The position numbers were made by a program, and so were the translations under genes. A stretch of DNA of 64,000 nucleotides. It comes from Hyphochytrium catenoides. Lineage: Eukaryota; Protista; Hyphochytriomycota. Positions 1 to 64,000 of this stretch are shown piece by piece; within the stretch, counting starts at the first letter, position 1; the number at the start of each line of letters is the position of its first letter. The stretch lies in contig FLMG01004215.1 of NCBI GenBank assembly GCA_900088475.1, forward strand, positions 110,561 to 174,560. Direction: 5' to 3'. The notes beneath the pieces are model-generated. The model worked only from the letters and a program-made list of their open reading frames with translations. It was not told the origin of the DNA and did no database searches.

Positions 1-2269
1 TTGACCGCCGTAGAGTAAATGTTCTGGATCTCTTCCTGTTGCTCTAAGACTTTATCGGAGAAGACCGATAACAAACTTGATATTTCATTCATCTTGGCCT
101 CCACTTGGCTAGGAGAGAGAGAGTCATGGTTAAATATACTGACTAAGAGCAAAAAGACAGCATTTCAGGGTCCACACAGACTTGAAGAAAAGAGAGAGAG
201 AGGGAGGAGCAGGTGCAGCTGGCATCCAGATACAGCAATGCTCACCGCACATCCTCAAGTTCGCTTTCTAAATCGACTTCAAGCAGTTGGTTCTCGGCAC
301 GGAAGATGGCCTCTTCCTCCTCATCAAGCACCAGTGGGTCTTCTTCCTGAAGCTCAGCTAGCATAGACTGCGCCGACTGAATCGATAGAATTGCATCCGA
401 TTATTCTACGTGGCAGAATAACGGACAGTAAAAAGAAAACATAGAAGGAACTCGTGGACGGAGAAGACCACGATTAGCTTGGGGCAAGGCGCCAATGTGT
501 CAACTTGAAAATCAAGAGCTGAGATGAGAAAGGACAGGCCACCGCCTGACAAGACTCTAGCAGCTGATACCTTCTGTCTCTCCTTCTCAGGCGTCTTAAT
601 CCGAAACGGGAGCGAAAGGTCATCATCCGCTTTCTGGAGCACAGAGGAAAACCTATCAAGAGAAGCAATTAGCCTTCATGGGGGGAAAGGGGGTAGCCGC
701 CTTCTGCTTATGGGTCATGAACTGATTGACAGCGATTACTAGATGTGACTATAAGTGCCCAACATTTTGCCTTTACCTTGCTTTCTCTTCCAGGGATTGC
801 TGGTAGCGTCGAGTGCGCTGAGCGTCAATAGCTTTTGCCAGACTCCGGAGCCGCTAATGGTATCATAATTAAAGGAAAGATTGTGGTTCGGCCTTTATCC
901 TCTGTCCAGGACAAGCTTTGACCTCCTCCAGTTTAGCGCTAAACCCTCATAATTGGTAAAATGGCCTCTATCCCGTGCACTTTCCCTTCCTCTTCCTCTA
1001 TGTCTCCCTGTAATTTGTTCTTACCTCGAGGGAGTAGACCACAACGCCCTGCTGATGAGCTGCCTGGTCTAGGCCTGATGTGGCCTTACCTGTGACATCG
1101 AGGCAAATAGAAGCTGAGACATTGTAGCCAACCTGGGCTCCTAACTAACACCGTGTGAAGACGAACACATGGACCTCTCTATGTCTAGAGAGACAAAAGC
1201 GAGTCAAAGAACAATAACAATGGATGAAGAGGATCACGTAAGGCTTTAACGCTGATATTTAGTAATCACCTGACACCTGGTGCTGCAGAGCAGATATAAC
1301 CCTTTCGCACTCTTGGATGAAAATGATAGACTCCTAAGCCCAACAAATATAAGTTGGATGGAACTGAAGAGGGGAGTTGGCTCATTGAAGAGCGATAGGC
1401 AAACAAAACATCGAGAAGGAAAGCAACCCCCTACAAGACGTTAGAGTCCGCAGTGCGGATCTTCCGACATGGAGGAGAACCAGGGATCGGCATGGGTTAG
1501 AGAAACTCAGAAGTTTAGAGATTGCCTCTGGCGTAGAGGCACTCACCGACTCGATATTGTCCTTTTCCTCTTCGCTCATAACAGATCCAGCTCTTCTGGT
1601 TCCCCATCTGTCGTTAGAGGGGGTCAAGGTGTCCAAGTCAGCCAGACAAACTGAGAAGCTAAGTGAGAAGAGTCATCTAGACACAAGTTCCGTGGAGAGG
1701 GCGTAAAGTGAGGGAGCTATTAAGCGCCAGATGGTCAAACGCTGCTCCGAAACCTCGATAGTGAAGAAATTGCCTTCCAATCATTCCTCCGTCAGCCTTA
1801 CTTGACTATGCCAAGATAGTAGGGAGCATTTTCTTGTAAGAACGCCTCAGTGGCTGCAATTCGCTTGACCTGCATAAGGGACCAACAACGATCAGGTGCA
1901 GAATGCGAGCCCTTGAGGCGCTTGAGGACAAAGCAGGAGAGAGCGCGGGACAAGGCTAACGAGAGACACTCTGAAGAAAGAGAATGCGAGAGCCTGCTAG
2001 GCTCCATAGCATTAATGGCACATGCAGGGAAAAAGATACTGGACCTAGAATTAGAAGAGAGCCAAGAATGTAGAGATTAGCAAAAAGCCAGCAAATAAGG
2101 AAGCAGTCAATCGCCGCCCTTAACGTACAATGCCCGCCATTTCTGCATCGAACGGGGTTTGGGGGCCGTCTTCGTCTGCCCCCTTCCGCTTTTTCTCATC
2201 AGGAGGTAGGCCCTTCTCTTCCCTCAAGGCCCTGACAAGCTCTTCCCATTGCGGTGTAAGGTCAGTCAT
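1..2269 (-). CDS. STX18: Syntaxin-18/Ufe1/SYP81-like ER Qa-SNARE (multi-exon; 3' end runs off the window)
   Basis: Spliced by eye: MTDLTPQWEELVRAL..., EAFLQENAPYYL, MSEEEKDNIES, AAHQQGVVVYSLE, FRAENQLLEVDLESELEDVR|QVEAKMNEISSLLSVFSDKVLEQQEEIQNIYSTAV (STX18-type SNARE motif); GT-AG junctions. Confidence 0.85.
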
Positions 2270-2988
2270 CCTGCTTAGAGAGCTCAATCAGTGCATTCTC
2301 CAGAACCTCCAAGGCTGTACTTCCAAAATACTGCTCCTTGATGAGAGGAATAAGATCAGAAGCAGATTGAAGAGGCAACACTTAGAGAGCCCTTCCTGCC
2401 CGCAACATAGCAACTAGATCCCGATAACCGCGGACGGAGCTTTAGAGAGACGGTGGCTACGAACAGGAACCCTGTGGGCCTGTGGGCCGCTAGCAATGTA
2501 TAGAAACTTATGCGGTGAGACAGGCAGGCGAGCAAGCAAAGCGGCCGATGAAGCTTTGAGGGCGACAGTCGTTGTTGATGCCACGTGAAGATTATTGTGT
2601 TCTACAATGCTGATCGTATATCTCTACCGCACTCTGTCATCCACAGTCTCAACTTTACTCGTATCTCCACCAAGCCTAGCTAGGAATAGATCCTTCAGAG
2701 ACTCTAATCTAACTCTCTCCGTCGGTCACAGCCCCCATCTCATTTCACTCTGTCTCGTACGCCCTTTCTGCAGCAAGATGAGACTGATGCCTACACAGAT
2801 TTATGGATTGTACACGAGAACATAGTCCACGAATTAAGGCTCTGCTGACAATGAAGTGTAAAGGTTTTCACTAAGCTAAAAGACTTTTGATTTCGTTGGC
2901 GGGAGTTTCCGAATTTTGAAGTGTTGACAAAAAACTCTTGTGAGCCCAGACAAACAGTGAGAAATTACACGAGTAGGAAACCGTTAGG

Positions 2989-2994
2989 GAGAGA

Positions 2995-3048
<54 letters not shown>
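2989..3048. repeat. (GA)n microsatellite in the STX18/UvrD divergent intergenic region
   Basis: About 30 GA units with one CA interruption. Confidence 0.95.
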
Positions 3049-3053
<5 letters not shown>

Positions 3054-3276
3054 GAGACGGAGAAACATGGGCGGAGCAGCTCTTGAGACCTCAATGTGAG
3101 CTGCCACAGGTGCCTGACTTCCTCGGCATAGCCGACGAGTAAGATCACCGGCGATGCAGGAGGGTTATGAGCGATGGTCTCCTTGAAGGGCAAGGAGCAA
3201 TGAGGGAGCTCACTAATGGAACGGGGAAGGAGTGACGCATTAACCTAGGCGATGAGAACAGCATCCCAGTTTCAAG

Positions 3277-6200
3277 ATGACAGTTGCCGAGCGCTTGAAT
3301 ACGTCGTTCAACCTTGATGAGGACCAGCGAAAGGTCCTGTCTCTTCCCGTTCCTGCCGTCCATCTGTCTTCTGTTTCCTTTCTCCTCTCTGTGCCTTCTC
3401 CTTCAGCTGCCATCTTTTCCTATTTTACTTTGCTCTCTTTCTGACTCTCTTTCTCTGTGTATCTCTCTCACTGTGCCTCTCTCTCGCTCTCTGTGTGTCT
3501 CTTTCTGTGTGTGTCTCTCTCTTTCTCTCTCTTCTCTTTCTCTCACTCTATCCCCCTCTTTCCTGCACACTCCCTGACCCCTACTCTGACTCCAGTCACG
3601 AAACAGCCCCACTTAATCTTTCCTGCATAGTCTATATCGGCTGCGCCTTGTTATCTCAGTGTCTCTTGCTCTTTTACATCAGCTTGGACTAAGGCTTGTC
3701 TCTCCTGTGGTCCCAGGCTGTGGAAGCTGAGGGCGCTGTGGCGGTCCTTGCAGGGCCTGGTAAGTGGGGCGCGAAATGGTGCAGGCATGATGAGTCACCT
3801 GAAAGTGGAAGAGTTGCAAGGCCTGGACCGAAATAATGGGTGGAGCTCATTAGGGCATCCCACCCTTTTCGTCAATGCCTAGTAGTTCTCTCTTGGCCTC
3901 CGTCGTCGAGGAGGGCTCCTGTTGATAACTTCAGCTTTTTTCCTTTCTCTCACTTCACTTCTTATACTATGAGGTTCTTGAGCTCTTGTGAGGCTAATAG
4001 ACGGACGTCACGTCATGATGTAGGCAGTGGCAAAACTCAAGTCATCGCTTCAAGAATTCTGAGGCTCATCGAGGAGCATAATGTCCCACCGCAGAGGATC
4101 TGTGCGCTAACCTTTACAAACAAGGCCGCAAGGGAGATGAAGGAGCGAGTGCAGCGCCTAGCAAAGCAGGACCAAGGAAAAGCAAGCACCGCCGATGGGG
4201 TGTTGGTGTGCACCCTTCACTCTTTGTCAGCAAAAATATTGAGAACGGATGGCCATGTCATAGGTAGTCAACACAATTCGATTCTCCTTTGAATATTTCA
4301 CTCGCTCAGTCTATCTCTCTTTCATCTCCTTCACTCACTTACTTTTTCCTTTCGTTGCATTTTTCCTGTTTAGCAGTCCACGTAGATCACTCTTGCTTTT
4401 CTGACTCTTACTAGCGTTCTCCTTCGATTCTGGTCCTTGTTCTCTATCTCTACCAAGGAGACCTGTTGGTGGCTCCTTCGTTGCCCCGAACTCTATCGGC
4501 CGTCTAAATAATAATCAGCCCATCTCATTGCTGTCGTTACCCTTGTGCGCTATGCTTCATACTTAGCAATTCAAGCTCACTTTCACCTGATGGTCCCGCT
4601 TCCTCCCTCCATATTTGCTCTCTTTCCCTCAGGTGTTGACCCAAAGTTTACTATATGTGACTCTTCAGAGCAGAAGAAACTGGTACAAACTCTCCTGAAG
4701 GAGGGAACAGGAGCTCAAGGGGATGAACCCCATGGTCCGGTGAGAGATAGACTGGTTGGGTAACTTAGGACAGTCTTTCTTATCCCGAGTCTCTCCTGCT
4801 TTCTCGTGCTTATCTCACGCTCTTTAGTCTGCCTTGCGATTGTCGGAAGCACGCTACCACTGAACCGTACTTCGTCTCTACGTGGCACTCTCATTTCCAG
4901 GATGAGACTGTTAGAATAGAGGAGGTATTGGAGGCAATAGCGAAAGCGAAGAACCAGCTGTTGACTAGAGAGGAATGGTATCAAAAGAGCTCTAAAACAG
5001 CATCTGATAAGACCACCTTTAAAGGTGAGGAGCGGAAGAACAGGACTTCTAGCCATCCCATGTGCTATGTGATGAAGACACCTTTTGTGCTACTTTCTAC
5101 TGGAGTGCCTTCACGCTCAATCCCTACTTCTCTGTTTTACTTGAGAATTATCCGTTATATCTTCTTGCCCTAAGTATTGCCTGTTCTCGGCTCTGGGCTT
5201 GGCTCTTCGCCACATCCCACCGGTCACGGTTGGGTGCTTCAATCTTCGTAACTCATTCGAGGTCGTTTCTCTCTCTCTCTCTGGGAGTCTCTACCTTCCG
5301 TATTCTTGGCACTGGAACTCCCAAATCTCATGTAGCTTAATCTCCACGTCTCCTCTCAACCCGCAGTTTGGGCAGAGTACGAGGTCTCCCTAAAGAAGAG
5401 CAATTGCCTGGACTTTACTGATCTACTGGTTCTCACCAAGCGGCTCCTGGAGCGCTCCGATGTGGTTCGAATGAAATATTCGCAGCGATTTCAGCACGTT
5501 CTTGTTGACGAGTTCCAGGATTTAAGTGTCCTTCAGTATCTGTTAGCGTCTCTTCTCTCTTCTTATCACCGGGCCCTCACAGTTGTCGGAGACCCCGATC
5601 AGTGCATCTATTCCTGGAGGTACGCAGCGAAGGAGATCTGGCAGATGTTCAAAAGGGATTTCCCAAACGCAAAGGTAAGGTTGAGACTAACCTAAGGCCC
5701 CTAATGCCTGTGATGTGATAGAACGATAATAAGCTGAGCGCCTGAGTATCATCTAGGCCGTATGTTATCCACCGATGGAGTCTCTATTCTAACACGCGTC
5801 TTTCTGCTCTCGCCATTCTGTTCACATTACCTGCAAAAGATGATCCCTCTGGAAAAGAACTATCGAAGTTCTCCCTCAATAGTTCACTGCGCCTTGAAGG
5901 TGATTAGTGAAAGTAAAGGAAGGATCAAAAAAGGAATGTGGACTCATAATCCAGAGGGACCGCCAGTTATAATTCAAGAAGTACAGTCTCCAGAGAGCGA
6001 AGCCAGGTACCTGTGTTCGCTCTCGCACTAAATATCTGGGGACCAAGCGCCGTAGAAGGCCGCATTTTCTGCCTGACCCTCGTGTCTCTTCCCTGACAAG
6101 CACTACTCAATCTTATGGTTCGGTTTTGTTTATCGGGTAGAAGACCTCCTTTTCTTATTTCAGCTACCTCCTTCCACCATGCCGTACGACTAGTGATTTC

Positions 6201-9200
6201 GTTTACGATCCCTTACTCTTCTTTGTTTCATTGCCATTCTTCGGGATTCTCGTGTGGTGCGGCTGATACCTTCCCCAAGATATGCAACGAGCCACATCCA
6301 GCGATCTCTGTCAGACTCTAGTTCGCAGAGCTCTGCTATCAAGACCATTGGGATTCTTCTTAGATCCTCCTCTATGGCCAAGACCTTTGAACATGGCCTT
6401 CTTTCGGCAGGGGTCAAGTACACGGTGGTTGGGGGAGCAGGCATTCTGGACCGCAAGGAGGTTAGGTGCTCGTAACTCTTCATTAATACTTAACTGTGAC
6501 TATGGCCAGGCGCACGAATAGGTGACGGCGTGACAGTTCTCTTCTGTTAGCAGCTGCTTTTCTGTCACACCCTATCTTACCTGCTCTTTTGCTGGTCAAT
6601 GTGCTCTCCGTACTTTCCAGGTCAAGACTTTACTCTGCTACTTGCGCCTGGCGCTGAATCACTCTGATGACTTAGCACTGAGTCAAGTGATCAATACCCC
6701 ACGTCGAGGGCTAGGGGAAAAGACCCAGGAAGAGATTCGGAGCAAGGCTCGGGAGAACGGCATTTCGCAGCACGAAGCTTGTGTAAGGGTTGTCCAGGGT
6801 CGGCTGACGCTTAGTGGAGTGAAAGGTGAGTCTGGCTCCTACGAACCTGCCTATCCCTAGCGTTCACCCTGCCCTTGGCTTAACCATCTGACGGTCAGTG
6901 GGTCATGTGGAGTGTGGTGTGAAAGAGCCTGTAAATAGATTCTGCAGGAGTCTAAGCCGAGAGTGAAAACAGACTAGCGAGAGAGCGGAACCTCATTACA
7001 CCCCTTGCACTTGACTGCGTGACTCTATTGGACAGGAGGTCACAACCGTCTGCAGCAGCTGCAACAGTTTCTGGAAGTCTTAGACGGGGTCGAGAAGCGA
7101 ATCTGCTCCGGCGCACCCTTGATTGGCAGCATCGAGTATTTGATGGAAGCAATACAGTTTGAGGTAGGGCCAGTATTGTAGACGACACTAATGATGATGT
7201 GAACACCTCAAAAGAAGGGATGACGGTTCAGATCTCCGATCTAGCCCTGTACCGTCGACCCCTTCCTGGCTCAATTCTCGCTTCTCGCTCTGTCTCCCTT
7301 GATTATTCTTCTTCACCCTAAGACCTACGAGAGCAATCCTACTCACAGTATGCGTGGAATGGGTGCACATCTATTTGAAGCTCTGACAAGGGTCGCCGTT
7401 TGCTCTTAGGAATTTGTGAGGGGAAGCTCTCCGTTAAGTCCTACACAGACAGACGACATGGAGACCTGTAAGGCTTGGGAGAGTATTGAAGCTCTGCTAC
7501 AGCTTGTCCGCTCCTTCACTTCAGGTAGCAGTTCTTCATCCAACTTCTTCAAGCCTGAACCTAGCTGACATGCCTCCTTCCATCTTTCTTCAACCTTCGC
7601 TGCTCAAACTTGCGAAGAGACGGATGATGGCCATGCGAAGCTCTCTTGCCTGTTGGAAGCACTAGCTCTCGGAGCAGTAGCGGACGATGAGACGGTGGGT
7701 GGCCTGTCTCTACTCGGCTTCTTAGTACCAAATTCTTGCGGTTGGGCAGGGTCAACAGCGGTGGTGGCAATCTTTGGAGCTTGATTCCCCTTCCTTTGCC
7801 ATTGCCTCTCTCAAAGTTTGTGCCTGCTAATACGTCATGTGTTTTTTCCAGCCCACCTCCTCAAAAAAAGCGCAAGGAGCTGCTGAGGAAGAACCATTGT
7901 CACTCTCGCTGTCTCCGTCTCTTGCCCTTCCGGTGAAGGTAGACATTTCAACCATCCATGCCGCCAAAGGCAGAGAGTGGGATTTGGTCTTCGTAGCTGG
8001 AGTTGAAGAGGGCATCATTCCTCACAGAAAGTCTATGGAGGAAGGAGGAGAGGAACAATGGGAAGAGGAAAGACGATTACTTTATGTTGCCATGACAAGG
8101 TACCTGACTCTTCTCACCGTTCTGTTCGCACCGCGTACCAAGTGATGTAATGGCTCAGACATCTTCGCCCATATCGTCCTCCGGTCGCCTTCTCCCATAT
8201 CCTCCTCCTGGCATGATACGTTCTTTGCTTTCATCGTTGTCATTGTGATATTCAGGCTTTTAATGTTGGTCTGGAGCTGCCGCTACGTCCTCACGTTTGT
8301 TGTATGCTCCTTCTGTCTGTTTGCAGGGCCAGAAAGGAACTCCACCTCCTTCGTAGCATCTATCGACAGTCCTCATACGGTTCTGTAAACGGATCCGGAC
8401 GGACAGTTTGGTCTCGATTTCTGTCTTGCTTGTACTTCGGGCAGAACAGAATAGCAGGTAAGCCATCCCTATTCTTGGGCAGTCCAAGGCTCGTGCTGGT
8501 TTTAAGAATGGCTCACCCTTTCGTGTCCCTAGAACAAGATGTCTCTTCTGTGAAATGGAGGGAAATCGATTGGAATGAAGCAAAAGAAGGGTCCGGAGGA
8601 AAAGAGCCGGCAGCAAGATCTAGTAAGAAGCACCACCCTCTGAGGGGAGAGTCACAGCGACCAGCCAATGTAAGCGAACATTTTTACCACGAAAGGACAT
8701 GGTCAATGCTGGAGTACCGCGACCTGCCTTATTTACGCCTCTTCTTAGCTCTCCTGCCAGTTCGCTACCGCAAAGACAGCCATGAGCTTCTCTACCGCTG
8801 ATCCTTCACGCGCTAGTAACGAAGAGGTGGAGCACCCTACAAAGAAGCGGAGGGGACATGTTACCAAGCTAACAGTAGCAGAACGACAATCAGCTGTCAC
8901 TAGAGGCAAACAAGAAGGAATAGAGAACAGCCACACCTCACGCTCTTCCAAGCTCTTGTCACTCAACACCGCGAAGAAAGAGCGAAGGGGTCCAAGCTTA
9001 GATGGATGGCTGGTGTGCAGGAACGCTACGAAAACAATAGATGAAAACATAGGCGAAGCATTCACCTCATCTCCTGCAAAGGGGCAGGAAAAGGTGACAA
9101 CGGGGAACGAGGACCAACGTGAGATCAAAACAACTGAGGAAGTGCTGAGACGAACCCGAACCCAATTCATCGCGACCCGAGATACTGAACGGGCGTATTC

Positions 9201-9339
9201 AAAGCCACTGAACGGTAAGCAGGGCCAGAAGAAGCGTCTACTGGGCTCAAGGTTGTGCCTTAGCAAGGAAAACAGGCCGCATTTGGGTGCCTTCAAGCTC
9301 CCACGACTTCAGAAGAACACTGAGAAGACTATTGGTTAA
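3277..9339 (+). CDS. UvrD/PcrA/Srs2-family SF1A 3'-5' DNA helicase with a disordered basic C-terminal tail (multi-exon)
   Basis: LDEDQRK|AVEAEGAVAVLAGP|GSGKT (Walker A split by an intron), LTFTNKAAREMKERV, DFTDLL, VLVDEFQD, VVGDPDQCIYSWRYA, LEKNYRS, INTPRRGLG, STIHAAKGREW, EEERRLLYVAMTR|ARKEL, SRFL. Confidence 0.92.
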
Positions 9340-9690
9340 GATCAGTGACAAGAGAAGAGATACTCTCTTCTTGAGTGTTGGCCCTCGGATTTACGGTGGC
9401 TGGATGGACTACCGAGCCTATGGTTAAAGTGACTTCGTTGGCCTACGTCGTCGGTGGAAGTGGTCGTATACAAGCACTAATTCTGACTGCAAGGAAAGGA
9501 TAGGCCCTCGCCATTGCTAATTCTAGAAGTCTGGCAGTCCAAGGTGCGGGTGCCAAGGCACAAATTGAGTCTTCCAGGATATGTATGCTACGAGGCAGGA
9601 GGGAGCTCACGGAAGATGGCAGGCGCACGGCCTTATGGTCAACTTGTGCTTAGAACTAGCCATCTAAACCAGCTGAAGTCCCTCTTTTCT

Positions 9691-12600
9691 TTAACGAAAT
9701 TCTTCTTGCCTCTGGTTGATTAGCTTTCGTGGTAGCATGATCAACCTTTGGACCATCAAGTTTGCAATGTAAGGCTTTTCTTTATTGAACGTGGAGTTAG
9801 TGAATTTGGGACTCGTTGCTTGTGCAAGGGTGTAATGTCTAGCCGTGCCCACTGGCTCCCCCCAGACATATAAAGTCTGTGGCTTTGATTTCCTTATCGC
9901 GGCCCTTATTTTCGTTCGTGACTTATCGTGGTCGAGTGCTCTTAAGCTTATGCCAAGAGATGCATGAGAAGGAATATCGGGATCTGTTGCCTCGGATGTC
10001 ATAAGTTGGGCATTTCGCCGCCCACGTTTCCAGGCTGTGGTCTAAAGCCTGGTAGCCACCCAATAAAGAACTGTAGAACATCAGAATGGATTTTATCGTT
10101 AGTATGTTCCTATTGCCTGTCTTTGATTGTCTCCAACGAAGCGTCGAAACCGACTTCGTCACCTTCGAAAGGGCAGCGAACCTGACAAGTGCTCCTTCCA
10201 ATATATACTATGCTAAACTCAGTGCACTGCACAAGTCAGAGAGAGCGATGCCGATGGGTCACTATGCGCACTATTGCCTCTGGCTTACTTGCAGAGGATC
10301 CGCTGGATGGATAGCATGGCATCATTAGGAATATGCACATTTTGCTTCTTCATCACCTGAAATAGACCCATCATTGGGACAAGACTTCGATCCTTTACGA
10401 AGGCGCGGACTGCAAGACTAAAGTCGTCATATCGCACCCTCCCTTGCTGTCCAGGCGCAGACAATAGGTCCAAGAGGACGCCAAGGTCATTTCTTACAGC
10501 AGCTTCTTTAATGATGCGTTGCAGGAGAGACGGTTGGGTTGGCCTTCTGCTCCCCTCAAGGGACGAGGCTCGTGGTCCAGAAGGAACAAGACTCTTTGTA
10601 GATGCTCTAATTTTCTCCAGTAGCATTTGACGAGCTTCCGGGTTACCGCTGACAAGAACCTTGTAGGCTGTGGTGGACCTAATTTCCATGCCAGACTTCA
10701 AGAGGCGTGACAGCAATCTGATAAGGGCGTCAGACGCGCCCTTGTCCGTGTTGTCTTCGGCCAAGGAGCCTACCAGATCATTTATGATACGTCCATAGGC
10801 TGCGGAGAGGTAGGGCCGCTTGCTGGCGCCCTCCAGCAGAACTAGCAGCCGCCCAAGCTTGTCCCACTGCCTACTTTTGAGAAAGCGATTACAGAGCTTC
10901 AATAACTCCATTTCAGACCCTTGTACATGGCGTTTCTCTTCCTTAGCATGGACGATAAACCTTGTGAGTGCAAACTCCTGCAGCTCTGGCTGCACTCCTG
11001 CGGCTACACGTGCCAAGAGAAAGTAGCTCAGAGCATCCGGACCCGAAGTCCTCATCATGACGTCAGCCATTCTTTCTGCGGCTAAATAGCGCTTTCGACG
11101 TTGTTCCTTCGCACTCAGTTCCGCGCTTTTGTAGTACTTGAGCAGTCCCGAGAGAGCTCCGCTGAAAACAAACCCGTCCAGCTTGTTATGATCTCGTTCT
11201 GCTTCTATTAACCTGACGATGGCCGCTGCATCTCCTAAGCGACCGTGAACCCATGCTACCTCGGCTAGCAGGACCAGATCCAGGGTCATGATGCCATTAT
11301 GCTTCAGGTCTTGCGTGACCGTAAGGCAGCTTTGGAAGTCATCTTTTGCCTTAAGGTGTTTCATGAGACGTCCAGCTATACGGTAGATGAAGCGTTTCGG
11401 CATCTGCAAGAGTATGCAAGTCACATAACATCAGAAGAGCGGTAGATCAGACACAGCATTCAAACCGTTACAAAGCGGACTCCCAAGAGGGATGTCTTAC
11501 CGCCTCATCCGTCAATACTTCGTGCAATAGAGCTTTGGCCTCTGTGGTGCAGCCTTGTTCAATGTATTGGGTCATCAGTAACTCTTGAATGTAGCCATGC
11601 TTACGCACATCCAACTCTTTCATTAGCTCAACCACGGTAAGAAGCTTCTTAAACTGTTTCGTCTTCGCATAGACCTACCATTACGGGAAGGGAAACGAAT
11701 TCGTGAAAGTGTGATTAGAGTAGCTGGGATGATGATGCGGGGCCGATAGCAGTAGACTTGAAAGGGAAGGATACCTCTAACATCTGCGCGAAGCCCTCAG
11801 AAGAGGGTTGCAGAGCAAACTCTGTCCCCGTACTGGCGCGCTTGAGCAGGTGCAGGAAAGTGAGCTGTGTGAGAAGCCGGTGGCGAGCCGCCTCAGCGAG
11901 CTTCGAGTCCATCTTAGAGGGATGCAGTGCGGCCGTTGCCCCTGCAATCCAGTCTTCCACTACAGAGATGCCCCTGCTTTGACAAGCAGTGGTAGGGCGA
12001 TTCGCTGATTCCATTGGCGTAGCCAACACCTTTGCAGTCCCGTCCGCGAAAGCCTCAAGCATAACGTTTTTAGCTGGATGGGTCCTGAAGGCTTGCAGGA
12101 CGTCCAGGACGCTCGTAGAACGACCCTTCTGGCGATTGACGGTATCCATCATTGCAGAGAAAACAAGCTCCACGAAATGGGGGTCATGAGCCTTATAGAA
12201 GCGCATGACGAGCTCACACACCACAACAGGTAACTTAAAGTCTGTGTCATCTGCAAGCTCCTCCAGAGCTGAAAGCAAGGCAGTCTCATCTCCTGCTGCA
12301 ACCGGCTTATATATATTGGTAAACGTCGTATCCTGAGCCTAAGCAATAGCGACGGTTCAGTCCCTCAGGTGTCGTAGCCAGGCCTAATGATAGCTAGCGC
12401 TCAACGGTGGAAAAGCTCTTGCTCTTACCTGTGATGGGGCGCTCTTTACTGCCTGATAAATGCTCATGCGGCTTTTATAGGTAGGGTATGTGCGCCTCCC
12501 AGCAGAGCGCTTGAGCTGTGAGCGCACAGAAGCAGCGGTGAGCCGCAGCGTTGGCCTCCCATCCTGCTTTAGAGCTTGAGGCTGTGATGCTATCCGCTGT

Positions 12601-12767
12601 GTTGACAGGAGAGCAATGAACCCCTTCAATTCCGCGCACACTGGGGAAGACACATCGGCGAAGAGGACCGGCAAGATAAAACTATTTCTCCGCTCCCGAG
12701 CAAGCCTTTTAAGAAGCATTCGGTTACCAGGCCCCATAGTGCCTTCTGAACGCAGCTTTCTTAACAT
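9691..12767 (-). CDS. Pentatricopeptide-repeat-like helical protein, probably mitochondrial (both ends uncertain)
   Basis: Long ORFs 10285-11424, 11715-12278 and 12430-12767, plus exon 11500-11675 (VYAKTKQFKKLLTVVELMKELDVRKHGYIQELLMTQYIEQGCTTEAKALLHEV) with PPR-like pattern; Arg/Leu-rich N-terminus. Confidence 0.55.
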
Positions 12768-13523
12768 CCACACCTCATCGTGACGTCCCGTGTATTCTCT
12801 ATAGCATCATCTATCAACTCGGCCCTTGTTCGAAGGCCCTTGCTGGTGCGTGAGTGCGGATAACATTGACATAGTCCGCCTTATGCTGCCATCCGCGGCT
12901 TACCCATGACCAAATGATTAGACCTCAGGGACATGACTGACGGCCTAGGAGGAGCGAGTGCCCAGCCGAGCAGCGATCGAGCGATCGAGCCGTTGTCATC
13001 AGAACTGCGAGGTCTTCCGTGAAGATCAATGGCAGATAGTTTTCTGGAGACTGCTCAACTGGTCTCGACACCTTCTCCCTCGTGCTACTTCCCTTGAGTT
13101 TCATTCCCAGTTTAGTCGCCCATCAGGATGTTTGAAGGTCTTTTTACATCAGTAAGGCGATTGATAGGTTTCTCAGTCCAGTCACTGATCCTAAGATAGT
13201 CGCACTAGGGCTTGGTTCAGAATAGCTGGTAACGTTCGGATGCTCACCCATCAAAAGCTCTTGTCCTGCTCGACATGACATGTGATCTGAGCTGTGGGAT
13301 GTGCGACATCATGATGGACTTCTGAGACAGTCGTGCAGATGGGGATGGCGACTGCAGCTCAGAAGATGCGCACCAAGAGCGATAACCTCAGGGAGTTCAG
13401 CAGTCTCACTCTGAAATATACTTCGTTAGATCCGTAAGCGCTCCACTCTGACTTGTTGTTGCGGTGAATTTAACTCTAAGTCCGCGCGTTGGGTTAAGCC
13501 TCGGCGTTTGACGCACCTTTATC

Positions 13524-14218
13524 ATGGATTGCCCCGATCCTGCTTGCAATGACAAAGTGGAGATGTTTAAGAGGTTTAATATTCCGGTGCCATCTAAGAG
13601 ACTGTCTGGAAAAGCAGGTAGGGTGGTTATGCACAAGCACGGAAGGAGCTGATAAGGTTACATCGCTGAGCTTGATGTGTGACAGAGAAAAAGGCAAACA
13701 AGAGGCTGGACTGCCCACCAACCAGGGGGGAGATTGGGGAGGCTGGCTGGAAGCTGGTGAGTGCCTTACACATCGTGCTGTCAAGTAGCTGTCTAACTGG
13801 AAAACGGAACAGCTCCATACCATGGCCGCCTACTATCCGGACAAACCTAGTCGCGACGATGAAGTGCAAATGCGGCAATTTATAAATGGCTTCGCAAAGT
13901 TCTACCCTTGCAACCACTGTGCCGAGGACTTTCAACAAGAAATTAAGAACAATCCACCACAGTAAGTCTAACTCTTGACGTACACATTGGTATCTATAAG
14001 CGTGATAAGCAACCTGACCCTGTACTTCCTCTAGGACTGAGTCTCGAAAGTCCCTGTCGCTGTGGATGTGTGAACAACACAATGAAGTAAATAGAAAGAT
14101 AGGGAAGAAACCGGTCAAATGCGTCTTTGAAGAGCTTCAAGCTCGATGGCGGACTGGTAGACCTGAGTGCTGGAATATTGCTGACGATGATGAGCCTCTA
14201 GACACCGGTGACGATTAG
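13524..14218 (+). CDS. ERV1: Erv1/ALR FAD-dependent sulfhydryl oxidase (4 exons; missed by the ORF track)
   Basis: MDCPDPACNDK...DCPPTRGEIGEAGWKL|LHTMAAYYPDKP...FYPCNHCAEDF...LWMCEQHNEVNRKIGKKPVKC...RW. Confidence 0.93.
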
Positions 14219-14302
14219 CAACTAGAGCAAGGGCAAGGATGGCCGTGTCATCCTTAGCAGCTATATAAATATTAGTTCGTTTTATAGTTGTCTTCTTTCA
14301 AT

Positions 14303-15317
<1,015 letters not shown>

Positions 15318-16357
15318 CTACAATAAGGCTGAGCAAACCCAACCTCGAAATGACCTCAATTGACCTCCGAAACTTCGACTATCAACCTCTAATGCCGAAG
15401 TCAAACAGCTAAAATTGCAGTTCCTGTCGACAAGCGGCGTTGTCTCAAGAAGCTTCACCTTATTAGTTCACAGATTGGAAGCCCATAGAGTTTCAGTTGT
15501 GCCGTGGGAATGTGAAGACAGAAACTTGGACGCAAACAATACCCGGGCCGACCGTTACCGGATAGCATGAAAGTTGAAATGGTACAAACAGTATGGTTTT
15601 GTTATTCCCCTCTAAAATAACGGGGTGTTCCTCAGAAAGTCTCGTGATGAGGCAGAACCATAACGGTTGGTGCATTCAGAGATCGAAGCCATCATCATCT
15701 TCTTCTTCGGAGGAGGAGTTGAAGAGAGAGGTTGCAGGCAGCAGTCCACTAGGGAACGGAATTAGGAGAGGAATGAAGAAGCAGCCATCCTGCTCTTTCT
15801 ATAAATAGAATCGTTGCTCAAACCAACTTCCATCATCTCAAAAAGTTAGCTGCAGGCAGTGCCTTGCCCACCAGCTGCCTCATGACTAGTCATCATGCTG
15901 ATCTGGACGACGTCAAAAAATATAGTAGCCGTAGGTGATACGCGCCATCCATAAAGTGGAAAGAGGAGGTATAACGTCTCTGCAGTGAGACCTACCGTCT
16001 TTGTTGGCAGCACCTGTACCTTCATGGAAAACGCTACTGACGCACGTTGACCTCTCTAATGTTTGAACGTTACTTACTGTTACGTTTACACTGCTAGCCC
16101 TAGCCTAGTCCCATGGACTTCAGCAAGGTCTAGATTTGATGTATGCCGTAACTTGCAGCGTGTCCAACCTCTAAACACACGCCCTCGCTTAGGCCTCCCA
16201 TAGCTGGTGTTTGGGATATGTAGAGCGTCAGAATTCTCCAAGCTCTCTTCTGCCCGCCTACGGATGCAGAGAAGATCTCGCTAACAGTGAGTTTAACGAT
16301 AACTGGTACCTTACTCTTTATAAAAAGAAAAAACTAAGACTGGCTTCCTCAACCAGC

Positions 16358-17071
16358 TTACATGAACGACACTGTATACGAGAGATGGTTGTCCCATGAG
16401 AGCTCTGCCGTTTGCCCAGGTAGCAAAGGCCCTACTCCTTCTGGGGTTCCCGTGAAGAGAAGGTCCCCATCGCAGATTGGAAAGTATTGGCTGACATACT
16501 CTATGGCTTCCTGCGGTTTCATGGTCATGCTTAGCCCTGCCCCCGATTGTCTGAGCTTCCCATCAACGTGCAGGGTAAATTCGTCCTGCATAAGCTTCTC
16601 TAGAGGAACCTCAGAAAGTGGAATGAAGGGGCCCACTATCGCTGCACTTGCAAACACCTTCCCAATCTCCCAAGGATGGCCGTTCTTCTTCAAAATGCCT
16701 TGAACATCCCTAAGCGTCAGGTCTAATCCTAGTGTGGCCGCGGTGATGGCAACGCTGCCAGTTTGAGAGTCCACACCGAGTCGGAGAACGATCTCAAGTT
16801 CATGGTGAATTGAGCCTCTGTTCGTGGGCAGATGAACCTCGTTTGGTGATGAGGTCGCATTGAAGATAGCACTCGGCGGCTTTAGAAATATGACCGGTTT
16901 CTCTGGTATCGCATCGCCAAGCTCTTTGGCATGTGCCAGGTAATTCTTTCCAAGACAAATGACCTTGTCAATAGCCATCGGTCCGGGCCTCTGATGATAC
17001 TGTCGCCGAAGTGGTTGAAGGAAGATGGCTGAAGTGGAAAGAGCCTGGCCAATCCGGGTAAACTTGCGCAT
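16358..17071 (-). CDS. FAHD1: Fumarylacetoacetate-hydrolase-domain protein (FAHD1/YcgM-like acylpyruvase/oxaloacetate decarboxylase) with probable mitochondrial presequence
   Basis: Intronless 237-aa ORF: KVICLGKNY..HAKELG, FLKP, HHELE, LDLTLRDVQ, PWEIGK, GDLLFTGTPEGVG. Confidence 0.9.
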   Translation of the reverse strand: MRKFTRIGQALSTSAIFLQPLRRQYHQRPGPMAIDKVICLGKNYLAHAKELGDAIPEKPVIFLKPPSAIFNATSSPNEVHLPTNRGSIHHELEIVLRLGVDSQTGSVAITAATLGLDLTLRDVQGILKKNGHPWEIGKVFASAAIVGPFIPLSEVPLEKLMQDEFTLHVDGKLRQSGAGLSMTMKPQEAIEYVSQYFPICDGDLLFTGTPEGVGPLLPGQTAELSWDNHLSYTVSFM

Positions 17072-17760
17072 CGCTCCTACTAACTTGCGCTATATCGCCG
17101 TTGAACAAGTTAGATTCTATCAATCCTGATGGACTCGGAGGCGCTCGCGTGATGGGAAGCTTGTCTGCTGTTAGCTTCTGATGAGCTGGAGGGTGGCAAG
17201 GATTGACCAGGATTCCTTGCTTCCTTGCTGCTTCCTCTTGTAAACTTGGTCATGTCCAGGATACGGCAGAAACAGAACTATCTCTGGTTGATGGCTCACT
17301 CAGATGTCACTCAGTAGGTAGAGCAATGTCATCTGTATGAATCCTTTCTGGAAGCTAACTTGGACACCAATAAGCTTTACGACAATATAAGGTTAATGTA
17401 GTCCCAACCCTGTTGAGAGACCTGACAGTTGCACCTCAACTCACAAACAAAAAGACAGATCTGTGCTATGAGATATTGCTTCGTAGTGGTCTGTTGCTGG
17501 TCAGCCGGTCACGATCACGCCGAGCGCCATGCTATCACCGCGAATCATCAGAAGCTGTTCAAGGCTTACGAGGCGATCTAAGTGATAACAGCCTTGTCGC
17601 CCAAACTAGTCAGCGCCTTGCCAGCACCTTATGAAGCCCCCTCTACTTTGATAGGGTTAGCCAGTACGTTGGATGAGTCGGCTTATCACCGCTGAAACAG
17701 GAAAAGGCTTTCAGAAAGCGGCGAGTACGTGACACGGCTCAGCCATAGATTATTGCCGGT

Positions 17761-19042
17761 ATGGTCATGAGTATGGGTCCAAGATGGGAAAGACATCAGG
17801 TCCTGTCTATCCTTTCTTGTCTGGCGTACAGCTCCTGTTCTATCTCCATGATCTTAGCTAATAAGGTAAGCTTCAGAAATGGCCGGCCCTTTAAACACTG
17901 GTGACGCCACTCTGACGCGATACGTCTTGCCCCAGCTTGTGCTTGGCGAAGATTTCTACTCCTTTGGGCATCCAACCTTGACCATAGTCATCCAGAACGT
18001 CATTGCACTTCTTGTCCTGAGGCTGGCTAAAGCTCTGGGCTACGTGAATTATGAGGGATTTGACAGGACTTTGGCAGTGAGATGGATACCAGTAAACCTC
18101 TATTTCATCGCCATGCTCGTCTCCAGCGCGCTGAGGTTAGTAGGTCGCCAGTTGGAGAAAAACTCACGCTAAACTGACTCATCGTGCCCCTCTCACCTCT
18201 CTTCCTACGTACAGCATCAGATACCTTCCAATACATATGATCACCGTCTTCAAGAACATAACCAATATAGGGATTTCGTGGGGAGAGTGGTTCTTCTTTC
18301 GCCAGAGTATTTCAAGTGGCGTCATAGGCAGTCTGTGTCTTATGCTGTTTGGAGCTGTCATGGGTGCGCTTTCAGACCTGACGTTCATACTGGTCGGTTA
18401 TTTCTGGATGGTGCTCAACTGCCTAGCGACAGCAGCCTACGTGCTTTACATGAGACATGTGACGGGAGGCAATACCATCAAACTTTCCCGTTTTGGAATG
18501 GTGTACTATAACAACCTTATATCTGTGCCGCTCTGCCTCATCCTTGCAGGTATGTTTTCTGTAGAGTTGGGGACGTGTTCTCAGTTAAGGTCTCTTGCTG
18601 ACGTTGGGTACGCGTCTTCGTCCTTTCATTCGTAGCTGTGCTGGGTGAGCTAGGCACTGTATGGAAATATCCGTATCTATTAGAGCCCAACTTCTGGATC
18701 GCAATCATTTTCAGCGGGGTGGTGGGAGTGGCTCTAAACTTTGCATCTTATTGGTGCGTGGGGAGCACCACAGCCACTACCTATGCCACTGTGGGAGCCA
18801 TCAATAAGATACCAGGTATCCTGATAGGATACTTCTTCATGGGGCAATACATCGATATGAGGACTGGTTTCTATGTAAGCTTTGGGATGCTGGGTGCCCT
18901 CCTATACTCATACGCGAAACTCAAGGAAGCCCAGACCGGCAAAGGCAAGAAGGGTTACAGGCCCGTTAGTGCTAGGGATAGGCTACATGACAACGATTCC
19001 CGAAGTCGTGATGATCCCAACGGAATGATGTCAAAAGTATAA
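17761..19042 (+). CDS. Golgi GDP-mannose/nucleotide-sugar transporter (VRG4/GONST-like), about 4 exons
   Basis: AYSSCSISMILANK, WIPVNLYF, VFKNITN, GYFWMVLNCL, MVYYNNL, TTYATVGAINKIP (GALNK motif). Confidence 0.9.
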
Positions 19043-19191
19043 CGAGCTTTCGTTTGTGTACCATAGAGATGGGCCCGAGAGACTAACGCTGATCGGGACG
19101 TGTTCGCCATAGAGCGTCCTATTGTGCGCCAGTAACTAATGTACTATCAAACCCTTTTTAATGTAGCACTTCACAGTACCACACCCAATGC

Positions 19192-20186
19192 TTACCAAAA
19201 GCTTAGAACGTTGCTTAGCCCACGACCCACCCTAGCAATCAGGCGACTTGACTTATTTGGATTTCTTCCCTCTCGCCTTTTCTCTTCGAGCCGCTCGTCG
19301 AGTGTACTGTTCCCCACCTTCGAGACGACGTTAGCCCCTTGCGGCCCGAAGATTTCGTCGTCATCGTCGTCCAAGTACTTCGGCTCATTAGACTTTTTCT
19401 GAGACTGCAATGACAGTGTGAGAGAAGGGTCTCACTAGCTGAAGGAGTCTAGTCTTACCGTCAGGATATCTCGGTTTGATAGATCAATGCCCTGTATGGC
19501 ATTTGTGATAGCACCGACAAGGTTCTCATGGGAACGAGTATAAATGATAGCTCTCTCTGTTTTCTGCAGGTGGATCCACTCAGAGAACAGGAAAAAAGTG
19601 CCAGCAGTACTCCGTAAACACAATGTGCGCACCTGATCAAGAGTAACGGATACAACCCCTCGGATAGAAATCAGACTTCTTTCAACCTGTCGTCGAATTC
19701 CTTCATCCTGGATGCCTTCCACTTTCATCACCAAAGCCCGGGCCACGGCTGGTCCTTTCTGGGTTTGGCTGATGGCCTTACCCTGGCTGCCAGTACCCCC
19801 TGCTGCCTTAGGACGTAAGGTTATGTTCCCGAGGGTCTGGTCGGCCAACACTTGAATCTTCTCATCGGTATGATTCCGCAGCTTTTTCTGGTTATAGTGG
19901 CACAATCAGGCATTCAAGAGGCAATCTTCAAGATAAGCGTACTCACCAGCTTATGCAGAAGCCCTGGATGAGTGGTTAGGGTTTTTCGGACTTTTGGATG
20001 TGTGGAGAGGTGCTTCAGGGCTCTTATCGAGATTCTCACGGTCTCATTATCTTGATAGTCAAGGTAATCGACTAGACCTCCAAGGAACCCAGGTTGTTGT
20101 GAAATAAAGAGTTGATTTTCTGGATCCGAGCAGAGATCCAAAAGCTTTTGAGCTACTGCTCGTGCGCTGGGCGCCTTGCTATCCAT
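19192..20186 (-). CDS. ARMC1: ARMC1-like protein (ARM repeat + HMA-like domain + C-terminal ...FW motif)
   Basis: AVAQKLLDLCSDPENQLFISQQPGFLGGLVDYLD, MKVEGIQDEGIRRQVERSLISIRGVVSVTLD, PKYLDDDD...VSKVG...LSFW follow the domain order of animal ARMC1. Confidence 0.8.
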
Positions 20187-21754
20187 CTTGCACCTAAAGC
20201 GTAAGTATTGGTTAAGTCCCCGCGATGAGGTCTTGAATTAAACGCTGAGGCTGTACTTCTGTTCCACGCTTCACGAGGTGTAGCGTTACAATTGTAGTTA
20301 GCCACTCGCTCGAGCTCAACGCTTCCTTGTTGACGGCCTGAAAGAACTCCCTAGAACGGAGACTCTTCTTTTCTTGTCCCTGTGAGGACGGAGCTAAGCG
20401 CACTGCCTTACACCACCGGCCGCAACCAAGCCCAGGTCCTTCCTTGCTGGCTACCCAGTACTAATAGCTCCCAATGAAGAGCTGTAATGTGAGTTCGCGG
20501 AGCGATCCATCAAGGTCTCCCTTGAGTGCACTAGTTTGGAGAGTTGCGACCTCAAGAAGGAGGTGTGGGGAGGTGTCCGTTCCTTCAGCTACGAGAGGAA
20601 CCGTTGCACGAAGAAATGATAATCTTTCGCTTAACCCATTGGTTACCCTCTTACATTCCTTGACTGATAACTGATAAAGGTCTTCGAAAAATAGATCAGA
20701 TCTCAGGTCAGTCGGATGGGTGGGCTCTGAGGGCTCTTCCCAGCAGGAACCTCCTTACACCTTGGCATCATTATTACGCAACTTATACAGAGCACCTTTG
20801 TATTACAGGGGGGTGGGTAGGCTAGGTGACGACGTCTCCTACCTTTGGTATGGGGCGGGCGTCACCCTCTGATTCTTCTCACCAGCTTGTCGGTCTCGCC
20901 AGAGTAGGAAGGTTCTGGGGGAAATATTGACCGAGAGATAGGTATGAAGGCCCAATTTCAGCAGACTTCTGGCTTCCTTTACGGAGCAAGATCCAATCGA
21001 ATTCTGGGATGAAATCTATTGTTCCAAAGTTTCTCCCAGGATTGAGGATGGCGGCATGTTGGCTCTGAAGAGCCAGTTTTTTGTGTGGAATGCCAATTGA
21101 TTGAAATGGGAGAGACAGAGCAAAGCTGCATAAGGTATTTCAGAGGGATAGAGATGGAAGGAGATGCCATAATGAGAAAGGTTTAGGGTTAGGTGAGAGG
21201 AGGTCCTCCCTGCTCTGTCTCGCTCCTTGCCTTTGTTTATTACAAGGTGAAGCGAAGAAAGAGAAAGGAAGGAAGAGAGAGGTGGACAGTGGACAGGGAA
21301 GCACTGCCGCTCGGAGAAGCGCTCACCAAATGCTGCAGACTGCACAGCAAGCTCCGTGGAGATGAAGACAGACTTCTGCATAAATCTCTGGTTGCGGATT
21401 GTCTGCCTGAAGACTTTCTTGGAGGTGGGTCACAAGCTCCCTTTCTAAGAAGGGTGAGGCGGCGTCTCACAAGCTATAACTTTGCTCCACAGGCTTAGGG
21501 GGCTGTGGATTCTAAGGCCACAGATCGCTTTATGTCAGTAGAGGTTGAATGACCAAGCTTGATTTGTCTCCATCGTGGTACGTCCAACTCTGGTTTGCAT
21601 ACTTATCTGAGACGTATTGGCTAACATGTAGTCGCTTCATCCATCCATAGGGGAAGAAGCATACAACTGCTTTTTTGAAAGTTGGCTCCGGTATCTTCTT
21701 TACGCACTAGGGAATAGAATCAAGCCGTGGCTCTCGCCGCGCGCTTTGAGTTAG

Positions 21755-23006
<1,252 letters not shown>

Positions 23007-23132
23007 TAGATATATCCGGCTATGACACTAGTAAATACCATCCGTTACATTAGTGATAGTGAAGGATCAGCTCAGCGTCTAGCTTCGTACGTCCGTTGGA
23101 AGGACAATGGCAAGATGTCTTCTTCTCTCTTA

Positions 23133-23664
23133 TTAACCCGTATACTCCGGGCAAATGATGTTAGGATAGTCTTCATCATTGACCGTCCGCTCGGGCACAA
23201 GGCTCTCATCGTTGATGGCGCCACCGAGCTTTACGGCAAAAATATGCTTGCACTGATGTCAAATGACAGGTTAGAAGGTGACGAGAGAGTATTAGGCAGG
23301 GGGATGTCGTACCCAAACGCCTTTGTTCTTTGGTGCAGCATGAAGAAAACTCTTGCAGGAGCACCAACCCTCATAACAGCTGTACGGCATGGGATCGGAG
23401 CCCTTTATCTGGTAGAAGCATCGCTTGCTCTCTTTGCAAACGACTTTAGTTATTCGCTTCTTAGTCAGGAGGTCATTTGCGGCATACAGAAATTCCTCTG
23501 GCGCCAGGAAGTTCAGGGCCCTCGCGGAGGCTTCAGATACTAAGGGGGCCATCATTAAGTCATTAGAACTACCTAGCGGCATCGATGCTACTGATACCTT
23601 CTCCTGAAGCTTGAATCTCACTAAAGACTGCCTCCAAAAGGGATGACGTGAGCGACGTGATCAT
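23133..23664 (-). CDS. ZSWIM7: SWIM zinc-finger protein ZSWIM7/SWS1 (Shu complex subunit)
   Basis: MITSLTSSLLEAVFSEI..., ALNFLAPEEFLYAANDLL, FYQIKGS, CSCKSF...|CKHIFAV (CxC-xn-CxH). Confidence 0.85.
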
Positions 23665-24399
23665 CTTGCGACAGACCAGAGTATTATCATCGTCATGAGA
23701 AGTCAGAACCCATGGAAGTAAACTTCTGCTCGCGGCTAAGTCTGTCAGTGGTAAGTGCTGTTACCCTGTGGTGAGTTTATGGCTTCTATCTCCTTTCGCA
23801 GCTAGCATAGACTGTGAAAGAACTCTGCACGTGTTATCTAGGATTTCTTCAGAAATTAATTGTACAGAGCTATTATCCTACTACTAGCCTTAGCGTTCTA
23901 CGCTTCTACCAGTCAAAAACTCTGTACAAGTAGTTTTTCCAATAATTTTGTGCTTTGCAGACGAGTTTCGAAGACACCTCTCAGAAAAAGCTGTTCGTAA
24001 ATTTGGGACAAGGTAGCGGTTACCAGCTCGATGCCTCTAATTATCGCTCAGCATCTGTAACAAGCTCCTCAGAGTGGGCGTCCTGAGCCTTCTACTACTC
24101 CTCGTTATCAAGAGGATGTGGCGCTCTGTGGCAGGCTTCCGACTGGTCCTGACCTGACCATCAGTTTACCATTTTCCTGTTGATAGGTACTCTACTGAGC
24201 CCGTGGACCAAACAGCACATTCGAATTGTTAGCGAACGGAGCTTCTACCTATTATCTATTCATTGTACTGAGACCTGTGATGTCATAGATGACTCTTCAG
24301 GCTCATTACATTCCTCGTGTTCCAGTCTTGCAAGGATGACCATGAGGCCAGATTTATTTTGTGCGTTGTTTCAGTCCTAAAGGGTGAAGTTGCTTATCC

Positions 24400-25269
24400 T
24401 CACTGTTCTCTTAACTCCTTAATCCAGGATGATAGCGTTGTCCGGAGCGTTGGCTCCAGTGCCCGCTTGACTGCCGATTTAGCTTCTAAATGAGCTTCGG
24501 TCTTCTTTGATACAGAAATAGAGACGCTGTAGTCTTCCCCATTTGAGTCCTCGAACTCCTCCAGATCCATGGTCCCTGTGTATATCTCATCATCGCCTTC
24601 TTTCTTCGCCTCCCACGTCAGCTGCAAATCTAGCTCGTAGCCCACACGCTTTCGTCCACGGGTGTATATCACCTGTTGGACAACAGGACTCTCAGAGCTC
24701 GCGTGGATGAAGGGAACTCAAGAAGAAAATCTGACCTTTGCGTGTCCATCGCACTTCCCTACACTGACTATTTTAAGACCAAGGCCTGTCTGTTCATCAA
24801 TAAAATCTCCGTGGCTAAGCATCAACTCCTCAATGCGCTGCTTCGCCCACTTGGTTTTGTCACGTTCCTCCCTACCCAAATCAGTCATCAGCGTTCGCGG
24901 GGTGGACAATTTAGTCAGACGAGAGACAGTGTGGGGTTAATTGGATGAGTAGTGGTACCAGGTTCCTCCGGCATTCCAAGCTGACCCTTGATGGACTATT
25001 TGGGGCCTTGTACTAGGATCAATCTTCTGCGGCCCTACAATCTGACGGCAAGTGAGGCACTGGGCGTGAGCTACTGACGGATCTTTTGACCTCAGGTTAA
25101 GAGGCACACGTACCACAGCTGTTGTCGACATACTCTTCGACCACGCATAGTATGCAGAATCCGTGGGCTTTTTGGCCTTAGCAGGTGACTCAGCCTCCGC
25201 ACTCTGTTGCTGATGTTCTACGCTTAAATCTAGTTGTTCTCCTGTAGAGTCAGATGCATCTGAGCTCAT
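24400..25269 (-). CDS. Aha1 N-terminal-domain-only Hsp90 co-chaperone (Hch1-like)
   Basis: GSAWNAGGTW|EERDKTKWAKQRI, CDGHAK|VIYTRGRKRVGYELDLQLTW; no START-like C domain. Confidence 0.85.
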
Positions 25270-26234
25270 GACTTCTATTGCCTAGTGACCCAAGTGGGCC
25301 TCCTCTTTGCCAAGCAGAAGCTCGCTTACGGTGCGAAAATGGGGGCTAGGACAGAGAGAGCTTTCCTCCTTAACGCAGCCTCCTCTGCAAACACGACGGC
25401 ACTGTACGAAAGTGTTCAATAAGCTGTAAGGCGCAGAATAGTATATCTGAGAGGCCGAACGGCACCAGGCACACCGCCTCGAGGCAGATGTGACACCGAG
25501 ATTGAGTTGACTAACAGACCAACAGAGATCTCTCCCAGCTCTACAAGTGGATGATGACAGGAAGCAATGAAACAGAGATAGGAAAGCATTGCAAGCGCAC
25601 TTGGCAATCACGCAAGTAAGAGTAGCACATTAACATAAAAAGAGGGGGAGGGAGATACAAATCACCTTAAACCTACACCTATTGACCGTAGAGACAGAGC
25701 AGAAGAAGAGATCCTACTACCTGGGCAAGAGATAGCGAAGGGCGAGCTGCTTTCGAGATGTTTCCTCCTCAGAGAGTAGTTCCCAGTTGCCCCCCGCGAT
25801 CACGCGATCTTCATCAGAACGCCTCCGGGAGTACCGCTTATGATTCTGACTTGCTGTCGGATGCGAATCGCTTTGATCCCATCAGTCAACGAACTCCGCT
25901 CGACGATGGAAAGGGCCCAGCAATGGATCTGTTGGGAGCAGAGCCTTAGAGACGCGACGCTGCATTGAGGAAGAGACTCTTATTCCGCTTTAGGCGAGGG
26001 GAGAGATTCTCCCCCATCTCCTCTAGACTTTCTGCTGGATTCCAGGAGGTAGACTGTCAACGGACTTAGGAGGCTTATAGAAGGAGACCCAGGCACAAGT
26101 AAACTTACCCGTTCCCTCTCATCTTTCCGTGAAAAGGAGCATCGACTCTCTCACTCGCTCCTCTCCGTAGGAATCGAGCATCGTCTGTTTCCTTTCTCCT
26201 GGCTCTAGAGTGCATTTGGCTTCTCAGATCCTGC

Positions 26235-29200
26235 ATGATGTCTCCATCGGCTACGGACAAGATTGGCAAGCTCTCCTCTCGGCTATGGCGAGATTGCAAA
26301 TCGGAAGCCCTGGCCTCTTTGTACCATCCCTTTATTCGACAGCTGGGGCGCGGATCACTTCCCCAGGCTATTTTCCGCAACTTCATCTCGCAGGATTCAA
26401 TCTTCCTCGAGGCGTTGACTAAGGTTAGGACTAACTCTTCTTACTAACTAATGGACCTATGACCACACTAAGGAGACCACGGGTGCTGGTGCAGATATAT
26501 GGGGCGGCTCTGGGCAAAACTCATGGCGTTCAACATATACGAGATCTCACCAGCATGGTCGGAGCAGCGATGGAAGAGCTGCAAGGTCAAGATGCTTTTC
26601 GGGCGGTAGGTGCATCACCACTGCATCGTTGTGGGTTGTTCACTATTATCCTACTTTACACCATTACACTTTAGATCAACCGATGGCCCTCAATCCCGCT
26701 ACTACTTCGCTCTGCCCTCTTGATTTCCAACTATTCTACTTGCTTTACTTATCACTCGGCCTTGTCCCTAACAGCGATGGGGAATCCAGAAAGACGATCG
26801 CACGACCCCTAACCCAGCCACGGCAGCCTACGTGGACTTCCTGCTTCACACGGCGGACACCTCGAAGAATGTTTCATGCATTCTCGCCTCCGCCCTACCT
26901 TGCTCGCGCTTGTACGCCTTCATAGGACAGAACCTCAGTTCGTCTTTCCCCGTGGAGGACAATCAATACAATGAATGGGTTCGCACCTACGCGTCCGACG
27001 ATTTCCAGGTAAAAAGGCAGGGGACCTCCTGGCGGATCGAGAGAACGATGTAAGAATCAGGGCAATACACGGAGAAGGGAGCAAAGTACACCGGCCAAAT
27101 CCATCGACTGGGACATTCCTGGTCTGCGTCTAACTAGAGTCCTCCTAGGCAGCTACCTCTTTATTAGAGAAACTTCTAGATGAACACGCCAAGGAGGAAG
27201 GTGTAGATTACGGCACCCTACTAGCGTACTATAAGACTGCCATGGTGCTTGAATATCAGTTCTTCGATGCACAGTCTGACAGTTTAAATCCAAAAGAGGA
27301 CGCACGGAGGAGACTTGAGAGAGTGAAGCTTTTCGGGACTGACTACGATGACACGTGCACCACGGGTGACACTTCAGCCACAATTCCCTTGCTTGCCCTC
27401 AGGAAAAGTGAGACTTCTGAAGGTAATGTCGCCTTGCTTCGCGTCTGCCAACCTCTCTCCTACTTGACTAGCACTCATGCCTCTTCCGATGATAAACCCC
27501 AAGGGCACCTTCATACCAGTTTCTTTATCGGTCAAATAACCTCTCCGGGCTAAGTCTCTTGTCGCCTATATTGTCTTGCTTTTATTATTGCTAAAATTGT
27601 CAGACACGCAAAAGAGAGAAGGGACATGGAAAGGTCTGGTAGACCAGTATTCTGAGGCCTACCATCGGACACTCACCTCGCTATTTGGGCCCTCAAACGA
27701 TTCTACGACACCTCAATCTGGTCTTAACCAGAAGGAACTTGACCGCATCGTGGCTGCAATGGAAGATTTGGAAGTACCAGCAGTGCATCGAGTGGCCGAC
27801 TCTGGCGTCCTGTCAGGAGTTTCGACAGCTGACATTCACCGTGCAGCTGCAGGAATTGCGTTCAAACCGCGCTGCCTGTCTGTTCTTGAAGGTATGTAGC
27901 ACTTGTTACCTTGCGCACCCTCCATGTCCTGCTGGTCTATACCTGCGTTTTCCGCTGTGTTGGCTCAAAATCTTCTTCCAAATTCTAACGTATTGGGCTT
28001 TCTACAGCCGTCCTTGGTGCTTACCACTGGTAGAAAAATACTCAAACTTACTCGATGTCCAATTTAGGATTGCAACAGCAGACTCAAGTTGTCGTTTTAT
28101 CAGTCAACTGGTCTACCCAGCTTATTAGGTCTTCATTCCAGCACCAAGGGCTGGATATGGCCAGCAATGGCGCTAGCCACGGCATTGAAGTTTTAGCCAA
28201 TGGTAGGATAAGGCAAATAGGCCATGGGGGGGAGAGAGGAGTGGGGAGGGCTACGCAGAAGGAGGTTTTTTCACCTAAGGTCAATAAGGAAAAGAAAACT
28301 GGGGCAAAGTTAGAACGTAGAATGGTCCTTAAGACCAGATGGCCTGAAAGTGAAAGCTTCAACCTTGGGGGATAGCAACGGCGAATGGGTCGGGAACAGA
28401 CCCACAGGAAGAGAGATGAGCTGCAGGGACTGTATAGATAGCAGCCTGAAGAAATGACAGATCGACGGCGTACTAAGCATGGCGCGACTACAGAGCTGCA
28501 GATGCAAGGGGATCTGGCTACAGGGGGAATCGACCGTGTCAACTTTACAGCACAAGATAAGCTGGCCACGTGGCAATCTCTTCTCTCTCAAGAGACCGAT
28601 GGTAATAAGTCCGACAAAAAGTTGCTCACAGTTTTTCTTGGCGACAGCTTGACAGACATCCTCGTCCTACTGAAGGCGGACATTCCCATTGTAATTGGTA
28701 AGGAGAACGAATGAGGGTATCTCGATTCTGACTCCCAAGCTTATCAATTAGTTTAGCTACCTCTTGGCCGCTACTATCAGCACTTCTCGGTCATGCTTGC
28801 CATCGGCCATCCGGTAAACTTATCACCCTTTAACACTGTAGGGACCAATGACAACCTCCGTAGGGCGGCGGAGAGAGTGGACATCAGGTTTCTGCCCCTT
28901 CTAGCTGCCACAGAGATTTTCGAGGTACAGGTCAGCGGATCCATCTTGTCAGCCATTGCTTATGATCCTTGGCATTGCACTAAGCTATTGCGTCATTGCA
29001 TGTTTATTCTCCCATTGATGCCGTTTGTAGAATACGCCACTCAGCTCTCCATTAGGACCACCTGTGCTCTACGAGGCTGAAGGCTGGGAAGATGTGGAGG
29101 CTTTCTTCCTTTCCTTTGCGCCGGGTCGACAGGTACTTTCTAGAAGATGTTAGTCTTAAGTTAGAGGAGGTAACGGAACCAACGATGCTGATCTTATTCT

Positions 29201-31818
29201 TTACAGGTCAAGCTTTCTGAACTCAGGAAGACCGACGAACCAGTAACTACGCATACCATCCCACGGGCGTTAACAGTAGCAGGCTCGGATTCCGGGGGTG
29301 GCGCTGGAATACAGGCTGATCTTAAGTCCTTTCAGATGAACGGAGTCTTCGGGATGACAGTCCTAACAGCTCTTACGGCACAGAACACAGGTAAAGGACG
29401 TTATTTAGCGTCGATGTGAATAGCTTCAGTCTCAAAGGACCAATAGCCTCATTTCCCGCCCACGAATAGCCTCAATTTCTTTCACTCCTTGTAAGATTGT
29501 ATCGGATCAAACTCAATCGGTGTACAAGGTTCATCGTCATTCAAAAACCCCACTTTCCCTCTGTGTCCATATTGATTGACGATTCTTGTCTGTGATTGCG
29601 TCATCGCAGCCGGAGTGCAGGCCGTAGAACCGGTGCCAATTGAGTTTGTCCGAAAGCAGCTGCAATCGGTACTGGAAGACATAGGAAGTGACAGCTTGAA
29701 GACCGGAGTACTCTTCTCAGCAGAAATAGTCAAAGAGGTGGCCGCTGCTGTTCGGTCATATGGTATACGCAATGTCGTGGTGGATCCCGTCATGGTTTCC
29801 TCTAGCGGACACAAACTTATAAGTGACACAGCTATTGAGGTAAGCTAATACTTTCAAGGTGGGGGACATCTAGGGCTTGGGGCATAGATTTAGAAGTGCT
29901 CAAAGTTCTCTGATGAAGGGCAAGCGATATGTGTTGGGTTGGAGATACTAGGACGACGTCGAAGATGCAAACAGTAAGCTTTTAACCATTCCCCTTGGCA
30001 TCACGTCTCACTTCTAGGCACTGATAAGTGAGCTCTTTCCTCTCGCAACCGTGGTCACGCCCAATATCCCAGAGGCTTCAATGCTTTTGAAGAACAAGGA
30101 GATATCCTCTCTCGAACAGATGAAGGAGGCGGCTAAGGAGCTGCACAGCTTTGGACCTAAACTTGTGCTTTTGAAAGGTGGTCATCTGCTGAAGTTTCAG
30201 AACGAGCAGTTCTCCTTTCCGAAAGTGAGCCAAGAAGGAGAAACAAGGGTGGCGGAGCCCCAAGGAACGGCACAAGTAACTGATATTCTCTATGACGGTG
30301 CAAAGTTCTACGAGTTTTCCCGACCAGCGTTACTAACGAAGAACTCACACGGAACCGGTTGTACGTTGGCCGCAGCAATTGCAGCCCAACTAGCCCGTGG
30401 TCTACTCCCGTGTGAAGCAGTGGCAGAGGGAATCCGATACCTAGCCAGCGTTCTAGGTAACCGCTGGAAGATGGACTCTGTCTTAGCTTTCCATCTACAT
30501 TTCTTACCATATCAAGCTCCATATTGTCTGACCTTACTCCTCATAATGTTTTGTCCTACCTGCAACAGCTTCTAGCCATGGACTCAATCTCGGAGGTGGC
30601 GATAACAAACCTTTGAATCATGCCTTTCAGCTGACAGAGTGCAGTCCAATCCGCCGGGAAAGAAGGAGGAAAAGAGGCCTCGAACTGGACCCTGTACGCT
30701 GTGACCGATGAGGATATAATAAAAGCTCGTGGTTTGAGCCTTTTATCTGCAGTTTCGCAAGCGATTGATGGAGGCGCCTCTGTGAGTTTGTGGCAGACAG
30801 CCACACTTCTCTGCCATGTGCACCCAGTTACCTTCTTTAGCTGCCTAACGTTATCTCTTTGCCGACGGTCACAAGGGGTTGCAGTGATCTTTGCTCCCCA
30901 AACTGTCCTCCTGTCATTTTACAGCTCGTGGTGACGTAATCTGTCCTTACATGCCTTTCTAACACGTGAACCTGCTCGTCATGACTTCAATAAGATTATC
31001 CAGATAAGAGAGAAAAAGGCCAGCACAGGAGAGTTTGTCAGACAGGCCAGGGAGCTCCTAACAATTACCAGAGCCCAAGGTGTCCCTCTCATTGTCAATG
31101 ACAGAGTCGACGTCATGTTAGCCAGTGGTGCCGACGGCTTGCATATCGGGCAGGAGGACATGGATGCTGCGACTGCAAGGCAGTTGATTGGAACTCAAAG
31201 AATACTTGGAGTCACTGTTAGTGATCTTTGCTTGCTTGTTTAGGCTTTCTCTCCCTTTCTTTAAGCTCCCTTTTATCTGTTTGCGTTTAGATACAACCAG
31301 TTTCCCAGCAGTTGTCTGGATTTCTATCTCTAGGTTGATCCTTAAAAGCAATTGCTGCCGGTCAATGCCACTTATTATGACCATGTCTTCAGGTCGGCTC
31401 CGTATCTGAAGCTTTGAGAGCTCAGGCTGCCGGTGCTGACTACCTCGGTACAAGCGCGGTGTTTGCTACCCCTACCAAGACCTCGGGTACTGGCTCTGTC
31501 GCCATTGGATTGGCAGGATTGAAGGAGATTTGCCAGGCAGTCAGCATTCCCGTAGTCGCTATAGGTATGCACTCCTGCCATATTTGCACCTGAAGGAACG
31601 ACAATATTCTTCATATCGTCAACTGTAAAGACTACTCCTCGGTATACTTTCTTGATTCTGTGCTTCTGACAGCTGCGCTGCTGCCAGGGGGAATAAATGA
31701 GACCAACTGCTCAGAGGTTATGAGCCAAGGTTGCGCAGGCGTTGCGCTGGTCTCCGCAATTTTTGGCTGCCAAGACATCGCAAAAGCTTGTCAATCGGTC
31801 TTAAGTAAGCTTTCTTAG
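26235..31818 (+). CDS. Thiamine multi-enzyme fusion: TenA (thiaminase II family) - HAD thiamine-monophosphate phosphatase - ThiD HMP(-P) kinase - ThiE thiamine-phosphate synthase; 16 exons, about 1070 aa
   Basis: TenA: [38 protein letters not shown]: DYDDTCT, SVNWS, GDSLTD. ThiD: [42 protein letters not shown]. ThiE: [40 protein letters not shown]. One-nt frame offset near 30635-30690. Confidence 0.88.
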
Positions 31819-32191
31819 GCTTCAATTTCACACAATTGCCCTCAGAGTCTTGCACATTAGTCTGTCTATGACGCTACCGTTGTGCTATCATTAGTTGGTG
31901 ACTCTATCAGTGTCCCTATTAGCCTACTAACCAGATTACGTTCACTCTCAGCGAGTGGTGCGATCAAAGGCTATAAAAGGTCCTATAACCCTTTATACAA
32001 TGTATTATGAGTGGTCCTAAGCTTATTAGCCAGAATATGACGAGCGCGTACCAAAATAGATATAGTAACAGGGTAACGCCAGAGAATCGAGAACTTGTAG
32101 AAGTAGAAGAAAGGACGAAAAAGGCTACATATAGGAGGGAAGAGGAAGATGACAGGGGACAAGCGCGACTATGGGTACGAACAACTGCATT

Positions 32192-35133
32192 CTAAGGAAA
32201 TCTTTGCTGGATGATCGAGCTTCCGTGTTCCTCCCATTCGCTCTTGGAAGCCCAGAGCTGCTGAAAAGATCCTAATGACGCCAAGATAGAACCCCCTATC
32301 CACACACTGAATTTCCTTTCTATTGGGCCGCCAGTGATAATTCTGACTCGGTGCGACTGCGAGTTGAATGGACAGCAAAGCCAGAAGTTATAAAGCGCAC
32401 GTTAGCCTATAGGAATTGCAGAGAAGAGATACTCCAGGACCCAAAATGCCTATTGGGAAAGTAACTTGATGCGTTCTGAAAGGGCAGCCACTATAGAGAT
32501 ATCCATTGAGAAGAGTGGTACAGACCTGAGGTATTAACTCAGTCATCTCTTTATGAAGCCGTTCCTGTAGACTCGAAAATAGACTTCCACCTGGATGAAC
32601 AGAACGTAGGCTTAGCTGGTAGACAGGAGAGATAATAAGACGAAGACTAGGATTGTCGCACCTCCTGTCAGCAGGATCTGGTTGGCCATCTCTTTTCTCA
32701 GGTCTGGATCGCAGGCGTGTATACTGTCATATACCATCTGTTGCAGCGGCTTGTAGGAAGTTTCCTGTTAGGCAGACAGGTAGTAGGGTCAGGAAATATC
32801 TATCTTCTTCTACATAGAGGACATCTCCACAGCAGGAAGAAGACAAGAGAACAAAGCAGGAGGTGACGTAAGGGACCCAGAGAGTCAGAGAGGGATGTGG
32901 GTTGGCTTGGCTTCTAACATAACTCAGAGGAAGCGCCTTTCTTCACCTTGAGGGGCGACGGGTCAAAGAGAGCCTCGGGAACCTGATAACGTTCTAGACC
33001 AAGATCAACAGTGGTGCCATCCGGCAGCTCATAGGAAGTAGGTGGAACTTGAGATGCCAGCCTACACGATCAATTACAATTTCACGGCCCCAGACCCGGC
33101 GGATTCGCAAGCCGAAGATGGCAATAAGACCCGACGGTATTTCCCATAGAGAGAAGCCTGTTAGATTTAGATCAAGGATCAAATAGCGGTCAACAATAAA
33201 TGTGCTTACGTTGGGTCCAGGGTCCTCTCAGCCGTGAGCGACGCTACCTCTTTCATATCCCTAAGTACTTCCTGCTCAAGTTAAAATTGTTATGAGGGAC
33301 ATTTGCTGCGTCGACAGACTAATCAAAGAAGAGGTAATTGGCATGAGACCACCAGCAAGGAGATCGTGTGGGAGCATCAAGGGAATACAAAGGACAAGAC
33401 AAAGGAAGACATGAAGGCTAATTCTTCGCCTATCTTACCAGCTTCATGTACTTTGCGTAGCTGTCTCTTGTTTTTGGAAACTCTTTTCTGGTGACCTTCA
33501 CCTTCCCTTCTCTAGAGACCTCTTTGGCTACGGTGTACTGATAGAAAGGACCCAACGGTTGAGGAGGCGATCAGGTGGTAGGACAGAGAAGTGGGTCGAT
33601 GAGATCAGGGAAAGGTAACATCAATGCATTGGCAGGAACATCTGAGAGCAGCAAGTCGAAGCAAGAAAAAAATAAAATCGACGGCACTATGGACCCGTAG
33701 GCAATCTATAGGAGCCCAAGAGTGAGGCGAGGTCCAGCATTCACGAACCCGGGGTGGAACTATGATACTCTTTGGCTGTAAAAGTTGCTCCAAGTACGCA
33801 TCCAAGGCCTGACCTCCAAGATTGGACTTCTGCGTAGCTGTCAGTTTGCCCCATGCAGGAGAACGCGAGAAGAAACGAGTCATTAGCTATGTCGAAGGCC
33901 GATTGAGTTACGGCCACAGCACACACCGAGTTCACAAGCACTATATGAGAATAGGGAAGAGATAAAGATAAAGAGAACGAACACTAAACATCAAGACCAC
34001 AAAGGCAGACGTAGACGTATGCCGTTCAACAGGGCCCAGCCATCAGCTACCAGAGGATAGCACGCCAGCGGTTGCGAAACAAATAAGCAGCGCCACGAAG
34101 ATGAAAGAAATGGAGAACTAACAGTAAGCTTATCGTCAACGAAACCTCAAACTGCGACGGACTAACCCTTATTTAGCACATATCCATCGTTGACAGGCAC
34201 CACACTTGTCATGCCAGCACCGCACTCTGTCACGAGCGCAGTTGCTCTGCCCACTGAAAACGCGCTGAGAACAGGACCTTTGGCCAGAAAGAGAGCTGGG
34301 GTTCCAAATGTCTCGAAGAACATCTCGCAATACTTTCGTTGCGTCTCTAGTGTGCTGGCGTAGGACGGAACGGCAGCCAAGATCGGATGCTCCTTGGGAT
34401 TCACATGTAGCTGGGTATCGAAAGCATATCTCCAAAGTGACTCCATCACATCCCAATCAGTCACTGTCGTGCCATTTAGGACGCATTAGATGTTTGAGTA
34501 GGATCGGCAGGGTCACCCTGTTAGAGTGGTCCTTTCCCTCGCTCCATCTTCCTGCCTTTCTCTTTCTCTTTTCTCTTCTCTTCACTCTTCCCTCTATATG
34601 CTCTCTTGAAGGCTAACCCTCTTTGCAACAACCTTCAAGCTCTTCCCTGTCCTCCCCTTCCCTGGCTATTGCATGAAAATTCCCTACAAAAGACCCAGAG
34701 AAGTCAGTTGTCAAGCTTCCTTACCAAAGCCATGAGTCAGAGGTGACTTGAGCTCCATGTCATCCTTTCTATGAAAGATTGCAGAGGATCCCACGTGGTA
34801 CCGCTTGCCCTTGGCATTCTCCGGAGCATCGCTGACCCCCACAGCCTAGCATGAAGAGAAAAAACGAGAAGGGCACCGAACGATAGTATCAGGAGAAGAG
34901 CATGCCAATAGGAGGAGCAGGTGCTGGCTGTTAGACCAGACTGGCTTTCTACGCCTTGAGACTGACCGATTCCGTGACGCCTTTCGGCAGCTCTTCGCCA
35001 GCATAGCCAAATTTCGAGTATGCAGCCCCAACGTCCCCTACAATGGCAGAGACTTCGTCTGCAGAAGAAATAAATGTGGTTAGCATGGTGGACCCTCACC
35101 AGTGCATGCTGTTTCCTTACCGCCACAGTACAT
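32192..35133 (-). CDS. ARP4: Nuclear actin-related protein Arp4/ACTL6 (multi-exon)
   Basis: MYCG|[70 protein letters not shown]. Confidence 0.92.
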
Positions 35134-35741
35134 GGCTAAGAGGATGGCTCCCTTAGGCTGTAAGGCCAATGTGCGGACTCCTTCAGAGGCTAGCTTCTGG
35201 CAGACGACTGCTTCTGGAGAGAGCTTCCTTAGCCCAAATGGATCATTGGGGGCCCTGCTCTATTGACCTTCACACCGTGGAGACAAAGGTGTCTTACGCT
35301 GGGTTTGCTCTCTATGTGTCTTCCTAGCAAATAAGATTCATCTCCACAGCTCTGCCTGCAAGCTTCAAGAGATTTATTGGTTTGGTTTGCATGGGATGCT
35401 ACAGATGCGTCATCTTCGGAATCCTTACGATAAGGTTGAGAATCAGTCCCCTAATCAAGTAACGGATTTAGAATAGAATCCTCTCTGCGCTCCGCCCGAG
35501 ACACCAGACAGAGCTTGATGGAGGCTCCAATAGGGCTTCTGATGAGAACAGAAAGGCGATGGCGATGCCTCATGAAGACGCAGGACGAAGCTCTTTGTGC
35601 CAATTGGCAAGTAATGACTTGGTGAGGGTGAGCCGGAGCGAGTACCTTCGCCTCTAAGGGCACAGAGGGCAGGGTATTGATCTTGCCCAGTGGAAGAAGG
35701 AGCAGCCAAGTCTCATCACACTCTTCATCGTGGATTTAGCT

Positions 35742-36741
35742 ATGGCTATGAGTAGTGACGATGAGGACTGGAGGGAGCACCAGGAATATGCGGTGCAGAC
35801 CTTTCAGTTTGGAGGAATCAGGTAGGACTGTCGGAGCTTTGATAATGTCTATTTACTGGAGGGGAAGGAGGGACGATAAGCTCACAATGCTGCACTTCTA
35901 TGGCCTTTCAAGTCTCAAGGTCAATCAAGTAGAGGAGCTACCCCCAACGCAAGCTCTCTTCATGCTATCTGAGCTTCAGAAGTCTCAGTCAGAAATCTCT
36001 GGCAAATGTGTCTGGGCAGGTTCACAGATCTTGTGCCATGTGAGTCTCATTAGCTCGAGCCAAATGCCATGATTTTTTGAGAAGCTGAACACCTGTTGGG
36101 GGGTCTCCAGCACTTAGCCTCTCATCCAGAGGAAGTGTCAGGAAAGCGCGTTTTGGAGCTAGGAGCTGGAGGCGGGTTATGCAGCATGGTAGCCAAACAC
36201 CTTAACGCGGCTCAAGTGGTCTCTACGGACGGCGATGCTGAGGTTGTCGGTCTTCTCCAAGAGAATGTGGTCATGAATGACCTTTTGGACGTTATGGTCG
36301 AGTTCTTGCGCTGGGGCGATATCTCGTCAATGGAAAGCTTCACCGATAAGTATGGGGAAACTTCCTTTCCAGTGATTCTGGCTGGCGACGTACTCTACAA
36401 AGAAGTATTGCTGGATCCTTTCTTCGCCACCGTGGAGCTAGTTTTGGCAGAGTACGTCGCAAGCTAAAAGCAAAAGTTCAGGTTCATTTGCCAAGTTCTG
36501 AGACTAACGGGACCTCTCTCTTATCAGAAAGGAGTCCAACCTACTACTCTGTCATATTCCTAGAGCGGACGTAAGCCACGCTAAGGTACAAGCCGCAATT
36601 GAGAGCCACGGATTGCAGTGGTTGGAGGAGCAGATAGACCGGACAACGCTTTCTACGTCTTGCTCGACTGACGACGCTGAAGTGGCGAGAATTTACCGTA
36701 TTACCAGATCCGCCAGAGGAGTAAGCCTCACTAAGGTATAG
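35742..36741 (+). CDS. METTL21/Methyltransf_16-family protein lysine methyltransferase
   Basis: SGKCVWAGS, KRVLELGAGGGL, STDGD, LRWG, ILAGDVLY (DxxY). Confidence 0.88.
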
Positions 36742-36789
36742 CTTTGCTTCCTTTGCCTGCCCAGGCCGCTTGCTTAGCTTGAGGACCTC

Positions 36790-37835
36790 TCATGGAGCCT
36801 TCTCTATGCCGAGATCTTGTCTGAGAGTGTCAAGAGGCTGTTCAAAGAGTTGCTCAAAGTAAACATTCATCAGAAACCGGCTTCGAGGCGCCACTCTTGC
36901 CGCCCACGGAATGTACTTGGTAGTGAGGTCCCATCTCTCTTCTGATGAGAGCCTTAGCGGCCCAACGAATGCGCTCAGTGTACACATCGGCAGCTCCGTT
37001 TGTACCATCTCAAACCACTTAAGCGCCAGTTCCCCGACTACCGTTGGGGGTAAGCCTGTTAGCACATGCCAGTAGTCATGGCACTGTGATGCGGTCAGTG
37101 CAGTTAGACTATGTTAAGCCAGATATGTAAAAAGAAGGCAAACACACCTCTCTGTAACGCTGCATAACATAGGCCAGCTCCTCATCATCCACAAACTTGA
37201 CGATGCTTCGCTCGTCCGGGTCAAAGCTGAGCGGGGAGCCGGGAACATTAGGAACTCTTTATGCAGGTAGTTCTTCCTGTTAGACTTACCTATGGCTATA
37301 CATAAATGTAGCGTAGGCTTTGCCGAAGGACCCTTCAGGATACTCGCTCAGCTTCTTCAAGTCAAGCTGGCTTCGCCTCACCCTGGGCTTATCCATGAGA
37401 ATCCTCTTCCCTATTGGATCTTCATACATTCTTCGATGTATGTTTCGGAGAGCCTGTATACCTACGTAGATCACCTTGCGCCTAAGATTCCTTATTCCAT
37501 GCTAGGCCGGTAGGAAGCAGATGAAGGTGTTTTTTGGTACCTGTGACTTCACCAAGAGTAGCGACCATATCTGCTCGCTCAGGGTCCCACAATGCTGTGA
37601 CCGCCGATAAAGACATCAGGAATACCTTCTGAAGCTGGCTCGTGGGCACATGATCTGGATAGAGAACTCTTTTTACTCGCCTTTCCACCCCCAAGTACCT
37701 TGGCGCAGAGTAAGACCGCGCCCGAATCCACCCAGCAACTTCTTTCTTCCTCCATAGAGCTAACTCTAAAGGAGACCGGAAAGAGGCTCCTCTCCTAGTA
37801 AGATTCATTGACGCTCTGACGGCGACAGTGTTCAT
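36790..37835 (-). CDS. COQ4: Ubiquinone biosynthesis protein COQ4
   Basis: DPERADMVATLGEVTG, YVMQRYRE|CHDYWHVLTGLPPTVVGELALKWFE (HDxxH-x11-E motif). Confidence 0.95.
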
Positions 37836-38349
37836 GTCAATCAAATCACTCGGGAACAACCAAATGATCTATGACGATATATACGCAGACAGCTAGGTCT
37901 TGAGGCCTGCCCTTCGCCACGTCAAACAACTCTTTACTCAAGCTTTCCCCCGCTAATCCATCCTTAGTAAGATCGGGGGATGAGGAGCTGTCGAAGATCA
38001 TATTCGTGGAGCTTCCACTACCTCTACTAGTCACAAAAAAAAGCTCGGCCAAGTTTCTCCCTCATTGTGCATTGCAGATGTGATTACAGGCTGCTAACGG
38101 CAAACACAAGGAACGGGTGTTCTCTGTTCTCTGTCTTGCATCTTGGATTATCATCATCAAGCAGAGCCGAGTTCATGGGAGTTGATGCGGCGGCAACATC
38201 TATCAATCAGGCTCATAACTTCTACCAGTCTGTCATCGATGCAATATCCATAACTACTCTCCTTGCTTCATATTCTCTTGAGAGTAAGAAGTCTCTATCA
38301 ACCGGGGAGACTGAAAGGAAATCGCTATTAGAGTACAGTGGAAAAGTAA

Positions 38350-38429
38350 AGGATATTCCAGGACTTGAACCTGAATCTCATGAATGATCAACCAAGCGTG
38401 CTACCGCAAAGACATTGCACCAAATATCC
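38350..38429 (-). ncRNA. tRNA-like element or tRNA pseudogene with expanded D-loop and degenerate anticodon arm
   Basis: GGATATT TG GTGC-AATGTCTTTGCGGTA-GCAC G CTTGGTTGATCATTCATGAGAT TCAGG-TTCAAGT-CCTGG AATATCC T, followed by TTACTTTT; perfect 7-bp acceptor stem, 4-bp D stem, canonical T arm/B-box. Confidence 0.6.
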
Positions 38430-39620
38430 ATACTAGTCTGGAGTGACCAGGGACTATATACCGGATACAACTCACCGTCCTAACAGAGACAAGTTGGACG
38501 GTACTGATGCTGAGGGCTGATTGGAAAAGTAGGTTGACTGCTTTTCTTCTTGTAGCTTTCTTTGGGACCTCCTTTTCTCGGAGACGAACGGTGGACAGCT
38601 ACTACTTATTAGTGCTTTGAAACTCATTATAGTGACAGGGACACGTCTGAAGCTTGGCCCGCACACCTCTTTGACCAACATTGAATGTGCAGGGAAACCT
38701 CGAGGTGTAGCTCCCATCTCTTGAGCGCCTTGGGGACATCATCGATCACCGATCTTTCTCTAAGTCGTAGTAAAAGCTATTTGGCCTGATTAGGGAGACA
38801 GAAAGGGTGTTGGCCAACTTGATCAAGGTGTTTCATTGGATTAGTTGGTCTTTCAGCAGCAGGCAACACTCTTATGAAGGTCATCACATGATGGTCGCCT
38901 ACCTGCCAATAGCTTCTTGCTGTCAGGTTCAGAAATTTGAAAGCTGCAGAAACGGAGCGAGGAGGGAGTAGGACTATGTAGCCTGACTAGGGTGATACCC
39001 ACAACTGTGGTCAGCACCGCCAGCGTTACCATTAGCCAGCAGTCTCATTCCATCGCCCACAGCCCACAGACAACATAACGCCTCTTCTTCTCCGGTTATG
39101 GTTACTATCACGCCGCACAGTTACGATAATCAGCTTGGTACTTGCATGCTTCCTCCTACTAAATCTGTCATAGCATGGCAAGGAGCGAGCTCCCAATCAC
39201 ATCTTTCGGCTGACTAGAGCTACACAGGACAGGATCATACGATAGGCCACAGAGAAGGGATAAACCAGAAGAACCTCACTTTCCCAAAATCGTCATGCCC
39301 AAAGACGTCATTAGGAGTAGCCCAGTACTTGTTAGCCTATGAACGGAGCTCAGTAGCCCAACCCTTCCTTCTCAATGCCATCATACCCTTCACAGCCCCC
39401 CAGTCGCTTCCAGTATTAGTATTCTGCACTAGGTAGAAGCAGCAACAAACTTCTTTGTTGGTGTGGGACAATGACAGTTGTTCATAATAAACTAAACTTT
39501 TATTATCAAATCATTCGACCATTTGTAAAAAGTGGGCGGTGTGCGCCACAGTGATGGCGACACCTATAATGTTAGGAAGCTGTCACCTGGCTTCCCGTAA
39601 CCAATAAGAAGGGAAATCAC

Positions 39621-40880
39621 TTAGCTCTTGATGATGCAGCCAATAGGGTTGGAGCTGGTAAGAGCGCAAAGTCCCTGGTTAGGGGTAAGGTCAAAGTTGC
39701 CAAGAGGAGAGACGAGCTTGCCGCACTGAGGCTTAGCACCGCAGTAAAGGAAGCATGAGTTAGGGTCGTTCTCAATCTTCTTGAAACCATCAGGGCACTT
39801 CACGCAGACCTTTCTGTCAGCAGCAAGGGTTACAGAGAAGGCACATCCTGTGGTGTCAGAGACAATCTCAAGGGAACCAGCGCAATCCTTCTGGGCCTCA
39901 TCAGGGTTGCACTTAACGCCTGGTGCACCGGTAGTTGGTGCTGGGCCAGGTGCACCGGAGGTAGGTGCTGGGCCAGGTCCAGAGGTAGGAGCCTTGGTGG
40001 TAGGGCCAGTGCTTGGGCCAGCGGTAGGAGTTGGTCCAGGGGCAGGTCCGGAGGTTGGCTTAGGTCCAGGTCCAGCAGTTGGCTTAGCACCTTCACCGAG
40101 CTTGCATCCTGGAACACCAGTCTTGACGATGCCACAGTGGGAGCCAGCAGGGCAGTTTCCGTTAGGGAAGCCTCCTACACAGATTGGCACAGGAGCGCAG
40201 CCGGTCTGACCGCCCTCCACAGAGACTGGGAGCTCACCGGCAGCACAACCATTGTCTGGCTTGGGTACATCAGGCTTGGGGGAACCAGGAAGGGGCTTAG
40301 TGGTGCTTGGGACAGAGGAAGGTCCGGAAGATGGAGCCTTAGAAGGAGCGGAGGAAGGTCCGGAAGATGGAGCCTTAGAAGGAGCGGAGGAAGGTCCGGA
40401 AGATGGAGCCTTGGAAGGAGCGGAGGAAGGTCCGGAAGATGGAGCAGCGGAAGGAGCAGAAGAAGGACCAGAAGTAGGAGCTGGGGAAGGAGCGTTAGGA
40501 GTGCAGCCTGCAATGCACTTGCTAGCATCGCTAGGGTTCTCCCAGATGCACTTGGCCTGGTTGGGCTTCACAGCGATCTTCTGGCCAAGAAGAGCAACCT
40601 CACCGCAAAGAGGCTTGTCGCCACAGGTGAAGTATGGGAACTTGCTCAGGTCGATGGATCCAGAGGTAGGGCACTGGAGGCACACAACGCCAGGCTGGCC
40701 GAGCAGAGTAGCGGCCTTTCTTCCTGCAGGTCCATAGGAGCTGGTACAGTCACCTCCGCCAAGAGCAACTTCTACATTACCAGCGCAGTCGGTAAGCTGG
40801 GTGCAGCCGTCTTCAGGGCCAGCTTCAGCAGCAGCGATTACTGCTGCAAGAGCGAAAAGGATGAACTTGATGGAAGCCAT
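39621..40880 (-). CDS. Secreted modular Cys-rich / Pro-Ser-Thr-rich (mucin-like) surface or wall protein, intronless
   Basis: Signal peptide MASIKFILFALAAVIAAAEA; two homologous 10-Cys domains flanking a smaller Cys domain; SSGPSSAPSKAP and GP(T/A)PT linkers; strong codon bias. The ORF track's start at 41081 is a non-ATG extension. Confidence 0.85.
   Translation of the reverse strand: MASIKFILFALAAVIAAAEAGPEDGCTQLTDCAGNVEVALGGGDCTSSYGPAGRKAATLLGQPGVVCLQCPTSGSIDLSKFPYFTCGDKPLCGEVALLGQKIAVKPNQAKCIWENPSDASKCIAGCTPNAPSPAPTSGPSSAPSAAPSSGPSSAPSKAPSSGPSSAPSKAPSSGPSSAPSKAPSSGPSSVPSTTKPLPGSPKPDVPKPDNGCAAGELPVSVEGGQTGCAPVPICVGGFPNGNCPAGSHCGIVKTGVPGCKLGEGAKPTAGPGPKPTSGPAPGPTPTAGPSTGPTTKAPTSGPGPAPTSGAPGPAPTTGAPGVKCNPDEAQKDCAGSLEIVSDTTGCAFSVTLAADRKVCVKCPDGFKKIENDPNSCFLYCGAKPQCGKLVSPLGNFDLTPNQGLCALTSSNPIGCIIKS
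40315..40465 (-). repeat. Coding 36-nt tandem repeat (about 4 copies, SSGPSSAPSKAP)
   Basis: GAGGAAGGTCCGGAAGATGGAGC repeated at a 36-nt period. Confidence 0.9.
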
Positions 40881-43800
40881 TTTAAAAAGTATGAACGATT
40901 GACGACCCAATCTGATTGAGCTGCGGTTGCCGATTACCAAGTAAATCTGAAAGTGAGATGAAGGAAGTGATAGTCCCTCAGCCTGATATGATAACAGACA
41001 GGATCGTGGAAACAGGGAGACATGAGTGGAAGAGCTTTGAAGAGGAGGGATCTTGTGACGAGGTGAAGAAGGACAGAACAAGGATAAAGAGCTCTTTCCT
41101 CTTCCGCCATCACTGATCGCTTAGACTGTCTCTCATAAGACCTCTCTGAGTGAAGGAACGGAGAAGGTCCATGGGGCGTAAGAAAGACAGAGCCCCAAGA
41201 AATACCTTGTTACTTTGGCGCTGTAGCATAACATAGACATGAGGGCCTATCAACAATGTAGAATATGATACCTCGATTTCCAGTATGACACCGAGATAAA
41301 ACACTCCTCATAAGACAGGCGTGTATCCACGCTGGAAAGATACGATTGACAAGAGACAGAGCGAGGCCATCATGCGAGACAGAGGCCATAGAAAGTGTCT
41401 GCATAAGGAAGGAGCCAGCCACATGGCCATTGTCCCTGTGAAGTGATGATGCGGCCTCCTTGACGATGATGCGCCTCGGGTAAGAACGCCTTTGGTCATA
41501 CGGCGAAGCGTGGGTAGGACGCTCCGCTGGCGACCTCTACAATATGACCTACCTACCGGTGGGTGGGGGTTCTGCGTTCGTTAGTCGTGGTAAGTAACGG
41601 CTATGCCCGGATACGCTGGGTGTTACAATGGGGACAACGGGGTTGGTAGAAAGCCATGTTCAGGGATATGAGGAATCATCTTTAGGAACCGCTTAGAATG
41701 GGGTTCATGTTATTTACCGGTGTGAATAACCGCATGGGTTGGGTATCTATCTCTCTGGAGTTGTTTCTTTGTTACCAACAAAGCAAGCATCACAGACCAG
41801 CAAATTTTGAAGCAGCAAGGGGCGCTCCCTTTGGTGCAAGTGCAGGTCAGGAGGAGCAAGGAGGCTGAGAGTCGGAAGTGGAGACAGGGAGCAGCGTGGA
41901 ATAAACCAGTGGTCTCCCATTCTTTCAAGTAAAATTGACGTGAACATGAAGCAAAACCTATAGACAGTCGAAAAGCAGTAGTTGTGGAATCTTTCTTAGG
42001 GCATTATCGTTAGGTTTCAGACGTAGTTTCCCGGCAGTGGATCTTTCGTTCCTACCACTCCTTCGCTCTGTCTGTGCACAGAGTGAGGGAGGAAGAAAGA
42101 CCTGAAGAAGAAAAAGTTCAAGTTGATCAATGGCCCTTACCCGTCCACCCTTGCACCTGCAGATGATTCTGTTCAAAAAGAGTGATGGCCAGCCCAAAGT
42201 TGTTCCCTCTTCTCTCTTTCCGTCGTTTCTTCCTTTCCTCCTAGCCAGATCTGTAAACAACTTTTGTCTCTCTTTGACTGCAACTTGTCGTCCTTCATTG
42301 TCCTTGAGACCTCCTACCTTCCTAAATAGTTCCTACCTCTAGCTCATACACTCCAGTAGAACTACAGGGTTCTTTTCTTACTTCTTGGCTTGCCTCTGTT
42401 TCTTAAGTTAGGGTGCAGCCGGATGATGATGAACCTCACCCGCTTGTTCTCTCCAACACCTCCACAGTCTAAGTCCGCAGCTCCATGTTCCTTAAAATTT
42501 CTGCTGTACGACGCAATCATCGGCTAGACGAAGCGCCAGAACAAACGCCAGTTCACCTTTGTCCCCCGTGATCCACCCATTAGTGAGATCCCTTGTGCTG
42601 ATTAGCCTTTATGAACGGAAGAAAGCATACAGTAGAAATAGACACTTTCCTGCATGGGCAGGTTGCGATTCATTTGACTTCAAAAACCGCTGGTGGACAG
42701 TTATTGGGAATGGCCAATTAATTTGTACCTGGTTATCAATATTTCTTCCTTTCCTCCTTTCCGCTTGTACTTGTAGGCCTTTCCTAGATAGTTCCAAAGG
42801 GAAGCTTCTCTCCTCCTTTTCGAAGCGCCTTCTCAAAGGAGTTTTGACTGCCTACAAGAACTTCTTGTGGTTGTATATTACTCTTATTAATGGACGTGAC
42901 ACAGTAACTGGTGTGGCCAATGTTGTCGACCAGCCGCACACTTGTTCGAAGTTTCCCTAGAAAATGTGAAACAACAAGCGAGAAAAGTCTCTTCTTCTCC
43001 ATCTTTCTTGGTGTATAAGAAACCAAGAGAAGTCAAGGTGGCATGGACAGCCAGCACAATGACCAGGCCAACCCCACTATAACCAAAACATCATGACAGC
43101 TAGTGCGTTATCAGTCTTGACATAAAGAAAGAATCTTTTCTCTCCTCTCTACCATATCTAGAAGGTGGGTCACTGTGTAACGTGACTCTGACTATTCTAG
43201 ATGCCATCTAGCTTTGCGGGAGACAGCAAAGCCATGCCGTCGACTCTGGTGCAGCGGCGGACACTCTTCTTCTGTGTTCTCCTTCATTGTGAACATTTGG
43301 ATAGAAATTTCTATTGAAGTGGCAGATCAGGGTGTTGCTAGCACGATGATGATGATGATGGTGCAGTCAGTTCTGGTCTAAAGACCGATAGGCCAAATTG
43401 CACAGCCAAATGGTTCCTTCGTCTGTAACGCCTTTTCTAACTTTCTCAGAAGAGAAGGGTTAGGAGCTCCTATGGTGCCTTTTGATGAATCGAAAATTGT
43501 ATCCCTGCGAGACTGGGGCTGGCTTGTTTCTCCTGGGCTCCTTCCTCCTCACCTGCTTGTGCCTTGTTCTCCCGCTCTGAAGAAGGTTCTGCCCCTTGCA
43601 GCAACAAGAGGCTACTTATTGTACCGTTTATCCCACCGCCACCTGGCTATTGAGGCTTCTTCTGGGCCCGCGTACGAGCTTTCGTCATCTCACTACCCTC
43701 CCGTGACGCTTCTCACATCTCCTTACGCTTTTGTTGATTTGCTTTCCCTCCCCTTTCAACAGAACACGAACAACTGCGGGATCGGCAGTTTGTACCCTTC

Positions 43801-46606
43801 ATGCAAGCAATAGAAGATGGAGCATCTAAGGGATTTTTTATGGGCCGCCACAAGAGGGCGATGCAGCTGTTTCGGCTTGCAAGAGCGCCATTTGTTCTCC
43901 ACCAATAACTCACGAAAAGGCAACTCACCCCCGTTGCCATAGCTGCCGGTAAGTAGAGGTAATGTTTCTCTTCCATGCTCATCTTTACCTCAAAGGATGC
44001 TTGTAATATAATCTTTTGAGTATGACAAAATACAGCCTTCCAACCAATGGAATCAATAGGCAGGCCGCCAACTGCCAACGAAAGAAATGCACCCAAGTGT
44101 GTTCAAAGGCCAGATTTGTTCATCCCCAAGTCTTCACCCACCCATTACCTTGTTAGTTTTTTTTTATAGAATAGTTCTACAATACTCAGCCATGCGGCTG
44201 CATTTTTGAAACTCTTTACTCGGGAGTATGATGTAGATCTATGCAGTCTGGAGTTGCTTCAGTCTTCACATGCAGACTTATCAACAGAACAACAATTTAT
44301 CGTTGTCGCTTTCTCACAATGGACGATTTGTGGGCTGGGAATCCTCACAAGTAAAGTATTCAGGCCTGCTCCTATAGCTCTTTGACGCCAAGGAGGGATT
44401 ATCTATCTTTGCAACAGATACTCGCTCATATTTATCGTGTCAGCAGCTTGCCATCCAAGAAGAGATCTGAATAGCGAGATAAAAAGTGTAAGGGGAAGAG
44501 TACCTCAGTGACTCTCGTAACGCCAGCACAGCACATAGGGGGCATACTGCCAGCTCACAAGTAGTATCGAGTTGGTGGCAGCTTGTTCTCACACTCTGAT
44601 GATGCCGGTAGGTAGGGGACCACGACTAGCATTTTTATGCCGTCCACTACTAGCTGCTGGTCTTTCTCATCTCAGTGCTTTCGTCATCTCGTTCGAGGGT
44701 TAAGAATATAGTAGTGACTTTCATGAAGACAGCATACACCGCGGGATAATGCCAGAACACGGGCACCACCAAGACCTTTACTAGTAAATACCCACCTTTC
44801 TGAAACCCATTCGCTATGGGTCTCCTCCTTATCCAGAACCGCCGTGAATGATGACAAGGGTGAGCTCGGGGAGGGGCCGTAATGGTCTATGACCCAATAT
44901 TCAAAAACGGGTATGAATCCGTATAAGGCGCACGCGTGAGCTCTTGATAAGTGCACTATGCTGGATGTATCGATGATGGCCCGATGATGGCCTCGGTCGT
45001 CGTAACAACGTGTTGTAGGGTGTGTCTCGTCAATTATAGAGCTAGTTTCACTAGAGTCGGCTGGATGTAAGCTGACGACCGCCTAGCAGCAGAAGAAACG
45101 ATCTCACCCCCAGTAACGGTTGATTCAATTATTGCGTCTATGATGGCATAGTAGAAGACAATTGTTCTTTCGCCCCACGATCCATTCCTGGAGGGTGAAG
45201 TCGTTATTCCATACTTGTAAAAGGCAATAATCATCAAGCTACGAGGTATTCTTACGTGCGCAGAAGGATTCATACCCTTGCATGGCCACTCAGATCTTCA
45301 GGAAGTATGTAATAAAAGATTTCCACCACAAGGCCGCGGTATGTAACAAAAGCACCTGCAAGGATCTGCATTGTCTCTAGATAAGCAGAGAATGCGGCTG
45401 CTACGAAGCCGCTGTCTAGGCACCGCTAGGAACAAGAAGAAGAAGAACAATATTCCTCGTGCAAAAGACTACCTGTACATATAGTTCTCGAGAACTAAAG
45501 CCACGCCGATGGAAGAAGGAACTTTGAATCAGGACACCGATCAATCAATCAACCAGACCCGTCAACAGTCTGTACTTAATGAGGTCATCTGAGCCCGGCG
45601 ATGCTCCAAAGCTGCTATTGGCAGATGGGGCCAGATAAGATCGTCCTGATTGGTTGGACTCAATCACTTGTGTTCTGGTTAGCCAATGAAATGACTCTCA
45701 TCTGAAGTCAACTTGCTGTACGACGACCGTAAATCTGCCAGGTGTTATTCGCAGTCATATTAGCCTGGTACACCTCAGCCTTGGTAGAACTACAAGTAGT
45801 TGTACAAGCCACGTACCAGCTGACTACGTCCTGACTATTGAAGCCATCTCAACCTTGTCTTTGAACCATGAAACGGTATTAAGGATACGTAGCCTTCAAG
45901 CGCACTATATTCACTATTTTGCGCAGACTATCATAAATGACAGTTGGGGTTTCGAATGGTTCTGGATGTTGACTATACCACCAGCTTCAACTCAGGCCTG
46001 AATTTGTATAGTTATAAAAGACTTGAGACAGGCCCAGCGACCAGCTGGAGAGAATGTAGTTCTACTCCTGTACGAGTTTATAGCTGGGCTCCGTGAATGA
46101 GGAGGGCCAGGTGATAGAGACCAGGTAGGAGGAAGAGCCAGCTCCTTCTGTAACCCTTACTTCCCACCAAACCTGAAAAAGGATGAATGGGTTTAAAGAG
46201 TAGATGCGTTTGGGTGGTAAGACTATGGTCTTAAGGTCTATTTTAAAGTAGAGTGAGTGAGGCAGATGTCTGGGTTTGCCGCCGCATGCTGTTTTTGAGC
46301 ACGTTGAACCTCCGCACTCCGCGATTACAGAACTGTCAGTAGTTCTTCTAAAGCAGTTTGGACAGTAATCCAGAACTCATAAAGCTCGCGACAACTCTCG
46401 CAAATACACAATCCAGAGATCTTAGCAGCCCATTACGAAGGTCGTTTCCACCGGAGCCAAGAAAATCCGAAGTTGAGCAGGCATCAGAATAAAGGCACGT
46501 TGTCATCGCCGCCAACTCTTTCTCCTAAAGGCTCTCTCTTTTGAGCGACAAAGCACGACAAGAGCGCCATATCGAGGCAACCTAAAAAGAAGGTTTTCTC
46601 TCCGCT

Positions 46607-47893
46607 ATGTGCTATTATGCACATCCTCTGACAAGAAAGGACCGGGGACGACTGAAGAAAAAGGCACTCCGCCGTGGAGGTAGGAGAAGTGTCTCCTCGG
46701 AGTGCCTTGAGGTAGTCATCCCCACCAACGGGCAGCTTCAGGGAAAGTATGCCCCACACGCCCCACACATGAAGCCCAAGTTTACATACAGTCTCATTGT
46801 AGACTCCACGGAAGTCCATCCACAACTTGAAGTCCTACTGCACACTGATGGGCAGGTTGTTAATCTTGAGCAAAAGAGTCCCCCACCACCCGAGCGCTCG
46901 AATAGCTTTGATGGCATCAGACGCAGAAGGCGAAGAGGAGAAAGCAGAGACCTCTCAGATCTCCTACTTCCCGAGAAGCAGGCCGAGAAGAAGGTATCAA
47001 TAGTAAAAGTACCCAGAGCGCAGAAACCACAAAATCAGTCCTTAACGTACACGGAAGCAGACCCACGACAATGGTACCATTTGTCACAAAGCAACGGCTT
47101 CTTGGGGAGCGGAATGTTTGGGACGGTAACTCTAGTAGAGCGCGTGGAAACGGGGGAGAAGTTTGCGATGAAAGACATGGACTTAAAGAAGCTCTATTCA
47201 GAGGAGGAGAAGCTTGGCGCGAAAAAGGAGGCAGAGATTCTTTCCTCCATATCACATCCGGGCATTGTCAGTTTTGAGGGCGCCTACACTCATGAAAATC
47301 ATTACTACCTACTCACTGAGTTCCTGCCTGGCGGAAGTTTGGCGGCCTTTATGCAGCATCCTACTCGCAGACTCGGTGTTGATGAAGGCATCGCGAAGAT
47401 TATCTTACGGGAAGTACTAGGGGCCCTAGTCCATCTTCACAAGGAAGTTGGCGTCCTGCATGGTGACATCAAGCTGGACAACATATTGCTCACGGACTGC
47501 GATATAGCCGAAGGCAATACCTATCCCCAAGTGAAGCTTGTGGACTTTGGCACTTGTACCCAGCTCAAGGTTGTCGATGGAGAAGAGAAGCCGGTGCTGA
47601 GAGAGGTGGTGGTTGGCACTCACGGCTACATTGCCCCAGAGATTCTGTGTCGGGTAGGCATGACAACCAAAGCCGACATGTGGAGTTTGGGCATCACGAC
47701 TTTCTACCTACTCTCTGGCTATCATCCCTTCTTCCCTTATGCTACCTGTCTGGAAGAGCCTGTGGATTTTAGTGACAGAGTATGGGCAAGTCGGACGGAG
47801 GAGTGCAAGAGCTTCATTAGGTCACTCCTTTGTGTAGACCATCAGAAACGCCTCAGTGCCGAGCAAGCTCTCAGCCATCCTTGGTTGCGATAG
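46607..47893 (+). CDS. CAMK-like Ser/Thr protein kinase, non-RD (HGD), intronless; start uncertain
   Basis: LGSGMFGTV, FAMK, HGDIKLDN, DFG, GTHGYIAPE, DMWSLG, HPW. Confidence 0.9.
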   Translation: MCYYAHPLTRKDRGRLKKKALRRGGRRSVSSECLEVVIPTNGQLQGKYAPHAPHMKPKFTYSLIVDSTEVHPQLEVLLHTDGQVVNLEQKSPPPPERSNSFDGIRRRRRRGESRDLSDLLLPEKQAEKKVSIVKVPRAQKPQNQSLTYTEADPRQWYHLSQSNGFLGSGMFGTVTLVERVETGEKFAMKDMDLKKLYSEEEKLGAKKEAEILSSISHPGIVSFEGAYTHENHYYLLTEFLPGGSLAAFMQHPTRRLGVDEGIAKIILREVLGALVHLHKEVGVLHGDIKLDNILLTDCDIAEGNTYPQVKLVDFGTCTQLKVVDGEEKPVLREVVVGTHGYIAPEILCRVGMTTKADMWSLGITTFYLLSGYHPFFPYATCLEEPVDFSDRVWASRTEECKSFIRSLLCVDHQKRLSAEQALSHPWLR

Positions 47894-48973
47894 CTTTTCT
47901 TTTAACCGCCAGCGGAGGCCCAGAGCGAAGATCTTCGCTTTTTTGTCATATTTATTCTGTAGGCTGTGGAACCTAAAAGTCGCAGGGTCCGAGAGTCCCA
48001 AAGGTGTGACCTACTAAGCCAACAAGCCATCGTCAAAGAACCCTCTTCGATGAGAATCAATAAATGTTGTCCTATCTCCTAATAAGCTTTCCCCTCATAT
48101 GTTCTGATTCCAACATCCTAGTTACCTACTTCTCCGTCAAGTTGTCCCAGGTAAATAATGACAAAGAGAGACAGCTGTCGCACGCCGATAAACAAAGGAG
48201 AGGACAGCTCAATCATTGCGCAAATCGCCATCAACTAGCAGAAACCATTGTCCGTCATACTTCCTCTGTACTTGCTGAATACACTGCTTGGGACAGCGCG
48301 AGCCCGCTAATCCACTACAAGTAGCAGCGACATTTTGGCATTAGCTTAGCAGTCTTTTCAGTCTTCTCTTCTCTCTTTTTCTTCTCTTCTCTTCCTCTTT
48401 TCCTTATTTTCGAAACGTTGAGAGCGGCCATCATACCGATACGTAATTTGCCTTTCCCTGATGGTGGGTGCGTCAAAAGGTAGGTTCTCACGTGTTGTAC
48501 GAGGTCACCAATTGTCTGTCACGCTCGCTAGTAATAGTGGAACCCTTGGGGCAAAAAAAGTCTTTAAGAACTCTAGCCGACCTGCCCGTAGTAATACCTA
48601 AAAGTGATCGGTATCCCTAGCTCATACATCACCAGCCTCGCCGTCGGCGATCAAACATCCAAGAACGTTGGACGAAGCGCCAAGAAGTCAAACCGCTCCG
48701 AAGGACCTGTGATGTATCGAGGTCTGCACATAGCAAGCGCTCATAGAGACAGCAGCCTGGACCATATGGCAGGCTATCGTGGAGGATGTTCGGTGAATTT
48801 CTGTGGCTATTAGGTCGCCGAGTCAAGCGCTGACGATGTTCTTCTCACACACAACCGATACGGGGGAAAATGGACTTCTTCAATCTATTCTCTCATCTCT
48901 CAGTCCGGAGACTGAGCATCGTGCTAGATCTATTTATGAGAGCTTTTCTGGTGACTCGTCGAGTACCGCCTCC

Positions 48974-50197
48974 ATGGAAGAAGCACTTCTTTCCTTAGTC
49001 GTAAACTTGGTCAAAAGTGAGGGCGTAACTGCAAGTGTCTCTTTCTTTTCCCATGCACTGGTGGCCATCTGGCTCACCCTAGCCGCTGTGGCTCTCATCT
49101 CTGGCTTACCCAGTCAGAAAAAGGGTATTTTGGCTCGATTTGCGGCGCATGGTCGCCTGAGGATGAAGCTTCCTTCGTCTAAGCGATGGTGGGATCGGCT
49201 GGTGGTACGTATGGCTACTGAGGTACCGGTCAACCAAGCTCTCTTCCCAATTCTCTTTCCAACTCTCTTTCCATGGGCAACTGTACAAGAAAACGCCAAT
49301 TTACTTCCGTCGCGTGGTGCTTGACTCACGATCTGACTGGTAACTGGTGTCGCTAGGTTCCCAAGAGCTGGTTCAGCCATTTCTACGTCTGGGCCGTGCT
49401 GGTGAATGCTTTACTCTGGGGCATTTGGCATTTCTGCCTGCAAGAGACACTTGCATTGTGGGGCTTCCGTCTATCACCGGCCTCCTACCTCGTAGCTGCG
49501 TTGTACCAAATGCATCTCATAAGAAGAATGTATGAATGTCACTACGTAACGAGGTTTGGATCTGCCACCATGCATATTCTAGGTGAGTCGTCGAGGTTGA
49601 TAGATAAAATACTTATCGATAGGAGATGTTTTGAAGGCAGGACGGACGATCGGTGCTTTTTTAGAGAAATGAAGTTAAGGGTGTACGGATTGAAGAGCAA
49701 GAGCAGTTGGCTATGGAGATCTTGAAAGTTGACACGTTTGCACTCGTTTAGGTTACCTCTTGGGCCTTGGTCATTACACGCTGGCTGGCCTCTCTCTTCT
49801 GCTGCTCACCCAAAAACATTACGAAAAGTTCTCTTTCCTGAGCCCTGTGACGGGTGCTGGAGTACTTCTCTACATATCAGGAACTATTGTCCAACATGGA
49901 GCTCTGAAATCCCTAGCCAAACTGCGAACTGACGGTAAAAAGGGCCCCGACAGCTATGGCATCCCACGAGGCCTATGGTTCAAATACACATCGTGTCCCC
50001 ACTATCTGGGAGAGATACTTGTTTATCTTTCTTTCCTCACTCTATTGCACTTCCAGTCCAGAGTTGCCAACGCTCTCTTCCTGTGGGTCTTCGTCAATCA
50101 GTGTGTGGCTGCTAGCAACAGTCACAGATGGTACAAAGCTACATTTAAGGACGGCTACCCAAGAGAAAGGAAGAGACTCCTCCCATTCCTTTTTTAG
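48974..50197 (+). CDS. Polyprenol reductase / steroid 5-alpha reductase 3 (SRD5A3/DFG10-like), about 3 exons
   Basis: HGRL, VPKSWFSHFY, HLIRRMYEC, YGIPRGLWFKYTSCPHYLGE, SHRWYKATF..YPRERKRLLPFLF. Confidence 0.9.
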
Positions 50198-50230
50198 AGA
50201 TCGCTCTCTTCTCAGCCTCCCCGCCAAGTT

Positions 50231-51190
50231 TCAGAAAGCAAACATGTGGCTGAAGGGGCCACATTCAGCAGTCAATCTCAAGGCCTGTCGGTTTCCATAG
50301 GTGCCTGCCACTATTCGTGGAAGCAGATCCGGCTTTTTATCCGAACTGGAATCCGCATCTGAATCCGTCCTTACTATAGCGAGTTCCCCCTTCCCATCGC
50401 CAGAAGCAGGTGATCTGCCCCTTACGAAGGTCAATGGCGGTTCGTGGTCCTGATTGACCTTGCAGCTCCCGACAGCAATTTCTCCCTCCTTCCCATCCTT
50501 CTGGCTGCGTAAGCCATTTTCACTGTCCTTTACTGGGATGCCACCTGCATTTGCAGCTATAAGCATACGTTTGTTTTCCCCAATCTCCAAATTATCTAGG
50601 CCAAGTGCGACGTCTCCACAGTGGTTCAAACGCTGGGTCCTCCTTGATGACGTTTTGCCATACACTCCCTCCCTGAGAGCGTCATTTATCAGCCTATCAG
50701 CAATAAAAATCAGGACTATTATTTGCCCTCCTCAAGAGCCGAGCTATGGCAGTAATACGAACCTTACAAGGTCTTGAAAGAGTACCTCGCCAGCACTTCG
50801 TTCAATCTGTCCATGATATTGAAGGGACTTTCCCGTACTACGACTGCTACAGGTTAGAGCTGCCTGAGGAATGACCATGATAGACGGCAACACTGGCTCC
50901 CTCTTTTCACTTTGAGAGGTCTCAAGCTCCTTTACTGTCATAGATAGCAGGGACAGGGTACCACTACCATCACCCCATCGGCCAGTTGTCAGTATGGGCA
51001 AGTTAACCAAAGTCTTGGCCACCTGGGAGATGACTTTAGCACTTGCTTTCTCCTTAGTGAAGGAGACGTAAGCCACGAGCCCCTTCCCAATGGTCGCCCA
51101 GTGTTCATTCTCGTCAAGGAGCAAAGATGCAGAATCACACCGCTGAACGACCACTCTAACACTTGCACCTTCAATCTTCAAGGAGCTCAT
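50231..51190 (-). CDS. DTD2: ATD/DTD2-type aminoacyl-tRNA deacylase (DTD fold), 2 exons, with a low-complexity insertion of about 110 aa
   Basis: RVVVQRC, GLVAYVSF, IPQAAL, QYH, GTYGNRQAL...GPFSH match human DTD2/ATD (IPQATL, QYH, GTYGNRQVL, GPFTH) rather than DTD1 (SQFTL, NxGPVT). Confidence 0.85.
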
Positions 51191-51474
51191 CCCTGTCTCT
51201 CGAGCTTCTTGACTCACACAACAGCTATTGCAAGCTCTCACACCATCCAAGAGATTCTCCCAACAACGGGAGACCCTAGCTTATCCTTTGAAAGGCAGCA
51301 GCAACGGGGCCGGCGGAGAGAAGCAGCGGCGTCTGCATCAAATTCTCAGAATATCCTTTATAACATCCCTTGGTTGCGCAGCTCTCTGGGAACTCAATTG
51401 ACAAGTCTTTTATTGACCTTCAGCTTCTTCAACTTCTGTCCACGCTTCCGTCATGCAATAATTGACAAAAAGCT

Positions 51475-51546
51475 TGCCCGAACTGGGGATTGAACCCAGG
51501 ACCTTCAGTTTACAAGACTGATACGCTACCACTGCGTCATCCGGGC
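51475..51546 (-). tRNA. tRNA-Thr(UGU)
   Basis: GCCCGGA TG ACGC-AGTGGTA-GCGT A TCAGT-CTTGTAA-ACTGA AGGTC CTGGG-TTCAATC-CCCAG TTCGGGC A; Pol III terminator TTTTT 3 nt downstream. Confidence 0.96.
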
Positions 51547-51940
51547 ACAATTCGGGAATAATAGTGGACATTTTGTAAATAAAAAGGTTACTCAATAGAA
51601 TCAACAGGTACGCGCTCGCCTACTACAGTCTGTGATGTTGCCAAGAATGATGATGATTATGATAACAAGTGCCTAGTAGGATAGTCTCGAGGCTGGCTAG
51701 GAGAGGACATTTGGTGCCCTTTCTTCTTCTGACGCCGGCGATACTACTTCACAGGCTATGAGGAGTTTGGCAATAACTTGTCTTAGAAGTTAATAGGCAA
51801 GCCAAAGACACGCACGTGTGCCGCATCAAATTGATGCAACTCGTAACTGAATCGACAGTCTTTTATTTGGAATTCCTCTTCTTCGTGAGCTATTGACGTG
51901 TGAGGCATTCCATCTACGACATGACTCTGCTAATAGGAAT

Positions 51941-51988
51941 GGCAGCATTGTAGAATAAATAGGGGGCAGCATTGTAGAATAAATAGGG
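51941..51988. repeat. Perfect 24-nt tandem duplication
   Basis: GGCAGCATTGTAGAATAAATAGGG x2. Confidence 0.9.
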
Positions 51989-52112
51989 GATACTTTATTA
52001 CATGGGACCGTAAGTGGGGTTTATCGACGAACCACATCCTGCGACAAAGCTAGCTGACTGTCGCCAGCACCTTCTATGCCCAGAAAGTCAAAGAATGCAG
52101 TGATCGTCAAAC

Positions 52113-53159
52113 TCATTTTTGCCAGCTGATGGTGCCCGACACAGCTAGAACTAACATTGTAAATGACAGTAAGAAGAGTAGTGAGACACGTAAAACCCAG
52201 CGACCAATAGCTGTGGAACTCCTGGGGTATTTCCACATGATCCCGATGGCATTCGGTGAGCGCTTGATGACTTCTTGGTTCTGGCACATCTGACCCAGCT
52301 CCCCGTCTAGTCCTTTCAAGCGTCTCGCCAGATTTCCCAGTTCTTGCTGTTTGAAGGTGGTGTTGGACAGCCACTCGCCTTCATCATCCTTCCTATCAAC
52401 AACTGTCCTCACTTGGTTGAGGCCTTGTAGAGAGGTCACAACATGGCCTACCACTAGCACCCCCGGTGGCTTGACGTTGAATTGCAAAGCCTTTTCAGCA
52501 ATGCAAGAGATCGTTCCCCGGACACATCGCTCTCCTGGGCATGTGGCTCTTTCTATTATTGCTGCTGGTAGGTCAGATGGATAGCCAACCTCCACTAACC
52601 GTTCACACAAGTTCCTGAGTCTCCCCATGGCCATCAAAAAAACCGTGGTTCGGTTTTCCTCAAAATCAGGGACTTTCTTTTCTGTGTCATTCATTCCGTG
52701 ACCAGTGCATATTAGGAGTTGATCGGCCACGCCCCTCAGAGTGCAAGGAATGCCAGCGGATGCAGGACCCGCAATGCAGCTGGATATCCCTGGTATGACC
52801 TCCGCTACAAAGCCATGCTTTGCGTACTCTATAATCTCTTCCCCACCTCTACCAAACACTAAGGGGTCTCCGTTCTTGAGGCGTACAACGTGCTTGCCCT
52901 CCTTGGCACCTTGCAGAACCCATCCATTAAGTTCGTCCTGTGCCTTGTTCGCCGAGCCGTACTCCTTCCTAGCAATCTTTAGTTCGCCACGAACAAGATC
53001 CAAAATTGCTTGGTCAACGAGACGGTCGGCTATTACTAAGTCTGCCGACGTCAGTGCTTTATAGGCTCCCACAGTAAGCAAGTCTGGACTGCCCGGACCA
53101 GCGCCCACTAATTGTATCCTGTAGCTTCTGGATGATGATGTAGGCTCCGCAGGCAACAT
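52113..53159 (-). CDS. MET1: Uroporphyrinogen-III C-methyltransferase (SUMT; siroheme synthesis) with C-terminal extension and transmembrane tail, intronless
   Basis: LVGAGPGSPDLLT, IADRLV, VVRLKNGDPLVFGRGGEE, IPGISS, GIPCTLRG, PAAIIERAT, PPGVLVVG. Confidence 0.92.
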   Translation of the reverse strand: MLPAEPTSSSRSYRIQLVGAGPGSPDLLTVGAYKALTSADLVIADRLVDQAILDLVRGELKIARKEYGSANKAQDELNGWVLQGAKEGKHVVRLKNGDPLVFGRGGEEIIEYAKHGFVAEVIPGISSCIAGPASAGIPCTLRGVADQLLICTGHGMNDTEKKVPDFEENRTTVFLMAMGRLRNLCERLVEVGYPSDLPAAIIERATCPGERCVRGTISCIAEKALQFNVKPPGVLVVGHVVTSLQGLNQVRTVVDRKDDEGEWLSNTTFKQQELGNLARRLKGLDGELGQMCQNQEVIKRSPNAIGIMWKYPRSSTAIGRWVLRVSLLFLLSFTMLVLAVSGTISWQK

Positions 53160-54603
53160 TGTCTAAACCAGAACTAGTCTCGTTTCACTGCGCCGTCGGA
53201 CGTACAGCTTGTGCAAGCGATGGGCTGCTATACTCCTAACTGTCTCAGCACAAATCGAAGGCCGTTATTCCCATCAATGCTGTCTTGAAAATTCCTGACT
53301 GCTACACCGGTGAGATCGTAAAGCGAGAGTGTACAGGTGAGATCGTAAAGCTTTTAATGGGAGTAAGCGGGGGCTTCTTTTCCTCTCTTCTATAATGACA
53401 GAAAGGTGTATTTGATGCCCGAGAAACAGCACACCCAAAGCACCCGAGCTTCAATAATTGCTGTGCATCTCTGGAGGAGAAGGTCTCATGAACTGAAGTT
53501 GTCTGTACTTGCTTTCCTCTATCTGTCCTGATTGACTTGGCCAGGTTGTTGCAGGGTTGGAAGAAGAGAGGAGGTGGTGGAGGGATCAATGGAAGCTGCG
53601 AGGCGTGGGCGAAGGAAAGTGGTCGAACCTTTTGAAGGATTTTCTCTCGTCCAAGCGTCAGCACACCTCCCGCCCTTCCTACATCGATCATCACTAATCC
53701 TTGCAGTACAGATTGGGGATAGTTGAGTCTGTGGGTGGGCACAAAGCTTCATGTGACATGTGTAACTTTGATTAACGGTCTTGAGGCTGAACTGCCCACA
53801 GCACCCCCACGAGCTCATGCAGATATTCAGGATAACACTGAGCTAACATTAGCTAGGGATCTGAAAGGGCCAATTGGAGCGCAGGTCTATTCTCCGTGGC
53901 AGGTTGGAAGCTTCCTATTGGCGGATATAAATCTCATTTCCCCTTTGGGTGATTAGCCTCTCCGATAGACTGCATACAACTACGACATCCCAAGGCATTA
54001 GAAGCTTAACGGCAAATAGAAGCGGAGCACTTCAAGGGACAAATATTTCTTGTAGAACTGGAAGCTTTCGTCTTATATGCTCTAGCTATGTAGCGGAAAC
54101 ATACTGGGAAAGTAACGGAATGAATCTTTCTCGAGGGAAGGGTTGTGTGAGGGCAAGTAAAAGTTGAAGGCGCAGCACTCTCACTTCCTTCCCTCTGAGG
54201 CTTGCTCTCCCATCATCTCTTCTGCCTCTGAGTCTCTCAGGGACTTTGGTTCTGAAGCTGATGAGCTGATGAGGATCTCTCTCTCTCTCTGCCAGTAGTG
54301 TGACAGACAGAGAAGCCTGACAAGTGAGGCGCTCTCCAAAGAGCTCACGCAGAAGATAGAAGCAATGCCTCGGCTGCACTTGTAGAAGAGAACAGCTCCA
54401 TCCAAACGCGACGTGGTTTGAGGGGAAACTGCACCAGATTCCTCCATTTATCCTTTTCCTTTTGCTCTTCAGAGTGTACTTCTAGAGGGCGGAGATCCCA
54501 CCACTGATAGTGCTCTTGGAAGGAGCACAGCTTCAAACAAGGGGTACTCGTACCCTGTGCCAAAGGATATCGGTAGGAGGTTCTCCGGTTACCACGATCA
54601 GCA

Positions 54604-57600
54604 ATGAGTGGAATCTTGAAGCTTAAGGCGCTCCAGAGTGCCCGATTTGAGGTATGTATAACGGCCTCTTGATGGCCTGTACAGCGCTGTGGCAGACATC
54701 TGAATGGTACTTGTTATCTTAGGGTTTTGAGGAAGACGCGGTTGATGACAAGACGGCAATTGCCCATGTTTCGTAAGTACATCCGTTTGCTATGATCAGC
54801 TCTGCAGTGCTGATGAGTGTCCTTTGCTATCTATCTCCTGCAGCTACGCTCTCAGCGACATCTCCTTTGTACATCCTATCACTCTCTCGAACTACCTCGG
54901 AGAGGCTGCTGTATTTCTATCGAATAATGGCGTAGAGAACGTGAATGGCAAACCAGGACAAGTTTACAGCCATGTCTATCGGGAGAGCTTGGCAGGTACT
55001 GACTCTAGACACTTAAAAAGTAGGCTGCTTGCAGAGGATCTTACCGTTCTACTATACAGGGAAGACCCTGGAGTCCCTCCAGCAGGGACAACTGGCCACG
55101 GTATACACAGCCTCTCAGAACCTGCCACAGATGATCCCGAACATGTATCAGATTGCACAATCTTCCCTACCCTGCGTCTTTCACGTTGCTGCGCAGACTT
55201 TAACTAGACAGAACACCATTGAGGAGGACCATTCTGACATAATGTCCGTCAGACACACCGGCTTTGCGATTCTCAGCGCACACTCACCTCAGGAATGCCA
55301 TGATTTAGCAGTAATCGCCCATATCGCCTCATTGAAGTCACGAGTTCCTTTCCTTCACTTTTATGATGGGCTCCGCTCAGATGAGCCGACACAGCTGGTT
55401 CAGCTGCAGCGGCTAATATCTTATGATCGATTGGCAGAAGCGTATAAAGGAGCAACCAACGTTAACGAAGAGGGTGAACGTGAGGAACAATCACCACTCT
55501 TTGTGCGGCAGTCCAAGAAGGCCTCGGCTAGGTTCTTAGCTCTACCCGCGGTGGTGGAAGCTGCAATGACAGATCTCGCGACTCTTCTCGGGCGTGAGTA
55601 CCAACCATTTGAATATGTAGGTTCCCCATCGGCAGAGCTTTTGCTGGTAGTCATGGGGACCGCAGCATCTGTGGCAGAGAAGACAATTAAGTCTTTGGTC
55701 AACGGTTCTTCCAAGCGCGTGGGGCTCATCAAGGTCCGACTCTATCGTCCATGGTCTACCGCTCACTTCCTCAGAGCTGTCCCTCTAACCACTAAAAAAG
55801 TGGCAGTGCTGGACCGGTGCGTAGATCCAGCAACAATGGGTGAACCACTCTTCCAGGATGTTCTCGCTTCATTCCAGCGCAAGGAATCCTGGCAAGGACC
55901 TACCCCGGTAGTAGTTAATGCTCGTTATGGCCTCGAAGGCGAGAGCTTCACTACCTCTTCTGTGTACAAAGTCTTAGACAAGCTTGTAGATGCCGTTTCA
56001 TCAAGCGGCTTTACAGTTGCGAACGGTTATAACTCTTACAAGCCTAAAGTAGTTACTCCGGCCCAGAATGGTGCAAGTGAGGTGAATGCCAGTGGAGACA
56101 ATGCCCCAGAGGCTCCCTACCTCAAGATGCTGACCAAGCTCTTCAACGAGCGGCTCGTAGTAGCCAATCTTATTGCGGATGAGACAGTATGGGGTAGCAA
56201 CAGCGCCTTGGCTCAAGTTTCAAATAGATCCTTCAAGGACCTGTTAACAGACAATTACGAGTTAGACGAGAACGCAGAGCGGGGTTTTGGCCTGCACCTT
56301 GCCCTGCAACAGAAGAGGAAGCGTCTTCAGTCCCTGGTTTCTGATATCTTGACGGGAGCAGCTGGACAGCTAGCTTCCGAAGAGCTCCGAACAGCTCTTG
56401 CTGGCTGGAAAAAGGAGGCGTCACCTTCTGCGTCCGCGGACTATGCGGCTCAGATATCATTCATGCTAGAGGCAGAGCGCTCCAAGCACCAAAGGCTGGA
56501 AGAGCTCTACAGTCAGCGCCACTTGTTGCCTAAGCCCTCTCAGTGGATTCTGGGCAGCGATCAGTGGGCATCTGATATTGGTAACAGCGGCCTTCATCAC
56601 GTCATTGCCTCAGGGGAGAACATTAAGGTTCTCGTGCTGGACACTCTGCCATATTCTGAAGTTAAGAAAGGTAAGCCGTCGTCTCCCTTCTTTGTTAAAG
56701 AGTCTGGTCGTGGTTAGCGCTTCAACTCTCTCTTCATCCTCCGCGCGTTGTTCCCCGCTTCACTTTACCGCGTAGTGATTCTTAGTGCTCTTCGCCTCTT
56801 ATGTCCCTCTCTTCGCTGCCGTCAGGCAATACCAAGAATGGCAAGAAGGATCTAGGTCTTTATGCCATGAACTACGGAGGTTGTTATGTCGCTTCCGTGG
56901 CGCTCTATGACTCCTATTCACATGTGCTAAGGGCTTTCAGTGAAGCCGATGCCTTTGATGGACCAGCTATCGTATTGGCTTATGCTCCACAGCTGGCTCT
57001 GGACGTTGATGCTCCCGATCGCATCCTGCATTACTTGGATGAGACTCAGGCAGCAGTAAGCAGCGGTTACTGGCCTCTATACAGATGGAATCCAGCCAAG
57101 GAAGAGAACGGAGAGAAGTCGTTTAGCCTGGACTCTCACACACTCAAGCAGGAGATGCAGCAGTTTTTGGAGAGAGGAAACCACCTTACCCTCCTTGCCG
57201 CTCCTACCCCGTCCTTCCCTCCCTCTCTATCAGGCTCTCTGGATGCTGAGTTGGAGAAGAGGCACGCAAAGATGCGCGCAGACGCTTTGGCCGCTTCGTT
57301 TGCCAAGCTTCAAAGCGCTCTGGGAGACACCACTCCCCTTCTTATTCTGTTTGCATCTGACAGTGGAAAAGCTGAGTGTTATGCCAGGAGGCTCGAGGAG
57401 GAGGCAAGAGTGAGAGGCTGCCAAACAAGAATCTTGGAAATGAACGCATTCTCTCCTGACGAGCTTGTAGGAGAGAAGAATGTCCTCTTTGTCTGTTCGA
57501 CAGCTGGCCAGGGAGAGTTCCCCGCCAACGGTAAGGAGTTCTGGCATGCGCTTGCGGGGTCTAGTGTAAGCCTAGAGGGCACGCGATTTGCCATATTCGG

Positions 57601-60039
57601 GCTTGGTGACCGCCACTACTGGCCACGGCCAGATGAGAAGCATTACTTCTGTAAGGCAGCCAAGGACATAGATGTTAAACTGGAAGAGCTAGGCGGAGAG
57701 AGAATGGTACGCTGTGGGCTAGGGGACGATCAGGACGCAGATGGTCCTGAAACAGAGTTTGAAGCCTGGAGACCGGAGTTCTGGGAAGCTCTAGGTGTAG
57801 GAGGGGCAGCCGGTGTTGAACTTGCTCCCAAGAAGACCAACGAAGACATCAAGGTCAAAAGTAACTTCCTACGAGGGACTATAGCGGAGGGCTTGCAGGA
57901 CGCTTCCACGGGCTCTTTGTCTGCTGACGATCAGCAGCTAACTAAGTTCCACGGAATTTATCAGCAAGATAACAGAGACATCAGGCAAGAAAGAAAGGCA
58001 GCGGGCATGGAGCCAGCGTACTCGTTCATGATCCGTGTGAGAGTGCCCGGAGGAGTCACTACTCCGGAGCAATGGCTGGCAATGGATGAGCTGGCTGATG
58101 TGTACGCGAACGGTACCTTGAAGTTGACCACAAGGCAAGCGTATCAATTGCACGGCGTGATCAAGAAGCACCTCAAGAAGACTATTCAGGGTGAGGAAGT
58201 CGTCATGGTCTTATGTCCTGGCGTACTTTGGAGGTTCTGACATTGTCTTCTGATGTTTAGGTATCAATCGGTCTCTAATGGACACGCTGGCAGCATGCGG
58301 TGATGTCAATAGAAACGTTATGTGCAATGTCACTCCTGAGGTATCCTCTGTCCATGCTGAAGTGGTAGAGATCTCCAAGCAGCTCTCAGCGCACCTCAGT
58401 CCTCAGACTAGCGCCTACCATGAGATCTGGCTAGACAAGAAGCTCGTTGCAGGCACACAGGACGTAGAACCCATCTATGGAGCAACCTACCTGCCAAGAA
58501 AGTTCAAAATTGCAATTGCTGTTCCGCCCAGCAATGACGTAGACGTCTTTGCTCACTGCTTGGGCTTCATTGCAGTTATTGCCTACGGAAAACTGATTGG
58601 CTTCAATGTGTCAGTGGGTGGCGGTATGGGAATGACCCATGGCAACAGGGCGACATTCCCTCGCTTGGCAGACGTTATGGCATTCTGCACGCCCGATCAG
58701 GTGGGCCAAAGGAGATGTGTCTTTTGCTTCATCTCTCTTCGGACAACTCACACTCTCTCTTGTCCCTTAAGGTCTGCGATGTAGCAGAGAAGATTGTCAC
58801 CATTCAACGCGACTACGGAGACAGGAAGAACCGGAAGCACGCGCGCTTTAAGTACACGGTTGGGGATCTGGGTGTGCCATTTATCAAAGCTGAGCTGGAG
58901 AAAAGATTAGGGTACAAGCTTCAGGAGCCCAAGCCCTTCAAGTTTACGACGACAGGCGACCGCTTTGGATGGACTAAAGGCGCCAATGACACGTGGAACT
59001 ATACCATGTTCGTCGAGGGAGGTAAGGAATGCGGCCACGAAGCAATGCTATGGCTGATAATGGTAGATCGTTGTGTGGAGCGATGTCTCACTTCTGCTAC
59101 TTCTCTGTCCCCGTTTATGGTCTCTATGGTATACCTCTGGTCTTCAGGGCGAGTGATTGATCACGAAGAGTATCCGTTAAAGACAGCGCTCAGAGAAATA
59201 GCGAAGATACATGACGGGGACTTTAGACTGACAGCGAACCAGAACCTTGTGATTGGGAATGTCAAATCTGCGAAAAAGGTAAATGCATGGCCTTTGTCTC
59301 GCCGTCGCCCTCTTTGCATAGCTTTAAGTCTTTTCTCTTGTTCATGCTGGTTCTTTGTTACGCACATCTGCTGATCCACCATTTCATTGTATGATCCTTT
59401 TAGGCTCTTATTGATAGCACACTCAAGAGCTTTGGGGTGGGCAACAATGCTCACACAGGCCTTCGCCTGAACTCAATCGCTTGCGCAGCTCTTCCGCTGT
59501 GTGCGCTCGCCTTTGCTGAGGCCGAGCGATACCTTCCCTCGCTTATTGATCGGTTGGACGAGGTGATAGAGGCTGCGGGGCTAAGGGAGCAAGACATCAT
59601 TATCCGCATGACTGGCTGCCCTAATGGCTGTGGCAGACCCTACTTAGGAGAGATCGGCTTCGTAGGCAAGGCTCCTGGTAAGGCAATTACTACTTTGAAT
59701 GCCGCTATGCGGACGTTCCAGTGCTGAAAATTCCGCCTTCAGGTTGGTCTTGTCTCACTCGCATGGCTTCCCTCTGTTTTCTTGTTAGGCATCTACAACC
59801 TTTATCTGGGCGCCGGTCATGGCGGCGAGCGACTGAACAAGCTCTACCGAGACGGTGTGAATGAAGACCAAATAATAGAGGAGCTGACACCAATTATTCA
59901 GAGATATGCCAGAGAGAGAGAGGAGAATGAGAACTTTGGCGATTTTGTGATTCGCGCAGGCTATGTCAAGCCCTGTCTAGCGGCACCTTTGGTCCCTGTG
60001 AGGGCACCGGGGGAGACCTTCCATGACGTGGACTTTTAG
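54604..60039 (+). CDS. MET5: NADPH sulfite reductase beta (hemoprotein) subunit, fungal Met5/Ecm17 type: PFOR-like domains + flavodoxin + NIR/SIR
   Basis: [37 protein letters not shown]; flavodoxin [21 protein letters not shown]; [34 protein letters not shown] and GCPNGC (siroheme/4Fe-4S ligands). Confidence 0.93.
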
Positions 60040-60192
60040 AGCATTCTTTTATGAGCATCCGCTCCCCAGCTCTTCTCCTGTTCCTCGTTCCTGTACCTAG
60101 AGCCCTAAGCCTTCCCACTCATACCATAAATTTATTAAATCGTAGCGTTATGTGAGCTATCATGGTTCACAGCCCTTCCTGCCGCAGCTCTC

Positions 60193-61640
60193 TCATCTGT
60201 CACTGCTCCCTAAGCCTCTTCCTGCCGCACTCTGCTCCTTGTCTGGCTTGATGAATACCTCAAACATCTTCAGAGTGACCTCGGGCTGGTCGAGTGGAGC
60301 CTGAAGAGCGGCGGAATGAGTATTCTATTCTGTACAATTAATTGCCTATGCATGCCCTTCAAAGACCAAGAAGCACACTTCATAGCTCTTAAACTGCTAC
60401 CAAAGGCCTATTCATGTCGTTGTCCTTTCCCCATCCACTACTGTTCAACTCCTCTTTTCTCTTTGGTCCCATCAGACTTACCATATGGCCAGCATCGATA
60501 ATCCTGAGAAAGGACAAGCCCTCGGCCGATTTCCCTTCTGCGACGCTCTTGCCATGAAGGTTCCAAACCTGGCTCGGAGCTGACCTAAAGGCCTCACTTC
60601 CATGCCATTCTAACTTCTCTGTCCATTGTTTCGAGCCTAACCAGTTGCACATGAGATCGGCGTCACCATTGTACACTAAGACGCGCACACCAGCATCCTG
60701 GCATAAGAAGGACAACCGTTAAATTAGCTTCACACTATTCGGAGTGACGCTCCACGGAAGATAGAGATTGACATAAGGATGTGCCAGCCATGAGGAGAGA
60801 CCCAGGGTGAAAAGGAACGTGAAAGGGTAAAGGATCCCTTAGAGTGTGTTAACTGCGACACAAAGACCTCATCCAGGTGCAAGCTAGAGACCGTAGATCA
60901 GAAACTTCAGCGATACTCAAGACTTTGGAGCAATCCGGCGCGAGATAGGACTGACGAAGAGGTGAAGAAGAGGAAGAGCTGAAGAGGAAGCAGGACACTA
61001 CCAGGAGGTCTGCTACCAGCCTCCGATCATCCAGATAGAAATCAGCGGGAGAGAACCTTGCTCGCACAGCTTCACTGCACACTTCCCACTTGGTGCCCTC
61101 AGAAAGAGGGCCAACACCAATTTTCTCCCGGGTCTCTGCCCTGTTGAAGTAGAGTTCCAGGCTATCGAAGTCATAGCAAAGAATATGCTCGGCTCGGAAG
61201 GAAGACGGACAGCTCTGTCGTATATCGTAAGGATTCCTTTCCGCGCTGTACGCGGTCTCCAGGATCTGCCCATTGAACAAGAAATATACACGATATAGCA
61301 AGTCAGCAAGAGAGAGCGAAGAGGTGACACGAGAGTGAGGCCTGCTAGTTGAATGCCAAGGAGAGAAGCACGGCGAAAGCTAAGTGGCAGAAGGTCACAT
61401 CGGGGCTTGAGCCTAAAGGAGAAGGAGAGAGCATAAGACCAACATCATAAGCAGCAAGACGGACGAAAAGGAACTGGAAGCAGGTCCAGAGCTGAGAGTG
61501 GGGACCGTAGGTGCGATGGAAAGAAAGCCAAAGAATGAGAGTAAGGAAGGATCGATCGATAAGGGAGGAGCCATCTGAAGCACAGAGAGGAATAGTACTC
61601 CGACACTGAGAGAAACGGAGGAGGTACACAGAGGCATATA

Positions 61641-61671
<31 letters not shown>

Positions 61672-64000
61672 GAGAGANNNNNNNNNNNNNNNNNNNNNNN
61701 NNNNNNNNNNNNNNNNNNNNNNGAGAGAGAGAGAGAGAGAAAAAGAGGGAGAGAAAGAAAGAGACGAGAAAGTATAAACTAAGTAGTGGGACAGGAGGAA
61801 GGCGGGACAAGAGATCAGGAGTACGAGAGGAACGAGAAGATAGGCCAGGTGGATTAAGGGACAGAGTTCTAGGTAAGGAACCCCAGGCGGAGCCGTACCG
61901 GGTGAAAGACTTCCAGCCCACAGATGTCCTCATAGACTTGGCATCCCTCTCGCTTTTCGCACTTGTCCAACCACTTCTGACAAGCCTGAAGACTGGGGGA
62001 GAAGCTGCCGATATCCTGAGGGGAGAGCAAAGACTGATAATTGTTCTCTGCAGCCATCTTTGGCATTGTCTCCACAGTGTCCAGCGGAGAGGTGAGGCCA
62101 TTCCCTATCCCGATGCCATGAAGCTTTATCTTCTTGGCGTCTGACGGCTGACGAGTTCAACACAATCGTGAGACCAGTATCCCTAAACTCCTCCTTAACC
62201 ACGAGCTCTCTCTTCTTTTAAGCGCAGCTTGTGTGCCATCTCTTTCTGTCTCCCTCGCTTCCCCTGGTTTTATTCGTCCTCCTGCCCCACCACCTCCACC
62301 ACCTTTGGTGGCTACTGCTGTTGCTGCCGTCTCATGCCTTATTGAAAACTCTTCACTATTAACCCCTTTCCTTCCTCGCTGGCTCAACTCTACTCTCTCC
62401 TCTCGCAAAAGTTCAACTCCCTCGATCTGCTCACCTGACGCGCGTTATCCTTCATAATAGCAGCTGCCACATGTGGAATACTGAAGGAGTACAATGAGAA
62501 ACGGAGATTTACTGGTGGTGTACAGCAGATTATGGCATGAGCAAGATAGATAGATGAAGAAGAATGATGTCACATGTGAGGCCGAGTACAGAGCCGAAAA
62601 CAAAAGCGAAAGCTGCGGACTGAATAGAGCCATGACTGCCACAGGCAAGAGACGATAGAGAGGGAAGACAAGAGAAGAACAAAAGATAGGGGCAGCGAGA
62701 GAAAGATAGAGGAACGAAGAGAAAGCAGAGAGACCCTTGAGAAGGCAGACAGACATACAGACAAGGAGAGAGAGAAGGTGAGAAGAGAGAGAGAAGCACA
62801 GAGAAGCAGCAGGGCAAGGTCAAAGGAGCCACCACAGGTGTAACTGAGGGACGTAGAGAACAAAAAGACTAGATAAAAGCGCTCGTGACATAGGTTTGGG
62901 CGGAGAGCAGGAAACCAAGTGAGGAACCAAAAGATTTTCAAGGCCTTACAAGTGTCCTGCATACGATTCTCCGAAGATATAAAAGTCTTTCTGAAGAAAC
63001 GCCGGATGCCGATCAAACCACTCGGACAGGAAGGCGGCCAAGTCACGGCCAACTGTCTCCTCGTCCTTGGCTCCTCCGTCACCAGAACTAAAGCCCACCC
63101 TAAATGACCAAAGCAATGACCACGAGTGACCCAGAAATTGCATTAACGAGAAGTAGGAGACAGACAGAGAGAGTGGAACAGCGAGAGAGAGAGAGAGAGA
63201 GAGAAAGAAATAGAGAGGGCGGGAGGGGAAAGAGAGAGGTAGAGAGGAGAGGAAGGGACTAGAGTTAACCATAGACTGAAAGATTAAACAGACACCAATC
63301 GAGGGGACCGGGGGGAAAATAGCGACAAATGTTTATAGTGAAATGTCCCTGGGTCATCAGAGTTCTTCTGTTAGTCCTATTCAGCTTCTCCCACCACCTC
63401 TTTTCCTTGCTCGTTTGCTACCACTCCAGCCTCAGAAGGGAACCACTTACCCGGCCGGCTGGTCGACATAGAGAAGGTTGGCTTTGCGGTGCCAGGACCA
63501 AGGGTTAGGCACTGTCTCGGCGGTGTTCCTCAGCAGGCAAGGACCGTTCTCATAAAAGAGACCGACGAGGCTGCTGCACCCTGGTCCGCCTGAGAGCCAG
63601 AGCACGAGAGGGTCCAAAGCGGAAGCTGACTCCGATTCAAAGAACCAGTAGAAATACTTCCTCGCACCTCCTTCAAAGAGAGATGAGACCGCGAGAGAGA
63701 AAGGTTGTCAGTAGGGGACTAGGACAGGGACGTCACTCTACAAATATGAGCTAGAAAAGCTAGGACATAGACTAAAGATCGAGGCTACGGCACCCATGTG
63801 ACCGAGGACGCTCACCTGCAATTGGAATGTATCCAGTTTCATCCTTCAGAGCCGTGCCACAGACTCCAGTTCCTTGGACAGGACCCTCCGCCTCATTAAC
63901 AGCCTTTTCAAGGCGAGTTCCAGCTCGAAGTGCCTAACAGATGATGGAAGAAAAAATGGCTGTGAGTTAGAGGAACAGGCAATAGCGCTCACACAGCAGG
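60193..64000 (-). CDS. Serine carboxypeptidase S10 (CPY-like), multi-exon; 5' end outside the window
   Basis: FYWFFES, LVLWLSGGPGCSS, ENGP, YVDQPAG|VGFS, GESYAGH, YNGDADLMCN, AGHM. Confidence 0.92.
61678..61721. other. Assembly gap (N run) inside a (GA)n microsatellite in a carboxypeptidase intron
   Basis: 44 N flanked by GA repeats. Confidence 0.99.

Follow-up and report, generated by a model that had tools for sequence, protein, structure and literature searches.

In eukaryotes, thiamin monophosphate is made first, its phosphate is then stripped, and a diphosphate is added afterwards. The closest described relatives of the gene reported here are fusion proteins from plants, yeast and bacteria. 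Arabidopsis TH2 (At5g32470) consists of a TenA and a HAD domain and is a thiamin monophosphate phosphatase (Mimura et al. 2016, as cited in PMC8331165). Plant TH1 (At1g22940) is a ThiD-ThiE protein, acting as HMP-P kinase and TMP synthase. Yeast THI20 (ThiD-TenA, PDB 3RM5) and THI6 (ThiE-ThiM, PDB 3NL2) are built of homologous domains and present the same tendency towards fusion. Bacterial examples include ThiE/ThiD/TenA and HAD(ThMPase1)/ThiD proteins (Henry et al. 2016, PMC4921024, Table S3A).

Our present analysis concerns a gene of the protist Hyphochytrium catenoides, located in a stretch of 64,000 nucleotides of contig FLMG01004215.1, here called the window. It encodes TenA, a TH2-type HAD, ThiD and ThiE, in this order. 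The yeast and bacterial fusions differ from it in partners and order, none of them joins all four domains, and the HAD partners in the bacterial fusions belong to other HAD subfamilies (HAD_2/Hydrolase). We consider it quite probable that the locus is a single nuclear gene of a heterozygous and stramenopile-like protist, orthologous to a widespread eukaryotic head-to-tail fusion of TH2-like and TH1-like parts, with the sequenced haplotype frameshifted and the other one intact.

Gene model and domain content

The predicted exon model spans positions 26235-31818 of the + strand and comprises 16 exons and 15 GT-AG introns, with splice sites derived from the genomic sequence. Its exons are the following:

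26235..26423, +: exon 1, start codon and N-terminal part of TenA with the Asp of QD; first ATG of the open frame, start site shared with orthologues; Pfam TENA_THI-4 E 1.4e-5
26495..26605, +: exon 2, TenA; phase 0 on both sides, GT-AG introns, orthologues collinear
26775..27008, +: exon 3, TenA core with active-site Cys (SALPCSRLY); Pfam TENA_THI-4 E 2e-11, Cys aligned to B. subtilis TenA (1TYH/1YAK)
27149..27422, +: exon 4, TenA C-terminus (Glu of LEYQFF) running directly into HAD motif I (DYDDT); single stop-free exon, motif residues invariant in 51 sequences
27604..27891, +: exon 5, HAD cap region; orthologues collinear, allelic SNPs both synonymous and non-synonymous
28068..28202, +: exon 6, HAD motif II (VLSVNWS); splice model, orthologue alignment and 51-sequence alignment
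28494..28697, +: exon 7, Lys of HAD motif III, followed by motif IV (GDSLTD); splice model, orthologue alignment and 51-sequence alignment
28842..28924, +: exon 8, C-terminal part of HAD; orthologue alignment, alternative donor possible at 28930/28931
29031..29132, +: exon 9, last part of the TH2-like half; aligned to the C-terminal ends of TenA-HAD proteins from plants and stramenopiles
29207..29390, +: exon 10, linker and ThiD N-terminus; Pfam Phos_pyr_kin E 1.7e-14
29610..29839, +: exon 11, ThiD; Pfam Phos_pyr_kin E 1e-21
30018..30456, +: exon 12, ThiD (TPNIPEA, KGGH, HGTGC); Pfam Phos_pyr_kin E 9e-36
30569..30781, +: exon 13, C-terminal motif of ThiD, linker, beginning of ThiE (WTLYAVTD); frame broken within the exon on the window allele, orthologues continuous here
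30995..31216, +: exon 14, ThiE core; Pfam TMP-TENI E 1e-24, two allelic SNPs, both synonymous
31393..31564, +: exon 15, ThiE (GADYLG, PTKT, PVVAIG); Pfam TMP-TENI E 3.6e-12
31688..31818, +: exon 16, C-terminal part of ThiE with stop codon TAG; Pfam TMP-TENI positions 157-180

Pfam profiles thus fall on exons 1 and 3 (TENA_THI-4), 10-12 (Phos_pyr_kin) and 14-16 (TMP-TENI). TenA scores 25.4 bits in exon 1 and 44.5 bits in exon 3 against a cut-off of 22, ThiD covers positions 1-230 of 246 of its profile (E 1.7e-14 to 9e-36) and ThiE positions 28-180. The HAD exons, each searched singly against Pfam, gave no match; the HAD regions of orthologues match PF12710 with 44.6 (P0041), 35.9 (P0044) and 34.2 (P0007) bits at a cut-off of 27. 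Sequence comparison of the HAD region with solved structures yielded no match either. An Rfam scan of the window found no TPP riboswitch, one tRNA being the sole Rfam family detected.

According to the initial annotation, the catalytic motifs of all four domains are intact, including the TenA Cys in ALPC, and the TenA-to-HAD junction lies inside one exon. All of this is borne out. The TenA Cys aligns to the Cys of the LLPC motif in B. subtilis TenA (Cys135), and the Asp, Cys and Glu (E-x-x-F) of TenA are invariant in 51 aligned sequences including the window protein (50 for Cys). The same alignment shows invariant residues in HAD motifs I-IV, present in the window as DYDDT, VLSVNWS, QDK and GDSLTD. 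In the orthologue alignment, ThiD retains its motifs including HGTGC, and ThiE retains YxVTD, NDR, HxGQxD and VxIGG.

The description of the gene as plant TH2 plus TH1 also holds. Residues 5-533 match plant TH2 over its full length (Phalaenopsis "bifunctional TH2 protein", E 1.6e-54; Sphagnum, E 8e-73) at 26-32% identity, with the TenA Cys and HAD motifs I-IV in common. A plant TH2 devoid of the TenA Cys was considered and ruled out, as plant sequences in the 51-sequence alignment carry it. Residues 540-1062 match full-length plant TH1 with 42-44% identity (Marchantia: 44%, E 7e-130). The differences lie at the point of contact: plant TH2 ends where the window protein runs on into ThiD, and plant TH1 starts on its own and bears a plastid transit peptide, whereas the ThiD-ThiE part of the window protein has no start codon and follows HAD.

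The joint between the TH2-like and TH1-like halves

The two halves meet at the ninth intron:

29133..29206, +: intron 9, HAD/ThiD joint, 74 nt, GT..AG, phase 0; two SNPs between alleles

Its predicted splicing would link the sequence ending in FAPGRQ to the ThiD half in phase 0, as had been claimed for this locus. A search with exon 4 alone as protein query gave three matches and led to a relative (P0001, locus L001) with the TenA, HAD, ThiD and ThiE parts all inside 4 kb. At the homologous HAD/ThiD position this relative has a 68-nt intron (1704-1771), likewise in phase 0.

Alternatively, the locus could give two products in the manner of plants: a TenA-HAD protein terminated by a stop within intron 9, and an independently produced ThiD-ThiE. 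Retention of intron 9 would end the frame after six codons, at TAG 29151-29153. In L001, the read-through stop TAA overlaps an in-frame ATG (TAATG) that lies in the HAD/ThiD intron, seven codons upstream of the ThiD exon, so that a two-ORF reading is possible there, and TenA-HAD proteins stand alone in plants and ochrophytes (Ectocarpus, Chattonella). The window, however, has no in-frame ATG leading into ThiD: the sole frame-matched one, at 29147, meets a stop after five codons, and the earlier statement that neither ThiD nor ThiE has its own in-frame ATG ahead of its core is confirmed by reading the frames. Moreover, the GT..AG signals, the pyrimidine tract and phase 0 of the intron are kept in two species, and 30 retrieved proteins, one of them derived from a transcript, are continuous over the joint. 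We therefore regard separate products as highly improbable, and favour a splice that joins HAD to ThiD.

Frame break and two haplotypes

The second joint, between ThiD and ThiE, is affected by a difference between alleles. Two features are relevant here:

30683..30684, +: two-base AA in TCGAACTGG, one A missing from the other allele; seen in depth of run X2, frame restored without the A
30643..30644, +: alternative AG acceptor (intron 30457-30644); brings ThiE back into frame on the window allele at the cost of about 25 C-terminal residues of ThiD

When exon 13 is spliced as in the orthologues, at acceptor 30568, the C-terminal ThiD motif G-x-G-x-x-P-x-x-H is kept on both alleles. On the window allele the frame then stops at TGA 30709-30711 and ThiE (WTLYAVTD) lies in the next frame; the window allele cannot make a four-domain protein by this splice. 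On the allele without the A at 30683, ThiE is in frame with the rest, and an uninterrupted four-domain ORF of 1069 aa without internal stop results. The single four-domain polypeptide of the initial annotation is thus lost from the window allele, by the stop at 30709, and upheld for the other allele, which is one base shorter at 30683. A 19-31 nt micro-intron within the linker from ThiD to ThiE was rejected, because all other introns measure 71-291 nt and the allele difference accounts for the offset.

The locus is heterozygous, on the evidence of DNA contigs from a second sample, sequenced in 2017 (run X2), where the A at 30683 is missing in 182 of 369 of depth. It is not missing in runs X1 and X3 from 2011. 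Counting the listed differences between the haplotypes (nine indels and 108 SNPs lie beyond them), 12 of 13 indels are intronic and the sole exonic one is that at 30683, which restores the frame, and nine of 15 exonic SNPs, among them each of the three in ThiE, leave the protein unchanged. An exact ORF look-up gave no match to a contig of the second haplotype. The locus reveals a heterozygous genome.

That the extra A merely reflects a sequencing or assembly error, both haplotypes being intact, is suggested by the fact that X1 and X3 are possibly the source data of the window assembly, which makes their agreement with it not independent. An error would hardly appear in X2 at about equal depth with the other form, though, and an AA run of two bases is not an error-prone homopolymer. 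We find this explanation improbable.

Similarly unlikely, in our judgement, is that the window allele still yields a four-domain protein by use of the acceptor at 30643-30644. Such a splice would be in frame and give an ORF of 1044 aa, and the ThiE exons differ between alleles by synonymous changes only. It would, on the other hand, delete G-x-G-x-x-P-x-x-H, a motif lost by no other route considered here and conserved in L001 and all aligned orthologues. In L001, the region from the ThiD C-terminus through the ThiE N-terminus forms a single unbroken in-frame exon, resembling the product of acceptor 30568.

In the reading we prefer, a real allelic difference, the sequenced haplotype carries one extra A at 30683-30684 within the ThiD-ThiE linker, so that alone it would encode TenA-HAD-ThiD followed by an out-of-frame tail of 25 residues. 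The full enzyme of 1069 aa would come from the other haplotype. The gene model for the four-domain protein consequently requires the allele that lacks the additional A.

The four-domain family and its predicted activities

The TenA-HAD-ThiD-ThiE order was found in 30 of the retrieved proteins, from many chlorophytes and several other clades. Carriers include Coccomyxa (P0041), Tetraselmis (P0042 and P0152), Bryopsis (P0043), Myrmecia bisecta (P0044), Chlamydomonas incerta (P0059) and Volvox carteri (P0067), and Tetraselmis P0152 is a transcriptome-derived ORF of 1132 aa. These proteins bear automatic names only, such as "thiamine phosphate synthase" or "hypothetical protein". The initial annotation had suggested that the architecture might be novel, naming a widespread occurrence beforehand as grounds to drop the idea; the order is already widespread. 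The Hyphochytrium gene is a further member of a widespread family known from databases only, and its architecture is not in itself new. A full-text search, with Mimura 2016 and Zallot 2014 outside its reach, turned up no publication in which the four-domain fusion is described or put to the test.

Chlorophyte four-domain proteins (about 1000-1250 aa) have the same domain order as the window protein, are collinear with it over the full length at 33-40% identity and share its catalytic motifs. Residues 1-848 form a single HSP with the proteins of Myrmecia, Bryopsis, Tetraselmis and Coccomyxa, and the ThiE part aligns to the C-termini of the same four. Unlike the chlorophyte proteins, the sequenced window allele is frameshifted. 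The window protein groups outside the chlorophytes, with a weak tendency towards stramenopile sequences. A protein search with an FAA-hydrolase ORF, meant to place the organism, yielded no lineage: the matches, at 58% identity or below, were mostly metagenomic, with a few under bacterial names. Since the window protein begins without an N-terminal extension, it probably works in the cytosol; the Tetraselmis protein carries about 110 additional residues at this end.

Judging from characterised single- and two-domain relatives, TenA would produce HMP by hydrolysing a breakdown product, aminomethylpyrimidine (AmMP), and ThiD would phosphorylate HMP twice to HMP-PP. ThiE would couple HMP-PP with thiazole phosphate to thiamin monophosphate, and HAD would remove the phosphate of the latter, letting thiamin pyrophosphokinase make the cofactor. 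The series of activities that had been proposed for one polypeptide is supported in that the predicted functions would cover AmMP, HMP, HMP-PP, thiamin-P and thiamin in succession. The channelling of substrates suggested along with it is purely an inference. Combining synthase and phosphatase with salvage and activation of the pyrimidine, such a protein offers a natural system to ask whether these steps are coupled.

A more far-reaching interpretation takes the four-domain gene for an old state retained in several eukaryotic lineages, with plant TH2, plant TH1 and ochrophyte TenA-HAD proteins as fission products. The frameshift described here and the TAATG of L001 would then be snapshots of the fusion breaking up, and the intact protein a channelled assembly line, with ThiE passing thiamin monophosphate directly to HAD. 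Taken as a whole, we hold this interpretation to be doubtful. Independently of it, the fusion of TenA-HAD to ThiD-ThiE lends "Rosetta stone" support to the function assigned to plant TH2.

Exon structure, domain joints and catalytic residues

Translated in three frames and read through, the sequence gives a predicted thiamine gene of 16 exons on the plus strand, from ATG 26235 to TAG 31816-31818, separated by 15 introns of 71-291 nt, all GT-AG. Pfam matches were obtained as follows:

exons 1 and 3, plus strand, TENA_THI-4
exons 10-12, plus strand, Phos_pyr_kin, profile positions 1-230
exons 14-16, plus strand, TMP-TENI

Exons 4-9, the stretch from TenA to ThiD, gave no Pfam match when each exon was scanned singly; HAD regions of orthologues lie above the Pfam HAD cut-off. 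The joints described in the initial annotation are upheld. LEYQFFDAQ and HAD motif I, GTDYDDTCT, are both located in exon 4 (27149-27422), placing the TenA-to-HAD junction within one exon. HAD is joined to ThiD in phase 0: FAPGRQ ends at 29132, a 74-nt GT..AG intron (intron 9) follows and the ThiD side resumes at 29207. Frame reading also agrees that neither ThiD nor ThiE has a start of its own, an in-frame ATG being absent ahead of either. In unspliced intron 9 the frame ends six codons in (29133-29153), and retention of this intron would make the gene yield a TenA-HAD protein resembling plant TH2.

The TenA-HAD half was aligned across 51 sequences, window included. The catalytic motifs, previously read as intact, are so for both domains: the TenA Asp, Cys and Glu are invariant, as are Asp/Asp/Thr of HAD motif I, Lys of motif III and both Asp of motif IV, while motif II has Ser or Thr in all 51 sequences. 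The TenA Cys matches the position of the Cys in B. subtilis TenA structures and is likewise present in plant TH2. Searching solved structures by sequence with the HAD region returned no matches.

A heterozygous frameshift between ThiD and ThiE

The single uninterrupted polypeptide expected of this gene is not encoded by the window itself, where the ThiD frame ends at TGA 30709 and ThiE lies one frame over. Exon 13 (30569-30781), with its acceptor at 30568, codes for the conserved ThiD C-terminus in a frame open until that TGA; the beginning of ThiE, NWTLYAVTD, can be read only by moving to the next frame, open from 30635. An AG at 30643-30644, used as alternative acceptor, would bring ThiE in frame at the cost of about 25 ThiD residues.

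A look-up of sequencing runs for the organism turned up none of RNA. DNA contigs of three runs from the same organism were compared with window 26100-31950, and two haplotypes were found, which differ over 5.9 kb at about 150 SNP positions and by some 20 indels. Among the 13 indels listed, 12 are intronic in the present gene model and the sole exonic one is a missing base at 30683, an A of TCGAACTGG. Its absence accounts for 182/369 of depth in X2, a 2017 run whose sample differs from that of the 2011 runs X1 and X3; the window form is present in X1, X3 (which may be the assembly's own data) and the remaining half of X2. Without this base the ThiD and ThiE frames of the window unite into an ORF of 3210 nt, 1069 codons and no internal stops. 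Since both forms are present in DNA contigs, the thiamine locus is heterozygous for a frameshift, and misassembly is an improbable source of the offset. Of 40 SNPs listed, 25 are outside exons and nine of the 15 exonic ones, all three in ThiE among them, are silent, a pattern that fits coding constraint in the modelled frames and a recent frameshift. Beyond the listed sites the comparison counts nine more indels and 108 more SNPs, and the intact allele is thus read in part. At several sites (e.g. 26427, 26429, 27459-27496) every compared contig disagrees with the window.

A protein search with exon 4 led to a 134-aa fragment (53% identity) from L001, a 3978-nt contig of a relative in a Logan assembly. 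It carries on one strand the TenA C-terminus, HAD, ThiD and ThiE, which share about 35-65% identity with the window protein. Its HAD|ThiD joint also has a phase-0 GT..AG intron (1704-1771, 68 nt), and the passage from ThiD C-terminus to ThiE N-terminus (LGQGTNRPLHHAYQ..DLSLYAVTD) is a single unbroken frame, as in the intact allele of the window. In contrast to the window, the L001 intron contains an ATG leading to ThiD: the read-through stop TAA 1749-1751 overlaps in-frame ATG 1751-1753 (TAATG), seven codons upstream of the ThiD exon. An unspliced L001 message could in principle provide separate TH2-like and TH1-like (ThiD-ThiE) ORFs.

Distribution and history of the four-domain architecture

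Proteins were gathered from searches seeded by a 586-aa TenA-HAD match, then a 928-aa match, and typed by BLAST against the four domains of the window. The order TenA-HAD-ThiD-ThiE was found in 30 fetched proteins, HAD-ThiD-ThiE in 23 (truncated gene models in some cases), TenA-HAD alone in 23 and ThiD-ThiE alone in 48. Among named genera, the four-domain order occurs in Coccomyxa, Myrmecia, Bryopsis, Tetraselmis, Raphidocelis, Chlamydomonas, Edaphochlamys, Gonium, Volvox and Pleodorina, with several more clades from ENA and Logan assemblies; a 1132-aa four-domain ORF is present in the MMETSP transcriptome of Tetraselmis sp. GSL018 (P0152). TenA is absent from HAD-ThiD-ThiE proteins such as P0047, P0052, P0066 and P0107, chlorophyte in many cases, and Cafeteria P0144 has the order ThiD-ThiE-TenA; these may be real variants or truncated gene models.

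The window protein is collinear end to end with the four-domain proteins (Myrmecia: residues 11-848 in a single HSP, 38% identity). Its description as plant TH2 and TH1 in one gene holds, residues 5-533 aligning full-length to TH2 and 540-1062 to TH1. The suggested novelty does not, the architecture being already widespread in public protein sets under automatic names only; the window gene adds a member rather than a new kind. It is possibly the first four-domain case beyond green algae with genomic context. No description of a four-domain protein was found in the full-text literature searched, whose coverage leaves out key plant papers. The prokaryotic thiamin fusion catalogue of Henry et al. 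lists TenA-HAD, ThiD/ThiE, ThiE/ThiD/TenA and HAD/ThiD, TenA-HAD-ThiD-ThiE not being among its entries (PMC4921024), and Gutowska et al. handle haptophyte TH1 and TENA as separate (PMC5635689).

In quick maximum-likelihood trees, unrooted, weakly supported and with long-branch warnings, the TenA-HAD half clusters with Ectocarpus and Chattonella (SH-aLRT 90) and the ThiD-ThiE half with Cafeteria (SH-aLRT 90). In the TenA-HAD tree the chlorophyte four-domain clade has streptophyte TH2 as its sister group (SH-aLRT 88), and the remaining four-domain clades fall outside both. These groupings make an old four-domain fusion with later fissions plausible, a question that unrooted trees cannot decide.

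Proposed function and other genes of the window

By homology to B. subtilis TenA, Arabidopsis TH2 and TH1, and bacterial ThiD and ThiE, the four domains would jointly convert aminomethylpyrimidine to free thiamin, given a supply of thiazole phosphate. Numbered by pathway step, the domains would stand 1, 4, 2, 3 along the chain, unlike the sequence of the pathway itself. Substrate channelling may be proposed, with the fusion itself as its entire support. An Rfam scan of window 1-64000 at gathering thresholds found no TPP riboswitch near the gene; its sole match was a tRNA (51475-51546, minus strand).

Elsewhere in the window, ORFs with POR_N and PFOR_II, then Flavodoxin and NIR_SIR_ferr (55029-58240, plus strand) are adjoined by a tetrapyrrole methylase ORF on the opposite strand (52113-53159, minus strand); the domain succession of the former corresponds to the layout known for fungal-type sulfite reductase beta subunits. 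An intronless FAA-hydrolase-family ORF of 237 aa (16358-17071, minus strand) has as best matches short metagenome proteins and a few bacterial-named ones, at no more than 58% identity, with one chlorophyte lower in the list; it is possibly a bacterial-type or organelle-derived gene.
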